From Pseudomonadota bacterium (GTDB lineage: Bacteria > Pseudomonadota > Alphaproteobacteria > Rhizobiales > CAJQND01): 31,427 nucleotides of DNA. The DNA is taken from positions 1 to 31,427 of the forward strand of contig JBCDIP010000001.1 of NCBI GenBank assembly GCA_038748855.1, given 5' to 3'. Position numbers and translations under genes: made by a program. Positions 1 through 31,427 of the stretch are shown one piece after another (position 1 is the first letter of the stretch; each line of letters opens with the position of its first letter). The notes beneath the pieces are model-generated. The model did not search any database and was not told the DNA's origin. It saw only the letters and a list, made by a program, of their open reading frames with translations.

Positions 1-2706
1 CACGTCTGCACGGCTTAAGCCGGCCGACACCATCATGAGCGCCATATCACCCACCATCTTGGAGGAGGGGGTAACTTTGACGATGTCGCCGAACATGGCG
101 TTCACGTCCGCATAGGTTTTGGCCACGTCGTGCCATTTGTTGGCAAGCCCCAGGGAGCGTGCCTGCTCCTTCAAGTTGGTGAACTGCCCACCCGGCATTT
201 CGTGCAGATAGACTTCCGATGCCCCGGCGCGCATGTCCGGTTCAAACGCGGCGTATTGGTCGCGCACCTCCTCCCAGTAATCGGAGAAGGCACGGATGTT
301 GGAGCTGGAGAGCCCGGTTTCGCGGTCCGTGTTCTGAAGAGCTTCAACAAGCGAGCCCAAGTTCGGCTGAGACGTGAGGCCGGAGAGCGAGTCCATCGCA
401 CCATCTGCCGCATCCACGCCTGCTTCTGAGGCAGCCAGGATGGTGGCCGCCGAGATCCCCGATGTGTCATGGGTGTGCAGATGTAAGGGCAGGCCGTTCT
501 CCTGCTTCAAGGCAGGAATGAGAACTGAGGCTGCCGCCGGCTTCAAAAGGCCGGCCATATCTTTCAAGCACAAAACATGCACGCCGGCCTCTTTAAGCTC
601 GCGCGCCATCTTCAGATAGTAGTCGAGGTTATAGGTGCCGCGGCGAGGATCCAGCAGATCGCCCGTGTAGCAAATGGCGCCCTCGCAGAGTTTGCCGCTT
701 TCGCCCACCGCGTCGATCGCCACGCGCATGTTCTCGACCCAGTTTAAGCTATCAAACACCCGGAACACGTCCATCCCGCTGTCTGCGGCCTGGCGGATGA
801 ACTCTTGCACGATGTTATCTGGATAGCTGGTGTAGCCCACCCCGTTGGAGCCCCTGAACAGCATTTGCAGCATGTGTCCCGGCATCGCCTCGCGCATCTT
901 GCGCAGCCGTTCCCAAGGGCACTCGTCCAGAAACCGCATGGCCACATCGAATGTGGCCCCGCCCCAGCACTCCAGCGAGAACAGGTCCCGCAAATGCGAC
1001 TGATAGGCAGGCGCTGCGGCCACAAGATCGTAAGTGCGCACACGCGTGGCCAGAAGGGACTGGTGCGCATCGCGCATGGTTGTGTCGGTCAACAGCAGAG
1101 CCCTCTGCGCCAGCATCCACTGTGCAACCGCCCCTGGGCCGTCCTCATCCAAGATGCGCTTTGCAGTCTCTTGGGGAGGGGGGACCTCTTGCAAATTGGA
1201 CGGCAGCTTTGGCGGACCCACATGGCGCGGAGGCTTCGGTCTGCCGTTCGCCTCGCGTTGGCCGTTCACGTTCACGTCGGCAATGTAGCGCAACAGGCGC
1301 GTGGCCCGGTCGCGCCGTTTGGGAAACTCGAACAGTTCGGGTGTGTCATCGATGAAGCGCGTTGTGTAGTCCATCGCCCTGAACTTGGGATGGTTGATCA
1401 GGTTCTCTACGAAGGTAATGTTCGTGGCCACGCCGCGAATCCTGAACTCACGCAAGGCCCGGTCCATACGGGCAATGGCTTCCTCCGGCGTTGGGGCCCA
1501 GGCTGTGACCTTTTCCAGTAGTGAATCATAGTAGCGGGTGATCACGGCGCCTGAATAGGCCGTGCCCCCGTCCAGACGGATCCCGAATCCGGTTGCGCCG
1601 CGATAGGCCGAGATGCGGCCGTAGTCAGGGACAAAGTTATTCTCAGGATCTTCTGACGTAACCCGGCATTGCATGGCGTGCCCGTTGAGAACGATCTCAT
1701 CTTGGTCAGGCACACCGCTTTCTTCAACAGCCCCGATACGCGCGCCTTGAGCAATGCGGATTTGAGCTTTGACAATGTCGATGCCGGTGACTTGCTCGCT
1801 CACCGTATGCTCAACTTGAATGCGCGGGTTGACTTCGATGAAATAGAACGCGCCGCTGTCAGCGTCCATAAGGAACTCGGCCGTACCTGCGTTCACATAG
1901 TTGGCGCGCTGGGCCAACAAAAGGGCCGACTGACAGAGCTGCGTGCGTTCCTCGTCGCTGAGATAGGGGGCAGGCGCGCGCTCGATAACCTTTTGATTGC
2001 GCCGTTGGATCGAGCAGTCCCGTTCCCAAAGATGCACAATGTTGCCATGGGTGTCCCCCAAAAGCTGCACCTCCACATGGCGGGCGTTGCGCACCAGTTT
2101 CTCCAAGTAAACTTCGCCATTGCCAAAAGCGTTTTCCGCTTCACGCCGGCCTGCATGGACGTTCTCCAAAAGCTCAGCCTTGCTTTCGATCACGCGCATG
2201 CCGCGGCCCCCGCCGCCCCAGCTGGCTTTCAGCATTACCGGAAAACCGATCTCATCGGCCAGCTTCAGAATGTCTGCGTCGTCCTCGGGCAGGGGCCCCG
2301 TTGCGGGCATGACGGGCGTGCCAGCGGCCACGGCCATTTGGCGCGCAGACACCTTGTTGCCGAGCGAGCGCATCACCTCAACGGGCGGACCGATCCACGT
2401 CATGCCGGCGGCCATTATGGCCTCTGCAAACTCCGGCTTCTCAGAAAGGAAACCGTAGCCCGGGTGGATGGCATCTACACCGGCCTCCGTGGCGATACGG
2501 ATGATGTCATCTATGTCCAGATAAGCTTTGACCGGCCCGGAGCCTTCGCCGACGCAAAACGCCTGATCGGCCTTGAACCTGTGCAGTGAGAGCTTGTCCT
2601 CGTTTGCGTAGATGGCAACAGTGTGGATGCCCAGCTCGTTGGCGGCCCGGAGCACCCGGATCGCGATCTCGCCCCGATTGGCAACCAGCAGCTTTTTGAT
2701 TTTCAT
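1..2706 (-). CDS. pyc: Pyruvate carboxylase, 5' part (runs off the left edge; not in the ORF track)
   Basis: Hand translation from ATG at 2706: MKIKKLLVANRGEIAIRVLRAANELGI. Also GFGIRLDGGTAYSGAVITRYYDSLLEKVTAW (~1590), MLQMLFRGSNGVGY (~873) and YLHEMPGGQFTNLKEQA...DIVKVTPSSKMVGD (~200-50), all in the same frame. Confidence 0.97.
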   Translation of the reverse strand, partial: MKIKKLLVANRGEIAIRVLRAANELGIHTVAIYANEDKLSLHRFKADQAFCVGEGSGPVKAYLDIDDIIRIATEAGVDAIHPGYGFLSEKPEFAEAIMAAGMTWIGPPVEVMRSLGNKVSARQMAVAAGTPVMPATGPLPEDDADILKLADEIGFPVMLKASWGGGGRGMRVIESKAELLENVHAGRREAENAFGNGEVYLEKLVRNARHVEVQLLGDTHGNIVHLWERDCSIQRRNQKVIERAPAPYLSDEERTQLCQSALLLAQRANYVNAGTAEFLMDADSGAFYFIEVNPRIQVEHTVSEQVTGIDIVKAQIRIAQGARIGAVEESGVPDQDEIVLNGHAMQCRVTSEDPENNFVPDYGRISAYRGATGFGIRLDGGTAYSGAVITRYYDSLLEKVTAWAPTPEEAIARMDRALREFRIRGVATNITFVENLINHPKFRAMDYTTRFIDDTPELFEFPKRRDRATRLLRYIADVNVNGQREANGRPKPPRHVGPPKLPSNLQEVPPPQETAKRILDEDGPGAVAQWMLAQRALLLTDTTMRDAHQSLLATRVRTYDLVAAAPAYQSHLRDLFSLECWGGATFDVAMRFLDECPWERLRKMREAMPGHMLQMLFRGSNGVGYTSYPDNIVQEFIRQAADSGMDVFRVFDSLNWVENMRVAIDAVGESGKLCEGAICYTGDLLDPRRGTYNLDYYLKMARELKEAGVHVLCLKDMAGLLKPAAASVLIPALKQENGLPLHLHTHDTSGISAATILAASEAGVDAADGAMDSLSGLTSQPNLGSLVEALQNTDRETGLSSSNIRAFSDYWEEVRDQYAAFEPDMRAGASEVYLHEMPGGQFTNLKEQARSLGLANKWHDVAKTYADVNAMFGDIVKVTPSSKMVGDMALMMVSAGLSRADV

Positions 2707-2821
2707 GGCAGGCACCCGCTCTTTCCCCGATGGTTTGGACCGCGGAGAGATCTAGCACGTAATGGCTCTGCACAAACACGCCAAAGTGGATAAGCTCAGC
2801 ACGTCCCAAGAAGCGGAGCGG

Positions 2822-3961
2822 TCAGGCGGCCATAAAGATCTCTACGAACTCTCTTCGCATAGCGGCATACCACGGCGGTTCTGCCGGCCAGGTGTTGAGA
2901 TTGCTCAGAGCATCCCCGGGATAAGCCTCCCCAAAGTTCTTTGTGTAGGCCTCACCTGCATATTTGTCGGCGCCCCTGACCGGAGAGTTGTATCCGTGGA
3001 TCCGGATCGCCTGGCCCGCATTCTGTGGGGTGTAAGCGAACTCCAGGAACGCATAGATCTGGTCGATATTCTTCGCGCGCGCGGAGACCGCGATACCATC
3101 CACCCAGGTCAGGGCGCCTTCCTTGGGCGCTTGATACATCACCGGCGCGCCTGTGTTCTTCAAAGCCAAGGGCGGCCCGTCCCAGGTTTGCCCAAGGGCC
3201 ACCTCGCCGGTGAGGAGGGCCGTCTTTTGAGTTTCCGCATTGTCCCAAAGCACCTTCACGGTTTGTTTGCGCTCAACGCACCATTTGGTGATTTGCTCCC
3301 AAACCGGCTTCATTTTTTCCGGGCTCTCATAGGCAGCCCACACCGCGCCAGGCTCCAGCTCGCCGGCCGATTGAAGGTAGAGACCTGCGCCCAGCATCAT
3401 CGAGTGGGCCCGGCCCATGGTTTGTCCGGCATTCTCTGGCGCCCAGACATCGCCATAGGAAGGAACCGTGTCTTTGGGTGTCCACTTGTCCGTGCGCCAG
3501 GCGATCCCTTCTGTGCCCCACAGATATGGCAGCCAATGGGCGCCCTTATCGTCAAAGTTCCACCCGCTTGATCCGATTTTGGCCATGCCCGGGTTGAGGG
3601 CGTCCATGGACACGCGCGTCAGATCAAACGGCTGCAACAGCCCGAGCTTGGCCCATTGCAGATTGCGGTGGCTTGTGGGGGAGGCAAGATCATAGCCGTC
3701 CCCGCCGCTGGCTTGCATCTTTTGAAGCAACCCCTCGTTTGAGCCAATGGGTGTGTGGTTGACCTTGATGCCCGTCTGATCCTGAAAAGCACTCAGGAAA
3801 CTTCTTGGAAGATAGTCAGACCACATGAGGATGTTGAGCTCGCCCGAGGAGGAGCGTGCCTGGCTCACCAGAGCGGGAGCCGCAAGAGCGCCCAGCGCTG
3901 CAGCCGAAGAGGATCTCAAGAGTTTTCGCCGGGAAACACGGGGTAAGACGGGTCTTGTCAT
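2822..3961 (-). CDS. Polyamine/opine-type (PotD/PotF-like) ABC transporter substrate-binding protein with twin-arginine signal peptide
   Basis: SRRKLL Tat motif followed by a hydrophobic stretch and AxA site; ELNILMWSDY, LPYLWGTEGIAW, GQTWDG and PKEGALTW motifs typical of this SBP family. Start placed at ATG 3961 rather than 4012. Confidence 0.85.
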   Translation of the reverse strand: MTRPVLPRVSRRKLLRSSSAAALGALAAPALVSQARSSSGELNILMWSDYLPRSFLSAFQDQTGIKVNHTPIGSNEGLLQKMQASGGDGYDLASPTSHRNLQWAKLGLLQPFDLTRVSMDALNPGMAKIGSSGWNFDDKGAHWLPYLWGTEGIAWRTDKWTPKDTVPSYGDVWAPENAGQTMGRAHSMMLGAGLYLQSAGELEPGAVWAAYESPEKMKPVWEQITKWCVERKQTVKVLWDNAETQKTALLTGEVALGQTWDGPPLALKNTGAPVMYQAPKEGALTWVDGIAVSARAKNIDQIYAFLEFAYTPQNAGQAIRIHGYNSPVRGADKYAGEAYTKNFGEAYPGDALSNLNTWPAEPPWYAAMRREFVEIFMAA

Positions 3962-4268
3962 AATCGGCCTGTTGTGACGGATGTGGTGCCTGCCGCGTGA
4001 GCGGGTGCGCACGGCTTAATAGGACGGTGAAGAAACAAAGGGTAGGGCCAGTCCATCACAAATTTGCCGCAGGGGCCGCCAAGCCGTCCGTCCCGAGATC
4101 AGAGACAATCGGAGGTGAAATACACCAAATAGTGGCAAAAGTTTGCCAGCGCTAACTTTCTGTGGTAAAGGAAAGGTTAGATCGAGACTCCCACCCACCG
4201 GGGGATCATAAAGGCAGGAGCCTCGACCGTTTCCCGGAAATCCGGGAACCTGCATGTCTCTAAAAGAC

Positions 4269-4287
4269 TGTCAAGTTATGCTTGACA
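4269..4287. promoter_or_regulatory. Inverted repeat TGTCAAG-N5-CTTGACA (candidate operator and/or back-to-back -35 hexamers)
   Basis: Perfect 7-bp inverted repeat giving TTGACA on both strands, in a divergent intergenic region. No convincing -10 found at 17 bp. Confidence 0.3.
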
Positions 4288-4410
4288 ACTACGCTATGTC
4301 GTCGTCAATGTCAATGCAGTGTGCGCAAATTTTCCCTCTATTGCAATTCCCTATTTTTCATTGATATGCGAAATCTTTTTCTTGCATTTGATTGACTAGC
4401 AATACGGTAC

Positions 4411-4428
4411 TGGTACAAAAATGTACCA
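4411..4428. promoter_or_regulatory. Palindrome TGGTACA-N4-TGTACCA, resembling GntR/FadR-subfamily operators
   Basis: Perfect 7-bp inverted repeat in AT-rich divergent DNA. Fits the TnGT-Nn-ACnA pattern known for FadR-type regulators. Confidence 0.35.
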
Positions 4429-4782
4429 TTAAAATTCCTCAGATTTTGCGAAGAATTGAGCGGCCAGTGTTTGGTTAATAGTCTATTTTTAAAAGGAAAA
4501 TTTTGTGTTTCACAAATTTTCCCCACAACAAGGACACCAAAGGTTCCAGCAGACGAGAACGTCAACTGTCGCACGATCTACGCCATTCCAGGGTCTCAAA
4601 AAATCAGAACTTTTTGACATTCAAAACCATAGGTGCTCACGGGGTTGTGCGTGAATTGTCACGCAGGTCAGTAAAGCGTTACTGCCGCTGAAAGCGTTCA
4701 GCTGAAAACGCCACATGAGGCTTTTCCTTGCTGAAAAGATCAGCTAGGCAGACCCTATGAAATCCCAGGGGTTAAAGGCATC

Positions 4783-5745
4783 ATGACCAGCAGCAGCGTA
4801 TCTTCTGAACAGTCGTCTACGAAAACGGTTCCCCTCCAGGCCCGGCGCGAAGGCGGGGGCACGCCGCTCATGGAGAAGTGGTCCCTAACCTCAGAGGCAG
4901 GGCGACTGACCGATGTATTGTTAGGACCCGCGGAAGGGTTCCGCTGGATGGGCCTTGAGAACGCGGCCTATAGCTCCTTGGTGCGTGATACCATCCGCCG
5001 TGGATATGCTTTCGATAAGCAGGTGGCCATGCGTCAGCACCGAGAGATGGTGGACGCCTATGGGGATGCCGGAGTCACCTGCCATTTCCTGCCGCTGGAT
5101 GAGGAAAATCCCTATCAAGTGTATGCCCGCGATTCCAGTTTCATGACCGAGCATGGCGCCGTGATCTGCCAATTGGCCAATCCTCGGCGCCGCGGCGAAT
5201 ATGCGTCCGTTCTCAGATTCTATTTGGTCAACGATATTCCGATCTATGACATGGTCAGCGCCGGCAATTTTGAAGGGGGCGATTTCAACATCATCGGCGA
5301 GAAGTGCGCCCTCATCGGTTACACCGACCACCGCAGCGAAGAAGTTGCCGCCAGGCAGATCGGTGACTGGTTCGTGGCCGAGGGCTGGGAAATCATGTAC
5401 GCGCCAATTGATCAGTTTTACGTGCACATTGATCTCATGGTCTGCATGTTGAACGCTGAATGCGCGGCCGTTTGCTTGGACACCACCGATGCGGAGATCG
5501 TCGACTGGCTCAAGGCCAAGAAGATCGAAATCATCCCGGCCAGCTTCAAGGAAACCATGGCGCTGGGGTGCAACGTAGTTGCGCTGGGCCAAGACCGTGT
5601 CCTGTCCACTCACGGTGCAGTTGAGCTCAACGCAAACATGCGCGCTGCGGGATTTAAAGTCTACGATCCGGACATGAGCATGTTTACCCGCGCTGGTGGC
5701 GGCGTTCATTGCATGTGCCAGCCTCTCAACCGGGAAGCAGCTTGA
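4783..5745 (+). CDS. Amidinotransferase superfamily enzyme, arginine deiminase/dimethylargininase (DDAH)-like
   Basis: SEAGRLTDVLL, YARD, RRGE, FEGGD, HID, GCNVVAL and GGGVHCMCQPL motifs; Asp/His/Cys catalytic residues present. Alternative start at ATG 4870. Confidence 0.88.
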   Translation: MTSSSVSSEQSSTKTVPLQARREGGGTPLMEKWSLTSEAGRLTDVLLGPAEGFRWMGLENAAYSSLVRDTIRRGYAFDKQVAMRQHREMVDAYGDAGVTCHFLPLDEENPYQVYARDSSFMTEHGAVICQLANPRRRGEYASVLRFYLVNDIPIYDMVSAGNFEGGDFNIIGEKCALIGYTDHRSEEVAARQIGDWFVAEGWEIMYAPIDQFYVHIDLMVCMLNAECAAVCLDTTDAEIVDWLKAKKIEIIPASFKETMALGCNVVALGQDRVLSTHGAVELNANMRAAGFKVYDPDMSMFTRAGGGVHCMCQPLNREAA

Positions 5746-5801
5746 TCAAATTTCATTCAAATTGCGCCTATTGAGTGTAAACCATAAAATATGCACGCAA
5801 A

Positions 5802-5830
5802 TTGACGCATCATGGCGTTCCTGTTAGGGT
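5802..5830 (+). promoter_or_regulatory. Putative sigma70 promoter TTGACG-N17-TAGGGT for the second amidinotransferase
   Basis: -35 TTGACG at 5802-5807, 17-nt spacer, TAnnnT at 5825-5830, preceded by AT-rich DNA. Confidence 0.45.
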
Positions 5831-5849
5831 TGTAGCTAAGAAGAGTTCA

Positions 5850-6005
5850 GCTCGACTGCCGGGGGGTCGGAAGAGACTGGAGTGCATCCGGTTCTTGGTC
5901 ACCTGGCGAGGCGCCGGAAGTATTCCAGTCTCTGAAATCCAAACAGCCATCCCAATCCTTTTAGAGAAACGGTGACGCTAAGGTTCTGCTCGGCTAAGGT
6001 CGAGC
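5850..6005 (+). ncRNA. Candidate structured 5' leader (cis-regulatory RNA) of the 6007 gene; family not recognised
   Basis: Near-continuous ~25-bp hairpin at 5872-5933 with five G-U pairs valid only on the + strand; small hairpin at 5852-5870; hairpin at 5988-6005 directly before the ATG. Confidence 0.45.
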
Positions 6006-6006
6006 C

Positions 6007-6990
6007 ATGAGCGAGCAATCACACATCAATGTTGTTTCTGAGTGGGCCGAGTTACGCGAATGCGTTTACGGTTCACCGGACTACTGGGTCCTGCCGGTCT
6101 TTCTGGGCGATGCCAAGTTGCGCGCCCAAGGGCCTTTTACGCAATACTGGATCGACAATCAGGGCGCCGATATCAAACAGACCGATCCGGATCTGTTTGC
6201 CGAGTTCCACGATCAGATCGAGGGCGCGATCAAGCTTCTGGAAAGCCTCGGCGTGAAGGTCCATGTGGCCGGTCCGCTGAGCGCCGACAACCGGAACTAC
6301 CCCCGCGGCGAGGATCACGGTGTGGAGACCGGCTGGATGCGCGATCCGTTCGTGACCATCGGCAACAATGTGATTGAGCTCGCACCGCGCACCTTGTTCC
6401 ACCGGCGTCAACGCTTCGCCATCCGCGAGATCCTGGCCGGCACCATGGAGCGCGGTGCGCGCTACTTCTCCCAGCCCGATGGCGGGGCAGACGACAGTGC
6501 CGAAGGGCCCGGATGGGGCTACTTGGAGGGCGGGGACATCTTCGTGCTCGGCTCCAATATCTTTGTTGGTCACTCTGGCGGTTGCTCCAATCCGGAGGGT
6601 GCGCGCTGGCTTCAGCATGCCTTGGGTGCGGACTACACGGTGGAGATGGTGCGCGTGGATCCCATGTTCCCGCACTTGGACTGTGTGCTGATGACACCGC
6701 GCGAAGGGGTCGCGGTCGCGTGCCTGGAGGCGCTGCCCGATGGGCTGCCGGATCATATGAAGGACTGGGACGTGGTGGACGTGCCCAAGACGTTGGCCAA
6801 GGGACATATGGGCTGCAACAACTTGGTGCTGAACGACCGAACGGTGGTGGTCCCCTCAGAGGAGCCCCTCAACCCTATCGTTGAGGCGCTGGAGGCGCAC
6901 AAGTTCGAAGTGATCCGCATCCCCTATAGGGTGCCGTGCATGGTGGGCGGCTCGTTCCGCTGCGCCCACCAGCCGCTCATCCGCGTTTAG
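6007..6990 (+). CDS. Amidinotransferase superfamily enzyme, glycine/inosamine-phosphate amidinotransferase-like
   Basis: N-terminal VVSEWAELRECVYG (compare xxEWDPLEEVIVG); RDP, LEGGD, HLDC, GCNNLVL and GGSFRCAHQPL motifs with catalytic Asp/His/Cys. Confidence 0.85.
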   Translation: MSEQSHINVVSEWAELRECVYGSPDYWVLPVFLGDAKLRAQGPFTQYWIDNQGADIKQTDPDLFAEFHDQIEGAIKLLESLGVKVHVAGPLSADNRNYPRGEDHGVETGWMRDPFVTIGNNVIELAPRTLFHRRQRFAIREILAGTMERGARYFSQPDGGADDSAEGPGWGYLEGGDIFVLGSNIFVGHSGGCSNPEGARWLQHALGADYTVEMVRVDPMFPHLDCVLMTPREGVAVACLEALPDGLPDHMKDWDVVDVPKTLAKGHMGCNNLVLNDRTVVVPSEEPLNPIVEALEAHKFEVIRIPYRVPCMVGGSFRCAHQPLIRV

Positions 6991-8375
6991 GCCAATTGCG
7001 GCCAGCCGATCCCGCCGAAGTCGTCTTCAAACGCCTTGCCGATGCGAAGCGCTGTTGTCTCATGGCGGCCCGGCGCCATGATCTGCAGGCTCATCGGCAG
7101 ACCGTTTCCTGCAATGCCCATGGGCTGGGCGAGGGCGCAGAACCCCAGATAGTTCGCCATCCGCGTCAGTTGTGAAGGCGCCGAATCCTGATCGATCTCG
7201 GCCACAACCGGCGCCGTGATGGGCGTGGTGGGCGAAACGATGGCGGCCATTCCGCGCATGGCCTTCAAGAACTCTTGCCGCACTTCGAGCCGTTCTTGAA
7301 GCGCGCCGATATATTCATTCGCCGTCACAGCCTTGCCGGCCATGATCCGCTTCTCAATATCGCTGTCCATGAGGTTGGCGGGATCCTCATAGGTTGCGCC
7401 ATGGTGATAGTAGCCCTCCGAACCGATCAGTGTGGCGACCGCCCAGCGCATATGGTCGATAGAGCGGGGCAGGGTGAGCTCCACAATCTCGGCCCCAAGG
7501 CTCTCAAGGCGCCCCAGAGCGTCACCATAGCTCTCGCGCACCTCAGGGTCGAGAAACTCCCGGTCGGCCTGGGTGAGCACTCCAAGCGTGAGCCCGGCAA
7601 TGCCTTCGGTCATGGCGCCGAACACGCCCTGTGACGTTGTGAGATCATGGTCGATCTTTCCGGGTTCCGCACCATCCATGGTCACATACATAATGGCCGC
7701 ATCCACAACCGAGCGGCACATGGGCCCGGGTGTGTCGAGGGTATGGGACAACGGCAAGATCCCCTCAAGGGGCAGGCGTCCTTCGGTCACTTTCAGCCCC
7801 GTCAGGCCGCAAAAAGCTGAGGGGATCCGCACTGACCCGCCCGTATCGGTACCCACGGCGCACGCCGTCAGGCCGGCAGAGGTCGCCGCGCCGGAGCCGC
7901 TGGACGAGCCTCCGGGCGCGCGGTGCGTGTCCGCGTCCCAGGGGTTCCACGGGGTTCCACGTTGTTGGTTGGTACCCCAGGGGCCATAGGCCACCTCCAC
8001 TGTCTTGGTTTTGCCGATGAGCACACCGCCGCCGGCAATGAGGCGCTTGGCTATGGTGGCTGAGGAGGAGGCCACGCGGTCGGCATAAGCGTTGCTGCCT
8101 CCAGTGGTCACGTGGCCCTCCACATCAATCAGATCTTTCAGCGCAAACGGGATGCCGTGGAACGGCCCGATCCGGTGGCCCGCCGCAATGGCACGTGTTG
8201 CAGCCTCGGCGGCCTCTAGCGCTGCATCCTTCAGCACGATCTCAAAGGCCTGTATCTTCGGCTCCAACCGCTCGATCTGGCTGAGGCATGCCGCCACGGC
8301 CTCGCTGGGGGTGTGGGCGCCGCTCTTATAGTCCGCCGCCAGATCGGCAATGCCGCGTTTGTGGAGTTCGGTCAC
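6987..8375 (-). CDS. Amidase-signature family amidase (GatA/AtzE-like)
   Basis: FALKDLID (Lys), PGGSSSGS and GTDTGGSVRIP: the Ser-cisSer-Lys triad motifs. Confidence 0.92.
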   Translation of the reverse strand: MTELHKRGIADLAADYKSGAHTPSEAVAACLSQIERLEPKIQAFEIVLKDAALEAAEAATRAIAAGHRIGPFHGIPFALKDLIDVEGHVTTGGSNAYADRVASSSATIAKRLIAGGGVLIGKTKTVEVAYGPWGTNQQRGTPWNPWDADTHRAPGGSSSGSGAATSAGLTACAVGTDTGGSVRIPSAFCGLTGLKVTEGRLPLEGILPLSHTLDTPGPMCRSVVDAAIMYVTMDGAEPGKIDHDLTTSQGVFGAMTEGIAGLTLGVLTQADREFLDPEVRESYGDALGRLESLGAEIVELTLPRSIDHMRWAVATLIGSEGYYHHGATYEDPANLMDSDIEKRIMAGKAVTANEYIGALQERLEVRQEFLKAMRGMAAIVSPTTPITAPVVAEIDQDSAPSQLTRMANYLGFCALAQPMGIAGNGLPMSLQIMAPGRHETTALRIGKAFEDDFGGIGWPQLA

Positions 8376-8455
8376 GGAGTTGGATCCTCGTGTTTGCTAA
8401 GGGCCGAGGGCTGTGCCAATCATAAGCCTGCCCGGCCGGAAGGGAGGGGGTAACT

Positions 8456-8821
8456 ATGGAACAACTTCAAGGTCTTGCCAATCGCGATCCGCTGGCCTTG
8501 CGCTGGGGCCGTGGGGCGGCTTTTGACATGATGCTCGGCGTTGAAGATCAACTCTTCCGGATTCAGATCGCTGATGGCACGGTGCACCAGATCACCGCAT
8601 TGCCCGGCAAGCTCACCTCTTGGGACTTTGCGGTCACAGGACCACGGGCGTCCTGGCAGGCGCACTGGGCCCCGGTGCCGGCGCCCACATTTCATGATCT
8701 CATTGCCATGCGCACGGCAGGCCACATTGCCATTGAAGGCAACCTGACCTCCTTCTTCCAGAACATCCTCTATGTGAAGCGCCTGCTGGAGCTGCCGCGT
8801 GCGCAAGGGTGGCTGTCATGA
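8456..8821 (+). CDS. Conserved hypothetical protein, SCP2/sterol-carrier-like fold suspected
   Basis: 121 aa; AGG-containing RBS upstream; ATGA overlap with the next gene; C-terminal IAIEGNL-type motif reminiscent of SCP2 domains. Confidence 0.6.
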   Translation: MEQLQGLANRDPLALRWGRGAAFDMMLGVEDQLFRIQIADGTVHQITALPGKLTSWDFAVTGPRASWQAHWAPVPAPTFHDLIAMRTAGHIAIEGNLTSFFQNILYVKRLLELPRAQGWLS

Positions 8822-9675
8822 GTACACCTCAAATCGAGCCCGTCACAGGGCGTTACATGAACACTGAGCTTTGGGGCACACGGCACCGGATCTATTGGGA
8901 AGAAGCCGGTGAAGGGATCCCGCTTGTGTGCCTGCACACCGCCGGCTCTGACGGACGTCAGTTCCGTGCCCTGATGAACGATAAGGACGTGACGAGCAAC
9001 TTCCGGGTCATCGCGTTCGACATGCCCTGGCATGGCAAATCGTCTCCTCCCGCCGGCTGGGAGAGCGAGACCTGTGAACTCACCACGGCCAAGTATCTCG
9101 ACCTTATCCTCACCGTCTGCTCGGCCTTGGAGTTGGACAGGCCGGTGGTCATGGGATGCTCCATTGGCGGGCGCATCGTTCTCCACCTGGCGCGCCAGCA
9201 CCCAGACGCCGCGCGCTGCGTGATCGGCCTGCAATCGGCGGGCATGGTCAACCCCTACTATGACATTGACTGGCTCTACCGGTCTGACGTCCATAGCGCT
9301 CACGTGTGTGCAGGCATGGTCTCTGGCCTCATCGCACCGACGGTGCCTGACGCGCACCGCTGGGAAACGCTCTGGCACTACATGCAATCGGGTCCGGGTA
9401 TCTTCAAAGGCGATCTCCACTTCTACACCGTGGAGGGCGATATCATGGACCATGTGGGCGAGATCGACACGTCCCGTTGCCCGATCTATATGCTCACAGG
9501 CGAGTATGATTTCAGCTGCTCGCCGGAAATGAGCCAGCGCACGGCTGAGGCGATAGACGGTGCGCAGCTCCAGATCATGGAGGGTTTGGGCCATTTCCCC
9601 ATGAGCGAGGATCCTGATGCGTTTAAGGGGTACTTGATGCCGGTGCTTGAGGACATCCGTCAGAACATCGGTTAA
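8818..9675 (+). CDS. Alpha/beta fold hydrolase
   Basis: LHTAG oxyanion region, DMPWHGKS, nucleophile elbow GCSIGG, LTGEYD and C-terminal GHFP. Start at ATG 8818 overlaps the upstream TGA. Confidence 0.9.
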   Translation: MSTPQIEPVTGRYMNTELWGTRHRIYWEEAGEGIPLVCLHTAGSDGRQFRALMNDKDVTSNFRVIAFDMPWHGKSSPPAGWESETCELTTAKYLDLILTVCSALELDRPVVMGCSIGGRIVLHLARQHPDAARCVIGLQSAGMVNPYYDIDWLYRSDVHSAHVCAGMVSGLIAPTVPDAHRWETLWHYMQSGPGIFKGDLHFYTVEGDIMDHVGEIDTSRCPIYMLTGEYDFSCSPEMSQRTAEAIDGAQLQIMEGLGHFPMSEDPDAFKGYLMPVLEDIRQNIG

Positions 9676-9677
9676 GC

Positions 9678-9768
9678 TCATCGTCATCCCCACGCAGGCG
9701 GGGATCCGGGTTGCCACCCGCAGAGATCTCGGCCTATGGATGCCCGCTTACGCGGGCATGACGGATGA
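9678..9768. repeat. REP family A doublet (GTCATSCCCGCGNANGCGGGSATCCA-type units, inverted pair)
   Basis: cgtcatccccacgcaggcggggatcc ... ggatgcccgcttacgcgggcatgacg. Similar units occur at 17083, 19299 and 20671. Confidence 0.8.
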
Positions 9769-9770
9769 TC

Positions 9771-9850
9771 CCGCGCCCTTGCGAACGCGAGGGCCCATAG
9801 CTCTCCCCGGTCCCTTGGCTGAGAAGGTCCTCGCTTTCGCAAGGACGCGG
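9771..9850 (+). repeat. 80-bp REP family B doublet (REPIN-like), copy 1
   Basis: CCGCGCCCTTGCG...CGCAAGGACGCGG termini with conserved core ATAGCT...CCCTTGGCTSAGAA; four copies in the window. Confidence 0.85.
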
Positions 9851-9883
9851 CCGAGTGCATCTTCCCGCGCGCAAACAGCCCCG

Positions 9884-10573
9884 CTAATTCCGCTTACGCT
9901 TCGCCCGCCGCACTCTCTTCTTGCGCTTTTTGGCCGAAGCAACGGTGGCGCGTGTGCCCGCCCGGGCCTGTCTGATAAGCGGCAGCGCGCGGATGCGGCT
10001 GCGCTCGCGCCGGTCATAAGCCTGGTTCAGTCGATTGCAGCGTAGGCGCTCATCTACCATGATCTGGGTAATCTTCAGCTTCGCGTTTTTGCATCCGTTC
10101 CTGCGAATATAGGCCCGCGCCTTCTTATCGATCCTGCGCGCGCAAGACAGAAAGATCGACTTGTGCCGGTTTTCGTGAGCCCGGATGTATCTGTCGAAGT
10201 TGGACCAAACGCGCCGAACAGACCGCGATTTCAGCGATGATTTGGCGATCCTTGGCAACCTTAGGGTGATCACTGCCCTGCTGGAGTAGCGGCACCCGTT
10301 CTTTCCCTTAGGCTTCAGAGTTTGCGAAATCTTGGCCTGAGTGGTCGCCATGGCCTTCCCGCCACGTGTAAGCCCGGGTCCGCGGCTCAAGATGCTTTGC
10401 AGAACCTGGCTTGGGGTCGACCCCCTAACCGTAAAGTAGATGGTTTTAGTGGAGACCTTTGGGGCGGCGGAGGCGCGCTCGAATGAGCCCAGAACCATGA
10501 GCGCCACCATAGAAAGCGCGCACACGAGTGGCCCAGCGCAACCACCAACTTTACCCACGCCCAAGCCCCTCAC
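9884..10573 (-). CDS. DUF922-family predicted secreted Zn-dependent protease
   Basis: Signal-peptide-like N-terminus ending in ASA; AHENRH (HExxH) motif; YFTVRG...QVL opening typical of DUF922. Start codon uncertain. Confidence 0.7.
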   Translation of the reverse strand: MRGLGVGKVGGCAGPLVCALSMVALMVLGSFERASAAPKVSTKTIYFTVRGSTPSQVLQSILSRGPGLTRGGKAMATTQAKISQTLKPKGKNGCRYSSRAVITLRLPRIAKSSLKSRSVRRVWSNFDRYIRAHENRHKSIFLSCARRIDKKARAYIRRNGCKNAKLKITQIMVDERLRCNRLNQAYDRRERSRIRALPLIRQARAGTRATVASAKKRKKRVRRAKRKRN

Positions 10574-10645
10574 ATCGCTCTTGGATCACATGGTGGCGAG
10601 TGTGCTCTAGCAGGTCGCAAGAAGCAACCGCCCACGCCATCACAA

Positions 10646-11893
10646 TCACGCAAACCGCTTGGGATCAAACGGCGCCACATCGAAGTTCGGTGCGCGGCCT
10701 TCGGCCATATCGGCAATGATCCGCCCGGTGATGCCGGCGAGCGTGAGGCCGATATGTTGATGGCCAAACGCAAACAGCGTGTTCGGCGCATGCGGCGAGG
10801 GCCCGATGGCCGGCAAGGCGTCCGGGAAGGTGGGGCGGAAGCCCAACCAATCCTCATCCGGTGTGCCAAGATCACCAAACATCTCTCGGGACTTGCGGGT
10901 AAGATAAGCAATCCGTCCGGGCGACTTGGGCTTGGCCAGTCCTGCAATCTCCACGGTCCCCGCCACCCGAAGGCCAGCGTTCATGGGGATGGCGTAGAAC
11001 CCAGCATCGGCCCAGCCCACGGGCCGGGAAATGAGATCGCCATGGGCCTTGTAGAGCACGTGGTGTCCGCGCTCTGTGTCGAGCGGCGTATGTTCTGCCC
11101 CTGAGCCTCTGACGCTCCTGGAGTGGGCCCCAGCGGCCACCACGAGCTTGCCGGCCCGCACCGTCGTGCCATCGGAGAGTTTAGCTGTCACGCCCTCTGC
11201 GTCGCCCTGGCTCTCGTTGACCGCTTGCTGCAGCCACACGCCGCCATCGGCCACGAAGCGCGCGTGCATGCGCTGCACCAGGGCTTCGGGGTTCCGCACA
11301 TGGCGGGCGCCCCGATAGAGCAGGCCCTTGTGGATGGGCATTTTTAAGGCCGGTTCCAGTGCGTTAATCTCTCCTGCGTCGAGCAGATCGAACACCACCC
11401 CGTTGCGCCGCCGTGCTTTGTTTGAGGCTTTGGCACCCTCATACCCCTTCTCAGTAGACCACACATAGAGGCAGTCGTTGGAGACCACCAGATCTTGTGC
11501 ACCGGCCGCTTCGATCAAGGGGTCGAGACCGGCATCGGCATGGCTCAGCAGGTTGCCCAGATGATCGGTGATCTCAGAGACCCGGCCCGCGTTGCAGTTC
11601 CTGAGGAACGACAGCATCCACGGCATGTTCTTCAGCGCATAGGTCCAGTCAAAGCCCAGAGGGCTCTCCTTGGAAAACAGATAGAACGGCAACCCGCTGA
11701 CGATGGAGGGGCTGTTCACTGGCACGCAGGCGTACGTGGCAATGGTGCCCGCATTGCCGTAGGACGCGCCGGAGCCCGGCGGATTGGCATCGGCCAGCGC
11801 CACCTTGGCCCCGCGCATCTGGGCCCACAGAGCGCACGAGACGCCCACAATGCCGGCACCGGCAACCAGGATATCGTAATCCCACTCTGGCAT
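10646..11893 (-). CDS. FAD-dependent D-amino acid dehydrogenase/oxidase (DadA family)
   Basis: GAGIVG Rossmann motif, ASYGNAG, ERGHH, RVAGTVE, WLGFRPTFPD and FGHQHIGLT. Confidence 0.9.
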   Translation of the reverse strand: MPEWDYDILVAGAGIVGVSCALWAQMRGAKVALADANPPGSGASYGNAGTIATYACVPVNSPSIVSGLPFYLFSKESPLGFDWTYALKNMPWMLSFLRNCNAGRVSEITDHLGNLLSHADAGLDPLIEAAGAQDLVVSNDCLYVWSTEKGYEGAKASNKARRRNGVVFDLLDAGEINALEPALKMPIHKGLLYRGARHVRNPEALVQRMHARFVADGGVWLQQAVNESQGDAEGVTAKLSDGTTVRAGKLVVAAGAHSRSVRGSGAEHTPLDTERGHHVLYKAHGDLISRPVGWADAGFYAIPMNAGLRVAGTVEIAGLAKPKSPGRIAYLTRKSREMFGDLGTPDEDWLGFRPTFPDALPAIGPSPHAPNTLFAFGHQHIGLTLAGITGRIIADMAEGRAPNFDVAPFDPKRFA

Positions 11894-11954
11894 GGTTGTA
11901 GAGCCCCTGTTGCTATAGTCTCGTGAAGTCCTACCCTATGAGCGAGCCCCGGTC

Positions 11955-12710
11955 ATGAGACTTTCCAGGATCAGTTTCAACGTGCGCAACGCCGCAGGGC
12001 AGGCGGGCTTCTACACCTCGCTCCTCGGCATGCAGCAGCTGGGCGAGGGCGCAAGCCCTGCGTTCGGCTACCACCGGGACCAAGCCCTGCTGGAGTTTCA
12101 CGAGAGCGAACGCGAAGCGTATGAGCCCGCGGGAGATGACCTCTACTGGAAGATTGGGATCACCCTGCAAAACCTTGATAGTGCAGTGGAATATCTCACT
12201 GGGCAAGGCTGGTCCATAAGTGCGCCGCGTCAGTTTCGCGACATTGGCTACATGTGCCACCTCACTGATCCGGAGGGCTTTCACATTGAGCTTTTGCAAC
12301 AGGGCTTTGAGGGCAATCATGGGCCGGCCCCCACGTCTGGCCACCCCATCGGCGCCCAAGCCATCCTGGCCCACTTGACCTTGCGGGTCACCAATTTAGA
12401 TGCGGCCCAAAGGGCCTTCGGCGGCGAGATGAACATGCGCGTCATGTCCGTGCAGCCTGTCCCGGAGCGCAGCTTTTGTCTCTACTTTTATGGCTGGAGC
12501 GATGTGCCGTTGCCTCAGCCCGAGCTAGAAGCAGTGGGCAACCGGGAATGGCTTTGGGCCCGGCCGTTCACGCTCCTGGAGCTGCAACATCTGGAGGCCG
12601 CATCCAGCGTGAGCGCACCTCGCCCGGGTCAGGCCGGGTTTGCCGGCTTTGCGTATGGGGACGATGAGCTCACCCATTTGTCAGCAGACCAGCTCTCCCA
12701 AATCCTTTAA
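11955..12710 (+). CDS. VOC/glyoxalase family protein
   Basis: Repeated beta-alpha-beta-beta-beta modules: ISFNV..FY..LLGM, IGITL...DPEGFHIELL and HLTLRV...FCLYFY...LLELQH. Confidence 0.8.
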   Translation: MRLSRISFNVRNAAGQAGFYTSLLGMQQLGEGASPAFGYHRDQALLEFHESEREAYEPAGDDLYWKIGITLQNLDSAVEYLTGQGWSISAPRQFRDIGYMCHLTDPEGFHIELLQQGFEGNHGPAPTSGHPIGAQAILAHLTLRVTNLDAAQRAFGGEMNMRVMSVQPVPERSFCLYFYGWSDVPLPQPELEAVGNREWLWARPFTLLELQHLEAASSVSAPRPGQAGFAGFAYGDDELTHLSADQLSQIL

Positions 12711-12754
12711 GCGATGAGCTTCCTCTTCACACCAACACGAGGGCACGAAACCCC

Positions 12755-13471
12755 ATGAGCCTCAGCGATATCAAAGCCCTGACCTTTGACACAGGCGGCA
12801 CCATCTTGGACTGGCACACCGGCTTCCGCACCGCTCTGGCCGCAGCGGGCGCGCGTCACGGGCTTGAGAAGGACTGGGCGGGCCTTGCCAACGAGCTGCG
12901 TCGTCGCTCGCTGAAAGCCATGCTCAATCTGGGTGAACATGAGCCGCCGGCTTACAATTTCGACGACGCGCATCGGTTCACCCTGGAAGAGTTGGTCAAA
13001 GAGAACGGACTGGAGGTGTTCACCGAGGAGGACATTCACGCGATTGCCTATGAGGCGGTGCACCGGTTTGAGTGCTGGCCCGATTTCCCGGACGTGCTGC
13101 CCCGCCTGCGAGCCAAGTACGCCACGTGCTCGTTCACCATCCTCAGCTACCGGATCATCATCGACACGGCCAAGCACAATGGCCTCTCTTGGGACGCGGT
13201 GTTCTCGTGCGAGGGGATCGGTAAATACAAGCTCTTGCCTGAATCCTACCAGACCGTCGCGGACTACCTTCAGCTTGATGTGAGCCAATGCTGCATGGTG
13301 GCCTGCCACAATTTCGATCTGGATGCCGCCAGGGCGGTTGGCTTCAAGACGGCACTTGTGCGCCGGCCCGCTGAATGGGGCCACGAGACGCCGCCGGATT
13401 CAGAGCCGAACCCGGCGAACGACATCATCGTGGACAGCTTTCCTGAGCTGGCTGAGGCCTTGGGGGCTTAG
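12755..13471 (+). CDS. HAD-family hydrolase, haloacid dehalogenase type II-like
   Basis: ALTFDTGGTILDW motif I, YKLLPESY motif III, MVACHNFDL..A..VG motif IV. Confidence 0.85.
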   Translation: MSLSDIKALTFDTGGTILDWHTGFRTALAAAGARHGLEKDWAGLANELRRRSLKAMLNLGEHEPPAYNFDDAHRFTLEELVKENGLEVFTEEDIHAIAYEAVHRFECWPDFPDVLPRLRAKYATCSFTILSYRIIIDTAKHNGLSWDAVFSCEGIGKYKLLPESYQTVADYLQLDVSQCCMVACHNFDLDAARAVGFKTALVRRPAEWGHETPPDSEPNPANDIIVDSFPELAEALGA

Positions 13472-13551
13472 CTGCGCCCTTGCGTACGCGAGGGCCCATA
13501 GCTCGCACCTTACCCTTGGCTCAGAAGGTCCCTGCTTTCGCAGGGATGCGG
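13472..13551 (+). repeat. 80-bp REP family B doublet, copy 2
   Basis: Aligns end to end with 9771-9850; lies between convergent genes. Confidence 0.85.
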
Positions 13552-13563
13552 ACAGGTGCAGCG

Positions 13564-13917
13564 CTAATCCAGCGCAGCAATCACACCGATCTCAACGGTA
13601 AACTGCGGGGCGGCCAGCTTGCTCTCCACGCAAGCCCGCGCAGGCGTGTTACCGGGCGACACCCAAGCATCCCAAACCGCATTCATCTCCGCAAAATCAC
13701 CAATGTCGGCAAGCCAAATCGTGGCCGACAGCAGCTTCGTCTTGTCCGACCCGGCCTCGCCAAGCAGCCGGTCGATGGCCGCCAGAATGTCTTTGGTCTG
13801 ATCGGTCACGCTGTCCCCGGGAGCGTTCTGGGCCACCTGGCCTGCGGTGTAAACGGTGTTACCATGCACCACGCATTGGCTCATGCGATCTCCGACGTCG
13901 ATCCGTTTGATGCTCAT
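13564..13917 (-). CDS. RidA/YjgF/YER057c family imine deaminase
   Basis: Start at ATG 13917 (MSIKRI). VHGNTVYTAGQVA, IWLADIGDFAEMNAVWDAW and PARACVE (catalytic Arg retained), VEIGVIAA. Confidence 0.93.
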   Translation of the reverse strand: MSIKRIDVGDRMSQCVVHGNTVYTAGQVAQNAPGDSVTDQTKDILAAIDRLLGEAGSDKTKLLSATIWLADIGDFAEMNAVWDAWVSPGNTPARACVESKLAAPQFTVEIGVIAALD

Positions 13918-14041
13918 CTGAAGTCTTCCTGTTCTTGCATATTGAGAGTGCGGCGACGTTAGCCGGTGAGCCCCGACGCCGCAACGCCCGCAGAGAAGAT
14001 TGGCACGTGATTTTGCGGCGAACCCATGCCAGCATGCCGTC

Positions 14042-15088
14042 ATGTTAGAGACCGATCACCGCTTCCCCGCCGCTGGCCTCACGCGCTTCGCTGATCGCTT
14101 CCTCACCGCCATGGGTTGCGGGCCGGACGTCGCCGCGGAGGTTGCAGAACACCTGGTGGACGCCGACCTTTGCGGTGTCTATTCGCATGGCCTGTTCCGT
14201 CTCAGCCAATATGCGGACGAGGCTAAACGCGGACGCTTTAAGCCAGAGCGCGCGCCAACACTGACGCGCGCAGAAGGCGGCGCCCCGCTGGTTTTGGGCC
14301 AGGGCGGCTTCGGCATTCCGGCCATGCGCTTGGCAGCCGACGAAGCGGTGCGCCAGGCCCACAAGCAAGGTACCGGGACCGTCGGCGTTGCAGGCATCCA
14401 CCACACGGGCCGGTTGGGTGCCTTTGCCGAGGGCGCCGCGCGCGAAGGTTGCCTCGCCATCATTTTCGGCGGCGGTGCCCGGCACGATTGGCCGCAAGTG
14501 GCGCCCTATGGCGGGACCAAGGGCCGGTTGCCCACCAACCCTTACGCGTTCGGCATACCGGGCGGCAGCAAAGGTCCGGTGGTGCTCGACTTCGCCACGG
14601 CCGCCGGGGCAGGGGGCAAGGTCTACGCGGCCCGCGCTGCGGAACGGGCATTGCCGGAGGGCTTGTGCATTGATGCAGACGGCCGGCCCACCACCGATCC
14701 GGAGGACTATTTTTCCGGCGGCGCGCTGCTGCCTATGGCGGGGCCCAAGGGATACGGCCTGGCGCTGGTGGCCGAACTTCTGGGCGAGGCGGTGTTTGGC
14801 GAAATGATGGACGGTCTCAACTGGATCTGCGTGTGCATCGATCTCAAGCGCTTCCGCAATCAGGAGCGCTACGCGGCTGCCGCCGAAGAGTGTCTGTCCT
14901 CGCTGCGCACCTGTCCGCCCGCCCCTGGGTTTGCCCAGGTTGAGGTGCCCGGCGAGCGCGAGGCGGCGCTGCGCGCCGAACGCCTGAAGACGGGTGTGCC
15001 GCTTAGCCCTGGCGCGGTCGCGGAGCTGCGCGAGGCCGCTGCCGCTCTGGGAGTGGACGCAAGCGAGCTGGCTAGCCCCGCCCGATAA
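14042..15088 (+). CDS. Ldh_2 family oxidoreductase (type-2 malate/L-lactate dehydrogenase; DpkA/AllD/ComC-like)
   Basis: [20 protein letters not shown]-like PTNP, VLDFAT, GPKGYGL and PGERE. Start placed at ATG 14042. Confidence 0.88.
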
Positions 15089-15830
15089 AGGGCATCTTGG
15101 TGGCCATGATGGTCATGAACTGCACGTTGGTGGAAAGCGGCAGATTGGCCATGTTCAACACCGCATCGCCCACCTCATCAGCGCCCATGCGCGGTTCAGC
15201 GGCAATGGAGCCATCAGCCTGGGGCACACCCTCAACCATGCGCTCGGTCATAGGTGTTGCCGCATTGCCGATGTCGATCTGCCCGCAGGCAATGTCGAAC
15301 GGCCGCCCGTCCAGCGAGATGGTGCGGGTGAGGCCGGTGATGGCATGCTTGGTGGCGGTGTAGGCGGCAGAGCCCGGCCTCGGCACTTGCGAGGAAATCG
15401 AACCGTTATTGATGATCCGTCCGCCTTGGGGGTCTTGCGCCCGCATCATGGCAAAGGCTTCGCGTGCACACAGGAAGGAGCCGGTGAGGTTCACATCCAC
15501 GACCATCTGCCATTGTTCCGGCGTCATCTCGTCAATGGTGAGCGGCGGCGTTCCCGCGCCTGCATTGTTGAAGAGCACGTCAACCCGGCCGAACTTCTCC
15601 TTCGTGGCTTTGAAGAGCTCGGCCACTGCGGCCGCATCGCCCACATCGCAGGTGTGGATCAGCACTTTGTCTTCGCTTGCGCCGGCCAGTGCGGCCGTCT
15701 CTTCCAGCGGCTCCTTGCGGCGGCCTGTGAGCACCACGCTGTAGCCGTCTTTGAGAAATGCTTCCGCTGTGGCCCGTCCAACCCCTGTGCCCGCGCCTGT
15801 GACCACTGCAACTTTGCCTTCGTTCGACAT
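15072..15830 (-). CDS. Short-chain dehydrogenase/reductase (SDR)
   Basis: [12 protein letters not shown] and YTATK (YxxxK) motifs. Confidence 0.93.
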
Positions 15831-15860
15831 GAACCTGTCTCTTTCCCTTTTTATGATGAG

Positions 15861-16817
15861 TTATACCGGGCTGGGGCGCCCGCGCTTTAATAGGCTGTTT
15901 TTGCTGTTCATCTCAAGCAGAGCCCGTGTCGCGACGGCAAGAATAACCAAGGTTCCGCCCGCCAAGGCCCATTGGGTCGGTGTTTCCCGCACGACAAGCC
16001 ATACCCAAAACGGGCTTATGGCAAACTCCAGCAACATAAACAATGTGAGCTCGCCGGCCACCAAATGGCGTGATGCGACGATGAACATGCAGTTGCCGAT
16101 GCCCGATAAAACGCCGCCCCAAAGGATGCACAGTCCAATGTCCCACCAGGAGATATCTAGGTCGTCATATCGAAGGGCGGCGGAGATGATCACGATGAAG
16201 ATGGCCGAGAGGATCAACGCCGGCACCATGTCCACATGTCGATTGCGCCGCACGATCACGGCAAATGCCGAAAAACCGAGCGCGGTCACCAACGCCATCA
16301 CGTTGCCGAACACCGACCCGAGCCCGATGCCGTCCGCCACCATCAGGGCAACGCCAAGGGCCGCTGCACACATGGTGATCACGGTCAGCATGCTCAGATG
16401 TTCGCGCAGGAACGCCCAGGCGAGCGCGGCGGTGAGGAACGGAATTGCGGCCAGCGTAAACATGGTGTTGGCCACCGTTGTGTGCGCCAGCGCCTGCATG
16501 AAGGCGATGCCGGCCACCGTGAGGCACAGGCTGGCCAACACGCCGCCCCATCCCACTTTGCGAAAGTCCTGCACCGATTGTCCGCGGTGATTGTAAAGGA
16601 ACACCAGGCTGAACGTGAAGAACACCGACAATGAGCGATAGAAGTTGATTTGGTTGGGGTCTGCGTCTTCAAACAGGCGCGAAAGCAGCCCGCCGAAGCT
16701 GATCAGCACCGAGCTCACGATCATGAGCATCATGGCAAATCCGCGCCGGGCCGGCGCTTCCCGAGGTGCCGGCGGCGGAATGCGCATGCCGGCGGCATAG
16801 ACCACGGATTGAACCAT
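15861..16817 (-). CDS. EamA/DMT family transporter
   Basis: About ten hydrophobic segments in two repeats; FLRE and VVRE..T loop motifs. Start uncertain (16817 or 16787). Confidence 0.85.
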   Translation of the reverse strand: MVQSVVYAAGMRIPPPAPREAPARRGFAMMLMIVSSVLISFGGLLSRLFEDADPNQINFYRSLSVFFTFSLVFLYNHRGQSVQDFRKVGWGGVLASLCLTVAGIAFMQALAHTTVANTMFTLAAIPFLTAALAWAFLREHLSMLTVITMCAAALGVALMVADGIGLGSVFGNVMALVTALGFSAFAVIVRRNRHVDMVPALILSAIFIVIISAALRYDDLDISWWDIGLCILWGGVLSGIGNCMFIVASRHLVAGELTLFMLLEFAISPFWVWLVVRETPTQWALAGGTLVILAVATRALLEMNSKNSLLKRGRPSPV

Positions 16818-16927
16818 GAGGTGAGTGTGCCCTTAGAAGACAAGCGAGTAGAGGCGAGCTTATCGCCGCGCAACCGCAGCGGGCAAGCGCTTTGTCTTTG
16901 GGGCGTAAGTGAGCGGAAGAGCGAAAC

Positions 16928-17007
16928 CCACGCCCCTGCGAAAGCGGGGGCCTTCTGAGCCAAGGGGTCAGTGCCAGCTATGGGCCCTCGCGTGCGCAAG
17001 GGCGCGG
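16928..17007 (-). repeat. 80-bp REP family B doublet, copy 3
   Basis: Reverse complement aligns end to end with copies 1 and 2. Confidence 0.85.
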
Positions 17008-17037
17008 TCTACAACCCTCATCCCCGCATCGCTCCTC

Positions 17038-17166
17038 TCCGTCACCCCGCCATCGTCCTCCGCCATCTCCGCTTTCCTACTTCGTCATGCCCGCGAAAGC
17101 GGGGACCCAGAGCCGCAACCCCTGGGCCCCGGATACTTTGCTCGCGCATGATTCCAGGGTGATGGA
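17038..17166. repeat. Degenerate REP family A cluster
   Basis: Intact unit cgtcatgcccgcgaaagcggggaccca at 17083-17109, enclosed by the imperfect inverted repeat tccgtcaccc / gggtgatgga. Confidence 0.6.
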
Positions 17167-17210
17167 GGATGAAAGATGACGCCGCCGCCGATACCCGCTA
17201 GGCTCGGCTC

Positions 17211-19211
17211 ATGTCACAGAGCCTCCCAAACCTCTTCAGCCCTATCACCCTTGGACCCGTCACCCTGCGCAACCGGATCTTATCCACCGGCCACATGACC
17301 GGCATGATTTCCGCAGGCGTACCAACACCAGCCTTCAGCGCTTACCACGCCGCCCGCGCCGGCGGCGGATCAGGGCTCATCATCACCGAATCCGCCGCCG
17401 TGCATGCTACCTCCAATGCCTATAACATCCAGCTCACGAATCCGGCTGTGATCGATGTGTTGGCTGAGACCGCTGAAGCGGTGAAGCGCGAAGGCTGCGC
17501 GATTTTCGGCCAGCTGGGCCATGGCGGACGTGAGACCCATTCGGGCACCGATGGCTCGCGCCCTGCCGCCTTCGGCCCGTCTGCCATCGCCACCGAACGC
17601 TTCCACGTGATGCCGCGCGCCATGTCTAAAGCTATGATCGCCGACATCGCAGGCGCGTTCGGAGAGGCCGCCAAGGCTTATGAGGCGGCCGGCTATCAGG
17701 GCCTTGAGATTATGGCGAGCCATGGCCTGCTCATCGCACAGTTTTTGAACCCGGAAGCCAATTTGCGCACCGATGAATATGGCGGCTCGCGCGAGAACCG
17801 GCTGCGCTTTGCGCGCGAGGTGATCGCCGCAATCCGCCAGAGCGTGGGCCGGCGCATGGTTCTGGGCATCCGGATCTCTGCCGACGAGCTCAACGCGCGC
17901 GGGCTGGAGACGCCGGAAGTGGTGCACATCTGCAAGGATCTGGACGCGGATGGCACGCTGGATTTCTTCGATATTTGCGGCGGCTCCATGTCCGGGCTGG
18001 GTGGTTCGGTGCATGTGGTGCCGCCCATGAACTATGAGGCCGGCTATCTGGCCCCGGCCTCTGGTGAGGTCCGCACGGCGGTCGATGCGGCCGTGTTCGT
18101 GGCCGGGCGCATCAACGATGTGCGCAGCGCGGAGGCCATTGTGGCGGGCGGGCTGGCAGACATGTGCGGCATGACCCGCGCCCAGATCTGCGACCCGCAG
18201 ATGGCGATCAAAGCTGCTGAAGACCGGCTCGACGACATCCGTGCCTGCATAGGCTGCAATCAGGCCTGCATCGGCCACATGCAGGCGGGCTTTCCCATCT
18301 CCTGCATCCAGCATCCCGAAACCGGACGTGAAGCGCGCTTTGGCGCACGCCAGAAGGCGCGCGCGCCCATGAAGGTGCTTGTGGCGGGCGGCGGTCCGGC
18401 GGGCATGAAGGCAGCTGTGGTCGCGGCCGAGCGGGGCCATCAGGTGACCTTGTGTGAGGCAGCCGCGGAACTCGGCGGCCAGGTGAAGCTGGCCCGCCAG
18501 TTGCCGGGGCGCGATGAGTTCGGCGGGCTGGTCACCAACCTGGCCGCGGAGATGTTGCGCGCGGGCGTTGAGGTGCGCCTCAACACCAAGGTGACCCGCG
18601 AGGTAGTGGAGGCTAAGGGCGCGGATGCGGTGATCCTCGCCACCGGAGCGGTGCCCCACACGCCGAACCACCTGATCCTGGACGGCGGCCATGTGGTGCA
18701 TGCGGCCAAGGTATTGGAGGGCGCCAACGTCGGCACCCGGGTGGTGATCGCCGACTGGCGCTGCGACTGGGTCGGGCTGGGGCTCGCGGAGCGTTTGGCG
18801 CGCGACGGCTGCTATGTGCGCCTGGCGGTGAACGGATATATGCCGGGCCAGTCTATCCAGCAGTACACCCGCGACCGCTGGATCGGTGAGCTGCACAAGC
18901 TGGGTGTGGAGATCACCCCGTTTGCGCGCTTGGTGGGCGGCGACGATGAGGCGGCCTATTTTGAGCACACCACCAGCGGCGAGCCCATCGTGTTTGAGGA
19001 AGTGGACACACTGGTGACGGCCACGGGCTCGGAGACGGATCTGGCGCTTGAGAGCGAGCTTGCTGGCTGGTCCGGGGAGATCTGGATGGTGGGTGATGCC
19101 GTAGCGCCGCGCACCTGCGAAGAAGCGGTTCTGGAGGGCCTCAAGGTGGGCTCTGCCATCGGCGGGGGCGATCTTGCCCCGGGCGACGCGCCGCTGCGGG
19201 TGGGGGGTTAA
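17211..19211 (+). CDS. Old-yellow-enzyme-type NADH:flavin oxidoreductase with [4Fe-4S] and FAD domains (DCR/TMADH-like architecture)
   Basis: LRNRI, RAGGG.GLIITE, NLRTDEYGGSRENRLRF, C-x2-C-x3-C-x11-C cluster motif (CIGCNQAC...SC), GGGPAGM and VGDAVAPR. Confidence 0.92.
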   Translation: MSQSLPNLFSPITLGPVTLRNRILSTGHMTGMISAGVPTPAFSAYHAARAGGGSGLIITESAAVHATSNAYNIQLTNPAVIDVLAETAEAVKREGCAIFGQLGHGGRETHSGTDGSRPAAFGPSAIATERFHVMPRAMSKAMIADIAGAFGEAAKAYEAAGYQGLEIMASHGLLIAQFLNPEANLRTDEYGGSRENRLRFAREVIAAIRQSVGRRMVLGIRISADELNARGLETPEVVHICKDLDADGTLDFFDICGGSMSGLGGSVHVVPPMNYEAGYLAPASGEVRTAVDAAVFVAGRINDVRSAEAIVAGGLADMCGMTRAQICDPQMAIKAAEDRLDDIRACIGCNQACIGHMQAGFPISCIQHPETGREARFGARQKARAPMKVLVAGGGPAGMKAAVVAAERGHQVTLCEAAAELGGQVKLARQLPGRDEFGGLVTNLAAEMLRAGVEVRLNTKVTREVVEAKGADAVILATGAVPHTPNHLILDGGHVVHAAKVLEGANVGTRVVIADWRCDWVGLGLAERLARDGCYVRLAVNGYMPGQSIQQYTRDRWIGELHKLGVEITPFARLVGGDDEAAYFEHTTSGEPIVFEEVDTLVTATGSETDLALESELAGWSGEIWMVGDAVAPRTCEEAVLEGLKVGSAIGGGDLAPGDAPLRVGG

Positions 19212-19214
19212 CTC

Positions 19215-19313
19215 CCGCGTCCTTGCGCACGCGAGGACCTTCTGAGCCAAGGGAAAGGTGCGAGCTATGGGCCCTCGCTTTCGCAAGGGCGCGGCGCGCG
19301 CGGGGATGACGGA
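19215..19313 (-). repeat. 80-bp REP family B doublet, copy 4 (19215-19294), plus a half family A unit (19299-19313)
   Basis: Reverse complement aligns with the other B copies; followed by cgcggggatgacgga. Confidence 0.85.
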
Positions 19314-19607
19314 TTGCACGCGCACGGGTGCGCGGCACGTGGACGTGTTCCGAGGGTGTGCAGGCTGAATTGTCCGGCCTTTTTCTGCGGCCACAGAACA
19401 CCCTATCTCAAGGGTGTGAGTTCGATCGGGGTTTAGCGTTTTCTCTTCAACCAGAAACCAGCCTGCACGACAGTGTCTTAACCGGGGCAAAACATCGTTA
19501 CTTCAGCCACTTCTATTGGTGGGGTGTAAGGCCACCAAAAGGGGTGCTAACCGGCCGAAGCTATCGCCGTAAGGCGCCTGAAGTCGGTCCCTGAGCTAAA
19601 AAGTAGC

Positions 19608-19755
19608 AAAAACGCTCCTTGAGACCTTCCAAAGCCATAATGGCCACCAGGTCCGAGCCGTTCGGGAAGTGACGCCCTACTAGGCAAGGCACCGTCGCCC
19701 ATCCTCCATCTCCTGGTACCACCATGGTTGATGCCCTCGGAAGAGGAAAGGCAAG
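19608..19755 (-). ncRNA. ~150-nt structured RNA, probably speF leader / alpha-r45 (Smr45C)-like
   Basis: Long stem (19712-19727 with 19635-19651, 16 bp plus one bulge); outer stem UCUUCCGAGG/CUUUGGAAGG; G-U pairs valid on the - strand; strong promoter upstream and U-tract downstream. The family identity rests on my recollection of the CUCUUCC..AGG...GCUUUGGA...GAGCG pattern, not on a search. Confidence 0.5.
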
Positions 19756-19759
19756 GAAC

Positions 19760-19788
19760 ATATAGAGAACATTTTTATCCCCGTCAAG
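19760..19788 (-). promoter_or_regulatory. Sigma70 promoter CTTGAC-N17-CTATAT
   Basis: Exact match to the rhizobial RpoD consensus: + strand GTCAAG 19783-19788, ATATAG 19760-19765, 17-nt spacer. Confidence 0.8.
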
Positions 19789-19919
19789 GACTATTTTCAA
19801 GAAAATAAGCAAACATTTGGTGGCAACCCCTGAGCTTGTTCGACTTTCGTCGCCTGCATCAATTCACCACGTGTGCCCGAGAATATGATACACTACATGA
19901 ACGCCTGAGAGGAAAGGCG

Positions 19920-20651
19920 ATGAGCGAACGCAAAGACATCCACAATTCCGAAATTCCTGAGGTGTGCGTCTCCTGCGAGGCACGCCACCGCGGAATTTGC
20001 GGTGCGTTGAAACCAAACCAATTGCTGGCGCTCAGCAAGCACACCACCCGGCGATCCTATGAGGCGGGGACCGAACTGGTGCGCGATGCTGAGCCTGTGT
20101 CGGCCTATTCCAACGTGATTTCCGGGGTGGTCAAACTGTCCAAACTGCTCGCTGATGGGCGCCAGCAGATTGTGGGTCTGCAGTTTGCGCCGGACTTTTT
20201 GGGCCGTCCCTTGAAGTCTGAAAGCCAGCTCTCTGCCGAAGCGGCCACCACGGTGAGCTTGTGCAGCTTTCCCAAGGCGTCTTTAGAGCGGCTCATGGCC
20301 GAGGCGCCTGAGCTCGAACACAAGCTGCTAGAGCAGAGCCTCAAAGAGCTTGATGAGGCCCGCGAGTGGATGGTGGCCCTGGGCCGCAAGACCGCCGCTG
20401 AGCGGGTGGCACACTTCCTCTATCTGATCGCAATGCATGTGGATCCGGAAGCGGAGCTTGATGAGGACAGTTCCATCGCCTTCGACCTGCCGCTCACCCG
20501 GGCCGATATTGCCGATTTTCTGGGGCTGACCATCGAAACAGTCAGCCGGCAGATCACCAAGCTGCGCAAGGCGGAGATCATCAAAGTGGAGAACAATCGC
20601 CACGTGACGATCCCGAACCTGGGTTATTTGCGGGACGTGTCCGGGTCTTAG
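19920..20651 (+). CDS. fnrN: Crp/Fnr family O2-sensing regulator, FnrN/FnrL/AadR type
   Basis: N-terminal C-x2-C-x7-C (CVSCEARHRGIC) plus central Cys (SLCSF); LGRKTAAERVA; LTRADIADFLGLTIETVSR helix-turn-helix. RBS GAGGAAAGG before ATG 19920. Confidence 0.88.
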   Translation: MSERKDIHNSEIPEVCVSCEARHRGICGALKPNQLLALSKHTTRRSYEAGTELVRDAEPVSAYSNVISGVVKLSKLLADGRQQIVGLQFAPDFLGRPLKSESQLSAEAATTVSLCSFPKASLERLMAEAPELEHKLLEQSLKELDEAREWMVALGRKTAAERVAHFLYLIAMHVDPEAELDEDSSIAFDLPLTRADIADFLGLTIETVSRQITKLRKAEIIKVENNRHVTIPNLGYLRDVSGS

Positions 20652-20662
20652 GCTCGCAAAGC

Positions 20663-20786
20663 TGCTTTATCCGTCATGCCCGCGCAGGCGGGCATCCAGA
20701 GCCTCAAACCTCTGAACGCTGCAGCGATGGATCCCCGCCTTCGCGGGGATGACGAGTAGATGTTCGCGGGCATGACGGATAAAGCA
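20663..20786. repeat. REP family A cluster bounded by a perfect 22-bp inverted repeat
   Basis: tgctttatccgtcatgcccgcg (20663-20684) / cgcgggcatgacggataaagca (20765-20786), with an inner inverted unit tggatccccgccttcgcggggatgacg. Confidence 0.85.
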
Positions 20787-20809
20787 GGCATAACCGTGTT
20801 GGGCGAAGC

Positions 20810-21379
20810 CTACTGCAACCGCAGCTGAAACCCCGTTGGCATATGCCCACGCAGCACATCTCGGATCCCGGCGGCCAAGACCTCCAGGTCCTCTTTCACA
20901 AGAACCTTTCGGGCAATAGGCAGCAGATGGTCCTGCTCGAACGCAATGTGGCGCCGCAGCCCCTCAAACAGGCCCCGCAACAGATAGCCCGCCGCCTCCG
21001 TGTTGAAGGGCGGTGTGCCGTCTGATAGGCGGGTCAGCAGCTCGATCGCTTCATCGCAGTGACCTTCATCCGTGCGGTGCTCATCGGAAAGGCGCTGAAA
21101 GATGCGTTCAAGGTCGTGATTGTCGCCCGCCCGCGCCAGCAACCGCGGGAACAACACCTCTTCTTCCAATTGGTGGTGGGTGTTGACCCGGTATTGCAGC
21201 GCCAACGCAGCGTGGAAGCATTGTCCTTTGTCCACGCGGTCGGGGAGAGAATCAGCAATCTCTTCCAAAAGATCGCAAATACGCAAATGCTGCATGAGAT
21301 CGTTGGCAACGAATTTGAGGGCGCTAAAGGCTGTGACAACCGCAGGATCGGTTCTAAGGATACTTTCTAAATAAGACAT
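20810..21379 (-). CDS. Hemerythrin (HHE) domain protein
   Basis: QHLRICDLLEEIAD, HHQLEEEVLFP, EHRTDEG and HIAFEQDHLLP: the H...HxxxE...H...HxxxE ligand pattern. Confidence 0.85.
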   Translation of the reverse strand: MSYLESILRTDPAVVTAFSALKFVANDLMQHLRICDLLEEIADSLPDRVDKGQCFHAALALQYRVNTHHQLEEEVLFPRLLARAGDNHDLERIFQRLSDEHRTDEGHCDEAIELLTRLSDGTPPFNTEAAGYLLRGLFEGLRRHIAFEQDHLLPIARKVLVKEDLEVLAAGIRDVLRGHMPTGFQLRLQ

Positions 21380-21456
21380 CTAAGCCCCAATACGTCGGGT
21401 TTAACGGATCTGCGCTAGTAATAAGCGAAACCACCACAATTCGGCTGTTCTCAGCC

Positions 21457-21470
21457 TTGATCTAGATCAA
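21457..21470. promoter_or_regulatory. FNR/FixK box (anaerobox) TTGAT-CTAG-ATCAA
   Basis: Perfect TTGAT-N4-ATCAA consensus, extending to the 18-bp palindrome 21455-21472, upstream of ccoN. Confidence 0.93.
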
Positions 21471-21565
21471 GGTTCGAAACCGAGTGTTGTCCCAAAAGAG
21501 AACTCATCTGGGCCCAGAATACGCAACACGTGCGTCTATGGGCGACTGTCAGAGAGGGAACAACA

Positions 21566-23179
21566 ATGGTGACAACCCTACCCACCATCGCATTACTCGC
21601 GGGCGGCGGCCTGATTGCCCTTCTGGGCGCAGCGAAAGCTCACGATAGCTTATTTGCAGCTCATGCCTGGATCTGCGTCATCGCCGCGCTGATCGCGATC
21701 TTCGTGCTCGCGCGCCAATCGGGCCATGCCAGCTCGGATGCCGCTGAAGACGGTGAAGAGAAGTATCTGGACGGCGTCATCCGCTATGGTGCCATAGCCA
21801 CCTTGTTCTGGGGCATTGCTGGATTTCTCGTCGGGCTCATCATTGCCTTGCAACTGGCGTTTCCGGTTCTGAACCTGGATCTGCCATTCACCTCATTCGG
21901 GCGCCTGCGGCCGCTGCACACTTCCGCAGTGGTTTTCGCCTTTGGCGGCAACGCGCTGCTCTGCACCAGTTTCTACGTGGTCCAGCGCACCTGCCAAACC
22001 CGCCTGGCACTGGGCAATGCGGCCTGGTTCGTCTTCTGGGGGTATCAGCTCTTCATCGTGTTGGCCGCCACCGGCTACCTGATGGGGGTCACCCAGTCGA
22101 AAGAATATGCAGAACCTGAATGGTATGTGGACCTCTGGCTCACCATCGTCTGGGTGGTCTACCTGCTGGTCTTTTTGGGCACCCTGTTCAAGCGCAAGGA
22201 GCCCCACATCTATGTGGCCAACTGGTTCTACCTGGCCTTCATCGTCACCATCGCCATGCTACACATCGTCAACAACCTGTCGATGCCGGTCTCGTTCATG
22301 GGTGCCAAGAGCTACTCGCTGTTCGCCGGCGTACAGGACGCGCTGACCCAGTGGTGTTATGGCCACAACGCGGTGGGTTTCTTCCTCACCGCCGTTTTCC
22401 TGGGCATGATGTACTACTTCATGCCCAAACAGGCTGAACGGCCGGTCTATTCCTACCGGCTCTCCATCGTGCACTTCTGGTCGCTGATCTTCCTGTACAT
22501 CTGGGCAGGTCCGCACCACTTGCACTACACCGCGCTGCCCGATTGGGCGCAGACCTTAGGCATGGTGTTCTCCATCATGCTGTGGATGCCTTCCTGGGGC
22601 GGCATGATCAATGGCCTTATGACCCTGTCTGGCGCGTGGGACAAAATGCGCACTGACCCGATCATCCGCATGATGGTTCTGGCGGTCGCCTTCTACGGCA
22701 TGTCCACCTTCGAGGGACCGATGATGTCCATCAAGGCGGTCAACAGCCTCAGCCACTACACCGACTGGACCATCGGCCACGTGCACTCTGGCGCACTTGG
22801 GTGGGTCGGCATGATCTCTTTCGGCGCGGTCTACTTCATGGTGCCGAAACTGTGGGGCCGCGAGCAGCTCTATTCGCTGCGGCTCATCAACTGGCACTTC
22901 TGGCTCGCCACGCTCGGAATCGTGGTCTACGCGGCCGCCATGTGGGTGTCGGGCATCATGCAAGGTCTGATGTGGCGCGAGTACGATGCGCAAGGCTTCC
23001 TGGTCTACAGCTTCGCTGAGTCGGTCGCCGCCATGCATCCCTTCTATGTGATCCGGGCCTTCGGCGGTGGCCTTTACCTTGCCGGTGCTCTGATCATGGC
23101 GTGGAACATCTACTGCACCATCCTGGGCCGCAGGCGGGACGAAGCTCCCATGGGCGCCCCTGTGATCGCAGCAGCGTAA
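21566..23179 (+). CDS. ccoN: cbb3-type cytochrome c oxidase subunit I
   Basis: [29 protein letters not shown] and [14 protein letters not shown]. Start at ATG 21566 after RBS GAGGG. Confidence 0.98.
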
Positions 23180-23195
23180 GGAAAGGACAGGGAAC

Positions 23196-23927
23196 ATGTT
23201 CAAGATCAGTCACGAGAAGATCGAAACCAACGCCACGCTGTTGATGGTGCTGAGCCTGATCGTCGTCTCCATCGGCGGCCTGGTGGAGATCGCCCCCTTG
23301 TTCTATCTGCAGAACACAATCGAGAAGGTGGAAGGGGTGAGACCCTACTCGCCGCTCGAGCTGAAAGGGCGCAACATCTACATCCGGGAGGGGTGCTATG
23401 TGTGCCACTCCCAGATGATCCGCCCCTTCCGCGATGAGGTGGAGCGCTACGGCCACTACTCCCTGGCGGCCGAAAGCATGTACGACCACCCGTTTCAGTG
23501 GGGCTCCAAACGCACCGGACCGGATCTGGCCCGGGTGGGCGGGCGCTATTCGGATGACTGGCACGTGCAGCATCTGATCAACCCGCAATCGGTGGTGCCG
23601 GAAAGCGTCATGCCGAAGTACAGCTGGCTTCTGACCACTGAACTGAGGACCGACGACATTGCCGATCACCTGAAAGCCAACCGGGCGGTGGGTGTGCCGT
23701 ACACCGATGAGATGATCGAGAACGCACGGACCGATCTTCTCGCCCAAGCCGACCCGGACAGTGACGGCGCTGAAGATGTGGCCGCGCGCTATCCCAAGGC
23801 GCAGGTCTCCAACTTCGACGGCAATGCACAGAAGCTCACTGAGATGGATGCCCTGGTGGCCTACCTGCAGATGCTGGGGACCCTGGTGGACTTCAACTCG
23901 TACCGCGCTCAAGACAACCTGCGCTGA
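23196..23927 (+). CDS. ccoO: cbb3-type cytochrome c oxidase subunit II
   Basis: [16 protein letters not shown] and [14 protein letters not shown]. Confidence 0.98.
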
Positions 23928-23941
23928 GGAGGGAACATCTG

Positions 23942-24091
23942 ATGGATTACGAATTCCTGCGCCAGATGGCCGACAGTTGGGGCCTTCTCTATCTCGTTAT
24001 CTTGTTCGTTGGGGTGGTGCTTTTCACCTTCCGCCCCTGGGCGCGCAAACGTTACGACGACGCCGCCAAAATCCCGCTAAAGGAGGATTGA
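23942..24091 (+). CDS. ccoQ: cbb3-type cytochrome c oxidase subunit CcoQ (49 aa; not in the ORF track)
   Basis: Hand translation MDYEFLRQMADSWGLLYLVILFVGVVLFTFRPWARKRYDDAAKIPLKED; RBS GAGGAGGG; position between ccoO and ccoP. Confidence 0.95.
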   Translation: MDYEFLRQMADSWGLLYLVILFVGVVLFTFRPWARKRYDDAAKIPLKED

Positions 24092-24095
24092 TCCC

Positions 24096-24965
24096 GTGGC
24101 CAATAAAGAAGTCGACAAACTCTCCGGTATCGAGACCACAGGTCACGAGTGGGACGGGATTAAGGAGCTGAACAACCCGCTGCCGCGTTGGTGGCTGTGG
24201 ACCTTCTATGCAACGTGCATCTGGGCTTTGGGGTACGTGATTGCCTATCCAGCGATCCCGCTCATCTCGTCCGCCACTACCGGGGTTCTGGGCTATTCCA
24301 GCCGGGCGGAGGTGGCCGATGAACTTACCAATGCCAAGATCGCGCAAGCGGATATGCTGGCGAAAATCCAATCTGCTTCCTTAGAAGAGATCCGTAAGGA
24401 CCCGGAAATGCTGCAGTTTGCGGTGTCCGGCGGCCGGTCCGCCTTCCTGGTGAACTGTGTCCAGTGTCACGGCTCCGGTGCTGCTGGCAGCCCCGGCTAT
24501 CCCAACCTCAACGACGATGACTGGATCTGGGGTGGTAAGCTGGAGGACATTTACGTGACCTTGAAGCACGGCATCCGATTCCAGTGGGACGATGATACGC
24601 GCGATTCTCTAATGCCGGCCTTCGGCGCAGATGAGATTCTGGAGAGAACCCAGATCAACGACATCGCTGAATATGTGCGCCAACTGGCCGGCTTGGAGCA
24701 TGATGGCGAAGCGGCCACCCGCGGCGTTGCGGCCTATGTGGAAAACTGTGCAGCCTGTCATAAAGAGGATGGGGCAGGCGATCCCGAACAGGGCGCCCCG
24801 AACCTGAAAGATGCCATTTGGCACTATGGCTCCAGCAAGCAGGAGATTGCACAGCAGATCTATAAACCGCGCCACGGCGTGATGCCGGGCTGGGTCAACC
24901 GACTAGACGATGAAACCTTGAAGAAGCTGACCGTCTACGTGCATTCGCTGGGCGGCGGCGAATAG
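24096..24965 (+). CDS. ccoP: cbb3-type cytochrome c oxidase subunit III
   Basis: TTGHEWDGIKELNNPLPRWW; two heme motifs, CVQCH and CAACH. Confidence 0.98.
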   Translation: MANKEVDKLSGIETTGHEWDGIKELNNPLPRWWLWTFYATCIWALGYVIAYPAIPLISSATTGVLGYSSRAEVADELTNAKIAQADMLAKIQSASLEEIRKDPEMLQFAVSGGRSAFLVNCVQCHGSGAAGSPGYPNLNDDDWIWGGKLEDIYVTLKHGIRFQWDDDTRDSLMPAFGADEILERTQINDIAEYVRQLAGLEHDGEAATRGVAAYVENCAACHKEDGAGDPEQGAPNLKDAIWHYGSSKQEIAQQIYKPRHGVMPGWVNRLDDETLKKLTVYVHSLGGGE

Positions 24966-24981
24966 GAGCTAAGGCCTGTTC

Positions 24982-26469
24982 ATGGTTACGGTCTACAACA
25001 GTGTTGAACGTATTGATGCTGAAGCCGTCAACTCCAAGGAGAAGCGGTCGAGCTATGCTGCAAGGGTAAAGATCTTTCCCAAGCGGGTGGCCGGCACGTT
25101 TCGCCAGCTCAAATGGTGGATAATGCTGGTTACGCTCGGCATCTATTACGTGACACCCTGGCTGCGCTGGGACCGGGGCCAGCATGCCCCCGACCAGGCA
25201 GTTCTGGTGGACCTGGCCAATGGCCGCTTCTATTTCTTCTTCATCGAGATCTGGCCGCAGGAACTGTTCTACATTGCCGGCCTTTTGATCATGGCGGGCG
25301 TGGGGCTCTTCCTCATCACCTCCACGGTGGGCCGGGCGTGGTGCGGTTACACTTGTCCGCAAACGGTGTGGGTGGATCTCTTCTTGGTGGTGGAGCGCTG
25401 GATGGAGGGCGACCGCAACGCCCGCATTAAGCTCGACAAGGGCCCCTGGACCTTCGACAAGTGGCGCAAGCGGCTCATAAAGCACGCCATTTGGATCGTC
25501 ATTGCCGTGGCCACAGGCGGCGCCTGGATCTTCTATTTTGCCGATGCGCCAACGCTGCTCAAAAACTTCCTCACATTCCAGGCTCCATTCGTGGCCTATT
25601 CCACGGTCGCCATCTTGACAGCCACCACATACGTCTTCGCCGGCTTCATGCGCGAGCAGGTCTGCACCTACATGTGCCCGTGGCCGCGCATTCAAGGGGC
25701 CATGCTGGACGAGGACAGCCTGGTGGTCACCTATAATGGCTGGCGCGGCGAGACCCGGGGAGGGCAGAAGCTGCGCCGGACGCAGGGCGAGGAGAATTTC
25801 GGCGACTGCATCGACTGCAACCTGTGTGTGGCCGTCTGCCCCCAAGGCATCGACATCCGCGACGGCCAGCAGCTGGAATGCATCACCTGCGCGCTCTGCA
25901 TCGATGCCTGCGATGGGGTGATGGAGAAGACCGGCAAGCCCAAGGGCCTGATCTCCTACGCCACCCTGCGCAACTACAATTCCAACGTGGCCGGCGTTGA
26001 AAGCCCCACCACCTGGCGCTCATTCGTGCGCCCGCGCACCTACATTTATGCCGGTGTGTGGTCGTTGATCGGCCTTATCATGCTGGGCTTCCTGCTGACC
26101 CGCGACCGGCTGGACATAAACGTGCTGCACGACCGCAATCCGGTCTATGTGCGCCTGTCTGATGGTGGTATCCGCAACGGCTATACCATCAAAGTGCTCA
26201 ACATGCGGGCCGAGCCCAGAACCGTCACCCTTTCTCTGGCAGGGATCGAGGGGGCCACAATGACCCGGACCGGATCGGACGCGGCGCCCTCTAACTCTAT
26301 TGATGTGGATTTGAAACCCGATAAGCTGGTGTCCATGAAAGTCTATGTGAGCGCGGCCAAGGCCAGCCTCACGGGCGAGGTGAGCGACATTACGTTCACC
26401 GTGACCAACACAGTGGATGAGGAAAGCGCCAGCTACACCGCAAAATTCAACGGACCGGCGGAGCGCTAA
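24982..26469 (+). CDS. ccoG: Cytochrome c oxidase accessory protein CcoG/FixG
   Basis: GRAWCGYTCPQTVW, CTYMCPWPRIQ and ferredoxin motifs CIDCNLCVAVCP / CITCALCIDAC. Confidence 0.97.
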   Translation: MVTVYNSVERIDAEAVNSKEKRSSYAARVKIFPKRVAGTFRQLKWWIMLVTLGIYYVTPWLRWDRGQHAPDQAVLVDLANGRFYFFFIEIWPQELFYIAGLLIMAGVGLFLITSTVGRAWCGYTCPQTVWVDLFLVVERWMEGDRNARIKLDKGPWTFDKWRKRLIKHAIWIVIAVATGGAWIFYFADAPTLLKNFLTFQAPFVAYSTVAILTATTYVFAGFMREQVCTYMCPWPRIQGAMLDEDSLVVTYNGWRGETRGGQKLRRTQGEENFGDCIDCNLCVAVCPQGIDIRDGQQLECITCALCIDACDGVMEKTGKPKGLISYATLRNYNSNVAGVESPTTWRSFVRPRTYIYAGVWSLIGLIMLGFLLTRDRLDINVLHDRNPVYVRLSDGGIRNGYTIKVLNMRAEPRTVTLSLAGIEGATMTRTGSDAAPSNSIDVDLKPDKLVSMKVYVSAAKASLTGEVSDITFTVTNTVDEESASYTAKFNGPAER

Positions 26470-26471
26470 CC

Positions 26472-26963
26472 ATGACGACGATGACGAAACGAAACGAATT
26501 CACCGGCCGCCATATGCTCTTGACGATGTTTGCCTTCTTCGGCGTCATCATCGCGGTCAACTTCACCATGGCGTTCTTTGCGTCCTCCACCTGGACCGGG
26601 CTCATGGTGAAGAACAGCTATGTGGCCAGCCAGGACTTCAACGCCAAGCTGGCCAAGGCCCGCGCGCAGGATGCCCTGGGCTGGACCAGCGCCATGGTGC
26701 TGGAAGGTCAGGATCTCAAGCTCACGCTGAAAGATGATCAGGCCAGACCCCTTGCGGGCCTCAACGTTGTGGCGCGGGTTTACCGGCCCGTGGCCGAGGC
26801 TGAGGACCATGACGTGGCCCTCACCGAAAGCAAGCCCGGGCAGTATGGCGCCACGGTGGATCTCAACTCCGGCCTGTGGGAAGTGGCGATCATGGCCACT
26901 GGGCGCGGCGAGCAGAACTATCAGCAGATCTTCCGCTTTATCGTGAAGGACCGCCGGCCATGA
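26472..26963 (+). CDS. ccoH: CcoH/FixH
   Basis: FTGRHML...FFGVIIAVN...TWTGL..KNSYVASQDFN; position in the operon. Confidence 0.95.
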   Translation: MTTMTKRNEFTGRHMLLTMFAFFGVIIAVNFTMAFFASSTWTGLMVKNSYVASQDFNAKLAKARAQDALGWTSAMVLEGQDLKLTLKDDQARPLAGLNVVARVYRPVAEAEDHDVALTESKPGQYGATVDLNSGLWEVAIMATGRGEQNYQQIFRFIVKDRRP

Positions 26964-29203
26964 CCCCCGGTGCGCTCAATGCCTGGACCCATGATGCGGG
27001 CGGCGGCAAGCGGCGCATGGAGCTCATGGTGCCCGACATGCACTGCGCCGGCTGCATCGGCAAGGTGGAGCGGGGCCTAAAGGCCGTTCCCGGCGTCTCG
27101 AACGCCCGGGTCAATCTCTCCACAAAGCGCGTGGCCGTGGAGTGGGCGGACGGTGAGGCGGAGCCGCAAACCATATTGGACACCGTGGAAGGGCTGGGCT
27201 TTGCCGCGCGCCCGTTTGATGCCGGCCAGGCTGGCGATGGTGAAGAGGAAGCGGTGAACCGCCGCCTGCTGCGCGCCCTGGCGGTGGCCGGGTTTGCCGC
27301 GGCCAATGTGATGCTGCTGTCAGTCTCCGTCTGGTCAGGTGCGCAGGACGCCACGCGCGAGCTCTTCCACTGGATCTCAGCGCTCATCGCCGTGCCTGCT
27401 GCAGCCTATGCGGGGCGTCCGTTCTTCCATTCCGCCGCGGGCGCCTTGCGGCACCGCCGGCTGAACATGGATGTTCCCATTTCGCTCGGGATCATCCTGG
27501 CGGTGGCTCTCAGCCTGTTTGAAACCGCAACGGGCGGCGAGCGGGTCTATTTCGATGCCTCGCTCATGCTCTGCTTCTTCCTCCTGGCCGGGCGCTATCT
27601 AGACCACATGATGCGGGCGAGGGCGCGTTCTGCGGTGACACAACTGCTCTCGTTGTCCTCAACCGGGGCCCAGGTGATCGAAACTGACGGCTCGCGGCGT
27701 TATTGCCCGCTGGCAGAAATCAAGACCGGCATGGTGGTGGCCGTTGCACCGGGCGAGCGTGTGCCGGTGGATGGCCGCATCCTTCACGGCACCAGCGATC
27801 TGGACCGCTCTATTGTGACGGGCGAGGCGGCGCCGGAAGCCGTTGGGCCTGAGGGAGCTGTTGAGGCCGGCACACTTAATCTCACCGGTCCCCTGCAAAT
27901 CGAGGTGACGGCGGCGGGCCGTGACAGTTTCCTCTCCCAAGTGATCGGCCTGATGGAAACCGCCGAACAGAGCAAGGACCGCTATGTTCGCCTTGCCGAC
28001 CGAGCGGCGCAAATCTATGCACCCCTGGTGCACATCGCTGCTGCGGCCACATTCGCCGGCTGGGTCTGGTGGAGCGGGGACTGGCACCTCTCGCTGGTGA
28101 CCGCCATAGCCGTGTTGATTATCACGTGTCCCTGCGCCTTAGGGCTAGCTGTGCCTGCGGTGCAGATGGTGGCAAGCGGGCGTTTATTCCGTAAAGGCAT
28201 CATGGTCAAAGAGGGCAGTGCCCTTGAACGCCTGGCAGATGTGGACGTCGTGGTGCTGGACAAGACCGGCACGCTCACCCTGGGCGCACCTGAGCTACTG
28301 GATCCGCCCAAGCTTTCTGGTGAAACCCGCGCCTTGATCTTAAGCCTCGCCCGCGAAAGCCTGCACCCGCTGGCCAAGGCGCTGGTGGCGGGCTCTAAGC
28401 CCGTGGCGGTGCTGGAGGAGGGCCTGGAGGAGATCCAAGAGGTGCCGGGTGCCGGCATGCAGGCCCTCTATAAGGGCAAGGTGCTGAAGCTCGGCTCGCA
28501 CCTTTGGTGTTACGGCACCGAAGACACCGCGCGCCAAGACGCCGTGTCCGTTCTCCATGCCGCGCTGGATGGCGAGCCTCTGGCGCAGTTTTCGTTCCGC
28601 GATCAGCTGCGCCCCCAAACCCGCCAGGCCATCAGCCAGCTCGCGGAGTTGGGCTTAGGGGTAGCGCTTCTGTCGGGCGACCGGGAGCCGGCCGTTGCGG
28701 CCGCCGCCGCTGAAGCCGGGATCAGCCAATGGCTCTCCTGTGCCAAGCCTGGCGACAAGGTGGACTTCGTGGCTGAGCTGGAAGAAAAGGGCATGCGCGT
28801 CCTTATGGTGGGCGATGGCATCAACGATGCCCCGGCCTTGGCCGCCGCTCACGCCTCCATGGCGCCGGCAAACGCCACTGACATTGGCCGCACGGCGGCG
28901 GGGCTTGTGTTCACCAGCGCAGATCTTGCGGCTGTGCCCTACGCGGTGGAGGTGGCCCGTTCGGCGCGCCGCCTGGTGCACCAGAACTTCACGCTCGCTG
29001 CGCTCTACAATCTCATTGCCGTGCCCATCGCCGTTTTGGGCTTTGCCTCGCCCTTGGTTGCGGCGGTGGCCATGTCCACCTCGTCAATCGTGGTAACGGC
29101 CAACGCGCTTCGGCTCTATGGCCGCAAGAGCGCGACCGTTACGCGCGATCGGGCGCAAGTGTCCAGCGTTGACGCAGGCCCCAACACGGAGGCGGCAGCA
29201 TGA
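26960..29203 (+). CDS. ccoI: CcoI/FixI copper P1B-type ATPase
   Basis: MHCAGC metal-binding domain, TGE, CPC, DKTGT, HPLA and MVGDGINDAPAL. Start at ATG 26960 overlapping the ccoH stop. Confidence 0.96.
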   Translation: MTPGALNAWTHDAGGGKRRMELMVPDMHCAGCIGKVERGLKAVPGVSNARVNLSTKRVAVEWADGEAEPQTILDTVEGLGFAARPFDAGQAGDGEEEAVNRRLLRALAVAGFAAANVMLLSVSVWSGAQDATRELFHWISALIAVPAAAYAGRPFFHSAAGALRHRRLNMDVPISLGIILAVALSLFETATGGERVYFDASLMLCFFLLAGRYLDHMMRARARSAVTQLLSLSSTGAQVIETDGSRRYCPLAEIKTGMVVAVAPGERVPVDGRILHGTSDLDRSIVTGEAAPEAVGPEGAVEAGTLNLTGPLQIEVTAAGRDSFLSQVIGLMETAEQSKDRYVRLADRAAQIYAPLVHIAAAATFAGWVWWSGDWHLSLVTAIAVLIITCPCALGLAVPAVQMVASGRLFRKGIMVKEGSALERLADVDVVVLDKTGTLTLGAPELLDPPKLSGETRALILSLARESLHPLAKALVAGSKPVAVLEEGLEEIQEVPGAGMQALYKGKVLKLGSHLWCYGTEDTARQDAVSVLHAALDGEPLAQFSFRDQLRPQTRQAISQLAELGLGVALLSGDREPAVAAAAAEAGISQWLSCAKPGDKVDFVAELEEKGMRVLMVGDGINDAPALAAAHASMAPANATDIGRTAAGLVFTSADLAAVPYAVEVARSARRLVHQNFTLAALYNLIAVPIAVLGFASPLVAAVAMSTSSIVVTANALRLYGRKSATVTRDRAQVSSVDAGPNTEAAA

Positions 29204-29349
29204 ACGTTCTAATCTTCCTCATCCCGGCGGCCCTGTTCCTAGGACTTGCAGGTTTGGCGGCCTTCCTCTGGGCGCTGAAATCCGGTCAGTTCGACGACCT
29301 CGACGGTGCCGCTGAACGTATTCTGCTCGACGACGAGGACGAAGCTTAG
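29200..29349 (+). CDS. ccoS: CcoS/FixS cbb3 maturation protein (49 aa; not in the ORF track)
   Basis: Hand translation MNVLIFLIPAALFLGLAGLAAFLWALKSGQFDDLDGAAERILLDDEDEA; ATGA overlap with ccoI. Confidence 0.95.
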   Translation: MNVLIFLIPAALFLGLAGLAAFLWALKSGQFDDLDGAAERILLDDEDEA

Positions 29350-29362
29350 CCCCGTCCTCCCA

Positions 29363-30646
29363 TCAGCCGAAGACGGACTGGACCACCAGGTTCGGCAACC
29401 AGAGCACAATCGCCGGGATCAGCAAACACAGCACCAGCACACACCCGTCCGTGCACAGGAACGGGAAGGAACCTCTCATCACCGTTGTCACCGGAACCCC
29501 TGTCGTGCCGCTCACGGCAAAGAGGTTCAGTCCCACGGGCGGGATCACCGCCCCCATCTCAATGCACAGGGCAAACAGAATGCCGAGGTGGATCGGGTCA
29601 ATGTCCAGCGTGATCGCCACCGGATAGATCACTGGCACCACCAGCACCAAGACGGCAACGCCGGTGAGGCACGTGGCCAGCGCCAAGAGAACCACCATCA
29701 AGAGGCCCAGGAACGCCACCGGCGACAGGCCAAGCTCGGTCACCCATTGCGCGATGTCCTGTGGCCAGCCCTGGTTGGCCAGCAGGAACTGGAAGATCCC
29801 CACACCGCCCAGCACGAAGAACAAGATTGCGGTCAGGTTCACAGCGCGCTGCGTGGCGGCATAGGCTTCCTTGAAGAACTCGCCCCGCAGCGCGATGGCC
29901 CCATAGAGCAGGGCGTAGGCACACGCTGCGGCCCCTGATTCTGTGGGCGTCAGCACCCCGCCATACAGACCGCCCAAGACGATCACAGGCATCAAAAGCG
30001 CCGGGAAGGCCTCAATGGCGGCTTTCCAAAGCTCGCTGAAGGAGAACTTACTTGCCGGCAGGCCCAGGATGGCCGCCATGGTCAGCACGATCACGGCGTC
30101 GGAAATGGCCAACATGACGCCGGGCGTCACGCCCGCAAAGAACAGCTTGGTGATCGATTGTTCGGTCAGAACACCGTAAAGGATCAAGGTGATCGATGGT
30201 GGGATCAAGATCGCGATCCCGCCCCCCGTCGCGATGACGCCGGCGGCCATCCATTTCGGATAGCCGCGCTTGATCATCTCCGGGTAGGCCACCAGGCCCA
30301 TGGCCGCGGCCATGGCCGTGGACGATCCGGAAATCGCACCGAACATCACGGCGGCCAGGATTGTTGCGTAGGCAAAGCCGCCCGGCAGCCAGCCGATGAG
30401 CGCATCTGCAAACCGGAACAGCTTGTTGATCAGACCCGTGCGCTCCATCAGAAAGCCCGCATAGACGAAGAACGGGATCGCCATAAGCGTGTACTTGTTC
30501 ACGAAGCTGAAGAACGACCGGAAGATCGCGTTCGGGCTCAGCAGCGGATCATACAGGATGAAGGCGACGGTGACGGCGATCAGGGCGACGGCAATCGGCG
30601 CGCCCAGCGCCAGCATTGTGAGCAATGCAGGTCCGATGAAACCCAT
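29363..30646 (-). CDS. dctM: TRAP transporter large permease
   Basis: LMAIPFFV, FGAISGSSTA, ILIPPS, PTES and IPPVGLNLF motifs. Confidence 0.95.
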   Translation of the reverse strand: MGFIGPALLTMLALGAPIAVALIAVTVAFILYDPLLSPNAIFRSFFSFVNKYTLMAIPFFVYAGFLMERTGLINKLFRFADALIGWLPGGFAYATILAAVMFGAISGSSTAMAAAMGLVAYPEMIKRGYPKWMAAGVIATGGGIAILIPPSITLILYGVLTEQSITKLFFAGVTPGVMLAISDAVIVLTMAAILGLPASKFSFSELWKAAIEAFPALLMPVIVLGGLYGGVLTPTESGAAACAYALLYGAIALRGEFFKEAYAATQRAVNLTAILFFVLGGVGIFQFLLANQGWPQDIAQWVTELGLSPVAFLGLLMVVLLALATCLTGVAVLVLVVPVIYPVAITLDIDPIHLGILFALCIEMGAVIPPVGLNLFAVSGTTGVPVTTVMRGSFPFLCTDGCVLVLCLLIPAIVLWLPNLVVQSVFG

Positions 30647-30648
30647 GG

Positions 30649-31206
30649 CTAGATATCAATGCCTTCGTCGACTGGAGCCCACTCAAATACCTTCTTGTCG
30701 AACAAGGCCCTGACATCCTGGTACAGCTGGAAGGCTGTCACGAGGGCCATGAGGCCAAAGGTGACGAGCAGCGCCAGCTGGAAGGGCCAGATCACAAGGA
30801 CCATGGATTGGGTCGTGCGTTCCATCATCATGGACCGCTCCACCGCGGGCAAGCCCCAGTAGCACAGCGCGCTGAACAGTGTGAGAGACATGGCCGAGAT
30901 CATGGCGCGGATGGCCAGCACAAGCCGTTTCATACCGCGCGCTTCCAGCGCTTCGATCACAAAACTCACGCGCAAGTGCGAGCGGCGGGCTTGTGTGACG
31001 GCGAAATACAAAAACACGGATGCCACAATGCCGTAGGTCACGGCGTCCTGCCCCCAGTCATAGACGACGCCAAACACGTAGCGGCGGAACACTTCCAAGA
31101 TCGCAAGGCCGGTTCCAAGGAACATGGCCAGAACCGCAATGTTGCCGATTATGTGGTCCAGAATAAAGCGGATGCCCCGATAGAGTCGGTCGATAACGTT
31201 GTCCAT
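30649..31206 (-). CDS. dctQ: TRAP transporter small permease
   Basis: Four transmembrane segments, EVFRRY..G...W and HLRVSF. Start at ATG 31206 after RBS GAGGGG. Confidence 0.88.
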   Translation of the reverse strand: MDNVIDRLYRGIRFILDHIIGNIAVLAMFLGTGLAILEVFRRYVFGVVYDWGQDAVTYGIVASVFLYFAVTQARRSHLRVSFVIEALEARGMKRLVLAIRAMISAMSLTLFSALCYWGLPAVERSMMMERTTQSMVLVIWPFQLALLVTFGLMALVTAFQLYQDVRALFDKKVFEWAPVDEGIDI

Positions 31207-31256
31207 GCCACGCCCCTCGCTTGGTATGGTGCGGCTAGACCGCCGCACAGGTAGCT

Positions 31257-31290
31257 AAAAAAACGGCCAGTCCCTGTGGACTGGCCGTTT
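31257..31290 (-). terminator. Rho-independent terminator-like hairpin between dctP and dctQ
   Basis: Perfect 13-bp stem AAACGGCCAGTCC-ctgt-GGACTGGCCGTTT followed by a U-tract on the - strand. Confidence 0.8.
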
Positions 31291-31306
31291 GATCAAGCGT
31301 GTTGGA

Positions 31307-31427
31307 TTACTTTTTGCGATACTTCGCAAACAGCTCCATCATCGGGCCGCAATCTGTTTTCTCCAGATCGCTCGCGCCCAGCGGGTTGGCAGCAACAGCA
31401 GCTTTGGCTTCCATTGCGAATTTGTCG
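31307..31427 (-). CDS. dctP: C-terminus of probable TRAP substrate-binding protein (partial)
   Basis: Open frame from the right edge, DKFAMEAK...MMELFAKYRKK, ending at TAA 31307-31309, upstream of dctQM. Identity comes from context only. Confidence 0.65.
   Translation of the reverse strand, partial: DKFAMEAKAAVAANPLGASDLEKTDCGPMMELFAKYRKK

Follow-up and report, generated by a model that had tools for sequence, protein, structure and literature searches.

Guanidine riboswitches of classes I to IV (Rfam ykkC, mini-ykkC, ykkC-III and mepA) are structured RNAs located 5′ of genes of guanidino chemistry, a position shared by the leader described here, which lies in front of a gene for an amidinotransferase-like enzyme. 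In contrast to these classes, the leader forms one long helix, has no Rfam match at E ≤ 10, lacks a conserved expression platform and is found in only a few closely related genomes of a single genus. In the THF-II (folE motif) and xanthine (NMT1 motif) riboswitches, the conserved nucleotides are located in internal loops and the stems covary freely. These single-hairpin classes resemble the leader in that a 5′ region forms one hairpin, interrupted by an internal mismatch. However, its 14-bp lower stem is nearly invariant and its sole internal loop is an A/A (or G/A) mismatch, a comparison that was made through the Rfam search only.

Long stable hairpins between co-oriented genes are also known as intercistronic stabilising or processing elements, among them RNase III sites and 3′ stabilisers of the REP/BIME type. 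The hairpin of this locus differs from them in being single-copy and in having its own conserved promoter in front. A different likeness is to small RNAs with C-rich loops (AbcR/alpha-r15) and to kissing antisense pairs such as CopA-CopT, since a conserved C-rich loop (4195-4208) at this locus is complementary to a nearby G-tract (5856-5869). Unlike in those systems, neither local RNA matches Rfam, the pairing is predicted and the G-tract is not an SD sequence. Finally, leaderless and tandem promoters have been mapped in Methylorubrum extorquens (PMC9320726), a model of the Hyphomicrobiales in which leaderless transcripts represent 7% of the mRNAs. These promoters share with the locus a canonical −35, a weak TAnnnT −10, 6-8 nt to the start codon and an ATG at +1 without SD, with the difference that the Methylorubrum cases come from a dRNA-seq map and the present one is predicted from comparative sequence alone.

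The locus and its neighbouring genes

The window, meaning the whole stretch of 31,427 nt that was analysed, belongs to an assembly that is 74% complete and whose close relatives are marine metagenome-assembled Alphaproteobacteria or Hyphomicrobiales. The leader occupies the 261-nt spacer between two co-oriented genes:

4783-5745, + strand: P0002, DDAH/arginine-deiminase-like (Pfam DDAH_eukar and ADI, NCBIfam, DDAH structures in PDB)
6007-6990, + strand: P0001, an amidinotransferase-like enzyme of the pentein fold

The nearest solved relatives of P0001 are HsvA, StrB1, SxtG and AGAT. A gene for a PotD-like binding protein (2822-4012, − strand) is divergent from the pair, and an amidase gene (6987-8375, − strand) is convergent with it. 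Other palindromic repeat families are present in the window.

A conserved promoter in front of a structured RNA

The 5′ part of the spacer contains the following elements:

5774-5786, + strand: A/T-rich box AGTGTAAACCATA
5802-5830, + strand: predicted upstream promoter (P-up), with TTGACG at 5802-5807, a 17-nt spacer and TAGGGT at 5825-5830
5852-5870, + strand: tentative small 5′ hairpin (P1), in which 5852-5857 pairs with 5865-5870
5856-5869, + strand: G-tract block CUGCCGGGGGGUCG, nearly invariant
5872-5933, + strand: long hairpin of 62 nt (P2), supported by a fold z of −4.6 and by comparative pairing
5934-5971, + strand: variable linker, unconserved in both sequence and length

The promoter TTGACG-N17-TAGGGT, which was part of the original prediction, is conserved in all relatives. 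The spacing is 17 nt in 10 of 10 sequences and the sequence of the spacer varies. The −35 hexamer is TTGACG (TTGAGA in one lineage), and the −10 hexamer is of the TAnnnT type and is preceded by TGn in most relatives. Across five deep lineages, mean pairwise identity falls from 0.87 in the −35 to 0.51 in the spacer and rises again to 0.73 in the −10. Judged by such comparative criteria, P-up is a real promoter of the sigma-70 type, and its transcription start is predicted near 5838, about 35 nt 5′ of P2. Just 5′ of the −35, the A/T-rich box is conserved in all relatives and may be an activator or UP-type site; a search of the genome for a corresponding regulon gave no enrichment, as the box matched 26 times at ≤2 mismatches and its reversed control 36 times.

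P2 consists of a lower stem of 14 bp (5872-5885 with 5920-5933), an A/A mismatch, a middle stem of 6 bp and a variable, looser apical stem-loop. The hairpin and its five G-U pairs had been described previously, together with the claim that the structure is specific to the sense strand, and the comparison with relatives bears out both. On the + strand, the region 5835-6015 folds at −77.3 kcal/mol (z −4.6), a value that none of 200 shuffles equalled, whereas the fold of the − strand (z −1.6) is not far better than shuffled sequence. In the alignment of 11 distinct sequences, taken from 14 loci, 94% of the cells hold standard pairs, compared with 37-50% in slid controls. Six pairs are changed on both sides, including 5876/5929 (A-U to G-C), 5889/5916 (C-G to U-A), 5891/5914 (G-C to U-G) and apical pairs. 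Variation is one-sided at seven pairs of the main helix, where the variants that keep a standard pair differ by a transition between G-U and its Watson-Crick counterpart. On the opposite strand such G-U states would turn into A-C mismatches, which assigns the structure to RNA of the + strand.

The distribution of substitutions further indicates selection. Ten of the 20 pairs of the main helix never vary and the G-U pair 5882/5923 is invariant in all 11 sequences, in contrast to the apical loop and the linker, which vary. Between this genome and its relatives, identity amounts to 86-100% in the lower stem and to 40-85% in the apical 20 nt. Since only 42-67% of the four-fold degenerate sites of P0001 agree in the same comparison, the conservation of the lower stem implies that the helix is under purifying selection. 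P2 is thus a genuine RNA structure under selection on the + strand, and the constraint on the sequence of its lower stem exceeds what pairing alone needs.

The regions flanking P2 behave differently from each other. The segment CCGGGGGG (5859-5866), within the G-tract block, is identical in 11 of 11 sequences. P1, which overlaps it, has 89% of its cells paired, shows zero compensatory changes and is broken in the L029 and L031 lineages. On the 3′ side, the linker resists alignment between lineages, and the gapped alignment shows that they also differ in its length. No conserved small ORF was found in the leader when the frames were read by hand from the alignments. Among the candidates considered, a leader peptide or upstream ORF attenuator was rejected, the GUG frame of the hairpin being cut by a stop in L030 and variable in length. 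The RUG-ACG frame 5′ of the ATG was also rejected as a small ORF: it has 3 codons in L030, shares the reading frame of P0001 in L011 and L031, and is variable in length and frame, with an unconserved peptide. Pairing of UGACG with the G-tract region reaches at most 4 bp and is unconserved, and a long-range helix closing P2 (GCCGG with CCGGC) is seen in some lineages only.

Distribution among relatives

Genome contigs, protein clusters and the contigs belonging to these clusters supplied the orthologous loci. When related genomes were searched at the DNA level, the spacer was recovered in three of the five that belong to the same genus and in none of the 55 others from the family and order. All 14 loci with a P0001 identity of 86% or more carry the motif. 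The motif is absent at 16 of 16 loci with orthologues of 61-80% identity, where the upstream neighbour is another gene and the spacer is short. The check for conservation and covariation upstream of orthologues, which had been proposed with the original prediction, is answered in two ways, with compensatory changes at P0001 identities of at least 86% and absence of the motif at 80% and below. In genome G005, an orthologue of P0001 (77% identical) is located elsewhere, 18 nt behind another gene, without the motif. In G003, P0001 is lost, with transposase-like debris and a fragmented amidase in its place. Relatives that have P0002 without P0001 contain no such hairpin.

With the covariance model R2, four of nine genomes of the family were each found to carry one copy, and the search of 148 other genomes of the order gave no convincing match. 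When metagenome contigs were scanned for the exact pattern, the sole match was a contig already in the set. Within its own genome, P2 was found as a single copy by both BLAST and the covariance model, so that the hairpin is not a genome-wide repeat. A REP/MITE-type repeat was likewise rejected, the hairpin being single-copy in each relative carrying it, and an integron attC site or retron RNA was rejected on the lack of a GTTRRRY core and of a reverse transcriptase or integrase nearby, in addition to the single copy. P-up, P2 and P0001 are collinear and always co-occur. The evidence as a whole is drawn from a single narrow clade and represents few independent events. As seen by sequence comparison, the predicted RNA is uncatalogued, strand-specific and conserved, and is located just 3′ of a conserved promoter and in front of P0001.

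A probable second promoter at the start codon of P0001

The 3′ end of the spacer contains a second promoter-like element:

5972-6000, + strand: promoter-like element P-down, with GTGACG at 5972-5977, a 17-nt spacer and TAAGGT at 5995-6000, 6 nt from the ATG

All relatives have the arrangement RTGACG, a spacer of 17-18 nt (18 in one lineage), TAWGST, 6-8 nt and the ATG. Averaged over pairs from the five deep lineages, the −35 and the −10 are conserved at identities of 0.90 and 0.83, and the spacer between them at 0.34. In both P-up and P-down, two conserved hexamers (0.73-0.90) are hence separated by an unconstrained spacer (0.34-0.51), as expected of sigma-70 promoters with hexamers 16-18 nt apart. 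The hexamers of P-down are weak with respect to the E. coli consensus and a promoter scanner made no call there. Because two conserved hexamers enclose 17-18 nt of free spacer, we infer that P-down is a promoter, which would place +1 at or beside the A of the P0001 start codon.

Several observations bear on the translation start. In this genome, the start of P0001 is fixed by an in-frame TAA located 12 nt 5′ of the ATG. Seven of nine lineage variants of P0001 lack an SD, whereas orthologues in other genera have a strong SD of the GGAGG type and an N-terminus that is about 10 residues longer. Across the ORF starts of the whole genome, the normal SD peak is accompanied by a small surplus of TAnnnT hexamers that end 6 nt before the ATG (34 versus ~15). 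In M. extorquens, the mapped distances from the −10 to the start are 6-8 nt (PMC9320726), which matches the geometry of P-down. Taken together, the geometry of P-down, the lack of an SD in most lineages, the fixed start, the genome-wide TAnnnT excess and the Methylorubrum precedent lead to the reading of P0001 as a gene that is probably leaderless and expressed from its own promoter, with its start codon at the predicted +1 and no SD.

The leader as a candidate riboswitch

The leader had been proposed as a translational switch, possibly sensing a guanidino compound, and as unmatched to guanidine classes I-IV or other known riboswitches. The latter statement agrees with the Rfam searches, which gave zero matches at the gathering score in the whole window and zero matches at E ≤ 10 in 5700-6060 on both strands. 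The elements on which the switch itself was built are all present in this genome, namely a 7-bp hairpin (5988-6005) holding an AAGG, an alternative pairing between 5850-5857 and 5998-6005, and three occurrences of GCTAAG (5835, 5977 and 5993). However, none of the three is conserved, and they are treated as chance features of one genome. The leader and the start region share no conserved pairing among relatives, most of which have no SD, and the conserved blocks at the 3′ end have the geometry of a promoter.

Other expected properties of a riboswitch are also missing. Instead of conserved nucleotides in loops or junctions held by covarying stems, P2 is a single helix in which conservation concentrates in the lower stem. 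An expression platform was not recognised either: SDs are lacking in most relatives, the alternative pairing is specific to one genome and there is no U-tract terminator. The scanner found no intrinsic terminator in 4500-7200, while canonical U-tract terminators occur elsewhere in the window. The tails that follow the P2 stem in the different lineages (GAAAUCC, GUAUUUUG, GACAUUAG and GCGCCUG) contain no U-tract. In place of recurrence across lineages, the motif has one copy per genome and is restricted to loci where P0001 is at least 86% identical. The riboswitch reading of the leader is unsupported by every test run, and the proposed translational switch and ligand sensing are not upheld.

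A second structured RNA in the divergent spacer

The 770-nt spacer between the divergent binding-protein gene and P0002 contains a block (~4163-4400) that is far more conserved than its surroundings, with 90% of the columns of 4163-4290 invariant in five lineages. Within this block lies a second element:

4170-4250, − strand: candidate second structured RNA with two hairpins, one of 7 bp followed by one of 14 bp with a 17-nt C-rich loop GAUCCCCCGGUGG

The fold of this region is specific to the − strand (z −4.1, compared with −0.8 for the + strand). The long stem is 100% paired in five distinct sequences, with three pairs changed on both sides. Rfam gave no family match for this element in the search of the whole window, and noise only for 4000-4800. 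The covariance model R3 detected the element in six of six genomes of the genus, always upstream of and divergent from P0002. Extra copies were found at two unrelated loci, one beside MerR/PhyH genes and one beside cydA, and elsewhere in the order R3 gave two weak matches. A common origin of the leader and 4170-4250 was considered and rejected, the local DNA alignment being not significant (p ~0.2).

The loop and its adjoining arm, UGAUCCCCCGGUGG (4195-4208, − strand), are complementary to 5856-5869 of the leader over 14 contiguous nt, in a predicted duplex of 10 Watson-Crick and 4 G-U pairs. A shuffled leader reaches a complementarity of 14 nt in 15 of 5000 trials, and 14-nt duplexes of this kind occur genome-wide at 0.0014 per 100 nt; the complementarity was noticed post hoc, and both partners are invariant and hence uninformative for covariation. 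The base of the leader hairpin shares two shorter complementary stretches, of 10 nt and 9 nt, with 4256-4270. In L031-type leaders, aligned by hand, two substitutions beside the G-tract keep the predicted pairing, the L031-type contigs being ones that did not include the partner element. A search for other partners of the G-tract in G003 and G005 gave no enrichment over the control. That the pairing between the G-tract and the C-rich loop is functional is, on this evidence, rather doubtful. Equally doubtful is the broader idea of a private RNA-RNA circuit in which the G-tract of the P-up RNA would pair with the C-rich loop, or its variant, a very narrow class of guanidino riboswitch. In such a circuit, one RNA would control the other and thereby the binding-protein gene and the two genes encoding guanidino enzymes.

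Possible roles of the leader

The explanation that we favour, with about even confidence, is that the P2 RNA is a separate, upstream and lineage-specific non-coding transcript and not a translational riboswitch. The spacer between P0002 and P0001 would then hold two transcription units. In the first, P-up (5802-5830) would drive a lineage-specific structured non-coding RNA whose functional part would be the first ~100 nt, comprising a short 5′ tail, the invariant G-tract (5856-5869) and the 25-bp imperfect hairpin (5872-5933). In the second, P-down (5972-6000) would start transcription at or beside the ATG at 6007, leaving the P0001 mRNA leaderless. In transcripts initiated at P-up, or reading through from P0002, this ATG would be internal and without SD and would be poorly translated, which argues against the P2 RNA being a translational riboswitch. 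The RNA could be a small regulatory RNA or a processed upstream transcript, of which the hairpin would define or protect the 3′ end. Alternatively, it could be a long untranslated isoform that acts through stability, termination or interference. We infer the start sites of P-up and P-down, the 3′ end of the RNA and its function from sequence. The freely varying linker between P2 and P-down is in favour of two units. On the other hand, the lack of a recognisable terminator and of a U-tract after P2 counts against a stand-alone small RNA, and the two-unit model leaves the strong conservation of the lower-stem sequence unexplained.

In a second reading, P-up would give rise to a long P0001 mRNA with the leader as its cis-acting 5′ UTR; the stem is conserved past the need of pairing, which would fit sequence-specific recognition. 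Here, a trans factor, whether a protein, a small molecule or the C-loop RNA nearby, would bind the G-tract and the hairpin and alter stability, Rho termination or processing. The constant association and collinearity of promoter, structured RNA and gene, the lack of a terminator between P2 and P0001, the complementarity of the G-tract to a conserved RNA loop of the same locus and the action of the neighbouring genes on guanidino compounds are all consistent with such a leader. However, the linker varies freely, a second promoter is predicted at the ATG, and neither a conserved SD nor anti-SD pairing nor an expression platform is found. P2 is moreover a single long helix without conserved loops or junctions, which occurs once per genome, is absent 5′ of distant orthologues and has no Rfam family match. 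The cis-acting UTR is accordingly held as a tentative alternative, and its sub-case of a true metabolite riboswitch appears very unlikely. P2 could instead belong to the P0002 transcript, as an intercistronic 3′-end, processing or stability element (a hairpin of the RNase III type or one that blocks exonucleases) uncoupling P0002 from P0001. Downstream of the P0002 stop, P2 is the first stable structure to be reached, at a distance of 127 nt and with no terminator before it, and P0001 seemingly has its own promoter. A near-perfect helix of 25 bp, such as that of P2, is long enough to be an RNase III substrate. This assignment is nonetheless unlikely: the conserved promoter and box between the P0002 stop and P2, about 35 nt before the hairpin, are hard to explain for a hairpin serving P0002 alone, relatives that have P0002 and lack P0001 have no such hairpin, and the U-tract is missing.

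A role at the level of DNA, as an inverted-repeat operator or as the relic of a mobile or palindromic repeat, would also account for the high conservation of the stem sequence. The arms of P2 form a 9-bp perfect inverted repeat ~50 bp apart, and the window has palindromic repeat families of other kinds. Nevertheless, most substitutions keep the RNA pairing via G-U, which lowers the symmetry of the DNA, and one G-U pair is invariant. The folding is also strand-specific, the element has a single genomic copy with none in the 148 other genomes of the order, and it has no significant DNA similarity to the local element at 4170-4250. A DNA element is for these reasons regarded as extremely improbable.

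Significance

We know of no citable description of an upstream promoter that feeds a conserved structured RNA directly before a leaderless promoter. The very narrow distribution of the element limits its broader importance. The locus also illustrates that comparative data can dismantle a convincing-looking riboswitch, the apparent expression platform having turned out to be the predicted promoter of a gene that is probably leaderless. The analysis contributes a structured RNA, both well supported and uncatalogued, from uncultured marine bacteria that are Hyphomicrobiales-like and, if the pairing between the G-tract and the C-rich loop were true, the locus would represent a compact case of two locally encoded RNAs controlling a gene cluster for the catabolism of a guanidino compound.

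A conserved structured RNA upstream of the DDAH/arginine-deiminase-like gene

The spacer between the PotD-like binding-protein gene and P0002, the divergently transcribed DDAH/arginine-deiminase-like enzyme gene, contains several conserved non-coding features:

4163-4400: ultra-conserved non-coding block, with its core (4170-4250) on the - strand
4133-4148, - strand: small conserved hairpin followed by a U-rich tail
4411-4428: perfect palindrome (TGGTACA, 4-nt spacer, TGTACCA), kept in four of five lineages
about 4645-4666: conserved 7-bp hairpin upstream of P0002

Across five lineages in which synonymous sites are near saturation, 90% of the columns in window 4163-4290 are invariant. The - strand of the 4163-4400 block carries an RNA of two hairpins whose loop is C-rich; compensatory changes were seen in this RNA, and no family matching it was found in Rfam. 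Each of the six genomes of the genus has the 4170-4250 element next to P0002 and in divergent orientation to it, and additional copies occur at two unrelated loci. Shortly after the element comes the 4133-4148 hairpin, which is separated from the start of the binding-protein gene by about 120 nt; this hairpin with its U-rich tail could be a terminator or attenuator of the 4170-4250 RNA. The 4411-4428 palindrome looks like a transcription-factor operator.

Palindromic repeats in the window

The intergenic regions contain palindromic repeats of two families, one of about 80 nt and the other of about 40 nt, which occur in both orientations and resemble REP elements:

9770-9850, 13474-13560, 16927-17007, 19214-19294: first set of copies
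9682-9720, 17083-17121, 20672-20710: second set of copies

Orthologues of the amidinotransferase-like gene and possible leaderless genes

Orthologues of the amidinotransferase-like gene P0001 in other genera (loci L013-L028) share a GCAAGC..GCTTGC-like palindrome about 90-120 nt upstream, with a strong Shine-Dalgarno sequence downstream of it; this palindrome is probably the operator for a putative regulator of the gene family. P0001 is absent from the complete genome of G003, a member of the same genus, where about 750 nt of transposase-like debris occupies its place (L064, 1-1500); the adjoining amidase gene is probably a pseudogene, since it matches in three shifted pieces. Across the whole genome to which the window belongs, 34 long ORFs, against about 15, have a TAnnnT hexamer (of the -10 type) whose end is exactly 6 nt from their first ATG, on its upstream side, an excess which hints that a minority of genes are leaderless in this organism.
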